A stretch of DNA of 63,863 nt, filler included, from Ministeria vibrans ATCC 50519 (lineage: Eukaryota > Protista > Filasterea): assembly GCA_943704425.1 (NCBI GenBank). It is 6 parts of 6 records of this genome, joined end to end, with 100 filler letters (N's around TTAATTAATTAA, not from the genome) between each part and the next. Parts side by side here need not be neighbours in the genome. Positions count along the whole stretch, not along the records: positions 29,424 to 61,054 come from CALSCP010002290.1; 5 more parts are not named here. One strand, given 5' to 3'. The position numbers were made by a program, and so were the translations under genes. Shown piece after piece: positions 1 through 63,863 of the stretch. The first letter of the stretch is position 1, and each line of letters begins with the position of its first letter. The notes beneath the pieces were generated by a model, which saw only the letters and a program-made list of their open reading frames with translations, had not been told where the DNA came from and did no database searches.

Positions 1-86
<86 letters not shown>
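1..86. repeat. (CT)n microsatellite
   Basis: Perfect CT dinucleotide run at the window start. Confidence 0.98.
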
Positions 87-89
<3 letters not shown>

Positions 90-179
90 CCTCTCTCGCA
101 TCACTTTGTTCTTCCTCCCCCCTCCTCTATCTAACCCTAACCCTCTTACCTAAAATCACCGGCACATGCTCACAGTTAC

Positions 180-835
<656 letters not shown>

Positions 836-930
836 CGCAATTCGGGATGCCAGAGAGACCGATCACCAACTCAATAATTGAAACTAAGAAGATAAGTGAG
901 AAATTGAGAATAATGAATAAAATTATTGTC

Positions 931-2420
931 ATGTCAAACCTTCCAGTTGAAAATGTGTACCTGGTCAAACCATCTATTGAACAAGTGTGTGACGTGATCA
1001 GACCAGCGCTAGAGGCAAACTTTGAAGAGTAATTTGCATGTCTGTTTTGCTTGGCTTTCACTGGCGATCGTCCCGTAGAGTCACCGTTACCAAGGCCTCA
1101 TGTCCCGATCTTCGCGAGGCCCCGTGGAACATGGCCTATGAAGGCCTGGGGGACGAGCACAGATGCTTGGCAGACGTCGGCGGTGTCCCCAATCTTGTTC
1201 CGTCCGTCAAGGTCCACCGATCGCTCTCCGTCTCCCTCTCCGCCTTACTGTGCCCTCCTTCCTGTAGCGCGACAAGGTGTACACGCTTGAAGATGTGCTT
1301 GCTGCGGACACGGCCACGGCCACGGGCGGTAACAAGTGTTTTCTTGGGGCTGGCGCTGGAAGTTTCTCTCTGATGGGCTGCAATTGCGAACTTATGCCCA
1401 ACGTCAACCTCACCACGGACAGCATTCTCACGCAAACCGCCAAGGTCGACGACGACGGCACAGCGTCACTCCACCCGCACAAATCCACCGAGTTTGCTTT
1501 GCTCATGAACCTTCTTGTGCACTCCGGACAGGTTCATGCATTCATCTCTCTTTGCTTGTTATGCCAACTCCCATATCTTTTCTTAGCCGTGCCCCGCCAT
1601 TAAAGTACATGTCAAGAAACGTACGGGCGACGAAAATTTTGTCACGTGCATGCGCAAGGCTCTCGAGGCACATTATAGTAAGTGGCACACCTTTAGCACA
1701 CATACACACACAAAAAATAACAAACACACAATATAATAATAATAATAATAATAATTATTATTATTATTATTAATTTATATTTATTATAATAATAATTTAT
1801 TATAATAATTATATATATATATATATATATACTAAGAACACATACTAGGCACACTCACACAAGTTGACCTTCTTTCAGAGGCAGAAAACACGCCCGTGGG
1901 ACTTGGCGGAGTCTTCCTTGTGGCAGAAGGACAGGTGCGGTCGCATGTCATGCCGCAATTCAGTGGTGAACCACTCACCAGCGACGACGACGTCAACAAC
2001 TGGCTCAAGTTTTACACCATGTCCGCTCCCCTTGTCGTACGCCCATTTCCTCGCTTCTTATTTTCTACTCTCATCCTCTCTATTACGTTATTTCTTTCTT
2101 CTTCATCACACACACACGCACACACACACTCTCTCTCTTTCTCTGCCCCCATTAGAACCTCTCCACTTTTGTGTCCCACGACGCTGGCCTTGACCTGCGC
2201 CTCGAGCACACCCACTTCTTCAGGTATTTCTCGCTCCTATCCTCTCCTCCTACTATCCCTTCCGCTCACTCCCCTCTTCTACAGCGACCACAACGAGGGC
2301 GGCCACTACCACAACGACGTCACGCCCGACACCATCGAATACATCGGTTACTTTGTCGTTGCCGAGCGAATGTTGCGCGTCGACCGACCCACAATCACGC
2401 ACAAAGTCGGACGTGACTAA
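931..2420 (+). CDS. C11orf54: C11orf54/PTD012-like ester hydrolase (DUF1907), multi-exon
   Basis: Motifs CPDLREAPW, DVGGVPNLVP, GAGAGS...NCELMPN, GLGGVFL...HVMP, LRLEHTHFF|SDHNEGGHYHNDVTP (Zn-binding His) and the C-terminus VGRD*. Confidence 0.9.
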
Positions 2421-2463
2421 ACATATACAAGTGACACAATAAAAAATAAAAATAAATTACAAT

Positions 2464-5400
2464 TCAGTTGAGAAGGGAAACCGAGCCCGATTCACTGCCG
2501 AGCAACATGAGCTGGTTCATGTGAAGCAGCTCAAGACAAGACGCGGCGCCGCGCAGGGACTCCGGGCGAAGCTTGGCACTCGCAAAGGCACTGTACCCTC
2601 CCGAGTCCACATCCGAGTGTGCCCCAAGACGATTGTTTGAGCTCACCGAAAACAACTGTCTCTCGTGCAGTCCAAACCCAACCACAGAATCAGTGTGCCC
2701 TACAATCGCAAAAAAAANNNNNNNNNNNNNNNNNNNNNNNNNNNNNNNNNNNNNNNNNNNNNNNNNNNNNNNNNNNNNNNNNNNNNNNNNAAAAAAAAAC
2801 AATAATAATAGTTTAGAATAATGATACAAAAAAAAAAAGAACATACCGCGAAAGAGAGCGGCACGCGACGCCTGAGGCACAGCCCAACGGGAAAGCATGT
2901 GATCGGACGAGCACGAAAAGAGGTGCTTGGCATCGGCATGTAGTCGCAGCACGTCGCTCTCGTGCGCCTTCCATGTTGCCAGCAGAATGCCTGTGTGCAG
3001 GTCCAACAGCGAAACGAGTCCCGAGGAGAAACCCACAGCAATCCACGAGCCCGCAATAGGGTCAACGGCCAGAGAACGGATCACCCCCGCATTGACCATG
3101 CACGTGCGCCACTCGTGCATCGGCAGCTCCGAACGCAAGTCGAAGAAGCGCAACGTGCCGTCCGTTGTCGCGCCCACCAGCTGCGCGCGCATCGGTAGCG
3201 GTGCAAACTGCACAATAGATGACTTGACCTCAAACTGACGAGTGCGAATGCCCGATTCGGGGTCCCACACATGCAGTGTGCCGTCACACGAGACAATTAA
3301 CGAGTCGTCCTCGATAAAGTCGCACGAAATCAGTCCCTTGCGATGCGCCGCATACGTACGCACCGGCTGCTCCGCATCAATGTTCCACAGCCGCACCGTC
3401 TTGTCCTTGCTCGCCGTCACAAACATACGCTCGTCCTGTCGCACGCGCACACTGCGAATTGCACTTGTGTGACCCCGGTAGGAGCGCAGGTGCCGGTCGT
3501 GAAAGGCAAACTGAGGCGCACGCACACTCGCACACTGCTCCTCCAGATACTCGTGCCAATTGGCCGTCGTCAGCGTACGATACTCCGCCGGCGTCATGCC
3601 CATCTCCTCCACTCCAACAACGCGCGGCGTTCCGCTCATGCTGTTGTTGTTAGCATTGCTCACACCCGCACCACTGGCAGTGGCGCTGTTCAACGTGCCC
3701 GTTCCCGTGCTCGCCAATGTTGCTGTGGTCGCGCTCGTGTCATAGCTCATCGTGTCCGCATTGCTGCTCGCATCCAACGACACACCCTCGCCTGCACTGT
3801 GCGGCGAGGTGCCCCGGGGCCCAAGCATGGCTGAGGGCGAGTCAAACGATAGCGGCGTCGTCGACGACTGGCGTCGCTGGGGCGGGACTGGAGTCGACGA
3901 TGACGATGACGACACTGTCATGGACGAATCGTCGTGCGCCAGTTCACCCTGCTCCGAATCACAAGCCCCGTCGTCCCCCTCATCATTTCTCTTGTTGTTG
4001 CCGTTGCCGTTGCCGTTGTTGTTGTTGCTGTTGTTGTTGCTGTTGTTCAAGTGCTCGTACATGAGGTGCTCAATGAGGTTGCTGTTCCCAATGTTGCGTC
4101 GCATCGTCTCCTGGCCAATGAGCTGGCAAAACTGCGAGTATCCATGACACGCCATCTCGGCGGTAAACACCTCGGCGAGTTGACGCTCCACTTCTTCACG
4201 ACGTGCCTCCAGCGTGATTGTCGAGTCGTCCCGCACAAGTTCAGCCGACGATTGCTTCCGCTGCTGCTCTTCTTTGGAGCCCTCTTCGCCGTCGCCATCG
4301 CCATCGCCATCGCCGTCATCGCTGCGATGCTTGTGTTGCTCTTGCTTTTGCTCTTGATGCTTCATCTGAAGCGTGTCAGTACTCATGACGCTAAGTGCAT
4401 CTGAGTGAACCATGTCAAATTTGCTGAGAAAGAAGCTAAGCAACGGCAGTACTCGATGGGTGCTCTCGTGGCGTCCTACCAGACGCGACACCTGCACAAG
4501 CAAGTCGATCATACGCTGGGCGACCATGCGACGCAGTGCGCTCGTGTCGCCACAGGCCGGGCCTAGGTCGGGATGGGACAGACCTTCAATCACTGGCATG
4601 ATGAGACTCGGTCCAATCTGGTCGACAACGTGCTGTAGCGACGACTCGTCCAGGTGCGTGATGACGGCCGTCACAAGACGCAACAAATTTCCAATGGTGA
4701 TGCCCGCCTTGGCGGTTGCCTTGTTTGCATTGGCAGTGACCATCTGGAAGGCAAACGGCAAATACTGATTGACAAAGAGTGTGTCACCAAAGCGCACAAT
4801 AACATTCACAAGTAGCTCCAGTGCATTGCCTGCCGTCGCTTTGCCGAGGTGCCGCAAAAGGGGTCGCGTAAAGAATCGACACACAATAATAGGACCAAGA
4901 CGTTCAAGAAGGTCCGTCGTCGACTTGAACGCCAGCTGCGCCACCGACGGGTCGTCGGCGACGACTGCGTCGACAAAGAACCCCGCAAAGTGCTCGAGAA
5001 ATAGCTGCGTTCCAAAGCGATGCTGAAGAACCACAAGAAATCGACCGTCTAGCAGCTTGAGTTGCAGAAGCGTGCTGTCGGTCCGCTCAAACAGCGCCAA
5101 GAGAGGTCGCAAAAAGACCTTGAGCGTCTCGGCGTGCCCAAGGCGTTCCGTGATGGGTCCAAAGAGCGAAATGGAATGCGTACAAACGAGCAGGTCGTCT
5201 TCGCTGCTGTGCGCCGAGCAGTCAAAGAGCGACGACAGGTAGGGCAGTACAATGGCAAAGCCATCGTGTGGCAGCATGGTAAGAAAATCGAGATTGCGCT
5301 TGGCTAATCGTACGCGCGTGAGTGGGTCGTGTGCGGTGCGAAACTCCGAAATGAACTCGTAAAGACGGGCAAAGTAGTGGGGAAACACAAAGGCAGGCAC

Positions 5401-8400
5401 GGAGCCGGGTGGGGTCGAGAGCAAGAGCGCCGCCGTGGGTGGCAGAGGCTGGCTCTGGAGAAGCGACGAAACACAGGTGCGTACCGAGGAGGGCAAGTGA
5501 CCCAGCGACAGAGGACGATGATGTGGGTTGGCCTGGACACTCGCATTGGGACAGGCACTCGACAGCGAAAAGAGTGAGTGAGCAACACCCGCGATAGAGG
5601 CAAGGTCGTCGTAGCATCGTTCGCGAAAGGAGAGCGCCGACAAATCAACGGGAGGCTGTCGTTGCATAGTGGTCAGGCCAAGTTGGTCACGCACCGTCTG
5701 GCTGCCGGTGCTCGTCATCAGGTTGTTGCACACGTTCGACGTGAATCGCGCGAGATGCTCTTCATGCAGCAAATGCCCCACCAAATCGAGGTTGGTCAGC
5801 TCCTGCGGCAAATGGATCGGCGGTTTCTGCACAGAGGTGGACGTTGAGGAGAGCGTCGAATTGGAATTACCACCTCCACCATGATGATGTCCTCCACGCT
5901 TGGGATAGCCAGTCGGGCCGCTGCCACTACCTCCGCCTGTGCCACCCACGACGCTGCCACTGGTACCAGAAGTGGCACCGCTGCCACTCCCTCCGCGACT
6001 GTTGTTGCTCACCACCGTACCACCCGCTGCACCTCCGGCTCCCGCCACATTGCCACCACTCCCAGCGCCTCCGCCGCCTCCGCCGCTCGCACCCCCACCC
6101 GCGTTCATCGCGTCCAGTGAGCCTGAAAAACTCACATTGGACGATTCACGTCGAATCGCCTCAGTAGAGCTCTCGTGGCTCACGTTGCCACTCGTTCCCA
6201 CACCGCCACTACCGCCGCCACCGTTGCCGCCGCCACTACCACTGCCACCACCAGTTAAATTGTCGGCATTGGAAAACGAGGTACCGTCACCCGCGTTGAA
6301 CGTCATGCCATCGCCAGTGCCACCCGCTCCACCTGCAGCGCCGGTACCGCCCTCGTCGGCAACGATTGATGACGGGCCCGCAGCAGATGCGGAAGTATGG
6401 TCGCGAGATTTGATATCAAAGACACGTTGCAGCTGGGACTCGAGGCCAGGCAAGAGATTGAGCTTGCCCATGGGGCCTTGGGATGGAGGTGGCGGTGGCT
6501 TGACCATGCCGCGGCCACGTACAGCAGGAATAGTTACTTCGGTGAAAACACGAGGCGGATGGGGGTAGTTGAAGAGCTGGACAGCACCCTGTGTCTTGGG
6601 CGTTGTGTGGTTGTCAACATTGGACAAAAAAACGTTTTTGGCAGCAACCGCCGCAAGACCCGTCGTCTTGAACCCAAACGTGAGGTCAATCCAGTGATTC
6701 AGCTTGCGCGAGACCACATCCGACTCGAGTGCCTGCCAAAAAAAAATGAAACGTTGAGAAAATGAATTATTATTACTACTATTGAGAACAATCTTACTTG
6801 CATGTGAAGATTGACAAACTCTTGTGGGGACCCGGCCCAGTCGGGCACGGCAAGATCGGGCATGTCATCGTGGATGGAAGTAAAAAGAGAGGGGTCGGTG
6901 AAGAACTCGGGAATGCACTCGTCTGGCGTCCACTCGTACATGCGCTGCATGCTCGCCGGGTACTCGGCCGGAACGTACTTGGCGCGCACGTAGCGCTGAA
7001 GGAGTGGCTTGTGGGTGTGACGTGCACGGTAGACAAAAAAAGTGATCTCCGAGAGCATTTCGGTGATGTGATGGGGAGTGGGACTGTCGTAGGTAATGTC
7101 GAGCTGCATGTCGCCCTTGGCCAGACGGAACTTGGTCTGGGTGAGGTCACGCCAGCCGCCGTCGCGCCGTGAGAAATCCATGACCCACGGCAGCACAGGG
7201 TGGTAGTTTGGATCGCCAAGGCGTCGTGCGGCAGCACGGTTAAGTGCCATGAGGTAGTCGTAGTTGCTGATGGCGCCACTCACCCAACCGCCCACCAGAT
7301 CGCCCAGAGGCGGATCCGACCGAAGCAGCCCTAGTCGTGCTGCGATGGTGTCGAAGAGTCAGCGATACGAGAAACCAATGATAGTTTAAAACATGCACTT
7401 GTACCTTCGGCAGTAAGCGAGACACGCGTATGGACAGAAAGTGCGCGAGGGAGAGCGGGAGAGGCGCACGTAATGCCCGTGACAGTTGTCCACAGCTGCT
7501 CATCAATAAGCACATTTGACATGTCTAGTGCACCATGCGAGCACCCGTGTGTGTGCAGAAAAGCAATGGCAGAAACAATTTGGTACAGAACAAACAGAGG
7601 GCGTGCCAGATTGTTCTGTGATGTAAAATAGCATAATATCAATATATAATTATTTTAATTATTTTAATATTGTTAGAGTTTGAGGGTGCATAGACTGCGT
7701 TATTTTTTTTTTTTTTTTTTTTTTTTTGGCTATAACATTTACCTTGAACATGGCGGGGCTGAAGCGCACACAGTCAGCAAGGGTGTACTGGAAGTGATGG
7801 AGAACAAGGTAGATGGCAGAATCGGTTTCGATGACGGCATAGAGTGGCGGAAGAGCCGACTGGGGCTGGCTGGTGGGTGGGAGGGCACCCAAAGGTGGTG
7901 CGGGGACGCTAATGCGCGGCGACGCACCAGTTGCTAGCGCGTCCATTTCGGGCAAAACCAAGAAGGGAATGTCGTAGCCAAGACGCTCAAGAATCGGTTT
8001 TATGTCCTTGTTCTGTGCGACAAAAAGAGAGCGTATTGTCTCAGAGGTACAGATTTTTTTGAGAACGTACAAAGTTGAGTGCTCGATCTTGGGCAGAATT
8101 CTTGGTCGACACTGCGTTGGAGGTAGAGACGCTCGACTCGTCAGTTCGACTGTTATAGTATTGAAGAAGTTTGGGAAGTTCCGAGGCCTATCGCACACAA
8201 CAACAACACAAGTTAATCGTGCATCAACAAACAAAAGCTCGAGCATGTCAACGTGTCGTGCGCTTGCGTACGTGTAAATCTTTGTTGGCAGCCGAAATCT
8301 GCTCGAGATAGGTAAACACATCAGGGCCTGACGTAGACGTCTTCGTTGCGGCGGCCTCGGCGGCGGGATCAAAGGCTTTGGGTCTGAAGGGGAAAGACGG

Positions 8401-8861
8401 ATTGTGTCAAGTTCGTCTCTGAGGCACGACGGCGTGTGCGGCGTACCTGCGAGACGCGAGAGCCCCGTCGTTGCCCGAGGCAAGTGGCGTCTTGGGAATG
8501 ATTTTGACGGTGACGGGAACCCAGGGATGCTGGAAGCTTGCCTTGGACGACTGCGCGAGGAAACTGAGTCGTTGTCGTTCGCATTCTGAACGAAGAAAAA
8601 GAAAAGAAAAAAAAAAGAGGTCAGAGTGGACGGAATGGGCGCGTGTGCAGCGCGCATACCGTCCAGATGGGTGTGGCAGTCGACGAGGCGCTGCTTGTGC
8701 ACAACAGAGTCGAGCCAGCTCTCGTGGACGATGCAGCAGGCTGAGCTTCCGATGGTTTGCGTCGACGGTTCGCTTTGAGGCGCATACGAACACGCCGCCG
8801 CCACGCCAAGATCGCTCACAACGAGCTCCTCCAGCTGCGAGCGTGACACTCGCTGGCCCAT
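2464..8861 (-). CDS. WDR81: WDR81-like protein (pseudokinase-BEACH-WD40), multi-exon
   Basis: Kinase-like [16 protein letters not shown]...[20 protein letters not shown]...[15 protein letters not shown] and [13 protein letters not shown], then [11 protein letters not shown]-terminal WD40 (GHTSAIRSV...SKDKTVRLW). An N gap at 2718-2790 lies in an intron. Confidence 0.9.
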
Positions 8862-8958
8862 ACGCGCGCAAAGAGAATAAGACTAGTTTTAACTTTAACT
8901 TGAATAACTTCGGAGTTATAGTTAGTTATCCNNNNNNCTTATCATGTTATTCAATTAA

Positions 8959-10561
8959 TTATTGGTGTACAAAACTCATACAAAGATTGTGATCGCGTGG
9001 ATCGCCCCAGCCGCCATTGGGAGTGACTGTGCGAGGAGTAAGTGAAGCGCGCCTGGAAGACACTTCAAACGGGTTGGACGAAGCAGAGCGTAGCGTTTCA
9101 GCGTGGTCTTTCAGCAGTGTGCGCACCGAATCGTAGCGCGCAAAGGGATCGCACTTTGGTGGGGCACGGGAGCCCATGCGACGACGATGTTCTTCGTCGT
9201 GATGCATGCCGGAGCAAGTGCCGAGGTGAAAGGCGCGCGGGGTGTCGAGAGCCAATGCCTTGAGCCGGAAGCCCAGACAGCGTTCGCCCAGGTGCTGCAG
9301 GGTCCAATCCCAGTTGTAGTCGTCGAATGAGCAGAATGCCTCGTTGCACTGCTTGAGCTGCGTCCACAGCCGTCGGTCAAACGACATGGCCATGTTGTGC
9401 TCGGTCGACAGCCAGGCAGTCGCATGGGCCAGGTGTGCACCGGCAAAGGAGGGCGCCGCGTAGCTTGCCAGCGAGAGCACTGCGCAATCCGAACACACAC
9501 GGTCGCGCAGCACCGCCAGCTCGTGTACAGCGTTTACTAAGTCCGGTGATACGTAGTGGTCTTCTTCGAGCAGCACGACGGGTCCTTGGTAGTCGCGCGT
9601 GATCGGCAGCCGGTCAAACACAAAGTTAGCTTTGTACCACCAGTGGTGTTTGGTAGCCGTGAATTTGGCCTCGCGGTAGTGTCCATATCGGTCCGGTGTC
9701 TGCGCATTGTTGCATTTCTTTGCACTGTTTGGAAAAGAAAAAGATAATTTAGAGAGAGCAAAAGGGAAGGGAGAGGTGTAAGTCAACATCGTACATGGCA
9801 GCGTCTTTCTTGAGGTCGCGCGCACAGTCGTTGGGGTCGGTCCCTGGAAACGTATCCGGATGGAGTTGTATGGAGTGGGGAAAATAGGAGAGGGTCCAGC
9901 GGCAAAAGTCGATTGTTGCAACGGTGCGTGTGAGGTTGGCACTCCAGAAATCAGCTGAGACAACCAAGAGTACTTCGTCGACACGATCCATCGCACGCAC
10001 CGACTCCAACAGCCACTCCAAATAGTCAATGCGCTTATGCACCTGCACCACCACCACAAGGGCAAGATCCTTGTTGAACGCGTCCGCGTTCTCAACTCGC
10101 AGTGCGCTGTTGTGAGAGTCGACAAAGGCGCGCAGCAAACCAATCTGCGCCTTGGTGAGTGCGTCAGGCATCCAGTCCGTCATCGCCGCTGGTGGTAGCA
10201 CCTGAGGTACGCTCTGCTCTTGGGACGTCGACTGCTTCTCTGCGTGTGCATCTGCGAGTGCATCTGCGACGGTAGTGGGCGGGATTGGAGCGCCCAAGTG
10301 TGACTGGGGAAGAGATTCTGATTCTTCACGGCGTGCCACGTCAACGGGCGGTGGTGGTGGAGGAGGAGGAGGAAGAGGAGGAGGAGGAGGAGGTGGTGGT
10401 CTGGCGTGCGTGGCCTGATCGTTGGGGCTGGGTGGCGGTGGCGGAGGCGGCGGTGGTGCGGTCAGGCTAAACAGTGCACAGGTGAGGACAATGCCCAGAA
10501 CTAGACCGAACCACACGCTGCGACGGCGTTGTGCGCCACACAAAATTCGCCGTAGCGACAT
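8959..10561 (-). CDS. MGAT2: Alpha-1,6-mannosyl-glycoprotein 2-beta-N-acetylglucosaminyltransferase (GnT-II)
   Basis: Type II TM anchor and Pro-rich stem, then VVQVHKRIDYL, FPGTDPNDC, PDRYGHYREAKF..KHHWWYK, LLEEDHY, FCSFDDYNWDWTL and NGGWGDPRDHNLC. Intron 9725-9794 joins the two ORFs in frame. Confidence 0.93.
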
Positions 10562-10950
10562 GTCAGCAAGAGATGACAGGCAAAATTATTAATTTATTAT
10601 TGAGAATTCGAGGAGAACGAGTATGAAAATAATATCGAGTGCACACAATTCAAAATACAACACAAAGAGCAGCACAATACTTTCGCTGTAGGCTTCTAGA
10701 CGATTACGACGAGATGACTCACTCACGAGAATGTTTAAAGAAGGAGTATGTACTCCATTTATTATACAACATTGGGCGCAAAAAGAAGCCAGACTTCAGA
10801 ACAATTTGACTCACTCAAGATCGACAGTGACTGCTTAGTTCACACTTTGTATGAAATATTTTTGAAAGTATCAACACTATGAATTATGATAATATTATAA
10901 AAATATAATACAGTAAGTAAGGGGTGCATTGGAGAGCGATACTTTGGCAC

Positions 10951-12030
10951 TCATTCTACTATCGTGGTCTGGGTCAGCTCAAAGACGCAGTTGTTGTCGG
11001 AGTGGAGAAAATCTTTGCGAGCAAGTAACTCCAAATACAGCATGATGCGTTCTTCTCCAAACAAAGGAAGATGTTGTTGCAACTCCTGCACTGTCTACAT
11101 TAACGAGAAGTTAGACACACACTACCCAACCAGAACACCACATACCAACTGAGCGCTTTTTGTGAATTGCGAATACACCTGCTGAAGTTCGCTGGCTCCT
11201 GTACCCGTGCGAAACACCGCAGGGAACAGAGAAAGATCCAATGGAGGCAATTGTCGGACTGCAACGAAAGAAATCAATCAATACGTAAAAAAGTGTCATT
11301 TCAATTTCTCACCTTCGTTGCACACGACCGGTGCGCTCCGTGCCACAGTGACCGGTGCGCTCCGTGCCATGGCTGCCTATTTGAATCAACTCATCAGACG
11401 CACAACGGGTCTCCCAGCGCAGTGTGTACCTTGTCAACTCGCAGACCAGTCTGTGTTGTGTCCAGTGCCAGTGCGGGTGTCTGTGCAACTCACGGTCGTG
11501 TCAACGCGAACTGTCCCTCTCATTTTCTTACCTCGGGTGGGGACGGAAATTTAGGCGAGTCAGTGACTAGTTGTAGACTCTCAACACGGCGGCGGTGGGC
11601 GTCGGCGGGCGTCTTATAGGCGGGTGTCTACACAAGAGGGTTTGAACTTGGACCGGTCGTGCGCCAGCGAAGCAGCAACACGTACTTTCGGCGGAGATTG
11701 AAACACCGGAGACCGGTGGGTGCAATCAATAGGAGACACGATGGAAGTCCAGAGTCCAACGGGAGTCTGGCCGACTCGCAATGCCGGTGTCTAAATTCAA
11801 AAATAATTCAAAATGCAGCGCCGCCACGTCCGTACCTTGGGAGGCGACGAAAACTTCGGCGAGGCGCTGATTTTCTCATCAAGGTCTACTCTTTGGCCAG
11901 GCTGAAAGCGGACAGTCGTCGTTGGGGGCGAGTCCATTTCGAGGTCGGACTCATCGTGTGACTGACAGGGCGTGTTTGGCAGGCCTACGCCGCGCAGCCC
12001 ATTGCTTGAAGAGTTTTCCGTCGATGACAT
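10951..12030 (-). CDS. Uncharacterised 7-exon protein (~255 aa) with SP/TP repeats and a compact C-terminal helical domain
   Basis: Manually spliced through GT-AG introns 11791-11835, 11628-11685, 11481-11531, 11377-11429 and two more. The frame is kept to a TGA at 10951. Only exon 1 appears in the ORF track. Confidence 0.7.
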
Positions 12031-12191
12031 ACGAGAAAGAGAATGGAAATCTCAAATCAGGTGAGTAGCAAACTGTGTGAACAGTGAAAGTGCAGTTTAT
12101 AATGTTGAATAAAACTGTAAAAGACGTTCCCGAGAGTATTTATTTGGCAATTGGAGTTTTGCACTTTTTTTCACCCTCTTCTCCCTCTGTC

Positions 12192-13386
12192 ATGCACACT
12201 TCTGGTGTTCTGTGGCTCCCTTCAGTAGACGTGAATATGTGTGTGGCTGCAAGCGAGTGTGCAGTTGCACGCGTGACGGACTCCCTTCTGGTTTGGCCCA
12301 CACTTGGTCGGGTTGGCGCACTCACTCACCCCTTCTCCCCAAGGTGTCTGTCGAGTGCGACGCTGCTGCTGATGTCGCTCTCATTGAGCGACTCTTGGTT
12401 GCAGTATACGCTGCTACTGAACGTGCAGAGCCCAGAGTGAGCACCGTTGTTGTCGTGGGCGGTGCCAGAGTGACGGGTGTTGATCCACTGGTCCACGCCG
12501 ACGTACTAAACACATTATGTCGCGTTACTTCTCAACCTCATTCCACCCCTCCTCTTCTTTGCCTAAGGTTGACGTTCTTTTTGCCTGCCCCAATACACTC
12601 GTCAGTGTCACCAGTGTGAACAACGAGCGCACCCACTCGGCGCGTCCTCCACTTCATCTGGAGATTTTGCCCGACCTCGCCCCACTGAGCCCGAGCAATG
12701 ACAACCCCCCGCCTGGCAATTGCTCGAGATCAATTGGAAGCGCAACAGACGTGTGTCTTGGCGGCACGTTTGATCATCTGCACAACGGCCACAAGGTACG
12801 CTCTGCAATGGGCAACAGTCCATCTTGTTTAGCATGCGATTGTTCTAGATTCTTCTTACCGTCTCTGCACTACTGGCCAGCTGCCGTGTCGTCTGTGGTG
12901 TGAGCGGTACGTCGTATTGGTCGATAATTGGCGCTCTCTGACGTTTTTGCTTTGTTTTTGGCGTACCCTGTGCACAGCCGATGAGTTGCTCGTGAGAAAA
13001 AAGCACCGCGAACTGATTGAGCCGCTGTCCGCTCGCTGTGCCGCTGTCGAAGCACTGCTGCGGCAAGTCCGTGGACAAACCATTGCACTTGAGGTAAGCT
13101 TTCTGTGCGATTGCCAATTGAAGAACTCCCGTCCCATTCTGCGCAGATTGTCCCGATTCACGACGTGTATGGGCCAACTGTCCACGACGACGCACTCACA
13201 ATGCTGGTTGTGAGCGAAGAAACGCGTGCAGGCCATGCCGCTATCAATACAGAGCGCGCGCGGCGCGCTCTGGCTCCTCTCGACTGTCACATTGTGTCCC
13301 TTCTGTGCGACAACAGCGATAGCACCCACGACAAGATCAGCTCGTCCGCCATACGCGAGCGGATGGCGCGCGAGCTGGAGCCATGA
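12192..13386 (+). CDS. Phosphopantetheine adenylyltransferase (PPAT; COASY/Cab4-like, no kinase domain), multi-exon
   Basis: VCLGGTFDHLHNGHK (HxGH), KKHRELIEP, IHDVYGP, LVVSEET and DKISSSAIR, followed by a stop. Confidence 0.88.
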
Positions 13387-13480
13387 CACACAAAAAAAAA
13401 ACAACCCCTCCGACCCTTAAAAACTCATTCTCATCATGGCAATGTACATTTTTACTAATTTCACTTATGAATACATGATG

Positions 13481-15144
13481 TTACGTGGGTTCGCCGTTGT
13501 CGGTGCTTGTGCACTGGCGGTGTTGTTCCAGTCGCCGCTGCTTCTCGATGCGCTTCAGCAGACGATGGCGGCGTCGCAGCTGCAGCAGGCGCTCTTGCAT
13601 GTCGCTGAGGAGATCGCAGTGCTGGCGATGAAAGGACGCCGAACAAGGCGCAAGCAGGTTGTACGAGAGGCGCGGCAGCCATCGGTGAAAGAGCGGTGCG
13701 AAGAAGACAAAGCGCGCGACGCTGACGACGGGGCGAAGTACCTGAGCATTCGGAATGGTGTACCACGGATTGACAAAGCTCGCCGCGCGCTCTTCGTCAC
13801 TATCGGGCCCCAGCAGCGGCGGCGGGTCGTCCGATGTCGACGGCCCCGACTGTGTTGAGAGAGGTGCGTCACTGAGAGTGTCTTCGTGCGACGACGACGT
13901 GCTCAGGCGCGTCGGGTCGGGCGCACGTGCGCCCGGCGGCGGTAAATGGGCCTCCAAGTGGGACCAGAGCGAGACGGAGCGCGTGCCGAGGGCGTACGCG
14001 TCGCGCTGACGGTCGCAGTTGAAGAGAAATGTGCCGTGACGACCCGCAATGGATTCCTCGTGAAGAAAGAGCAGAAAGTCGGAGGTGAACTCAAACGACA
14101 GAGGATACTGAACCATAATTTGGTAGACGCAGTCGAGAAAAAGCAGGAACATTGGAGACTCGTCGTCGTCGTGCGCCGCCATGCCCGCCACCATTTCACT
14201 GGAATAACTTCCGGAAACGGCACTGCCACTGGCGACACTGGGCGACGACGTGTAGCCCCCATGATCATTCCAATGCAGCTCGCCCGTACTGCTGCTGCCA
14301 TTGCTGTTGCGATCGTCACTCGCACCGAGTCCCGGCATGTCGTCAGTGCCGCTGTCGTCGCTCTGTCCGTCGTACAAAATGTAGTCTTCAAAGTCGTTGT
14401 CGATGCTGGCGTCGCTGTAGCCACGCACATCGTCAAAGAACAGGCGATGGTTGTCCAGGTTGGACGACTCCCCGCGCCCAAACAGCGACGTGGCAACGTC
14501 CCATGCGCTTGCAAGGCGACTCGGTGGCCCATGAGCAGGTGTGGCCGTCGTCGAAGTGGACGAAGCGAGAGACGACGACGAGAACAACGGCGACGAGGCC
14601 GAGTGGACAGCATTTGGGGTGGACGAGGCGGCAGCGGGTGATGATGCAAAGGACGCAGACGAGACCACTTGACTGGCAGTGCTGACGGGACGCGACGATT
14701 GCCGTGACGCCGCAACCGAGGCGGCCGCAGCGGTAAACACGCCATTATCATGGCCATTGCGACGCGAGAAGGGATAGCCCATGCTCACCCACTCCTTCTG
14801 AATGAGCTTGGCAAAGCCACGTGTCGTGCGATAAAACGGATCCAGCATAATTTGCGCCAACGACACCACCACTGCAACGCCATCTTGAAAATCGTTCGCT
14901 AACACGCCATTTAAGAAACAATATAAAAAAGGAATGTAAGGGTGAGCTGTATAAAAATAGTAGAGATTATCGTCTTCGCCTTACACTCAACAATGACGGA
15001 CACCTGTGCATCCTCAATGCGCTTGACAACCTCCAAGGATGCATAGAGACAAGCGCCCACACAGCGCAGCCAGCGCGTGTTGGTGACATTCGTGAGCCAT
15101 CGCCGGTCCTCCACTTCATCCATGAGCGATGACCCTACACATGC

Positions 15145-15184
<40 letters not shown>

Positions 15185-16001
15185 TACATACAAAATATGT
15201 AACCTGAGCGTCTTTTTCTCAACTCTTTTTCTTTTGATGTTGGGTGTACCAGTGCACAAAGTCCACAGTTTGGTGTAGCACTGGCGCACGAGCGTTCGCG
15301 AAGGCACGACAGCGCTGATGTCGGTCACGGAACAAGCGCCATTGGACGGACCCTGCGCTCGTTTGATGTGTTCCAGCCATACATCGCTGGCCGGAGTCCG
15401 CACAGATGCACCACTGCGCAACAGACTTCCTCGACACAGCGATACTCCCGTGTGTTTCTGGAGAAAAGAAGAGTATAGCCGGGTGAGAGACATGTATACG
15501 CCATCGTCGCCCCACCTGAGTCCACGACCAGACAGGTACTCCTCCGCTCGTCTGATCCGCACTCATCGCAAACAGTTGCCGGTCACAGGCATTGGCAGGA
15601 CACGCAAGATACGGCGGGTACCTACGCAAAAACAAACAAAAAAAACGTACATAGATCAAAGTATAAATGATGATTAATTGATGCTTAGTGACGTACGTAG
15701 CACACACCGTGTAGCTAGCATTGGCAGCACTGATGCGCCATCGCCTCTCAGCCCCAGTGCGTTCCATCTCGGACTCCAGGACGACACGAGACACGATCGA
15801 ACCGGCGGCAGGAACGGGCCCCATGTGGCGCATACCGCCCGTGATCCATTCGGGAACATCGGACGAAAAAGCCGCAGTGTAGGCAAACGCAAAGAACCGA
15901 AACGGCCGCGGGTCCCCCAGCTGTCGTACCAGCTCCCGCAGTAAAACTATCGCTTCCGACTGGCGTGCACACGACAGTCCAAACCGAATAGCGCGAATGT
16001 C

Positions 16002-16080
<79 letters not shown>

Positions 16081-16512
16081 ACAAAGACACACACATTCAC
16101 GACAATCGTCAAACCTCATTAAAATATTTGTGGCTTGTTTACCTTGCACTCAATCTCAATGGCATCAAAGAGGGGCAGCTTCTTGTTGAAGTTGGGCATG
16201 TCGTAGCGCCGACCTTTGAACCAACGGTACACGGCAGCAACACACTGAATGGGGATGGTAGCGTCGCCCGGTGTCTGGTCGTGAGAGTGCACTCCCGTGT
16301 GCGGCAGCACGTACGACGAGCGCTCGTCCGCCACAAACGCCAGCCGGAAGTTTGTCAAAAACAACGTGCCCAGTTCCCCAACGTCGTCGCTCGCGCGCTG
16401 CCGTGTGTGCACCAGCGCAGCATTCCGTTTATGTGTCCGTGCGAGTCGTGTAATCACTTCTTCACCTGTGTACCAGAGACGGTCAGAGATTGAGTGTGAT
16501 TCCCCGTTAAAT

Positions 16513-16573
<61 letters not shown>

Positions 16574-16890
16574 NNNNNNNNNNNNNNNNNNNNNNNNNNN
16601 NNNNNNNNNNNNNNNNNNNNNNNNNNNNNNNNNNNNNNNNNNNNNNNNNNNNNNNNNNNNNNNNNNNNNNNNNNNNNNNNNNNNNNNNNNNNNNNNNNNN
16701 NNNNNNNNNNNNNNNNNNNNNNNNNNNNNNNNNNNNNNNNNNNNNNNNNNNNNNNNNNNNNNNNNNNNNNNNNNNNNNNNNNNNNNNNNNNNNNNNNNNN
16801 NNNNNNNNNNNNNNNNNNNNNNNNNNNNNNNNNNNNNNNNNNNNNNNNNNNNNNNNNNNNNNNNNNNNNNNNNNNNNNNNNNNNNNNNNT

Positions 16891-16938
<48 letters not shown>

Positions 16939-17438
16939 GCTCGAGGCAGGAACAGTCCCCATGACGAAGTAACAGGAGGCTTTGCAAACGGCAACGACAG
17001 CAACAGCAGACGCAAGTTGGATCACAGCGAAGAAAAACACAGTGAGTCTCAAGGGGCACACAGAGGATCCGCAGAGGTAGCACAATCGCACAGCAACGGG
17101 TGTTCGTCAAATGCGTTTGGCTACCAATGGCCTGAGGTGGAAAACGAATGTGCAAAAGAGACGAGAAATGTGTACCGGGCAGAAACGTCGGCTCGGCTGA
17201 GAGCGAAAACATTGCCGCTGCCTTTCGCAGCAGCTCTTCCATCTAGATCACGCACAACCCTTCCATTAGAGACACACCAAACATCGTTTTGAGGTAGCAA
17301 TGCCTTTGCGTCATCGAGTGTATCGTCAGCGCTCTCCGACCCAGTGTCAGTCGTCTCCCCGCATTGCCGCTCCACCGCATCGTCAACCTCCTCGGCGCTC
17401 GGAAGCCTTTCGCTCCGATCGCTTTCGCCCGTTTCCAT
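13481..17438 (-). CDS. Myotubularin-related pseudophosphatase (MTMR10/11/12-like), multi-exon
   Basis: GRAM-like GTLFLTNFRL, WRISAANASYTVCATYP, SLAQIMLDPFYRT..GF..LIQKEWV..GYPF and SPMFLLFLDCVYQI..QYP..FEF. The catalytic HCxxGxxR is replaced by VESNDFQDG. Start codon uncertain. Confidence 0.85.
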
Positions 17439-17600
17439 GCGGGCGTCGAGCGACGACAGCAGAACAATAAATGGAGTGGCGAGCACTTCAAACAACATCT
17501 GCACTTAATCAATTCACAATTTTCTTGTTGTACCGGTGGCCGTACCACACAGCCCTGGAAGACTTACTTGAGCCGGGGGCAGCCGTGGCACACTTCAACC

Positions 17601-20085
17601 ATGCCTCAAGAGTATCAGTCAGCAGGTAATTTTTTTTTTATGAACTCTCCTCTCTCTCTCTGTGTGTCTCTCAGACGCGCACCTGACGTTTTTTGTGACT
17701 CGATGGTGTAGGGAGAACCTTTCAGTACCCGTTTGAGCTCGTTATTGCCGTAAGTGGGGCTCTCGTGAACTTGACCCAACCCAAATGTCTCACTCCTGCG
17801 CATTCCTGCAGTCGTACGAGCGCAGATGGCCCACCTGCGAGCGCATCCCCGTTCTGCTCGCAAGTACCGTCACCGAGGAGGAGAACTCCGAGGACGGGGC
17901 TGTCACGCGGACCACCCGTCGATGCGAACTGGCCATTGACGCGCCGACACTCCTGCGAAAGGTACGCCAGCACTCGCCCGTTCTGGCCCATTCGAGCCCT
18001 TCTTTGCCCCGCGCTCCCGCGACATTGCGTACAGTTGTCCTTTCTCGCAGCTATGTGTTGTTTTGTGCGCTGCAATAGCGTGCTTGTCGTTTTTTTCTCA
18101 CCTGTGTCTCTCTTCGCCCTTATTCGTGACAGATCATCGGCCAAGACACCGCAATCTTTATGCAAACCAACACGTTGAATCGTCGCGAACGAACGCTGGT
18201 CATCGAAGCACACAATGACTCCTTCCAAAACCGACTGTCCATCATCGAGGGGTGTTCGTACAAGGTAACGCGACGGACAGGTCGCGCGACTCTCCGTTAC
18301 TCCTAATAATAATTATTATTGTGTGCCGTCTGTGCTAGGTTCATCCCGACAATCCTTACTGGACACTCTTTGAGCAGCACGCCACCTTGCACATCAAGTC
18401 GATGCTTGGAATGGAGTCACAGATTGAAAAATTTGTCATCAAGCATTACCTGAAAAACGTCGAACGCGTACGAAAGCCATGCACGCAAGCGTATACTGCC
18501 ACAGCTGACCATTGAATACGCGCATAGGGAAAGGAGCTTGCGATGAGTTTTTTGCAGGACCTGTTTGATGAGGGCGTGACATACGTGCCACCATTTGAGG
18601 CGGCCGACGAGAGCGCAACGGACGTGGAGAGTCTGGCGGCCGCCGACTCGTTTGTCCTCGATGATGTGACCATCAAGCGCACGCTTGGGGACCTCACCGA
18701 GTTGCAGCAGAGTGCGCTGGTGATGCTGCATCGCAACCTGCTGCAGCGCAACATCACGCCCATGCCTGAGACCAGCGTTGTCTTCCGCTTCCTCAAGGGT
18801 CACTCCTTCGACCTACCTAAGGCGCAGGCTGCCCTCCGCCGCTCCATGACCTGGCGCGGTCAGCACCAAGTTGACCAGGTTAGGCAGTATATAGAGCACC
18901 TCAATGCTCCCAAGACCCTCACACACGCACACACATTCGTCTGTAGGTCCTAGACACCTACCAACCGTCGCGTCTCCTGCGCGATTACTGTCCTGCTGCC
19001 TGGCACAAAAGCGACAAAGGTAAGCGCTTCAAGTACCCACGCGTGTATTCTGGCTCTCACACGTATTGCCTGTTGCATTGAAGAGGGCCGGCCTCTGCTG
19101 ATTGTGCGTCCGGGACTACTGGACATGAAGGGGCTGATGATGTCGGGCAAGGAGGATCTGCAGAGACATGTTGTGTGGCTCAACGAGCTGGGCATGCGCA
19201 TGTGTAAGGAGCGTAGTGAGTCCTCGGGTGTTCCTCTACGCGGTTGCACGTGCATTGCCGACCTTGAAGGGCTCACCTTCTCGGCACTGTGGCAACCGGC
19301 GCTGCGTGAGATGCGCGAAATTGTCGACACCGTCCAGACCAACTACCCCGAGATGCTAGACCGCTGCATCATTGTTCGTGCCCCGCGCGTCTTTTGGGTC
19401 CTCTGGACTATTCTCTCGCGCTTTGTTGATCCCCGCACCCGCAACAAGGTACTCTGTTTGAGCAACTGCTTTTTTTTTTAAGATAACTTTTTTTATGTAC
19501 TCTCACTTTGCCCCTTCCCCCATTCAGATTCAAGTGTTCACAGGCGATGACTACGTGTCGCATTTGCGTGAGGTTGTCGACGACGACGTGCTACCCGACT
19601 GGCTTGGTGGCAGTGATACGTCGCTGCAGCTCAACGGGGGTCCTGTGCCTGAGCACCTCAAGGACGGCAACGCCGACTCGACGAGCCGCACCGGCATCTA
19701 CAATGCAGTGACTGTAGGACGCGGCTCGACCTTCCGTCTCCCCCTAGCTGTCGGCGAAGAGGAGTCGGCTATCACGTGGGACTACACAACACACGTGAGC
19801 GTCGCCTTCTCCGTCTACTACGCGCCGCGCGGCGATGGAGAGACGGCGGTGCTGTCCGACCTGCAAGTGGTTGCGGAGAGCACCACCTCACCCGACAGCG
19901 TCCATGGCATGTGCGACTGTACACACGCCGGCCAGTACGTCCTCGTCTGGGACAACTCATCCTCATGGCTCCACTCTCGCTCCCTCCAATACTCCATCAC
20001 ATGCGTTCATGGCGGCGACATTGCTCGCTCCATGTCCAGTCTGTCCCTCTCTCCAAGCACTCTTTCTCGTACAAGTGCGCAATGA
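17601..20085 (+). CDS. SEC14L1: SEC14-like protein 1 (PRELI + CRAL-TRIO + GOLD), multi-exon
   Basis: MPQEYQS..FQYPFELVIA|SYERRWPTC (PRELI), VHPDNPYWTLFEQ, LGDLTELQQS, NYPEMLDRCIIVRAPRVF (CRAL-TRIO) and GQYVLVWDN (GOLD). Confidence 0.92.
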
Positions 20086-20492
20086 ATTTTTGTTTAAAGA
20101 AAAAAAGCAGTCATACTAGTCAGTGTCACTATGTTCAAGCATAATCAACATCCGAGTTACTGTCGACTCTCGCCCTGTGGACACTTAGACCCTCGTTTTC
20201 ACGCACGTCTGTCCGCCAGACATCATCCGTTGTGAAAATTGTGTGAACATCATGCGTTGTGAAAATTGTGTGAGTCCTAATGTGTGTATGTCCACTCAAT
20301 GCAAAACGAGCGTCGCAGAAAATGACAAAGAGTGACTCGTAAAGCGATTATTTTTTTGTTGTATTTTCTACCGAGTTTATGAAAAAAGAAAAGCAGTAGG
20401 TTGAAATGTTTTTGGCAAAGAATCAGCTGAGAGGCAAGGGCACACGGAAAGGCGGAGAGTGAGAAGGTGGGTAGTGGATGGGCAGAGAGCGG

Positions 20493-22073
20493 TTACATTT
20501 TGCCTGAGCTCGTAGACTTCTTGGGAACCCTTGACTTGGGATCTCTGGCAGCAGCAGCAGGAGCGGCAGCAGCCGAGGGCCCAGCAAGGGCCGCCGACGC
20601 ACCAGGAGCGCCTGTGGCAGCAGCACTGATGGCGGGTGCACCAGCAGGACCAGCGCCGGGAGCAGCAGCCGTACCGGCGGCAGCTGGGCCTCCAGGGGCA
20701 GCTGCAGCAGCACCACCCCCACTGGCAGCGCCAAACTGTGCTTGCTGTCGTTCGTATTTAAGCAGCGTCCAGTCGTACACGTAGTCATACGAGTAGTTTT
20801 CACGGTTGAACAGGTTGCGGAACATCTGGCGTAGGTACTGATAGTCGGGTTTGTCGTCAAAGCGCAACGAACGGCAGTAATTTAAGTACGAGGCAAATTC
20901 AGCTAAACGGGAGGGAGAGGGGAGAAAGAAAAAAGAGTGAGGATTTTTATATTATTATCTTTTTCAAGTTCGAAATAAAAACGTACAGGGGAACCCTTTG
21001 CAGAGCACTTCAATGGGAGTCGACATTTTGCGTTCACTGATGCGCTCGTACTTTTGCTTCTTCGTGGCCGCCTGAGTACAACAGACACAGAAAGATTAAA
21101 AAAAAGACGGGAGAAGGAAAGCAGACAGAGGAACAAAGTGATACAGAAACAACAGGTAATAGGGAGAAAACAAATACATAGGAATAAAATATTAATAGAG
21201 GGAGAAACAATAGAGAGAGGGAAATCGTAGAGAGAGGGAAATCATAGAGGAAATCCAAAAAAAAATCAAAGTGAAGGAGACCTTGAGACCCTGCCAGGGG
21301 AGAGAGCCACGGTTGAAGTACATGAGGACATAGCCCAGCGACTCAAGATCGTCGCGACGGCTTTGCTCAATTCCCAGATGCGTGTTGATCGACGCATACC
21401 GCGCTGTGCCCGTCAGGTTCTTGTTCTCTCGGTAGGGAATGTGTTGGTGTGTCTTTTGATCCCGGAATTTTTTCGCCAGTCCAAAATCAATAATGTAAAC
21501 TACAAATGATAAAAATCATAATAAAAAGGAAAAGTATAGAGCACAAAAATAATGCACTGCGATACCTTGGTTGCCACGCTTGCCGAGTCCCATAAGGAAA
21601 TTGTCAGGTTTGATGTCGCGATGGATGAAATTCCTTGAGTGGACATACTCAATGCGACTGACCATCGAGTCGGCGAGAAGCAACACCGTCTTGATACTGA
21701 ATTTGCGCGAGCAAAAGTTAAATAGATCTTCGAGCGATGGGCCTAGCAGCTCCATCACCATTACACTGTAGTCGCCCTCAACACCAAACCATTTCACGTG
21801 CGGAATGCCCGCTGAAACAGATTTGTACAAAGGAGATCAGCTTGGTGTGCAATCAATGTCACACGGCTCGTACCACCGCCCAAAAGAATTTTGTACAATT
21901 TGCTCTCGTAGCTAAGCTGTGGGTGTTTCGACTTGACACACTCGAGCTTGATCGCCACCTACGAGGAGCAAAACGCACTTTATCGCTTCGTTCTTCTCCT
22001 CTTCTTGCTTTACCTCCTCGCCGCTGTGAACATTGACACCAAGATAAATGTCGCCAAATGAACCAGAGCCGAT
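20493..22073 (-). CDS. CSNK1D: Casein kinase I (delta/epsilon-like); first exon lost in the gap
   Basis: [71 protein letters not shown] and RFDDKPDY. Ala-rich tail. Confidence 0.92.
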
Positions 22074-22607
22074 CTACAAGGAGAGATGCAAGGTCACGCG
22101 ACAGAAAGGAATGAGATTTTGGGACGAAACCACAAAAAAACACACAAATGTGAACGTCAAAAAACCCCCCGAGGATGACTTTGAAAGGCCAGTCGTCGAA
22201 TGAGTGTGGCATTAAAACACATCCACACAAGGCGGGTGGGCAAGCAGAGAAGAGACACGACCAAAAGCGGAGTTGGAGGTATTTTTACATCATCCAACAA
22301 AGTCGACCCATTTTGGTATGTGCACAGCAGGGTGACAGCAGATGGTGAGCATAGTGCCCGTCAGAATGGTGTGAGGCAACGTGCGGGGGAGGATTTCAGC
22401 GTGGCGGTTGACGAAGATGCTTAGCAACACGTTTCCGGGATGGCCTTGGGCCAGGGGGGCGAAAGCGCCGTGTCGCCCCAAGGAACGTGTGGCGGTCGAC
22501 TTGGTCAAGGTAGCGCAGCGTGAAGTGTAGGCTATGCCGATGCAAAGCCAGGCGCGACGTTTTGAAACCAAGACGAAGTCAAAAAAAAAAAAAAAAAAAA
22601 AGGGGGG

Positions 22608-22707
22608 NNNNNNNNNNNNNNNNNNNNNNNNNNNNNNNNNNNNNNNNNNNNTTAATTAATTAANNNNNNNNNNNNNNNNNNNNNNNNNNNNNNNNNNNNN
22701 NNNNNNN
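22608..22707. other. Artificial contig linker (N44-TTAATTAATTAA-N44)
   Basis: Six-frame stop spacer flanked by N runs. Identical linkers at 24879-24978, 27206-27305, 29324-29423 and 61055-61154. Confidence 0.95.
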
Positions 22708-22963
22708 CCACCGCACGCTTCAAGCCGACATCGAAAAAACCATCGAGATGCGTCGGCAGGCCTTGCGCGAAACCGAAGAGATAAAGCAAAAGGACATGCG
22801 TGATACGGCGCAGGCGGAATTGGCCCACAAGGAGTCCGAGGAGGAAATACAGCGACTCAACGAGCAGCTCGAGGAGCTCAAACGGAACCCGCCCAAGCCA
22901 CAGATTATCCGACGCATCGTTATTGTCAAAAAGAAAAGATCCTTTTTGGGAATCAGGTATTGA
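22708..22963 (+). CDS. C-terminal fragment of a coiled-coil protein (5' part in gap)
   Basis: Frame open from the contig edge: E/K/Q-rich heptads ending KRNPPKPQIIRRIVIVKKKRSFLGIRY*, followed by AATAAA. Confidence 0.55.
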
Positions 22964-23054
22964 GAGAGTTCTAAGTTCTCCTAAGTAGCTAAAGAAGGAA
23001 TAAATAAAAAAGAAAAAAAATTAATAATGTCGAGTGGAGAAAAACAATAACAAA

Positions 23055-23088
<34 letters not shown>

Positions 23089-23914
23089 ATACAGTCACGA
23101 CAGCCAAACCGCCTTGCAAACTCAATCGAAACTCTAGAGGTAGCATGGGAGAACAGTTTCAGAACAGTGGCGGGTCAAAGTGCTGTGTCGACGCTATCCA
23201 GTGAGGCGATTTCAATGGTACGCCATACCCCCAGTGGCCAGTGGGGGCTTAGAGCTCTGACATCATGACGGTGTCTGTCGGCAAGGAGTGTAAAGTCGAA
23301 GTTGTGGTTGAAGCAATCGGATCGGTGGTCGGCGGCGGCAAGTCCAGGTGGCTGTGGGGCGCTCCCGTGGTACACAGGCAGGGCGGGTCGGCTGCAGGGC
23401 GACTGGCGTGCTTGTTGTCGTGGCTGTGTGTTAGATTGTGAGGATAAATACATGGATGGATAGGGGGGAGAATAACGGGGGGTTCGGGAGGGTGAATCGA
23501 AGGTGAATCACCCTGGGTGGCGTTGACGGCGACAATGAAGCATCTGTACATGTCCTCCACTGCAGGGGATAAAATTCTTCATAGTGTGAGTCGTCGGTCG
23601 CGCGCAGTGCTTCGAGAAGACCAGTGAGTCGTGTCGGTGTCGGTACACCACAGTGGAGCAGGAATTGTTCTGGGCTCTACGACAGAGTGAAATGCCACTT
23701 TTTCAAGGTAGGAATCTTGGTCCAATAGAGAACATTAGAGGTCCAATCTTGGTTGGAGATCACTGATTCGTGACTGATTCAAAATTCACTCAACGTTAAC
23801 GGTTATATCTCAATTCTCTTCTTCTTCATTATTAATTACATCACTTACATTACTTTTTATTACTTGGCTGCCATCAAGAGCGATACTCCGCAGCCGCGTC
23901 ATACTAAAGCAGGA

Positions 23915-24293
23915 ATGTTGCGTCGCAAGCCCGGGCGGATCGACGTCGGAGCGGACGACAGCGACGAGTACAACCGCGAAGAGGTACCAGCGCCTGTCGG
24001 GCTCTCTGCGCGCTCTGCCAAGCCGGCATGCTGCAAGGCAGCCCGGTGACGACCGTGCTAGTCGCCAGATAGGCTCGCCATGGCCGCGCCAAGCAGTCCT
24101 TTGCTCTGTTTTCCGTCCGTTTGCCTCTTTGACCCTCTCCCCTCCTCCGTAGGTTCTCCACAAGGTCCATGCGGCCGCACAGTCTAGCCGTGTACAAGCA
24201 TCAAAGCCTCAGACATCGTTCCAAGCCGCTTCCACTGTGCCATCGGCGAGAGAAAAGCGCAAGAGAGAGACAGACGAACGAATTGGTTTGTAA
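23915..24293 (+). CDS. CDC26: APC/C subunit CDC26 (two exons, ~69 aa)
   Basis: N-terminus MLRRKPGRIDVGADDSDEY matches the CDC26 MLRRKPT.LEL..DD..E signature. Intron 23984-24152 gives an in-frame exon ending ETDERIGL* (compare DRIGY). Confidence 0.8.
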
Positions 24294-24792
24294 GATAGTA
24301 ATACATTGCGCTCAAGAGCAAATTTTGTACCAAGTGCGAAGAGTGCGCGCGTCAGAGAGCCAGCCGGTGGCCCAAGGGAAGACTGAGCTTTCGTTGGGCG
24401 TCTTTGGCATTATTATTACGCTGAACATTCGGAGTGGGTGCACTATGACATGGTTGGTCTGTTGTCATGTTATGATGTTCACAAATGACATTAGTGTGTC
24501 ATTGGAGAAGAAACACATCTCGACCTGCAGTTGCCTCGGTGCTTGAGGCATGAGGCCAAGTTCACTACGCGGAGTGTGTGTGGTGAAGAAAGTCACTGCA
24601 CGTCTAAGCCAGTAGACTCTCCGTCTGGCCTGCACGCGAGCCTCTCTGCGCCGACTCTCTCTTTTGCTTATCTAATACGAGCAATAAGTACGTTCTCAAG
24701 CCAAAAAATAGAAAAACAAAAGTCATGTAAAACATAGGTATGAATGGTGGAGATTTGTTTACTCTACAAAAAATAATTATAATGCTTTCTTT

Positions 24793-24878
24793 TTAGTCCA
24801 TCTCTTCGACGGTTGGACCGCTTTGCTGGGGCGCACCCTGACCGGCCTCGGTGCCGCATCCGCCTGCCTGCTGTTGGT
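24793..24878 (-). CDS. HSP70: Cytosolic Hsp70 C-terminal tail (fragment)
   Basis: Translates QQAGGCGTEAGQGAPQQSGPTVEEMD*, the GPTVEEVD-type Hsp70 terminus. The rest of the gene is in the gap. Confidence 0.75.
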
Positions 24879-25006
24879 NNNNNNNNNNNNNNNNNNNNNN
24901 NNNNNNNNNNNNNNNNNNNNNNTTAATTAATTAANNNNNNNNNNNNNNNNNNNNNNNNNNNNNNNNNNNNNNNNNNNNTTTTTAGGCAATAGTCAATAAT
25001 AAAAAC

Positions 25007-25182
<176 letters not shown>

Positions 25183-25388
25183 GGCTGAAGGTCTTTGAGG
25201 CAACATCATAAGTGGTGGTGATGGGCAGGCCCCAGAAGTTTATGTACTGAAAGCACGCAGCCTTGGGAATATGTGTGTCGTTGAGACCCAGATTGGCAGG
25301 CAGAGTAAAATACGTTTGAGCTTAAAATAATAATACGTGTTTTTTTTGGTTTGTAAAAATACAGTTTGTGTGGTGAGACCCGTTTCTC

Positions 25389-27113
25389 TCACTGGAGCTT
25401 CTGCGCTGCGTCGGCAATGGTCGCGCGCAACTGCACGACCACATCAAGTGCCTCAAACGCACTCTGTTCGTACTCCAGTCGAGTCTTCAGAGCAGTCTTC
25501 TCCTAATCAACACAAAACAGAACAGCATGAGTCACGCACACGCGGACCATAGATCCACATTAGATTCACACCGCTTCTACACGCGCCAACAGCTTGGCCT
25601 GATCGCCTTCAATGCGCTGAAATAGCAGTGCCTAATCCAGTGAAGAGGAGACAAAGTATCAATAAACGGCCGACAAGTACTCCATGAAAGACGGCTCACC
25701 TGACGACGGCGACGGAAGGAGGCCATCTCAGTCAGTTCCAGCTCCTGTTGATCTAGCAGCACCTTCTCTGCCTCTTCGTGTTGTTTGGCTAGCTCTTCCA
25801 TCGCCTCCTGCTCCATTGCTGATGTGTCCACCTACATGCACAAAGAGATGTTGTAGTGGTACGAGAGGTGTAGTGTAATGAAAAAGAAAAAAGTATACCC
25901 TTTGTGTTTGTCGAGTGAGAAAGGTACGTCCAACACTGGTCTTGCGCTGAGTGGCCACATCCAAGATGGTCGCCTTCCGCATGTCCTTGCGCACGTCCTT
26001 GACGGCCTTCTTCTTCGCGAGTGCATGAGTGCGTCGCAGGACAATGCACGCGTGCTCGTGAATGCCATTGAGCTGCTGTAGTTCGAGCGAGTGCGTGGCC
26101 TTTTGGTGCTCCACTCGCATCATGTTGTTTGTGTCCGCGCTGTTCAGTTCCAACGCGTGCCGCTCTTCCGTGTGTCTTCTGAGCTGTGCCTGGCGATCTT
26201 GAAACTGCTTCACAACCTGCTCCAGTTCCTTCTCGGCATTTTCCTTGATCAGCGTGTTCTCTTCGCGTTCCACCGTCATTTCAAACTCCGCCAGTGCCTG
26301 TTGACTGTGGTCTGCAACTGTCTTGCTCAGCGAATCCGTCAGTTGCTTCTCCAATGCCTCCGTCTCCTGCTCAACCAACTTTTTCTTCTCCTACGCGCGT
26401 GTCAAATGAACAAGAAAAATTAACGGTATCATTCATGATTCACATGTGACTTGTTCGGTTCCTCTCTTTTACCTTTGCACTGCTGGCAGTCTGTTTGATT
26501 TCCTGAGTGACAGTTTTTGAGCGAACTTTGAGAGTGGAACGAAAGTCCTTCTTCTGCTGCTTGGCAAAATCCTTGAGCGAGTCGTTGAGCTTCTTGCGTT
26601 CGACGCCGTGTCGTTTGCGCACCATCGCAATGCGGTCCGTGTGCTCCTTGCGCAGCAATGCCAGATCGGCGTCGCTGCGATCGGCGGCCTTCTCCTTGGC
26701 ATGCTTGGCATCGAGACTGTCCAGTTCGGCCTGCTGTCGTGCCAGAAGCTGTTTCATCTCCTTAAGCTGGCGCTGACGATGGTCACGCAGCGCAGCCATT
26801 TGTTGGCGCACCAGCTCGCGCTCCTGTTTGCTGTTGTCCGAGTTGTCCCGCACAAGCAAGTGACGCGGACGCAACGTCTCATTAAACTGATACGCCTTGC
26901 TCGCCTGCTCAAGACTTGCCGTCGACACACCCGTCCTAGTCAACGACGGTACGTCCACTGCTGCCGGCTTACTGGGACTGCCACTGCCGCTGGCACCCGC
27001 TGCATTGCCCTCTGACGCTGCTGTCTCGCCCGTCGTGTCCGGGACCGTTTCATCTGTGTCGGACCCTGCCGGTGACATGGCCTCCAGTTCTGTGTCAATT
27101 TGATCTTCGAGTC
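25389..27113 (-). CDS. Coiled-coil C-terminal region, probably of an STE20-family kinase (SLK/STK10/TAO-like); 5' part missing
   Basis: Spliced coiled-coil exons. FNETLRPRHLL...ERELVRQQMAALRDHRQRQLKEMKQL resembles the SLK/TAO tail start. No kinase domain is visible. Confidence 0.55.
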
Positions 27114-27313
27114 CTTGTAAGAAGTCCTAAATTATTATTATTATTATTATTACTGTTTTGTTTTTTTTGTTTGTTATTTGTTGTTTGTTGTGTGCTTTTT
27201 TTTTTNNNNNNNNNNNNNNNNNNNNNNNNNNNNNNNNNNNNNNNNNNNNTTAATTAATTAANNNNNNNNNNNNNNNNNNNNNNNNNNNNNNNNNNNNNNN
27301 NNNNNGTGTGTGC

Positions 27314-27402
<89 letters not shown>

Positions 27403-27427
27403 GCAATTGACATGAAGTGGGGCACAC

Positions 27428-27701
27428 CTTGAGGGCAAGCTCGACAGCCTCTTCGTAGAGACCCATGGTGCTGTAGATATTGATGCAGGCGCGGTGTTTG
27501 CCTTCCTGCGAGCATAGACGCAGTGCATACTTGTGATCAAAGCACGCGTCGTTGCCTTGGCTGTTGAGGAAGTCAAGCAGCTGCGAGTCATCCATCTGCT
27601 TGGCATACAGCGTCAGCAGGTAGTTGTGGATGGCCGGGTCTCGGTTGCTCAGTGACCCCACGACAAACTCAAGATAGCGAATCGCCTGGTTCTGCATGTT
27701 C

Positions 27702-27793
<92 letters not shown>

Positions 27794-28932
27794 GTGAGAT
27801 AAAAAGCAAGAAAAAGAACACAAACAGTGAGATAACAAACCTCTTCAGAGTCACCACGATGCATGTCGTAGCGCACGAGCGCCGGGATGAGCAGACGCGA
27901 GTTGAGACGGTCTTCGCGCATCCACGAGTTGACAGTTTCGCGCGGCGCATTCATAATAAGTGGCGGTGCAAACTTGTAGTAGAGATTCATGTCGTTCTGG
28001 CGGGCAAGCACAATAAGCGCCTCGCGGAAGTTACGCTGTTGGATGTGGTGGCTGATGACACGCTCGTTGTCCTCAACGAGGGTCGCAAAGAAGACGAGCT
28101 CCTCAGCACGGCCGTTGCTCGCAAGCAGATCGTAGACCGTTTCCCGAGCCAGACTCAGGTGCTGCTTGACGCGTGCGTCCGCAAGGAACCGCGAGAATTC
28201 GTCCTGCAGACTCTCCTGCTTCTTTGTGTCACCGTCGTCGCGGTACTGGTTCAGGCGGTTCAAATACACCTAACGAGAATGTGTTAGACGGGGGCAAAAG
28301 AGTCAAACAGGACAGAGAGAGAGAGAGAGAGATAGAGCAAAACCATGCATGTACACACATACGTAAACACCATAGAGAGAAAGAGAAAAAAGAAAGGAAG
28401 AGAGAAAAAAAAAGTAGTAAGAGAGAGAGGAAAAAGAAACAAATGAGAGAAGAAAGAAATAGAAAGAAACAAAGTGATAGAGAGAGAAGAATAAACGAGC
28501 GATTGCGTTGTCTTTGAGCTACCTCGACAATCCAAGTGCAAAGCATGGTAATTTGAGTCTTCTCGCGGTCGTTGAGACTCTCTAGTTTCTTCAGCAGGAA
28601 CGTCTTGAGCGCATCGCGTTCGTCGCGCTCAATGAACTTGAGAGCCACCGCCTCAAAGCTCTTCATAGTCATGGCGTAGTAGGTGGCCGCCAGAGGGAAC
28701 CGGCGTGTCTCAAAGTAGTAGTCCGCCTGTGCTGTAAGCACTCGGTCGCGGAAGACGGCGTTTTCGTTGCAGTACTGCAGCGCCGTGTCAAACTGAGTTC
28801 GAAAAAATATTGCACAGAAAAGGTGTTTGGTGTGTCGTTAGGGTTGCTCAGCTCCTGCTCGTGTTGTGCGGTTACCTGTTTCTTTTCTAAATAGAGCCGC
28901 CAGACATCGCGTTCTTCATCGGTGACCACAAT
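27428..28932 (-). CDS. VPS18: VPS18/Pep3 HOPS-CORVET subunit, internal fragment
   Basis: DEERDVWRLYLEK, QADYYF...SFEAVALKFI, QITMLCTWIVE, AIRYLEFVV...DPAIHNYLL, FDHKYALRLC and MGLYEEAVELAL. Confidence 0.93.
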
Positions 28933-29018
28933 CTACGCAACAAGAGAAAGATAATAAGCAGAGAGAAATTGAAAAAAAGGAGGGAGAAAGAGACAAAATT
29001 GATTGAAAGAAAGTGATA

Positions 29019-29281
29019 GAGAGTTTCAGAGAGTTTGAGAGAGAGTTTGAAAGTTTGAGAGTTTGAGAGTTTGAGAGTTTGAGAGAGATAGAGTTTGAAA
29101 GTTTGAGAGAGTTTGAGAGTTTGAGAGTTTGAGAGAGATAGAGTTTGAAAGTTTGAGAGTTTGAGAGAGAGTTTGAGAGAGAGAGAGTTTGAGAGAGAGA
29201 GAGTTTGAGAGAGTTTGAGAGAGTTTGAGAGAGAGTTTGAGAGTTTGAGAGTTTGAGAGTTTGAGAGTTTGAGAGAGAGAG

Positions 29282-29323
<42 letters not shown>
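29019..29323. repeat. Degenerate (GAGAGTTT)n/(GA)n satellite
   Basis: Repeated GAGAGTTT units grading into (GA)n at the contig end. Confidence 0.9.
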
Positions 29324-29427
29324 NNNNNNNNNNNNNNNNNNNNNNNNNNNNNNNNNNNNNNNNNNNNTTAATTAATTAANNNNNNNNNNNNNNNNNNNNN
29401 NNNNNNNNNNNNNNNNNNNNNNNGAGA

Positions 29428-29470
<43 letters not shown>

Positions 29471-29474
<4 letters not shown>

Positions 29475-29712
29475 AAGAAAAAGTGATAGAGAGAAAGAAA
29501 CAAAGCGATAGAGAGAAAGAAACAAAGTGATAGAGAGAAAGAAACAAAGTGATAGAGAGAAAGAAACAAAGCGATAGAGAGAAAGAAACAAAGTGATAGA
29601 GAGAAAGAAACAAAGTGATAGAGAGAAAGAAACAAAGTGATAGAGACAAAGAAACAAAGTGATAGAGAGAAACAAAGTGATAGAGAGAAGGAAACAAAGT
29701 GATAGAAAGAGA
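29471..29712. repeat. ~22-nt minisatellite GAGAAAGAAACAAAGTGATAGA
   Basis: About 10 tandem copies. Related copies at 37071-37232. Confidence 0.9.
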
Positions 29713-29825
29713 GAAAAAGCGTTGGGAGTGGGTGAGAATAGAAAAAGAGAAATGAGGGAGAGAAGAATGAAGTGGTTGCTAAGGTGAGAGCTGGCACAAA
29801 AAGGATAAAAACATGAAATGTATAC

Positions 29826-30883
29826 CGTGTCGTTCAAGGTGACTTCGGGTCTTCTAGGCCGGAAATCGAGGTGAAGGGTGGCCCTGAGCAAAACCTTGTC
29901 CACGACAGACCAGTGACACGCGCCCATTGCGGCAAAGACAGGGTCGACGGCAGGATCGGGAGGAAGACTGCAGAGAGCACGCAGGCGGGTGAGAAGAAGT
30001 GCGCCTACGTAGGCTATGGGAGCGGGTGCGGAGAAGCGCGGAGCGGGCACTTGCGAGAGGAGTTGCAGTTGACTGAAAAAGTCGCTGAGGGAGACGTTGG
30101 CGGTGGACACAAGGAAAGAGGTGCTGTTGGAGTGGCTGTCGTCTGCGCAGGCAGGTGTCAAAAGAGCCGCTTGAGTAATGACGTGGCTCACGTCGCGAAC
30201 GTCGACAAAGGCGACATTGCCGGTGGGCGTGAAGGGAATGGCACGTTGCAAGAAGCGCTTGACCAGCAGTGTCGACGAGAGGCGCGTGTCGCCTGGTCCC
30301 AGCAAGAGAGAGGGTCGCACAATGATGAGTTGGATGTTGAGCTGGGTTGCACAAACAACAAGGGGGAAAGAGGAGGGTGTTAATGCATTGTTGACATTGT
30401 GTCAAAACATACTTCGTCGGCGAGTTTTCGAGCGAGTTTTTCGCCCTCGATCTTAGACTCGTAGTAGGGAAAGCCGGCAACGGCATCCTCGCAATACGGT
30501 GAATTGTCGTCAAACATGACGGTGGCGGAGCGCGAGCAGGCCACAACACCCGAAGAGGACGCAGCGATGACAAGTTTGACGCCTGCCTTGGCAGCAGCGC
30601 GCATCACCGACTCAGTGCCGCCTACGTTTGTCCGAAACATTTCACGCACCGACGCGCTGTCCGTTGTATGCGCAACAAGCCCGGCCAGGTGTACAACGAC
30701 GTCAACATCGGCAAACGCGGCCGGTGGAGGCGAATTGACGTTGCCAACATAAATCTCCCCGTCGGCTGAATGGGAGGGAGATCTTGCCAATGTACGCACT
30801 CGAGCGCCACATTTCAAAAGCTGCAGAACAACATGGCGCCCGAGAAACCCTGTACCGCCCGTCACCAGGACTGTTTTCGTCAT
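29826..30883 (-). CDS. NAD-dependent epimerase/dehydratase (extended SDR, dihydroflavonol-reductase-like); last exon missing
   Basis: VLVTGGTGFLG (Rossmann), VVHLAG, TNVGGT, SSSGV, YYESK (YxxxK), RPSLLLGPGD and FVDVRDV. Confidence 0.9.
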
Positions 30884-31003
30884 TGGGCGTGGAAGAAGAG
30901 AGAAATAAAACTTTCGTATTGTGACACTCTTGTGAAAATACAATACTCAAAACAATTATTATTATTATTCATAACATTGTTTGTGTTGTACGTTGGGAAT
31001 AGG

Positions 31004-33785
31004 ATGCGGTCTGCTATGGCACTGTGGCGCATGTTGATGATCATTGGGGCTCTGGTCTCCGTCGGCAGTGCGGTTGAAAAGAAGATGACGATTCGCATGC
31101 CCAACGTCCGCATCAGCCACGCCGACGACTACTATTGCGCCCACTTTGATTTGCCTAAGATGGACGATGTATGGTTCGCCGGGCCTTGCTCAGTTTTTTT
31201 TTTTTGATGTGTTTAAAAATAATTTGACTCAATGTTTTTATATATTTTTATCATTTCAGGTTTCCATTTCGGCATTTGTACCGCGCACAGTGCCAGGTCA
31301 TGTGCACCACATGCTTGTTTACGGATGTTCGAACCGTGCTGCGCCGTCGAGCGAGCCGCATGTGTCGCTGGACTCGTTCGACGACGACTTTACCCTTTCG
31401 GCGGTGCGAGCGTTTGCTTGCAAGAGTATGGGTCCGTGTCCGTCCTCGCAGCAGCAAATACTCTTTGCCTGGGCCCTCGACGCCGACGGCGTTTCTTTGC
31501 CACATGATTCGGGCTTTGCTGTGAGCGGCGTCTCATCGGTCCAGTCGCTTGCACTGCAAATTCACTACAAGGGTGCCGCCGTCGACGACACAAGCGGCGT
31601 CGAGCTTCACTTGACCAATCTTGCGGCGTACCGCGCCGGCATCTACATTCTTGCGAGTGCTTCGCGCACCGCCATACCACCCGGCAAGGACTCGGCGGAG
31701 CTCAAGGCACGCTGTACGTTTAATGGCGACAAGCCCATGACGGTGTTTGCGTATCGCACGCACGCTCACAAGCTGTCGACTCGCATCACGGGTGTGCTCA
31801 CACGGAGCTCGGGAGACACAACTCCTTGGGTGTTTGCCGATCGCAGTCCACAATTGCCCCAGGCTTTTGTCTCTACTCAAAAGTCAGTGGTGATTGCGCC
31901 GGGCGACGTGGTCGAGGCGACGTGTTACTACAACACTCATTCCAAGGCAACCTACACCCATATTGGCTCGGACTCGTCCGACGAAATGTGCAATCTTTAC
32001 CTCATGTTCTACGACCTCGACGGTGGCACATGGGTGTGCACCGACTCGGGCTATCTCTACCATATGTCATTAGGCTTACCACGGTTGCCCCAGCCCGACG
32101 AGTCGCAGTTTGAAACGGAAACGGAAACGGAAACGGAAACGGAAACGGAAACGGAAACGGAAACGGAAACGGAAACGGAAACAGAGTCGGGTTCAAGTTC
32201 GACGGACATTGAAAATCAAGTCAAAGAACAAGAGGAGGAAGAGGAGGAGAATGCAGCGGCGAATATGGATGGAAACGCTGACGAGACGGATGTATTCGGG
32301 ACCTTTTCACTTCTCATCGGCTTCGATCGAGAGTTGACAGACGTTGCGCAGTTGGGTCAAGTGAGTGGAGTGGTGTTGGACCCGGCGGATGCTTCGCGTC
32401 TGTGGGTATTCCATCGTGGAGCACGCGAGTGGGGAAGAGGCACCTACACGTCTGGAAATCGACTTGTTGACGAGACACCCATTGCAAGTGCGACCCTCTC
32501 CGTGGTGGACGCTTTCACTGGACGCCTCCTCAATCAGATGGACTACTCCAAGGGCCGTTTTTACATGCCTCACGCACTTACCATGAGCACGACAAGAGAC
32601 CTGTGGGTGAGCGACGTGGGCTCGCATCTGGTGCAAAAGTTGCGCGCCGACGATGGCACAGTGCTGGTGACGGTAGGCACCAAAATGCAGCCGGGCAGCG
32701 ACCTGTTGCACTTGTGTAAGCCGGCGGGCATCGCACTCACTCCCGACGAGCGTTTTGTATATATCGCGGATGGTTACTGCAACGCTCGCGTGCTCAAGGT
32801 GGACGCGCAATCGGGACAAGTGCTCACGCAGTGGGGCTCGCCCGGCAGAGGGAATGGCGAGTTTGTTTTGCCGCACGGCGTTGCCGTGGCGTCCGATGGT
32901 ACAGTGATTGTAGCGGACCGTGTGAATGGGCGCGTGCAACTTTTTAGCGAACATGGATTGTTCATTCGAGCGTTTCCCGGTAGCTCCGCATGGGGTCCTG
33001 TCTACGATGTTGCCATCCCGCAGGCGGGTCACAGGTCAGTGCTGTTTGCACTGGCAGGCGAACCCAACGACGGTGCGGGTAGTCATCTGACCACTTCGGA
33101 CAACGTTGGGACTGTCGCCGCAGAGTTTGGGTCGGGCGTGTTGGGCCGTGGACACGCTCTTGCGCTCAGTGCCAATGGTGAACGCGTGTACATTGCCGAA
33201 ATTGGTCCAAACCGTGTCACGGTGTACACCACGCCGCAAGGCCGCACTTCCGATAATGGCGATGACAGTGGCGCTGGGGATCCTCAGGTTCAGCCCAATC
33301 AAGACGGCAACGATAGCAATGATGAGGGCACAGACGACACACTGAACGGCGGCGGCGATGATGGCCATAATGTTTCATCTGTGCCTCACGTTTCGCCTGT
33401 CTATGACGCGAGCAACGGCAAGACGGAAACGACGACGCCCGATCGAGTGAGCATACCGAGTGCCGATGAGCCCGTCACGATAAATCCCCTCAACGCACCG
33501 GGTGCGCGTCCCGACTTCAAGTATGTACCCAGCGCCGCCGAGTCCACTGCATCTGCATTGCCCACCGGCTCAACCACCGATCCTGTGACAGACTCGGGCG
33601 CCTCGTCGCTCACCCTGAAGCGTCTAGCTATTGCCTTTTCCGCTCTGGGCTTTGTGGTGTTTGCTGTGACTCTTATCTATGTTGGCGTAACGCTCTCTCG
33701 TTCCCGACATCACAGCCGGCGCTATCACAAGTTGAATATGGGTGCAGATGACATTGGCGATGAGATCTGCATTGACGAATTGTAA
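31004..33785 (+). CDS. PAM: Bifunctional peptidylglycine alpha-amidating monooxygenase (PHM + PAL), type I membrane protein
   Basis: Signal peptide, with intron 31169-31259. PHM copper ligands HVHHM, QIHY, YRTHAH and DEMCN. PAL NHL repeats MPHAL, ADGYCNARV, LPHGVAV and ADRVNGRVQ. TM LAIAFSALGFVVFAVTLIYVGVTL and a short acidic tail. Confidence 0.93.
32112..32182 (+). repeat. Coding (GAAACG)n repeat encoding an (ET)n linker in PAM
   Basis: About 12 tandem GAAACG units in frame. Confidence 0.95.
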
Positions 33786-33953
33786 CGCGATTGTGTAAAA
33801 TATATAATAATGACGTAATATTATGATATTTCATATGCAATTAACTCTCATTTATGTATCATATTTTCATAAACCTTTTTATATGCATTGTATTATAATT
33901 ATTGTATGTGTTATGTGAGTTTCGGACTTACGCTTGACAATTTTTTTAATTCA

Positions 33954-35839
33954 ATGAAGATCTTCATAGCAGTTGTCTGTCTTATTGCTGTACGCCCCGC
34001 CTGGGCTCTGACAACAGAGTCATTGGCGAGTTCTCGGCCCAATTTTGTTGTGTAAACAAACAAACCATTCGGACTTTCCGTCTCCTCCGCAGATGTCACA
34101 CTCGCTGACATGTGTGTGTATGTGTGTGTGTGTATGTATGTATGTATGTATGTACGTGTGTGTGTGTGTGTATGTGTGGGTGCATTGGTGCGCGTAGGTT
34201 CTTCCTTGACGACTTCGGCTTTGGCGACCTGGGCGCAAACAACGCCGCAACCAAGGAGACGCCGCACATGAACGCACTTGCCGCGTCGGGAATGCGCTTT
34301 ACCGACCTCCATGCAGGTGCCAGCGTGTGCACCCCCTCGCGAGCAGCACTCCTTACGGGTCGTCTGGGTCTCCGCACAGGAATCACACACAATTTTGCGC
34401 CTCCGTCTGTGGCAGGACTGCCGACGAACGAGACGACCTTCTCCGAAGTGCTGAAGCAGGTAGGTCTGACTGTGTCTCTCTCGCTCCCAGTTGGTTCTCC
34501 CGACAACAACACGCGAAACTGATTTTTATTGTTTAATGTTTATCATTTCTCAAATGTCCAGAATGGATACAGTACGGCTATGATTGGCAAATGGCACTTG
34601 GGCACCACCAAGGGCTTCCATCCATTTGATCGGGGCTTTGACCACACTTGGATCATTCCTTACTCAATCGACATGGGTTGCAACGACCAGTGTGGCGCTA
34701 CAGATCAGAATATGCCGCGCAATGTGCCCGTCAACGGTCGATGTAAGAACGAGAGCACCCAGCACGTCCTGGAGACGTCCCACCTCTCTCCCGCCATTCC
34801 GTACTACGGTGGAAACACCACGGTGACACGGCAGCCGATGGATTTGTGTGCTCTTGCGTCAACCTATGCTGATGTGAGTACCCGCTTCATCCACGAGCAC
34901 AAGAATGAGCCCTTTCTTCTCTATGCACCCCTGTCACAAATGCACGTTCCTCACGGTAAGGAGAACACATTAAAGTTTGTGAGTGCTTGGGGCTCATCAC
35001 TCACATGTGCAACACTTACCACAGCACACGCACCGCAGTGGACCAACACATCGTCGCGCGGCATTTTCGGCGACACTCTGCGCGAGGCGGACTGGACCGT
35101 CGGGCAAATCTTGAGCGCCCTTGAGAGTGCGGGAGTGCGTAACAACACCTTGGTCATGCTTTTTGGTGACAATGGACCTGTATGAAAACGTTTGCAAAAA
35201 CAGAGGGGACCACCAACAAATATTGTTCTCATCATATACGTATTATACATCGTATTATGCGTGTGTGTGTGTGTTTTTTTTTTAGTGGGAAGTGAAATGT
35301 GAGCTTGCGGGTTCACATGCGCCGTTTACTGGCGAGTGGATGAAGCAGCGAGAGGGCGGGGGAGGTAGCACAGGCAAATTCACCGCGTGGGAGGGTGGCC
35401 ATCGCGTCGCCGGGCTCTTTAGCTGGCCGGGTGTCATTCCATCTGGCTCAGTCAACGGTATGATTGTGTCATTATGTTGGGCGACTCGTTTTTCTGATGG
35501 TTTTGGTACTAGAGGGACTGGCGAGCACAATGGATGTGCTGCCCACGCTGGCGCATCTGAGTGGCGCGTCATTGCCGGCTCATCGGCAGTTTGACGGAGT
35601 GAATCTGACTCCTAATTTACTGAGTGCGACGGCAGCGCCGGCGCACGCAACACTGTTTCATCCGGAGAGCGGAACGGGTACAGTGAGTGGGGGCGGCGGA
35701 GAAGATGCGGAGGCTAAGGGGACCATTATTGCGATGCGTATGGGCGCGTACAAAGCACATTTTCAGACGGGCGGTTCAGCGCCCGCCTGTGGTGGCAAAA
35801 ACGCAAAGTAGGCATGTGTGTGTATGTGCGTGTCTTTGT

Positions 35840-35924
<85 letters not shown>

Positions 35925-36381
35925 CTTTGTGGTGTGTGTGTGTGTGTGTGGGTCCTTGTGGTGTGTGTGCGTGTGTGCGTGTCTTTGTGGTGTGTGTGCG
36001 TGTCTTTGTGGCGTGTGTCTGTGTGTAACTGTGTGTTGTGTGTTGAAAATATGGGTTGTTTTCTTTCTTTTATAGACTCACTGCACATGATCCGCCGCTC
36101 TTGTTTGACCTGTCGACGGATCCCCAAGAGGGAAATGCATTGGACACGTCATTGCCTGAGTATGCGAGCGTGGTTGCACAGATGAAAGACCATCTAAAAC
36201 AACTCATGGCCAACATCAAAGGTAGTGCACAGAGCGACTGAATAGTATATGTGCGAGTATGTTTGAGTGACTTTGTGTGTGGTTCTTTACAGCCGACAAC
36301 ACAACCACAGCGGACTACTCTACTGCTGCGTGGGCATCCCCCTGCTGCAACCAAGCCGACCCTCTTTGCCGCTGCAACTAA
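33954..36381 (+). CDS. ARSG: Arylsulfatase (ARSG/ARSA-like), multi-exon
   Basis: Signal peptide, RPNFVV|[24 protein letters not shown] (formylglycine motif), [41 protein letters not shown] and a C-terminal PCC...CRC. Confidence 0.88.
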
Positions 36382-36505
36382 TCGTAGTACAGTGCGATAT
36401 AATTCATACTTTTTTCATTATTATTTATTTGTTTCTCTCTCTCACTTTTTCTCGACTCTTGTGCGTGACAAAGAGAGAAAATTCGTCGCTGAGAGACGGA
36501 TTTAT

Positions 36506-37040
36506 TTATTCAATTTGACTCTGGGTAATGCCTGGAATCCAATAGGATGTCACTGTGTCCTGCTCGTCGATCCACGCAATGCCCTCCTTCACCAAGTCAT
36601 TCTATCCCCCATAGTAAGGAGTGAGCACACATACACAAGGCTGACAGACACACTGAGTTGCATTACCAGTACTGACTGTGCTCGTTCCGCTGTCCACTGG
36701 TGCGTTTCCATCAGCTGCTCACATGTCACCCCTTGGTCTCTCTCCTGCGCAAGTACATGCATTACGTTGGAAATTAAAAGGGGAGCGGACAGTCCAATTG
36801 AGAAAAGAGACGCTACTTACGTTGACGAGGGAAAACACTTCGTTTGCATCTCGATTGAGTTCACCCGGAACAGACCTTACAATCCTACGCAACAATACCA
36901 TTTTCATCAATGTCACGGAAGCAGCCCGTTGCTTTGCACAGTACTTTGTGCTTCCCAGTTGAATGACACCAAACCCACCGCCCAATACACTCATTGTTCG
37001 AATGGCACGTTCAACATCATCTCTATGCAAAGAAAACAAG

Positions 37041-37076
<36 letters not shown>

Positions 37077-37972
37077 AAGAAACAAAGTGATAGAGAGAGA
37101 GAGGAGAAAGAAACAAAGTGATAGAGAGAGAGGGGAGAAAGAAACAAAATGATAGAGAGAGAGAGAGGAGAAAGAAACAAAGTGATAGAAAGAGAGTGAT
37201 TGAGAGAGAGAGAAAGAAAAAAGTGATAGAGAGAGAGAGAGAGAGAAAGGAGGGAGAAAGAATCAGTGTGTGAGAAAGAGAGAATTGAGACAGACACAAA
37301 ATTTCTGACTCTGAAATTTCGTTTGCGTTTTTTCCGCGCTTTCGTCTGAGTCGCAATGTCAATTGACTCAATGGAATCAAGCCACCAGTGCTGTCACGAG
37401 CGGCCAAACAAATTTCACTTGCCTACAGAACACAACCGTTGACTCACAAACACACAAGAGGTCGTTCAACAACAACACTATCATTCTACCTGAACGGCAA
37501 GTTCATAGTAGAAGTCGCCCACGCCCAGAAGCTGCGACCAAAAGCCCTTTTGTGACGCCAGAGGGTCGACTCCAATGGTGCCACACATTTGCTGGGTACA
37601 AGACGAGCGAGTGAGGAGAGAGCGAGAGAACAGAACACACACTTTTTGACAGGACCGCATTTGCAGCGCCACACGCCACTGTTGATAGCCACGCCGACGC
37701 GGACGGCTGCGTGGACGTGCCGCCGAGCCCGTCCGCCCCCTCTGCCCCACCGCACACATTGAACTTACTTGGAAGCGGCGTCGGAACTCATGGTTCTTCC
37801 GTATCCTCGAACGATAGCTGCTCGCGAACGTCTCAAGACGGTCTTTGAACGACGCCATCTGTGTCGTGACCGTCTCCAGCTGCATCTGTTCAATCTCAGC
37901 GCCTTTGTCCGAGAAATTCTTCACAGCGACTTTATGGCGCGCAACCCCTCCGATCCCCACGCCCCGCCGCAT
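36506..37972 (-). CDS. SNF8: ESCRT-II subunit SNF8/VPS22/EAP30, multi-exon
   Basis: [15 protein letters not shown]|[45 protein letters not shown]...[13 protein letters not shown] and EGIAWIDEQ...YW. Confidence 0.95.
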
Positions 37973-38288
37973 TGCCAGCGACTGAATGCACGCTAAGACC
38001 GAAACTGCGATCCCCCAACTCGTGGGTGGGCTTGTACACGAATGAAGAAAGAATAACCATTAATTATTAATTGGTCTTAACTTCAGACTCTTCAACTGCC
38101 ACGACAAAATCAACTTCCACGCCGCAAACACAAGAACACAACAAGTGCTATGCGCTTGATCTACACACTTATTCACGCTGCCTCGTTTACTCTCCCCCGA
38201 ATCCTTTGCGGCCGATCTTCTGGTCTACTCGGCTCTAGCTGGCGTTGGAGTCGTCTCTCTCTGTTGCGGCGTCAAATTTGTCAACAAA

Positions 38289-39357
38289 ATGTTGCACGCC
38301 TTCAAACGATCGCTAAACAGCAGCATGTGCAAGCAAATGCTCAATTACCACAGCAATCCTGTCCCCGACCTACCGCAGTGGGGCGTGGACGTGCTCGAAT
38401 GCGCCAGAACAGGCGACAGCGACCAACTTGAGCGTATCTTTCGCGAGAACCCATCCGCCAAAGCCGACGCCGTCAATCCCATCACTGGGAGGACGCCACT
38501 CATGATCGCGTGCGGCCATGGTCATTTGCGATGCGTCGAAGTTCTTCTTAATGTAAGTGTACGATCAAATGGCGTGTCGCCGTCCGTCATGTGAGGGGAA
38601 GGAAAAGGCGTTTATTCGGGTCGATGAAGTGCTGTGTGTGTGATGACGCTTCTCGTTGTGACAGGCCGGAGCGTGTCCGCACAAGAAGGACTTGATTTGG
38701 AACCATACAGCCCTGTTTCATGCCTTGTCAAACGGCCATCCAAACGTAGAGGTCGTCAAGCTGCTCATTTTGGTGAAAGTCACAAAGAACAATTTGGCGC
38801 GACTATCAAAACTGACACGCGTTATGACTGACGACTCCCGTAGGTCGGGACAAAGCTTGACGTTGTGGATGCCCAAGACAAAACGCCCCTGATCTGGGCC
38901 GTGCGCTATGGGTACATTGATATTGTCGATGTGCTGATCAGGGTATGAGAGCGAGTGAGACAAATTTGGTTTATTATTGTTACGTTTGTTTCAGTGTATT
39001 AATATTTTAAACGCTCGCAATTGTTCTTTCTCAATAGTGTTTAGTATTAAATTCTATTGCGCACATAATTATATTTGTTATAACTATTATGTTCGCATAA
39101 TAATATTATTATTAATTAATAATAATTTTTCGTTTTTATTATTGTAGGGCGGTGCGTCGGTCAATTTCCAAATTGAAAAGTGCAAATCGACTGCACTGAG
39201 CGTCGCGATTGCTGCCGAGCATGTCGAGCTTGTGCGTATGCTTGTAGAACATGGATCAAATGTCAACGTGTGCGACGAGCGGGGTGACACTCCTCTCATG
39301 CGAGCCATTGCGGGACGGAAAGAAAGCATTGTGCGCATTCTTGTGAGGGTAATAATA

Positions 39358-39420
<63 letters not shown>

Positions 39421-41081
39421 CAATCATAAAATTTTAATAATAATAATAATTATTATTATTATTATTAGATTCTCTATGACGTATTAATTTCTTCTTATTC
39501 ATAATGCTTTCATTTGTAGGCCAACCCTCCTCCCTCACTCAAGGTCAAAAATCGCTATGGATTGACGATGCGGTCTCTGATTGAAGCGTGCCTACGTGAG
39601 CACAAAGCAAACATTGTCGAGGCTCTTTTGGAGGTACATAATTATATGGACAAAACCCCAGAATAAGATACTCTAAAATATTGAGGAAGAAGACATTAAT
39701 TCCAATAATATTATTGATATTAATAATAATTTTAATCCTTCTGTTTTTATATACATAATTATACAGTGTGCCTACATTTTGGACGAACTAATGGGTGTTA
39801 GTATTGAAGGTCGTGGCCGACAAAGACGTTCAATGCTGATGTGGGCTGCCTGGCACGGTAATTAAAAACCGCATCTTAAACCTTTGCAATTATTTTCCAG
39901 AATAATGTAATAAAAATAATTATTATAATGATGATTTCCCAGGCAACGATCGGCTGGTAAAAATGCTTGTGCTAGCGGGGGCGGACATTCACGAACGGGA
40001 TCCGTCCAGTGGTTCAAATGCACTGATGCTCGCTGCACAAAACAACAACATTATGTGTGCCGAAATGCTTCTCAAAGTACGCATAACGACGTGTTTGTTT
40101 TTTTAAAAAATAATAATAATAATAATAATTATTATTATTATAATGACGTATAATAATTATTATTATAATATTAAGACCCGCGCGTACGACGATTATCATT
40201 AATAATAATAATAAAATAATTATTATTATTATAATTAACGTCAATAATAATTATTTATTACTTCTTTTCAGGCTGGCGCAGACCCAAATGCACGAGACAA
40301 CGCTGGAAACTTTCCGCTCTGGCACGCTGCTGTAAGCAGACATTACGAGTGTGCTCATGTTCTATTACTCGTACGATACAATGATAAATAATTAAAATTT
40401 TCAACTTATGAAAAGTTGTACATCTAAACCTCTTCTTTATCGTTCACATCGATGTAATTATCATCACTCTTGGACAGGCTGGCGCGGATCCAAACCTGAG
40501 GGGCGAACATAATGCCTCTCCACTTTTTATGTCGGTAGTGTCGGGCGACGTTGCTGTTGCTCACCTGCTTTTGACGTACAACAATCATAATTATTATGAT
40601 AATAATAAGAACGGCATTACAATTACTATTAATTTTTGTCTTTTTTTACAGGGCGGGCGCATTGATTGACCGCACCGACATGCGCGAGAGCCGATCTGAA
40701 ATGACAGTGTTTGACATTGCTCACTTGAGCATGACTGACTTCGTGACGTTCATCGAGCCCTACATGATGCCGACAGTGCGACTCGGCAGGGCAAACGAAG
40801 CGACACCCAGCGCCAGAATGCTCCGCACACGTGAACAAATGATCCTGCTGTTGCTCGAGCCGCAGTGGCGCTCACTGGCGCAACTCGCAAGAGCTACCAT
40901 TGCGCGCGAAAAGATTGCTCAACGCTTGTGCGAACCGCCTCTGCTGCGTGCGACACTTGGGGGCGAACCAGTCACCGTCTCGCACAACGAACTCGACGGC
41001 AAATTTCTGATGCAATTTCTCCATTTGGACGCGCGTCCAAGTCCTCGTCGCGCGAGATCGTACCGAAGCGCAGTGTTATAA
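38289..41081 (+). CDS. Ankyrin-repeat protein with a putative C-terminal SOCS box (ASB-like), many exons
   Basis: Ankyrin motifs GRTPLMIACGHGHLRCVEVLL, KTPLIWAVRYG, GDTPLMRA and GADPN. The C-terminal WRSLAQLARATIAR resembles a BC box. Confidence 0.8.
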
Positions 41082-41263
41082 CCTCCAAAAACGAAATAAA
41101 TGACAGAGAGAGAGAGAGAGAGAAAAGAAAGAGAGTGACAGGATTTTGTTCATGACACTACCGCATCGTTTGAATTGAATTTAAGAACAATAAGAATAAT
41201 AATAATAAGAATAATAAGAATAATAATTAATTTATTATTATTATTATTATTATCATTATTACT

Positions 41264-44200
41264 TTACATTGAGCGACAGTACTCGGGCAAACGATCGCAT
41301 TCAATGGCGCGTAGGGCACGGCCCAGATAGGTAACGGTGCCAAACTGACCAGATGGGGCGGTGTCAAAGAAACGAGCAAAAGAAGTAGCGGAGGCGACAG
41401 CAAGTGGGTTGCGGGCGACAGCCGTGTCACTGTCGGGGCAAACATCGTTGTTGATATCGAGCTCAAAGAGACGTACTGCGACACGAACAATCTCGTCGAG
41501 GTTCAACACACCCTCGTGTGACCAGGTGGGCTCGCTCTCGAGAAGCATCGACACAACCGAGAGAGCCTCCACCACAAGCTGGCGCATTTCGGGGACAAGC
41601 ACACACGCGAGCATTTCGTCGACGCGCTCAGCAAACTTAATCTCGCTCTCGGTCATGTCCTGCACGGTCGGGTAGGCGGGCAGCAGGTGGCTGTGGGTAC
41701 TCATGCCACTCGGACAGCATTCAAGGACATGCCAGACACGCTGATAGAACCGTGCCGGCGAGCGGTTGAGGGTGCCGTCAAGCCGTCGCCGACGCAGCCA
41801 CTGGCCCGTGCGACTGGGACGCGAGGAGACAATTACGGACGACTCTTCGCGCAACAGACCTTCGCCATCACTTAGCGAGTTGCGGACCCGTAAAAAGGCA
41901 CCGGTAGGTGCGGCCAAGTTGGATGGGTTCACATTGACCGCAGACACCTCTGTGACGAGCGTCGTCGTTCCAACCTCTTGCGTCACGCCCTCCACCTCGA
42001 TTCGCGCACCGCCCGCATCGGCGTTGTCAATATCGGGGTCGTCTTCGCCGTCCTCTTCTTCGACAAGCATAGAGACTTCGCGTCCGTTATCCTCGTGAAT
42101 CAACGGAGCAATAGGGGTCATGACGATGCTCGAGCGAGGCCGCTTCGACATGAACTGTCGATGGGGGTTCGACGCTGCACTGCTGTGGAAGCTCTTGAGC
42201 GTCGCAATGGCTGCCTCTTCCTCGGCCTTGCTGTCGCCCGCACTTGTTTCCTCCTCCTCCTTGCCGCTCAGCACGCGGTACAGGAGATTTTTGACAACAA
42301 AGGGACCGAGCGACATAAGACGCTCCGCTGCAAGCTCAAGGCTTACGGCCTCGTCGGCGGCATACGAGAGGAGTCCCGGAGAAAGACCCGAGACGGCAGT
42401 GGAGCCCGTAAAAAGCGCGTCGCCCGCTTCGTCCTTACCCAACGATGAAGAGGCGCCTCCGTGAGCAGCTGCGTCGTTCATGCGACGTGTGCATGTTTCA
42501 AGGGCGATCGATGAAAGCTCTTGACAGAGACCGCGAATGATGAGTCCAATGCGCAGACGCGACATGTCCTCGAAGAGTACTGGCTCAATGCGGATCATCA
42601 TTTGCAAGTAGGCCATAATTTCCATGGTGAGCACGGCAGTGCTGACGTCCTCGTTGTACGTGTCGTAGATGAGGCGCGAGATGTCTTCGGGCGCAAGTGG
42701 ACGGTCAATGATGATCTCGCGGGGAGGCAGGCCAATGCTGACACGCTTCTGGCGCAGCAGCAGGTACGACAGTGACTGGGCAATGTTATCCTCCCACATT
42801 TGCAGGAGACCAGCGCTGTGGCGCACCAGCGACCAGAGTCGCATGCGTCCCACTTTGGTGTATATTTCACGAATGAGCTGGGAAACTGTGCCGAGTTCGG
42901 TGCGGTGGTCGAGGCCCACGGTGGCCACCAGGGTGTGGAGCACGTCAAGTTGCTCCTGTAGGGTGGTTGCCGCACGCAGCTTGGCCATGTGATCCGCAGG
43001 CTGCAGCTGCGACAGATCACGCGCGCTCGCTGACGTGCGCATGCCCCCAAGCGTTTGTGCCTGCGGAGGCGGTGCGCCCATGACGGATGACGCGAGAGTC
43101 ACGTGCGATTGTCCCGTGTTCCAGCCGCGTGCTCGTTCGGCAACGCGCGACGCAAGCACCACGCCATGGTGTGAATCGTGTGTAAAGCTGGCAGAGGAGC
43201 TGTTGGCCAGTCGCAAGTGCAGGTTGTAGTTAGTCGACGAGCTGGTGATGAGACCGCGAGGCTGCGGCGACGGGGGCAAAAGGGCGGCGGCAGCGGCGGC
43301 GGTGGTGGTGAGGGGCTCTTCATTGTCAGTGTTGCTGTTGCTGTTGCTGTTGTTGTCGTCGTCGGAGGAGGATGAGACAGATATTTTAACAATGGCCGAC
43401 TGGATGTGCTTGTCGAGCTGGTCCGCAACGAGCTCTGTATGGTGGGGATCAAACTCAAGGCGACAAGACTCGCTGTCGGGAGTGTTGGAGACGGCGGAGG
43501 TGGGATCGGCGGAGAAGATAGGTTCGGTGGGAGGAGTAGGGTTGTTGTTGTGGGTGGGTTGGGAGTGGGGCTGGGAATCGGAGGAAGGGAGTGGCGCAGT
43601 GGTAGAAATGGTAGGGAGGACGAGAGACGGATCGTCGAGAAAGGCAAGGTACTCGGTGCACGACGTGTTGGTCATGTCGTGGTAGCGGCCCATTTGGACG
43701 CGCACACCGTTGCACGAGCCGCTCTGAAGTTGCAAGAGGAGCAGGCGAAGGGCGCGCGAGCCGTGAAGTAGAGACTCAGTTGTAATGGGAATGGTGAGGG
43801 TCGGGCGGCCAATTTCGCGCCAGTGGGAGCGCATAAAAGACAGATGGGATTTGATGTTGTCAAGCATAAGGTCAATGTCGAGGGAGAGGTAGAAGGAGCG
43901 GTCGTCAAGGAAGGTAGGGATGAAGGCGTGCTGTACGCCGCGCACGACGTACAGTTTGCTGGTGGCAAGGGAGCCAATGGTTTCGGAGGGACGGCCCGTC
44001 AGGCCCAGCTGGGCATTGGCCCCCAGGTAGTTGTACAGTGTCATGAGATGGCGTGCGCGACCAATAATAAGCGGGGCGGCTGTGTCGCGCGTCTCAAAGG
44101 GAAGCTCAAGCTCGCGCAAGTGCGACTCGGCGGACGTGTCCTGTGCGAGCAGAACAACCTGCACAACCGGATCAAAGCGGGGCGCGCACAGCTGGCGACG

Positions 44201-45578
44201 TCGATTGAGCGGATCGAGCTCGCCGGGAGCAACAAGACGGTCGACGAGAAGACGAGACATGACGTAGAGACCCTGAGCCCAGAGCATGTTGTGGATGGCG
44301 CCGCAGACACGTGTCTGCGAGTGGGGGTGCTCCTTCTCGGCGGCCACTGCGTCGTGCGGCACGTAGTAAAGTTCGGGGACGGTGGGCGATACCGGATTGT
44401 CGTGCACCAAGACCGCCTGGAGGGCCGCGTCGATGGCAAGGACCTCGGGTGCGGAAGGGTCGTCGTCGTGGTGGAAGAGACGGTCGAGCAGACGAAAGAT
44501 GTAGAAGACGGGCCACTGGCACTCGATACCTTCGAAGACACGCAGCTCGGCCGGCTCGTAGTGTAATCGTGCACGATCCTCGAGCACCGTCATGTAGCCG
44601 TCGCGCAGAAAGCGACAGTAGCCATAACGACCGCTCAGTTTCTTCTCGACGCGCTGTTGTGTGTGCGTGACGAGCAGCTCGTCTTCGACGGCAAACGCCG
44701 GAAAGCCCGCCACGGTGAGCAGACTCGCGTCAATTTCCTTGCTCTTGCTGCCACGGGGCAAGAGCGAACTCAACATGATCTGATTACGTCGAATTTCGTC
44801 GGGCAGCACATGAATGGTGGAAGCAGGTCCTCCGGCGGCGCCAAACAGATTGATGCCAGCGATGCTTTCCAGTGCCGCCTTGGCCATGCCAATGGAGCTG
44901 GCGTTCAGTTCGGTCTCACCGCGGTTGGCCTTGTCGCCGCGCTCCCAGATGCCGTAGTCGGGCGTGCGGTAGGCGACCTGGATGTAGAAGACGAGGTTTT
45001 GCACGAAGGCAACCTCGTTGAGGTTAAAGATGATGTGCACGCCGGTGACGGTCATTTGCGCAAGCATGAGAAGGTACAAAGAGGTAGCATCGATCTGCAA
45101 GTGGCCCCAGCCGTCGTCGGTGACGCACGTATTGCCTGTGGCCAAATCGAATTTGGCGTGGAGTGCGTCCGCCGGATTCTGCGTGTGCTTGAAACGCGAC
45201 ACCTTGTGCGACTGGCGCATCATGGAGACCAGCAGAGCACGCATGGTTTTGACAACGCGCTGCACGAACAAGAGAGGCAAGGACGGGGTCAGTCAGGGCG
45301 AGCGAGCAGGCAACGCGCGCGCTACCTTTTCCAATTCGTAGGCGCGCGCAGGATTGGCGCCCGTCTTCTTGTACGCCAGTGACATGGCCCAGACGGCGCA
45401 CACGGTGTAGACATTGTCGCGGACCCACGCGTCGCGAATGCCGGGGCTCGGAGGGAAGAGACCGCTCACGGGATGCTGCAAAACGATCGTCAGGCGAGAT
45501 GGCCCTTCGTTCCCTGCGCCTCACCTGGTATTTGAGGATCGTCGAGTGCAGCAAGTCATAGTGGTCGTCGAGCTTCAT
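41264..45578 (-). CDS. PHKA: Phosphorylase kinase regulatory subunit (alpha-like)
   Basis: ILKYQ|HPVSGLFP..AWVRDNVY, WGHLQIDATSLYLL, PDYGIWERGDK, FLRDGY, FEGIECQWP, GQWLRRRRLDG.LNR and a C-terminal CaaX (CRSM). Confidence 0.92.
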
Positions 45579-46036
45579 GCGCAATAATAATTTGTTAAAT
45601 GTTAATACTTAATCTTGGTCACTTTAATACGATGCGTTCATGAATTCAACATAATTATATTAATATGATAAGTGAGTGAAAATGGTTGGAGGAACACACA
45701 TGACACTGTGCAGTGTGCACAGCAGACGGATCGCTTTGGACAGTTTGGTGCACCATTGTAGCATCCTTCAGACACTATGTGTCAGAGAACGAAATACAAC
45801 CCATTCATTCATACAACAATAAATAAATAAACAGAGAATCGAGATCTGTACTCAGTGTAAAAATATAATAATAATAGTTAGTATAATAAAATTGTTATTA
45901 ATATTAGTTGCATTAAAATAGGCAAAACGAAGTGTACAAAATTTAATAATTTGTTTCCTTGTAATAATGAAAATATAATAATTTTGGAAAATTTAATATT
46001 GACAGGATTGAATATTGAGCTCGCTCATTAGTCCAC

Positions 46037-47110
46037 TCACTTGTCATATTGATTTTTCCATTGGGCGTGACACTCTTCAATGATTCCCACGGCGTAATCC
46101 TAAAACACATTAAATGAAGAAAGTAGTTTAAGACGTAAAGAGAAATCATTCTTTGTGAGACTTACGCGATCCTTGGCCCCCCGAAAAGCAAACTCATTCT
46201 CCGGCTTGCCCTCGGCCGTCTTGTACATGCGATACCAATGAGTGATGCTCTCAAGCGTACTCTCGCTTACATCGCCGATATCTATCGTCCACAGTGAGAA
46301 GGTCTCTGTTCTATCACTCTATCACTCTGTTTCTCTCTCAATATCACTTTGTTTCAGCCCATCTTTCTCTCTGTGTCTCTCTGTCTCTGTGTCTCTCTGT
46401 GTCTCTGTGTGTCTCTGTGTCTCTCTCTCTGTCGTACCATTGTACTTGGCTGCATCGCTGTCGTCTCCGTTGATTCCAATTAATTTCCAATCACATTCAT
46501 TCTGATCAATAAGACCAACGACACCCAAAATCTTCAACTGCCAACACGATACAAAACACGAAAAAAAAGAAATGAAATAAAAAAGAGGTGATGATGGAAG
46601 TGAACTTACGGGAATGATTTCGCCGACAGTAAGCACCTTTGAACCAATGTCAATGGCATCAAGAGGATCGCCGTCGCCGTAGAAGCCGACGTTTTCGGAG
46701 AGGATGGTAGGATCTTCCCAGGTGCGGGGGAGGGCACCGTAGTTGTGGAGCACGGGGCCGTAGAGGATGTCGCGAAGGGAGCCGTTGTCGTTTCGGTCCT
46801 GGACGATTGGGTTGTGCTGGTCGTCGACGCTGATTTCGAGCTTGGCGGTCGTGCCACGGGGCATTTCGTTGACAAACCAGACGGTGGCGGGCCGCGCGAC
46901 GAAGAGGGGGATGTCGTGCCAGGGAGAGATGGGCAAGTCGTCGTTTTTGTCTTTGAAGTAGATGCGCTTTTCCTCGTTGCCCAGTGTGTGGAGGAAGGGC
47001 ACAACGCGGTGCGGGATGACGTCCCTTCGTGTTCGCGACACGTAGTGGATACCAGCGCGCTGAGACGAAGTCACAAAGCGGCGGGAAGCAAAAGCGACCA
47101 GAGTGAGCAT
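46037..47110 (-). CDS. Soluble inorganic pyrophosphatase, probably mitochondrial-targeted; multi-exon
   Basis: ISPWHDIPL, EMPRGTTAKLEI, NPIVQD, NYGALPRTWEDP, GDGDPLDAIDIG, IDQNECDWK and WYRMYKTAEGKPEN. Arg/Ser-rich N-terminus. Confidence 0.93.
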
Positions 47111-47612
47111 AAGAGAAACAACAATGATTAGAATTTCGAAAAAATATAGCCTATAGGTTTGTTTGTTTTGACATTGAGTACAGCTCTTGATTCTCTATTT
47201 ATTTGTCCTAATAATGATGGTGTACAGCTCTCTCCAAATTCTTTGAATTGTTTGTATTTGCCGCGAGAGCTGAATATGAATATGGCTCTTCTTGCGACTT
47301 AGTAGCCGCATTTTATTGTGTATTGTGTCTTCTACTTGAGTCTATTTATTCTACTAAAGAATTTAGATAAGTTCAAGACAGATAGTGTTAATGAAGTGTT
47401 AATTCAGTCAAAATAGGAATAAGTGACGAAGATTCAAATGAAATTCAGATTCAAGAAATTTTTATTATTATTATATAACTCGACTAATGATTGCGCCTCG
47501 TATTGTTTGGAATAGTCTAATGATTATTATTATTATAATAATGAATTATTAAGTCTTTTTATTATTATAATCTAAGTCTATAGTATTGTTTTTCTCGTGT
47601 TCCAAGATGAAT

Positions 47613-49711
47613 TTAAAACTGAATAAGACTATCTGTCGTGGGCATCGGCTGTTGTGGTAACTGTTGCTGAACGGGAGGGTGAGCCTGTCGCTGGGCGGTA
47701 GGCGGACTCAGAACACCCACGGCAACGCGAGGAGCGGGGGGTGAGCCAAGAGCCTTGAAGGGATCCGCCGCCGCTGTCGTTGTTGTTGCGGCCGTAGCAA
47801 CGGTGCTGGCAGAGGAAAGACCGGTGCTAGAGGGAATTGGCTAATGTGTCCATGGCGAGAAGGGAGAGTAAAAAAAAAACAATTAGGCTGTGGTGAAGCA
47901 GAAGAGTGAGCTGAAGTGTACCGAGCGGGACGACGCGAGCGCATCAAATGCAGAGGCAAAGGGATCGTCATCCTACAAAGTAGTCATGGAGTCAGAATGA
48001 GAGGTTTGAGTCAGGGAGGGAGAAACCTGAGACGGAGGTTTAGCGGCGGACTGTTTTTGTCGATTTGGGTTTGAGTGTGAGCGCATGCGCTGCATTTCGG
48101 GAACAGTGGACGCGACCAGGGTCATTTCCGCCTGTGTCGATGCCGTCTTACTAATAGATAGCAAGAAAAAGTGAGAGAGAAAAGAAAAGAAGTAAGAAAG
48201 AAAGAACGAGGAAAAGAAACAAAGTGTTAGAGAGAGAGAGAGAAACGGAAGAGAAACATGCGATGAAGAGAGAGAGGAGAGAGAAACAACGTGATAGAGA
48301 ATGGTCAGTGCAGAATAAACGAGAAAGAAACAAAGTGAAAGACAGGCGTGTGTGAGTGAGCGGATAAATGGGTGGACTGGCGCTTGAAAAGGGTACCTTT
48401 TCAAACCCGCAATGTCATCAGTGGTAAACGATGGTTGACGTTTAATCTGCAGGAAAGAAATGAGTGACACACACACACACACAATAGAAACACACTGAAC
48501 ACAGTCACAGTCACAGTCACAGTCACAGTCACAGTCACAGTCACAGTCACAGTCACAGTCACACATACTGGCGAGCGCGGTTGAACAGGAGGAGGCGATG
48601 CCTTGGGTTTCTCAAGGGGTTTGCGCTCGGCATTACGTCGGTTGCGTTCGTTGCGCATGCGAAACGCTTCGTCAAATGCCTGGCACATTGTGCGATGGAT
48701 AACCTTGGCCTAAAGAGATTAGAAAAAAATGCGTTCGGTGAGCGCTCCAGCAAAGCCATAAGGGAGAAACATAGAAGCAAAGCCATAAGAGAGAAAGATA
48801 GATAGAGAGAGAAAACACACCTCAGGTTTAAACGCAAAGACATGTGCGTGGAACTGGTCTGACGCACTGTGGTACACAACATACGAGATGATCTCCTTGT
48901 TCTCTTTGGTGAGGTCGTGCGCACACTGTGAAATGCGATTGATCTTATGCTCATCGAGAATGTGCTGCAATGGGCAATGTCACGCGCGAGCGAGACGCTG
49001 TTAATATGGCGGAGTCACAGACATACACATACACTCCCAGATGTACCTTTGACTGTTCGTCGAGAAGTTTCACTCCGTCCACCGATATGACAAGAAAGAG
49101 CGACTTCTTCTTTGCGCTCTTTGCGTGTTCAGCCTGCATGGAAGAGCAACACGGGTGAGTGGCGGGGGAAGACAACCGCACACGTACCCCCAGCTCCCTG
49201 ATGGCGTCCACCGTTGCGCGCTGCTGCTCCCGGGTGTCTTTGGGGACCACCTTGTAGCCCAGATGCTAAGGAGATGCTCAGTCCATGCTCAGGAGAAGCG
49301 CCTCACGTCGCCCCGGAGACGCATCTCGCCCCCGCACGTACCTTCACTTTGAACGTGACGCCCGTCGCACGCAGCTGGTGAAGGTGTTCGACCGACTGGC
49401 GTCGCTGCAGTTCTGCACGATGAAAGAACGAAAAAAACAAACAAACATTGAGTTGTCGCTGGAAATGGCGAGCAGGCCAAGGAGCGGAGACACGGCAATA
49501 GGACAGCATGTGCAATGAGCACACTAGCATCGGCAATGTGGTCGGTGATGGAGGCCAGGAGAGGCCAGAGCGACCTTCTTACGTCCGTAATGCTTTCCAA
49601 AGGAGATTCTACGAGAAGGACATCGACAACGACACGCAGAGAGACAGAGACAGAGAGGGACACAGGTAAGTAAGATGGGAAGGAGGGAGGAAGACGTGCG
49701 GACTTTTCCAT
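47613..49711 (-). CDS. PTB-domain adaptor (GULP/Numb/Dab-like) with a Pro-rich tail; start uncertain
   Basis: GVTFKVK|HLGYKVV, LFLVISVDGVKLLD, HKINRISQCAHD, HAHVFAF and TMCQAFDEAF. Ends DSLIQF*. Confidence 0.78.
48502..48562. repeat. (GTCACA)n hexamer repeat (intronic)
   Basis: About 10 perfect tandem units. Confidence 0.95.
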
Positions 49712-49897
49712 GTCTGGAGAGGCGCAGGCGAGGAGACGAGAGAGCGTCGAGGAGAGATGCCAATAATTGCTCAAAAAAAAAAGTAGTGACAATTAGCTCT
49801 TGGATTCTCTATTTATTTTTCTGAATAATAATAATAATATTATTAATTATAATTAATTTAGTGTGCAATATTATTATGCTTTCAGATGATTTTCATG

Positions 49898-51583
49898 TTA
49901 CAGATCAAAGACATTGAGAGGTAGATAAAATTGGAGGCGGCGGGGCAGGACGCGGACGCGAATGGAGGCGGCGGGAAAGAGTTCGCCGTCAATGCTGAGG
50001 TGCGGCTCACGATCGTCGCGACCGTCGGTGCGCGACGGGAGGGAGAGTGTCACTGACTGACACGCCTCGATCGAGGCCAGCGATGGAGGCAGCGGCAAGG
50101 CTCGCCAGAGATGGTGCGCGAGCGAGAGCAGTTGTACACGCGATAGTGGTGGAATGACCACCAATTTGAGTTCGGCGTCCGAGACAGAATTTTCGTCGTC
50201 AGAGTGGAAGAGTGGGTAACGATGTGAAAAGCCACTCGACTGAACAATGGAGAGCTGTGTAAAAGGGACGGTGCGCGTCGGGCCATCATTCGGGTTGGTC
50301 TCCAGTGCGTGGTCCGAGGCAAGCGAAGACGGCAACGGGGCGCTGTCAGTTGTCGACCAGACGGAATCGAGCGCGCGGCGGAATAGGGATGGGCTTGAGA
50401 TGGCCGCCTCTGCGCCACTCGACGGCTGTGCAGTGGGGTCGAGTGGACTTGGCCGTGGCGCAATTATATCATCGTCGGTAGGCATTGCACCAAGACTGGG
50501 CGTGTGTGCGACTTGCGCTACAAACGTAGGCACACCCTTGAGAGAGAGGAGTCCCGACAGAACGGGACGCTCGTAGCGCAGTCGACCGCGTAAAAAGCCC
50601 ATGTTGAGCAGGGCGGGGGAGCAAAACATGCCAGCACTCACGTGTGAGACCGAATAAACACGCTTTCCCTCGTCCACTCGGTGCAATAGTCTCATTTGAG
50701 CCTCCACATCGTTTTGTTCGCGGGCACGTTCGCGCAAAGCCTCCACGTCTTCTCCATCGACACTCTCACCGAGCGATGTTACCTCAAGCACGTCGACACG
50801 ACGGCGATGCTCCAGAATCATACCAAGCACAATATCGCTAGGGGGCACGTACGATGTGCACAGGCGCATGAGAGAGTGAAAGAAGGTGTTTTCGCGACCG
50901 GTCGGGATCACCGCGATGGGCGGCAGTCGGTTGTTGTCTTCGCGTCGCATCAGTCCCGTGACCAGCGCCTGCACAAGACCGTCACCACCAATCACAAGAA
51001 TGCTGTCACCGGGACGAAACTGAAGCAGGCTCGCGCGGTCTTTCACCTGCTCATCCGAGTCGGTCTGCCAAGAGAGAGAGAAAAAAAAATGATGATGATG
51101 ACTTCCGAGTCAGTCGCTCACACAACTTCCCGCTTGGCCTTACAACTGTGATTCCGTAGTCAATGCCCGCCAGTAGAAGGGCGGGTTCGACGTCACGCTC
51201 GATGGCAGTGCGCGCGGCGCGAGTGGATCGGTTGACAAAGATGCTAATGCGCCGTGGAGTGTGGCTGGCAGTCGCGCGCTGCGCCCCCAGTTTCTACACG
51301 ATAAAACAGCAAACAGGAGGCGCGTGAGGCAAGGCGGTAACATCAAAGACCAAAAGGGAACGGGTAGACGATCGGACGGGCCGTTAGATGGCACATGAAG
51401 GAAAGGTGAGTAGTCTTGCACGAGACGACCGATTTTCTTCACCTGTGCAATCCGCCCAACTTGACGGCGCCGCTCATTCGTCTCCACGGACTCTTTAAAG
51501 CGCCATGCTGCATAGGGAACGGCGACGGCAAGAAACGCCGAAAGTTTGGGACGAGTTTTGACAAAGTTGTACGCGAACGCCAT
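49898..51583 (-). CDS. AGK: Acylglycerol kinase-like (DAGK/sphingosine kinase family), multi-exon
   Basis: N-terminal TM anchor, VEPALLLAGID, ILVIGGDGLVQALVTGLMRR, IAVIPTGRENTF and SIDGELF. Confidence 0.78.
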
Positions 51584-52090
51584 CAGAGAGAGTTGTATCG
51601 GAGCGATCGAGCCTTGGCCCAGATAACACAAAGCCAAGGGGCACTTGGATGGACGCGTTCAAGTTGAATAAAAATTAAAAGGTGTCAATTAATCATCTTC
51701 TGGCGCTACCACCATGCGCTCGGTTCAGATTCGCTCGCGACTAAGAACTCAACAACCAATCAAATGTCAAATACTTTGGTAACTTGCTCGCTCGTGCGGC
51801 ACTTGTGCTCCTCAAAAAGCGCGTGCATGTCGTACTATGCGCCGCGAGCACGCTGTGACATCGGAACAACATTGGATCTTTCTTGAATGCCCGCAACTTC
51901 CCCGCAACATGGTGCACTCGAAGTGTACTAGCTAGTCGGAAGAATTGAAAGACGCACAATCATAACCTAAGCTACTCCTTACTTGAGCAAATGAGCGTGA
52001 TATAAAGCGATCTTTTTATGATTGCATCCCTGACGAGGCTAGAGTGCTGCGGCAAAGCAATCAGTATTAATTCTTGGTTTTACTCCCACA

Positions 52091-52603
52091 TTACGCGCCA
52101 ACGTCAACACACTGGACCGAGAGGAGTGTACACGTGATGTCGCCTTGTGTGTGAGAGGCACCAACGTCAAGATAACAGCTACCCGACTCGCAGGTGAACA
52201 CGCCACAGGTGGGGGAGTCGTTAGCGTACGCGCTGGCGTAGACGACAAGGTTGTTTGCGGAATTTTTCACACCCTGGCGTGCATAACCGCCTCCATCAAA
52301 ACCGGAATAGTCCAGGTGGACAAAGTAGAAGTTGGTTGAAAGCTCTTGAATGCTCTGGACCGAGTAGCGGACCGACTCGCCGGTGTTTCCAACGCCGGCC
52401 GTAACGACACCGCCGGTGCAGCTGAGGAGGATATGTTTTTTTCATGATCAGTATAAATTAATTAGGTGGCCAGAATGTATGATTGTGTCACATAGCAAAC
52501 TGGTACAGATTAGGACTTACTAGAGATCGGCGCGGACGCGCAAAAAGGCGGCATTTGCCAATGTGAGCGAGAGAGCAAGAACGGCGAAACGAAGAAGAGA
52601 CAT
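52091..52603 (-). CDS. Small secreted Cys-containing orphan protein (137 aa, 2 exons)
   Basis: Signal peptide MSLLRFAVLALSLTLANA. Intron 52422-52520 (GTAAGT..CAG) joins an in-frame exon ending ...SPTCGVFTCESGSCYLDVGASHTQGDITCTLLSVQCVDVGA*. Confidence 0.7.
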
Positions 52604-54004
52604 TTCTATAATAACAAACATCGCTTTGTTATTCACCACACTTACAATGAATAATACACGTCTCGACTCTAGTGAGTTGCGACTTGCAACTCGTCGATTA
52701 GCACTCGCCACTCATGATCATCCACTCTCAGCTCTCTCGGGTGTCACGCCGAGCGCATTCAAATCGAAAACAAAACAATTCCAAAACAAATATTGGACCC
52801 CTCATTGAGACACGGACGGAATTGACACAGTCGCTCTCGGAAGGAGCGTGGGTTGTGAGCCACGTTGAATGAAATAAAATGACGTTGATCATGATGCCTA
52901 ATGGAAACGCAGCTGTGCGCAAACGCGTGGTTGCGACAATGACGCTGAAATGACGCTCAGACAAAAAAAAAAAAAAAAAAGAGACACACCTCACTTGTAA
53001 CGCTCATATACATAGAAGCAAAGAGCACACCGTATTACGGTATATATTGTGCAAGAGGGGCAGTAGACTGCGTACTGACACAGCTGGACCGTCAATTGGG
53101 TCTCGGAAAGACGTTTTTAAAGAGTCAAAGGATTCGGAGTTCACGGACGTCTGTTTGCTTCTCGCCCCGGAAAACTCGCACTTTCGTCCCTTTCATGCGC
53201 ATGCTTATAGCTTAGTGCAGCACTTTCAACAAAGCACAAGCGGTTCTTTGGATTTCGTTGGGTACCAGCTGCTACATCTCGTGCAGTAAAAGGACGCCAA
53301 AACACAACAATTCATTATTCCATTACGAGCGAAGCTAGCGATTATGCTGTGCTGGTACACTTCACTGCACTATGTCACGACTCAGCAAACGTACAAGTAC
53401 GTCGGCGCCAAAAGCATGAAGTGACTTACCCTTGGGGGCGGGATGAGATGAATAAAAATAATAATGCCTAAGAATAAATTTCGAATAAATTTGTTTGAAA
53501 AAGAAGAATTAATATTGGTGCACCACTGATAAGTAATTGTCAACAGACAACGAGACCATATACAGTTTATACCACACCAATGCACAGCCAGACCCGCAGA
53601 CCGCCCTTAAAATCGAAATTCGAGAAAAACGAAAGAAAAACAACAATAATGTTCCAATATTATAATAATAATAAGCTGGTGCGACGGCCGACACGCTGAA
53701 GTGTCGGGCGGGCGCAACCATCCCTTAACCCTAACCCAGAAGATACGCAAGAAACGACAAAGAGAGGTTGTTTTGATTTGTACGACAAGGGATTATTTCC
53801 GGATATTAGTTCATTATGCTCATATCCAACAACACGCGTTATTGTGATAATTGCACACAAAGAAGAAATGATAGAACATCGTGTTGCACTTGGTTGGATA
53901 GTATATCTCTGTGTGTATAAACTGATTACAGATTATGTTGATGTTGTTGAATTGTTTGTTGATCGCAGTTTATCAAAACGTTAAAACGAGTGTTCACACA
54001 TAAA

Positions 54005-57000
54005 TCATTTATCACGACTATGAAGAAACTCACGACCGGCCTTCTTAGAGTAATCTTGCTTGAACTGCGTCCGCGAGGGCTCAAAATTGGCACTATCGAC
54101 GGAACCAGAACCATAGACGGCTTGAAATTGTGTGCTGATGCCCGGGCCGCGCTCTCTTCGCGCCGTCTTGAACCACTTCTTTCTAAACAATATGAGCCAT
54201 TTCAATTTTAGTGTTGATACGTATCACGTTGGGTCGGTCTCACCGTTGCCTTTGGCGGGAATATCGGTTAAAGAGAGCGACTGCATCACGCGTGATAAGC
54301 GAGCGGTCGTCGCGGATGAGGCGACGAAGAGACTGTTTCTCATTGAACGCATCAAGGACGCCAACGCGGTCGTGGAACGCATAGGCGGCAGCGAGAAGCG
54401 CCGCAATCAAACGTAGCTGGTCGCACGAGCACTGCTGATTCATCAGTAGTACGCGTTGACTAACGATACACAGCGAGTCAACGAGGGACACAAGTTGGTA
54501 GTCACTTTCGTCGTAAGTGAGGAGCGACTGGCACTGCATCTTGATGAGTCGGATAAGGTGGTCAATGTGCGGGCTCTTCTCCAACTTCTCCCGCAGCTCT
54601 TTTTCTTCCACCCCATCGCGAAGAAGCTTCACTGATTTACGCGTTTGCGGAGGGTCTGTGGCGCACAGGTGCCGGCAAATGTACAGCAAACTGAACGCGC
54701 GCTCACTCACACCATGGCTCTCGTACAACCTGATTGCGACATCAAGTTTGCCCGACATCACATACGCTCGAATCAGCTGGCCCCATACAAAGCCATCAGG
54801 CTGATCCAACAGCTCAGGATGTGCCTTCCACTGCGCCTCGTATTTTTTAAACTCCTTGATTGCCTTCTCGAAGCGCGGAATCGGGAGCGAGTTATAGGCG
54901 TCCAGCAGTGTGCCCAGCGAGCGCGAAGAGGGTCGCATCTCCCGGTCGGGATGGTCAAGTAACAACTTGGCGTATTCCCCTTGGAGCTTTGAGCAGTTCT
55001 TTCGATGCAAGTACATCAGTGCGGTAATGGTGCACTTCTGCTGTGGAATCGACCAGTCCTCGGCCATCGTCTTCGCGATACTCTCTGCAGCCTCTTTGTG
55101 CCCATGCTTGACTGCCGCACGAATCAACGCAGCCACGTCAAAGTCGCCCAGCCCAGTGCAAAGTCTGCCTTTAACAGCATGTGGAATTCCTTTCAAAAAG
55201 GCCTACTCAATACAATTATATATTGTTATGAACAAAAACAAAAAGAGGTAGAGTCTCTTACGTTCACGTTTTGGAAGGGGTCATGGCACATTTCAACGGC
55301 AAGCGCAAGGAAAGGTTCACGTAGGTAGGGACCAGGTATGGAGGGATCGCGGCTCAAACAAATTAAAACAAACGAGCGGCGTGCGCGGTCAAATGCGGTG
55401 TTGAGCTCAAGGCGATTGGTGTCAAAGTGAGATGCTACAAGGAAGCGTAAGTGGGACTGGTGACGGGTTTGAGCATCGCGCGATGAAAGCTGTGCAACAT
55501 CACTCCTTCCATCGCCTCCCTGGTCCAACTCGTAGGCACTCCGAATCATCCTGTTAACAAGTTTCTCGAACTCCGAAGTAGCCATGCCCGCGAGGGCTCT
55601 GGATAGGGCAGTTTGCCAGCCGTGTGAGCGCTTGCCCAAGAGTGATTTGGGTGTCGTACGTGCATACGATATCGCGTCTTTCACCAACCAGTGAAGCATT
55701 GGCAACTGACGCACACGGAGAAGCTTGTTGACTGTGTCGTGGTAGAACAGGTCGGGGACAACGTGCAGGAGTGAGGCGAGATCAAAATCTCCAAATTCGT
55801 CGAGATGTTCGCACGTTAAGATGCGCTCGAGAGGCTCAACGCGCACACACGGTGACTGAAAGTACGCGAAGAGTTGAAGGAGACGCCCAAGACTCCGGTT
55901 CAGGCCTGGCTCTTCGTTGCTGCTGAGCGTTGCAAAGGCACGCGCGACATATTCAAACAGGGCATCGCTGAAATTAAACGGGAGTTGCGCGTCAAGGTCA
56001 GACAGACTGAGCCCGCCCGAGTTGGGCAGCAGCGTTAGGTAGTGGAAGGAATTCTCGGAGCGCTTGAGGATCTTGTCAAGAATGGAGATGCGAGTGACAC
56101 CAGTCGCGCTATCCGCTAGACTTGGGGTGCTAGACGCTTGCGGGAGGTCTGATTGGGCCGTGACATTGGCACTAGCGGCAACTGAGGGGCTGGCAAAAGG
56201 CGGAAGCGGAGTGGGAGAGGGTGGGACAATAGTGGTGGGGATGGAGGGAGCGTGAGGTGACAGCAGAGTACCCGATGTCGCGGGCTGTTCTTGATCCGAC
56301 GATGAGCGCCCCAGAGCAAGGTCAAGACGATGATTCGCAAAGTCGACGAGAAGGGTTCGATGCTGAGACAGCTCGTGAAGCGAAACAACACACATTGCCT
56401 CGGCGCACTTGCCGACTGGTTCGCAGGTTGCGGTGAAGACAACGTGCACTTTCTGAAGCATCGACTCCGGATCTGTGAGCAATTGGCACAGTTTGTCACG
56501 ATCTTCCACGTTGGTGCATTCGTCGAGACCATCAAGAATGATCAAAATCAAAGACGGAGCATCGGACGACTCTAACACGCTGGTGAGCGGTTGTTGCACA
56601 AGGCAACGAAAGTGCTTGGAAATGTCGTTGACGGTCGTCTCAGCAGCCCACGAGAAGTCAGATTCTTCACAGGTGGCGGAGCTTTGTGTTGCGTCTAATA
56701 GAGCGGTCTGAAACCCAGCCACTCGGTCGCAGAGTTGGTCACACAAAGAGCGGAGGGCATTGGGCGCCGAGCAGCGCTCCTTGTCGCCGGCAGCAAAGTG
56801 GTGCCGCACCGTGACTTGCTCGTTGCCGCCCTTCTGCGAGTGCATGGCATATAACCTTGCGGCAAGAGTTGTCTTGCCAGTGCCGTGGTCTCCATAGAGC
56901 CAAAAGAACTGCTTGTCGCGCCGCCGCGACTCAAGCTCGTCGACCAAGTCGTCTGTGTTGACGAAGTCATCGTCGTCCAGAACCGCGTCCTTGTCGTCGT

Positions 57001-57742
57001 AATTGAGCGGATTGCACGCGCCCTTTCGTCGTTCAATGGTTAACAGGCGCTTCTGGATGACGGTGAGCCTCTCGAGCACGTCCTTATCAAAGACATACTT
57101 TTCGTTCTTCTCCGCCAACTGCAACAGAGTCCTCAGCTCCGCCTGATTGGCATCGGCAGTGGGAACGCCGCGAAGAGCAGCGGCGACTAGATCTCGACGC
57201 AAAGGAGCATCGCCGAGAGAAAGGAGATGGGTGACATCGTCGGGAGACACACCAATGGCCAGGAGCAATTTTTCGAGACTGGTCTGGGTGTCGGTAAACT
57301 CTTTTTTGCTCAAGCTTAACTCGCGACCAAAGTGTGCCCACCGGTTGCGGGATGTGCGTAGATTCTTCGCCTCGGTCTTGACTTTCGACTCTTTGCAGTA
57401 TTCGAGGAAGTTGAGGACGACAGAGACATCGCTATCGATGTGACTCGCGCTTTTCTGCTTGCGGACGCTGGCCTCTTCCCCTTTAAACTGGGCGACAAAC
57501 AGTTTGGCGACGTCCCATTCGTTCGCAATGCACTCACTGACAACATTAGCCATGACAGGAGCTCTCTTATAGATATGTAGGGATTTGAAAGCTTCCACGA
57601 ACTGCTTTGGGTCGCCCATGGAACGACTCAATTTGTTGTGAACGCTTTGAGCAACACCGAGCGCAAAGCGGCGCAGATGTAAGTTGAGAGCTTGCTCTAA
57701 TATGTAAGCAAAATTCAACCAATTGGCGTGACTGGACTCCAT
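54005..57742 (-). CDS. NLR-like protein: HEPN (CXorf38/DUF4559-like) + NACHT/STAND NTPase + PPR-like repeats (~1200 aa, at least 3 exons)
   Basis: RNRWAH at 57332-57349. Walker A FWLYGDHGTGKTT at about 56870-56893 and Walker B LIILDGLDE at about 56520-56545. GT-AG introns 55203-55261 and 54183-54243 join the three ORFs in frame. PPR-like units include FVWGQLIRAYVMSGKLDVAIRLYE. Confidence 0.8.
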
Positions 57743-59241
57743 TGCGATTGCTAAAAGTTTGATTGGTATTTGGCCGTTTCCCCGTAACCTTGAACTTCGT
57801 CTGGTGGCGGTGACTCAGGTCCGACTGAGTCGTGGCGAACCACCGCAAAAGCCTACACTCGTCTCTAGTTTGCCGGTGGTCGGTTACCGGTTATAATGGG
57901 CAAGAAACGCGTAGTGGGAGGGCGTTGATACTCAAGAGTCGACTGCATCGTTCGGCGCAGAAAAGAAAAGAAAATGAAGAAAACGACAAAAACTCTGTAG
58001 TGGATTGTGTGTTCGACTCCTCTCACCTCTGCACTACGTCCACTAATATTTGTTTTTGGAGTATATAGCGCAAATTTTTTTGAGAAGCTCGATCTCACGA
58101 TCTGGCTGGTGCGTAACTATTTTGTGGAGGGGGCGTTTAATCGTTAGCTTTTTTTAAAATTCGAATCTCTCCAACAACAAACCGACATAGGTACAGACAC
58201 CGCAACACTTTAGTTACCCATATGAGTGCGCAACGCCCTTTCTCGTCGCGTTTTAAGACGAAAACCTAAACTTCACCTAAACCATTCGTTTGACTGAAGT
58301 TTGACTTTCGCCCTGTGTTTTCACGCTACTGGGCGGTGACCGGGAGATTGGGACATCGGGTCACGTTTGGGTGAGTGGGCGACAGAGGAGCATGTTTGGG
58401 GGTGTTTCGGCGCGCCATCGCGCCATGCGTTTTTTTAACGAATTTTTTGTTCATTAAATTTTTTGTTGCAAAGGAGCAGAAAGATACGCACTCGTCGTGT
58501 TTTTGGCTGCTGTGTGGCCCCAAGGGCTCTCTATTGTACTTTTATGATGGTGGCAGCAATAGCGGGGTTAGAAAGGTTCTGGATTTGCCTGGGAACTTGA
58601 GCGTTTTTATTAAGTAGCTGCTTTGCCCGAACTTTGCCCATTTTTTCACACATACCATCTTTGATCTTCTCTGTGTGTTTCTGATTCAATTTTGTCATTC
58701 ATAATAACTCATTATGGAAGGTAGGCGTTGTGAGGTGTAAGAGGGGATATGAAGTCCATTTTTTTTGTTGCGATTTGAAGAAGATTTGAAATACCCCACT
58801 GAGGGAACGTTTGTCTCTGTCCTCATCTTTTCAAATTCTGTTATATCTCTCAATACGGGAGGTGAACCTGGTGGGGGTTGGGAGCGGCGAGGCTTGTAGT
58901 GAAGCGGGAAAATTTTCACGGGAATTTTTTTCCCTTTTGACGTCCTTGCTTTGGACTCGCTTGGGCCTTCGTGTTTCTGGAGTTCTGCATCGTTTTTGTC
59001 AGTGGATGCGGAAAGACTGTGTGCTCAGTGTGCGGGGTTGGAAAGCGGAATTTAACCCTCACTCCGATGAAACTCCAATTTCATTCCTCTTTTTATCTAA
59101 ATTTGAAAGTGAATCTTTCGTCGTAATGCCCTATCACTCCGTAATATAATTATGATTTTCTTCTCTATCAACCCACTATCACGTATATTTTTCTTATGGT
59201 TACGGTTCTCTCTAATTTTCTCTAATTTTTTAAAGGCGAAA

Positions 59242-60355
59242 ATGTCAGACGTTGAATGGTATTACCAGGACTACACGTCCATACACGCGATCGTCGTGTA
59301 CAGCATTGGAGGGTTCCTCTTCCTTCTCGGGCTGGTATTTCTCTTCATGTGTTCCCGAAAAGGTTCCCATGAGCCGCTGCGGGTGACAAAGGTCATCAAC
59401 TACAGCCTCTTCTTTATGCTTGAATTTACCATCTTTGCGGGCCGCCTCAACTTCCTGCTGGGTGCATCAGGAAGCTACTCGCCAATGGTGGCTGCGGACA
59501 ATCAGGATCTGGCGTACACCGGGCCCGCCTACACAGCCTCGACACCCGTCGCGGTACTCGAAGAAAACGGTTGCCATGTTCTGGCGCGAGTCAATTCCGG
59601 CAACACGACTCTCTCCGCTGCCCGCTCAAACTTGTGCGAATTCATGTTCGTTGAGGTAGACGCAACTATTTTTGTTGACGGATTCTCGCGTTTCTCCGCC
59701 GGACTCGGCATGACCGTCTTTATTCTGCTGGAGGCTACGGTGTGCATTGGATGGCTCTATGTGGCTGATCGCCATCGTAACAATGACAGTCTCTCCTGGA
59801 AGAGGCGTCTGCTCGAGTCGCTTGGCTTCCACCTTCTCTTTTTGTGCATTGCGTCGCAGCAGTCGCTCGTACTGATGCCCATTGCCAACATGCAGGTAGA
59901 AAGCATTTGTGTTTAATCTTGTGGAAAATTAAGAAAAGGCATTATCCGCCACACTCTCCTCTTTTTAGGCAAATAAATACTGTTACAACTTTGCCATGCC
60001 AACTGGTCTGTCCCTCCAAAAGGGAGTCTGTTTGCACCGCTGGGCAACATACGGTGTTCCTGTCGGTCTCCCGCTGGCTGTTGGGGGGATTGCGGTTACA
60101 GTGGCAGTTGTGGGCTCGCAGGCGGCAATTCTTGCCGTTCTCTTCGTAATTCTTGCCCTGTGTGGCATTGGGCTTTTTTCTATTTGGCTGTTTGCCGGCA
60201 TGGGCTATGGAGTGTGGATACATTTCACGACGTTCTACCAGCAGATTGTCTTTCTCGTTTCGGAACTCGCGGCACCTGCCACATTCACAATCACCGACGT
60301 CATTCTCACTGTCCTCAATATTGGGGGATTCATGTCCGACTCTACGTTTGTGTAA
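59242..60355 (+). CDS. Orphan multi-pass membrane protein (~346 aa, ~6-7 TM, 2 exons)
   Basis: Intron 59896-59968 (GT..AG) joins two hydrophobic ORFs in frame. Several hydrophobic segments, and a Cys-containing loop with an NTT sequon. Confidence 0.75.
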
Positions 60356-61156
60356 ACTCACTCGAGAGAGGTTTCTGAAAATCCAGTCAAAGAAGGTTGT
60401 GAGGAACGTGAGAGAGTAAAGGTTCAATACAGGGCGTTTATGGCATATTAATGTTCTTTTAAACTGGCAAATTCACGAAGGACGCCACTCGCGTACATCC
60501 CAGCCGCAACATTCTTCTGTACCACACAATGAGCAGAGCGACTTTACTTACTCCGTTGTGCAAAATAAGAGTCCGGCATGTTCAGAAAGATGTAGTTTTG
60601 TGTGGGTCTCAGAATGCATAACGCCGACACGCTCTTTGCCGACATCTAGGGCTATTTCGCAAGCTGTCGTTTCTTTTATAGGTACATTGAGGCCTGATAA
60701 AGCCTTAAGAAGAGAGTGCAGCGAGTTTCCTGAACACTCATATTTGACGGGTTAAGGTTAGGGTTAAGGTGCCGTCTGTAGTACGTCCAGGGCGCGCTCT
60801 ATAGCACTAACCCCAAACGCAGTGCACGAAAACACTACAGGCAGGCTTTCAAGAATGGTTGGAGGATGCGACACAGGATGGTGCGAATGCGCAGGTTGCA
60901 CTGTGGCTTGTGCCGTTTCAAGTGATGCGTCCATCGGTTCTTGTGTCAGGCATGTGGCCACAAGCGGTGCTGGAGCGTTTCAGTGAGAGTGAGCGTGTTC
61001 GTCTGAAGAAGATGGCGTCAAATGTTGTGAAAGACATGGTGACGTGGTATGAGANNNNNNNNNNNNNNNNNNNNNNNNNNNNNNNNNNNNNNNNNNNNTT
61101 AATTAATTAANNNNNNNNNNNNNNNNNNNNNNNNNNNNNNNNNNNNNNNNNNNNCG

Positions 61157-63863
61157 ACGTGCCAGAACGAAGTTGGCTCATACTGGTGCACGTGTGCCAA
61201 TGGTTACACCGGCATGGATTGCGAGTCTGACATTGATGAGTGTGCCTCGAGCCCGTGTCAGAATGGCGCGACATGCCAGAACGAGGTTGGATCGTACTGG
61301 TGCACATGTGCCAACGGGTACACCGGCACCGACTGTGAGTCGGACATTGATGAGTGTGCGTCGTACCCGTGTCAGAATGGCGCGACGTGCCAGAACGAGG
61401 TTGGCTCGTACTGGTGCACGTGTGCATGCGGATGGACCGGTACGCAATGCCAGCAGAATATTGGCGAGTGTTCGTCGGATCCTTGTCTCAATGGCGCATC
61501 GTGTGTCGATGGAGTTTGCGGTCACACGTGCATTTGCAAGCCGGGTTACACTGGACCACTGTGCGAGACGGAAGTCGACGAGTGCTTGTCGCATCCCTGC
61601 CACAATGGTGGCACCTGTATTGACGACATTGGCAGCTACATTTGCAGCTGTTTGTCAGGCTACACTGGAGCTGCATGCGAAACTAATGTTGAAGACTGCT
61701 CCTCGTCACCGTGCTCAAACGGTGGCTCTTGCGCGGACGGTGTCAATTCGTACCGATGTAACTGTGCTTGGGGTTATACGGGCGTCAATTGCGAAACGGA
61801 CGTGGACGACTGTGTCGAAGACAACTGCCGCTTTGGCGGAACATGTATCGATCTGGTGAACGACTTCCTGTGCATCTGTGCAAACGGCTACACCGGTCTT
61901 TTCTGCCAGACCGAAGTTGACGAATGTGCCTCGTCGCCGTGTCTCAACGATGCACACTGTCTTGACGGTGTTGCAAGCTATTCATGTGTTTGCCTCGCCG
62001 GCTACACTGGTGTCCACTGCGAGAGCGACGAGGACGACTGTGTGCCCAACCCGTGTGCGCACGGTGGCACCTGCAACGACGGCACGGCCTCGTTCACGTG
62101 TGACTGTCCCGTCGGGTTTACCGGCGACTCGTGTAACTCTGATGTGAACGAGTGTGCGTCGTCGCCTTGCGTCAACGGAGGCACCTGTCACGACCAAGCT
62201 GGCGCCTTCCATTGCATGTGCCCCAACGGCTACACGGGAGTTCAGTGTGAGACTCTCATTGATGCCTGCTTGTCGTCCCCTTGTCTCAACGGCGGAACCT
62301 GCACCAACACCGCAACGGGATTCGTGTGTGATTGCCTCGACAACTACTATGGCATGTTCTGCGACGAGGAGCCGTGTCTTGACGTGCGCCCACTCTCGGG
62401 TGACCTCACCATTGTGAACGGCCTGGGTACCGTCCAGGTGCGACTTACGGTTCAACCTGTCGGCGACGTCTTTGTTCGTATTGTGAGTCGCAACGAGAAT
62501 GTGCTGCGCCTGAGCAACTGTACCCTTGTGTTCACTCCGGCCAACTGGAATATTCTTCAGACGGTGACGGTACATGCTGTCGCCGATTGCACTCATGAGT
62601 ACCACGCTCTCTTGGCTGTTTACGTGGACTCGTTCGAGTCATCATCGCCGTACAATTCACTTGATCACTGCGATTGTGCAACGCGCGAAATTAACGTGTA
62701 CGGTAAGGCACAGCGCTTCCTGCACTGCTCCAGCTCGGGCGACCCACATTTCCGCACATGGGACAAACTGCGCTACTCGTACCACGCAGAGGGTGTACAC
62801 TACTTGATGCGCACACCCGACGGTCGCATTGCTGTGCAGGCGATCCAGGCGCCTTGCGGTAACAATGGACGTGCCGGCTGCAACGTTGCCGTTGCCGTCA
62901 AGTACGAGAACAGTGTGGTGTCGGTGACTATCTCGCCGACGACCAGCTTGCCTCAGCTTGTGGTTCTGAGCTCGACTGTTATGCCTGGCATGGCTATTCT
63001 TCACAAGGCGGGCAACCGCTACGTGATCAAGTTGCCTAACGAGGGTCGTGTCGTTGTGAGGCCGCGAAAGAACATTCGCACCGGAGAGTACGCCATGCGC
63101 ATTCGCATCCGAATGCCAAATTCGCTTGCTGGCTGTATGTACGGGCTGTGCGGTACCGCAGACGGCAACCAGGACAATGAATACACTGGACGCGACAATG
63201 TCGTCCAGGCCCAGACCAATTCTGGGCGCGACGTATTCGCGAGCACCTGGCAATTGCCTATGCCCAGTACTGAAAACCTCTTCAACTGGCCCGCGTGCAC
63301 GCTTGCGCCCATTTCGAGTCTGTCGTGTACTGGGGGTAGCAGCATCGGCCAGGAGCTGTTCACTTGTCCGCTCATCGACGAGGACCAACAGGATCCACAA
63401 GACATTACGGCAGCGGTGATGCTGCTTTGCCAGCAGTTCCCTGCGCTCTGTCCGCACACCACCCCGTCTGTGAGTGTGCCACCACCAACGCCAACGGCCG
63501 CCTGCGTGTTCTCGTCGTACGGCTTTGAAATTGTCGCCAAGGGTGCGTGTGCTCTTTTCCTGAAGACGAGCGCTCTTGCGCATCACTGCGACGAAGCGGG
63601 TATTGATCCGCAACCCTTCTTTGATGTGTGCGTGGAGGATGCGTGCCTTGACAACTCCCTCGAATTTGTGTTGTCCGCTGCGGCATCGTACGCTGACGAG
63701 TGTCAGAGTGTCCTTTCGAATGGCACTGTGATCCAGACGCCGCAGAATGTGCTTGATCCGTGCGTGTCGAACCCGTGCGGCTCGGGTGGCACCTGTGTTG
63801 ACTGTAAGTACGTCGGCTACGTCTGCGAGTGCCTGCCGGGCTACACCGGCCTCGACTGCGAGA
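61157..63863 (+). CDS. Large extracellular protein fragment: 11 Notch-like EGF repeats + Calx-beta/cadherin-like + VWD + C8 + EGF (open at both ends)
   Basis: One frame absent from the ORF track (no stop before the window end): DIDECASSPCQNGATC...CANGYTG..CE repeats, LVFTPANWNILQTVTV, CSSSGDPHFRTWD at about 62730-62765, GLCGTADGN, IDPQPFFDVCVEDAC...SYADEC and a final EGF. Confidence 0.9.

Follow-up and report, generated by a model that had tools for sequence, protein, structure and literature searches.

An expressed NLR-like gene of a marine microbial eukaryote with a NACHT core, a probable HEPN-type head and a helical-repeat tail

The minus strand of the analysed window (the whole stretch of 63,863 nucleotides, filler included) carries a real, expressed and spliced nuclear gene of NLR-like type from a marine microbial eukaryote, in which three exons are joined into one mRNA of ~3.9 kb encoding a protein of 1205 aa. 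This single spliced mRNA specifies the tripartite order of NLRs, namely, a HEPN-like region (aa 1-175), a NACHT NTPase (aa 266-470) and helical repeats (aa 847-1030). Judging from its predicted domains, the gene is another instance of the HEPN-NACHT-repeat layout already catalogued in animals and bacteria. We consider it moderately probable that the product is a STAND/NLR-type switch, in which the HEPN-like head, the NACHT core and a tail of the TPR clan would together act as a ligand-triggered RNase in cell defence.

Gene structure, expression and variation

The earlier note joined three ORFs into one protein through canonical introns of 59 and 61 nt and called for an RNA check of both junctions, and the available contigs confirm this gene model. 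Contigs of X6 and X8, two runs from the same study, lack exactly the 61 and 59 bases of the introns, which read CT..AC on the plus strand, and in X18, from a second study, a loose contig end matches the intron-2 joint. The X6 contig (3858 nt) runs from 53967 to past 57900 and covers the whole mRNA. The runs X6, X8 and X18 were only guessed to be RNA; the precise excision of both GT-AG introns from contigs of transcript size shows that spliced RNA is present. The DNA-type runs X1 and X3 contain a fraction of 0.98-1.00 of the words sampled from the intron-bearing stretch, so that both introns must be in these runs, and both are also retained in the metagenome DNA contig L001. The spliced frame comprises 3618 nt free of internal stops, and its ATG at 57742 is the first of the observed 5′ leader, with an in-frame stop located 27 codons upstream. 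Protein searches were run exon by exon, the joining of exons being used for numbering only.

Table 1. Features of the gene and of its predicted product, with positions counted along the window
Feature	Residues	Position	Strand	Basis or remark
5′ untranslated leader		57743..57944	-	at least ~200 nt, without upstream ATG; X6 contig continues 44 nt beyond 57900 without a joint
Exon 1	1-827	55262..57742	-	827 codons, phase 0 at end; ORF, splice donor, RNA contigs
Intron 1		55203..55261	-	59 nt, GT..AG; removed in X6 and X8 contigs
Exon 2	828-1147	54244..55202	-	last codon split; ORF, splice sites, RNA contigs
Intron 2		54183..54243	-	61 nt, GT..AG; removed in X6 and X8 contigs; X18 loose end agrees
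Exon 3		54005..54182	-	basic C-terminal tail and stop TGA (54007-54005)
3′ untranslated region		53910..54004	-	contigs end at 53910-53967
N-terminal all-helical domain, probable HEPN (Swt1-like/DUF4559-like)	1-175	57218..57742	-	Pfam, below curated cut-offs
R-N-R-W-A-H, Rx4H with Asn after Arg	132-137	57332..57349	-	read directly; inside both HEPN profile matches
NACHT NTPase, NPHP3_N type	266-470	56333..56947	-	Pfam; all 104 phmmer matches align here
Walker A, GDHGTGKTT, Lys290	284-292	56867..56893	-	G..GTGK columns invariant in alignment A1
Walker B, LILIILDGLDE	398-408	56519..56551	-	D.LDE columns invariant in alignment A1
Sensor-1 site, TCEP	439-442	56417..56428	-	relatives TSRP; Glu441 for Arg in alignment A1
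Pro/Ser/Thr-rich low-complexity insert	480-550	56093..56305	-	read from sequence
Post-NACHT region	551-827	55262..56092	-	no family match
Four to five helical hairpin units, TPR-clan solenoid, PPR-leaning	847-1030	54594..55145	-	low-confidence model, Pfam, atlas
Sole PPR-consensus-like unit	961-989	54717..54803	-	designed PPR alignment; Pfam PPR 19-23 bits

Two natural alleles differ only in the C-terminal 250 aa, which weakly fits a variable sensor end. For this variable part, pN/pS is ~0.5, and thus diversifying selection is not indicated. The paralogues with variable repeats that the earlier note suggested looking for are lacking within 31.6 kb of surrounding DNA.

The NACHT core and its flanking regions

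The assignment of the core to the NACHT/STAND NTPases is solid by both profile and motif comparison. Two Pfam models score above their cut-offs over this region, NPHP3_N (E 3.3e-20, 73.4 bits versus 24.8) and NACHT (E 1.4e-8, 35.2 bits versus 26.7). The Walker A (GDHGTGKT, aa 284-291) and Walker B motifs, claimed to be intact from the outset, are indeed so, and their key columns are invariant in an alignment of the query with seven NACHT relatives (A1; 23-31% identical). The TSRP motif with the sensor-1 Arg, which is kept fully or nearly so in six of these seven relatives, was not found in the query, where TCEP is aligned instead, although so short a motif is not securely aligned among sequences of 23-31% identity. 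With Glu441 in place of this Arg, the nucleotide switch may be altered or lost.

An exhaustive phmmer search with exon 1 against 1.84 billion protein representatives produced 104 matches, all of them to the NACHT region only, with none over the N-domain or the post-NACHT part. The nearest relatives scanned are of the NPHP3_N type, and several carry N-terminal MLKL_N, NACHT_N, DUF7708 or PigL_N domains, which are known from fungal NLRs, and/or WD40 tails; neither NPHP3 nor TANC is among them. A word-based search with the 838-aa ORF returned nothing at E 1e-3 or better, a scan of JGI metagenomes with exon 1 detected no relative, and no defence model of PADLOC was matched. The Pro/Ser-rich insert probably drew chance words into the first word-based search. 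The post-NACHT region (aa 551-827) matches no Pfam family at E values up to 10.

The N-domain is probably a divergent HEPN ribonuclease domain with the signature R132-N-x-x-A-H137. All the stretches by which the earlier note had described it are found in the spliced protein, namely, NW (aa 7-8), WDVAK.F (aa 76-82), D...VL..L..C (aa 103-116) and RNRWAH (aa 132-137), the last providing the Rx4-6H motif of HEPN domains (R132-N-R-W-A-H137). The proposed HEPN identity itself was borne out in part: HEPN_Swt1 (E 5.5e-5 to 2e-4, 22-24 bits versus a cut-off of 27.5) and DUF4559 (E 2.7e-4, 19-21 bits versus 27) are the only Pfam families matching the N-domain below E 0.01, and R-N-x-x-A-H lies inside both matches, but no HEPN family profile in Pfam exceeds its curated threshold. 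In a protein atlas, the N-domain adjoins the HEPN_DZIP3, DUF4559 and HEPN_Swt1 clusters at 0.95, a weak lead, given that the 'recognition' values of this atlas (N-domain, 2104; exon 2, 1897) are below the level at which high scores are good evidence. Other comparisons of the N-domain were negative: a word-based search gave no relative even at E 10, the PDB sequence search only a chance match to a lipoate ligase (E 0.31) and tblastn against plasmids no match, and nothing was aligned locally with the 104 phmmer matches of exon 1. An RN..AH motif in one of the proteins compared (P0102) was considered as a sign of relationship and dismissed as chance, since it directly follows a NACHT_N match and does not align to the query. 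Both AlphaFold models, of the N-domain and of the tail, are single-sequence models because no alignment could be built; that of the N-domain is all-helical with a pLDDT of 41, and its Foldseek matches are meaningless.

The tail appears to form a TPR-clan solenoid made of helices only, one unit of which is PPR-like, and its identity leans towards PPR. Every motif quoted in the earlier note for four helical units is present (aa 849-989), but the regular period of ~35 aa is not: the units are spaced by 36, 37, 44 and ~31 residues, and BLAST self-comparison detects no similarity among them. All Pfam matches of the tail are below cut-off (PPR, E 9e-5 to 2.8e-4; TPR_14, 0.001; PPR_2, 0.0011; PPR_3, 0.028). 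The PPR match concerns a single unit, aa 961-989 (19-23 bits versus 25), to which TPR_14 also aligns at E 0.001; a second unit matches PPR_3 only (E 0.03-0.1) and three units match nothing in Pfam, so that a tandem scoring array was not found. The same unit is identical to the designed consensus PPR repeats at 11 of 29 positions, each repeat being aligned in turn. The E value of 6e-9 obtained against designed PPRs in the PDB was rejected as evidence for an array, as it arises from one query unit being matched ten times to identical repeats at 1-4 bits each. This unit has Gly rather than Asn, Ser or Thr at position 5 of the PPR code and lacks the usual nucleotide-code pair. The AlphaFold model of the tail (pLDDT 49.5) consists of helical hairpins throughout, and Foldseek ranks designed PPRs (dPPR) and PPR10 first (E 0.06-0.1), just ahead of importin-alpha and TPR proteins (0.16-0.3). 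In the atlas, the neighbours of exon 2 are PPR clusters, commonest in diatoms. The PPR identity of the repeats, as originally claimed, is therefore not established, nor is RNA sensing supported; of the Pfam families expected in the spliced protein, NPHP3_N and NACHT were found above cut-off, whereas DUF4559/HEPN and PPR were found below theirs. A word-based search with exon 2 recovered only the exon itself, in the form of an ENA metagenome ORF with 98% identity. Since the search of 1.84 billion representatives detected nothing related to the N-domain, and the word-based search nothing else related to exon 2, these domain calls are backed neither by an alignment nor by a pattern of conservation or a family of paralogues.

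A candidate defence switch and the competing readings

Established knowledge of STAND NTPases and HEPN RNases leads us to infer how the protein would be activated, that it would act as an RNase in immunity, and what its ligand might be, as follows. In the absence of a trigger, be it a protein, a nucleic acid or another ligand, the C-terminal solenoid would keep the protein off. Once the solenoid has bound the trigger, the NACHT module would oligomerise in a nucleotide-dependent manner, drawing the N-terminal domains together, and a pair of HEPN domains would build a composite Rx4H active site capable of cleaving RNA. As a predicted outcome, the infected cell would stop growing or die, or the RNA of an invader would be destroyed.

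A different use of the same parts is a non-immune STAND scaffold, that is, an NTP-dependent adaptor resembling animal NPHP3 or TANC, with the N-domain serving as a structural bundle or an inactive HEPN. Of the NACHT models, NPHP3_N fits best, and this family includes non-immune scaffolds; the HEPN matches are sub-threshold, eukaryotic Swt1-type HEPN domains are often inactive (PMC3710099), and the gene is single, with no paralogue within 31.6 kb and no sign of diversifying selection. However, the complete R-N-x-x-A-H signature is retained, and the nearest NACHT relatives scanned are of NLR type, several with MLKL_N/NACHT_N heads and WD40 tails and none corresponding to NPHP3 or TANC, which makes a scaffold unlikely in our judgement. 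Furthermore, genes involved in conflict typically have flanking domains that are orphan and fast-evolving. Alternatively, the replacement of TSRP, a motif that 6/7 relatives keep fully or nearly, by TCEP could signify a decayed or regulatory NLR, in which Glu441 blocks nucleotide hydrolysis or sensing and yields a constitutive, decoy or helper form; the 70-aa low-complexity insert after the NTPase domain would fit such decay. Given that Walker A and B are intact, that 1205 codons are open with spliced mRNA in several runs, and that the comparison of so short a motif is insecure at this level of identity, we regard this as highly improbable.

Two further readings hinge on the tail. If its units were true PPRs binding single-stranded (viral) RNA, the protein would be an RNA-sensing NLR with a HEPN RNase output, and the first place of PPR among the tail profiles, the match of one unit to the designed consensus, the dPPR-RNA complexes and PPR10 at the top of the Foldseek ranking and the PPR clusters in the atlas all point that way. 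Yet the score comes from a single unit out of about five, is below 25 bits and has TPR_14 close behind, the PDB value is an artefact, the Foldseek matches, to a model of low pLDDT, are not significant and have importin and TPR next in line, the spacing is irregular, internal repeat similarity is absent, and the residue at code position 5 is Gly. Moreover, the helical-repeat sensors of characterised bacterial STAND proteins bind proteins, which in Avs families are phage proteins (PMC13581612). On balance, we find RNA sensing by PPRs, as proposed in the earlier note, quite unlikely, and the wider scheme, a one-protein antiviral switch of a unicellular marine protist or alga in which a PPR solenoid reads single-stranded RNA, NACHT oligomerises and HEPN pairs degrade RNA, very unlikely. 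In eukaryotes, organellar RNA is the target of most PPR proteins, and the PPR lead from Pfam and the atlas could accordingly hint at an RNA-processing factor imported into a plastid or mitochondrion, with HEPN as its RNase. Such a role is extremely improbable: the PPR call is weak, the helical domain begins at the very N-terminus, where no stretch resembling a signal or transit peptide is visible by eye, and literature searches gave no NACHT precedent in organellar PPR factors.

Under the preferred reading, a STAND/NLR-type switch with a ligand-triggered RNase, the gene would be of broader use. Genes for HEPN-NACHT proteins rank with the most strongly expanded ones in the predicted immune repertoires of corals and bivalves, and a single-copy, compact (two short introns) and expressed example in a microbial eukaryote would be a simpler system for asking whether NACHT oligomerisation activates a HEPN RNase and which kind of ligand a helical-repeat sensor would read. 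It also bears on the spread of NLR-type cell-autonomous defence among marine protists under heavy viral pressure. Should PPR-based RNA sensing prove true, the gene would encode the first RNA-sensing NLR as well as the first NACHT-PPR fusion, and a PPR/HEPN antiviral switch, if real, would be evidence for HEPN-NLR immunity outside animals and bacteria.

Relation to known systems

Of the two HEPN families matching the N-domain, DUF4559 is taken to be the CXorf38 family. Many STAND proteins of animals and bacteria are documented to have this order of domains, beginning with HEPN (PMC3710099, PMC8260672, PMC9646362, bioRxiv 2022.07.19.500537). HEPN-NACHT proteins with C-terminal TPR, WD40 or LRR are encoded by 17-83 genes per genome in cnidarians and by more than 50 in the pearl oyster, HEPN-NACHT-repeat proteins also occur in cephalochordates and Capsaspora, and HEPN-STAND-TPR proteins are found in bacteria (PMC3710099, PMC8260672, PMC9646362). 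The architecture, presented in the earlier note as without a known characterised counterpart, is thus already catalogued in these sources, with the specific exception of a PPR sensor. The animal proteins are presumed to be immune, their biochemistry not being described in PMC8260672, PMC9646362 or PMC3710099.

Among the close parallels in layout are the DZIP3/hRUL138-like HEPN-NACHT proteins (PF18738 and PF05729) found in cnidarians and bivalves, in which an N-terminal HEPN having Rx4H with Asn after Arg, a central NACHT and C-terminal TPR, WD40 or LRR repeats follow the order predicted for the query. Unlike these, the query has no PF18738 match, only sub-threshold Swt1-like and DUF4559 ones; its N-domain has no detected sequence relative, its NACHT is nearest to NPHP3_N-type proteins, its host is a marine microbial eukaryote rather than an animal, and the gene is single, with no expansion within 31.6 kb. 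Fusions of CXorf38-family HEPN with NACHT/Death in cephalochordates and cnidarians similarly place an active-type HEPN before NACHT and have been proposed to degrade viral RNA (PMC3710099), but the DUF4559 match of the query (21 bits) is under the cut-off of 27, a Zn-ribbon insert like that of CXorf38 was not noticed, and neither a dsRBD nor a Death domain is detected by Pfam. Bacterial HEPN-STAND-TPR proteins, bNACHT and Avs have the same effector-NTPase-repeat logic, with HEPN among the RNase effectors (PMC3710099, bioRxiv 2022.07.19.500537, PMC13581612), whereas the query is a spliced eukaryotic gene without a PADLOC match.

By sequence, the query is matched best (E 1e-12 to 1e-3) by NPHP3_N NACHT domains of the kind found in fungal NLRs (NWD/HET-E-like), with FWL.G...GKS/T and D.LDEC in common. 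These relatives combine HeLo/MLKL_N, NACHT_N, DUF7708 or PigL_N heads with WD40 tails and have TSRP at sensor-1, in contrast to the HEPN-like head, helical hairpins and TCEP of the query. From the P-class PPR proteins (PPR10, dPPR), whose consensus is fitted by the unit aa 961-989 in its helical-hairpin context, the query departs in the lack of a scoring array, the irregular spacing and the non-canonical code residues, and its tail is statistically inseparable from other TPR-clan solenoids. No sequence relation to RNase L was detected, and that enzyme uses an ankyrin sensor for 2-5A, a pseudokinase and a KEN-type HEPN without a STAND NTPase. In RNase L, ligand-induced self-association switches on a HEPN-superfamily RNase, leading to antiviral RNA decay, and the switch proposed here would be alike in principle.

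Gene structure, expression and surroundings

The three ORFs, identified from an ORF listing and by direct reading, connect in frame through two GT..AG introns. A script join of the exons gave a frame of 3618 nt and 1205 aa with one stop, at its end; searches and folds were run per exon, and the joined protein was used for numbering only. When public sequencing runs were compared over 53900-57900, exactly the 61 and 59 bases at the intron positions were found to be absent from contigs of X6 and X8, two runs of one study (coded organism B), a single X6 contig of 3858 nt spanning 53967 to about 57944. In X18, a run of a second study (coded organism A), a loose end crosses intron 2 into exon 2. 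That two GT-AG introns are missing to the exact base from contigs of transcript length shows that the gene yields spliced mRNA, although the RNA nature of the runs is itself a guess. The spliced model of the earlier note is thus confirmed, with both junctions supported by X6 and X8 and intron 2 fitted by X18, and all the motifs quoted there were found in place. In X1 and X3, which are DNA-type runs, 0.98-1.00 of the sampled words were present for the stretch containing both introns, so that these runs must contain both; the two introns are also present in L001, an ENA metagenome contig carrying a near-identical locus. The observed leader contains no ATG before the one at 57742, which is preceded by an in-frame stop 27 codons upstream.

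Coordinates of the gene and of other features in the window
Feature	Position	Strand	Details
838-aa ORF	57742..55226	minus
318-aa ORF	55196..54240	minus
66-aa ORF	54205..54005	minus
Intron 1	55261..55203	minus	59 nt, GT..AG, donor GTAAGA
Intron 2	54243..54183	minus	61 nt, GT..AG, donor GTGAGA
Exon 3	54008-54182	minus	basic, with end of exon 2
TCEP at sensor-1	56417-56428	minus	aa 439-442
879-aa ORF	31146-33785	plus	bifunctional-looking; Cu2 monooxygenase N and C domains, NHL repeats
1338-aa ORF	41264-45280	minus	GH15 and KPBB_C
Purine-rich tandem arrays	29445-29716; 37059-37249		7 kb apart; first at piece edge
Long TG, AG and TAA microsatellites	35815-36043; 37043-37261; 39350-39450
AT-rich segment	39.4-40.4 kb		GC 0.33 versus about 0.5 elsewhere

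The runs containing the stretch are labelled as coded organisms, 'algae metagenome' or 'seawater metagenome', and the products of neighbouring ORFs include a peptidylglycine-amidating-type monooxygenase with NHL repeats and phosphorylase-kinase-beta-like, acylglycerol-kinase-like and inorganic pyrophosphatase proteins. This is unexceptional nuclear DNA from a marine microbial eukaryote, whose exons are long and introns very short. From the protein-atlas neighbours of the C-terminal tail, a stramenopile alga may be guessed as the source. The amidating monooxygenase and phosphorylase-kinase-beta types are associated mainly with animals, and the two corresponding ORFs, both very long and uninterrupted, are notable in such an organism. 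The purine-rich unit (core GAAAGAAACAAAGTGAT behind a GA run) could belong to a dispersed repeat of satellite-like type.

The NACHT core and the N-terminal domain

Both NPHP3_N (E 3.3e-20, aa 270-437) and NACHT (E 1.4e-8) exceed their curated Pfam cut-offs. An exhaustive phmmer search of 1.84 billion representatives with exon 1 (aa 1-827) recovered only 104 proteins at E <=1e-3 (best 1.1e-12), and the NACHT region was the sole matched part in every one of them. An NPHP3_N-type NACHT is present in all nine relatives scanned, four of which have WD40 tails, and several carry MLKL_N, NACHT_N, DUF7708 or PigL_N, N-terminal domains known from fungal NLRs. Across an alignment with seven relatives, Walker A (G..GTGK) and Walker B (D.LDE) do not vary, and the conserved sensor-1 TSRP, the arginine of which is thought to sense the gamma-phosphate, is replaced by TCEP, with Glu441 for Arg. 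The aligned sequences are 23-31% identical, which makes this substitution an observation rather than proof; it calls for caution in assuming a canonical nucleotide switch.

The earlier note had assigned the N-terminal domain to HEPN. In Pfam scans of this domain alone (aa 1-200 and aa 60-175), only HEPN_Swt1 (E 2e-4 and 5.5e-5; 22-24 bits, cut-off 27.5) and DUF4559 (E 2.7e-4 and 7.8e-4; 19-21 bits, cut-off 27) fell below E 0.01. Each match falls on the second half of the domain and takes in R132-N-R-W-A-H137, an Rx4H signature with Asn after Arg as is typical of the HEPN superfamily (PMC3710099; PMC9646362). In a protein-atlas feature search, the domain adjoins HEPN_DZIP3, DUF4559 and HEPN_Swt1 clusters at 0.95, with a recognition value, which grades how strongly high scores count, of 2104, below the level of strong evidence. 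Word-based, 1.84-billion phmmer, PDB and plasmid tblastn searches and local comparison with the 104 relatives found no sequence relative of the domain, which ruled out an alignment of it. AlphaFold, run on the single sequence, gave an all-helical but unreliable model (pLDDT 41), and the Foldseek matches of that model were dismissed as noise. Overall, the assignment stands to the extent that only HEPN families match below E 0.01 and the Rx4H signature is kept, but both matches lie under curated cut-offs; homology to HEPN is statistically suggestive, agrees with motif and architecture, and appears quite probable.

The C-terminal tail and its variation

Exon 2 (aa 828-1147) is predicted to form helical hairpins throughout (AlphaFold, pLDDT 49.5). 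One unit, aa 961-989, is PPR-like (Pfam PPR, E 9e-5 to 1.3e-3; 19-23 bits, cut-off 25), matches PPR_2 at E 0.001 and, counted by eye, shares 11 of 29 residues with the designed PPR consensus, but TPR_14 scores E 0.001 on the same residues. PPR_3 is marginal on the first tail unit (E 0.03-0.1), and the other units gave no Pfam match. A phmmer comparison with designed consensus PPR proteins reached E 6e-9 by aligning the single unit with each of ten identical repeats, for 1-4 bits apiece; a PPR array on this basis was rejected, since one unit resembling the consensus had been matched ten times. Foldseek with the low-confidence tail model placed dPPR and PPR10 on top (E 0.06-0.1), closely followed by importin-alpha and TPR proteins, and the atlas neighbours of the tail are PPR clusters, at low recognition. 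No internal repeat similarity was detected in the tail by BLAST, and its units are spaced by 36, 37, 44 and about 31 residues. Pfam places PPR and TPR in the same clan, and the tail is best described as a TPR-clan solenoid leaning towards PPR. No significant Pfam family match was obtained for aa 551-827 or the last 114 residues of exon 2. At the end of exon 2 and in exon 3 the protein is strongly basic, with an R-Q-R-Q-R-K-K run followed by K/R-rich sequence; this stretch matches no family and might serve in nuclear localisation or in binding nucleic acids.

L001 is 99.5% identical across 56051..53669. Its 11 substitutions, 7 of them non-synonymous and 4 synonymous, all lie within codons 955-1198 (54030-54819), and none occurs in codons 564-954 or either intron, a narrow span for 11 points on 2383 bases (range test, P about 1.2e-4). 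With pN/pS of about 0.52, the substitutions are clustered but carry no signal of positive selection, which fits, weakly, either a sensor end that varies or an allele produced by recombination.

Proposed working and comparison with known systems

Most likely, the helical tail would bind a trigger, lifting autoinhibition, upon which the NACHT module would oligomerise and the N-domains would pair to complete the HEPN active site; cleavage of RNA might then stop growth, kill the cell or remove invader RNA. Of this sequence, the parts list alone is directly visible. In bacteria, the helical-repeat STAND sensors characterised so far bind proteins, so RNA, the ligand proposed in the earlier note, is one option among several. 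The analogy behind these steps is with STAND NTPases and HEPN RNases (PMC3710099; bioRxiv 2022.07.19.500537), together with established knowledge.

The HEPN-NACHT-repeat layout is already catalogued, as fusions of HEPN with NACHT are known from several groups. CXorf38-type and DZIP3-type HEPN domains occur with NACHT, Death, CARD, TPR and LRR in Nematostella, Branchiostoma, oyster and Capsaspora, and HEPN-STAND-TPR proteins are known in bacteria (PMC3710099); anthozoans carry 17-83 HEPN-NACHT genes per genome (PMC8260672) and the pearl oyster more than 50, with TPR or WD40 tails on some of its NACHT proteins (PMC9646362). No biochemical characterisation of the layout is reported in this literature. 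A full-text literature search yielded no description of a NACHT-PPR fusion, the terms co-occurring only in papers whose titles point to unrelated subjects, and no HEPN-NACHT gene is described in the literature found on NLRs of protists, diatoms and other algae. Compared with the catalogued proteins, three things are new: the organism is a marine protist or alga, not an animal or a bacterium; the two flanking domains are extremely divergent; and the tail leans towards PPR. Whereas several of the scanned NPHP3_N-type relatives carry fungal-type NLR heads and four have WD40 tails, the present protein appears to join a HEPN-like head to a helical tail.
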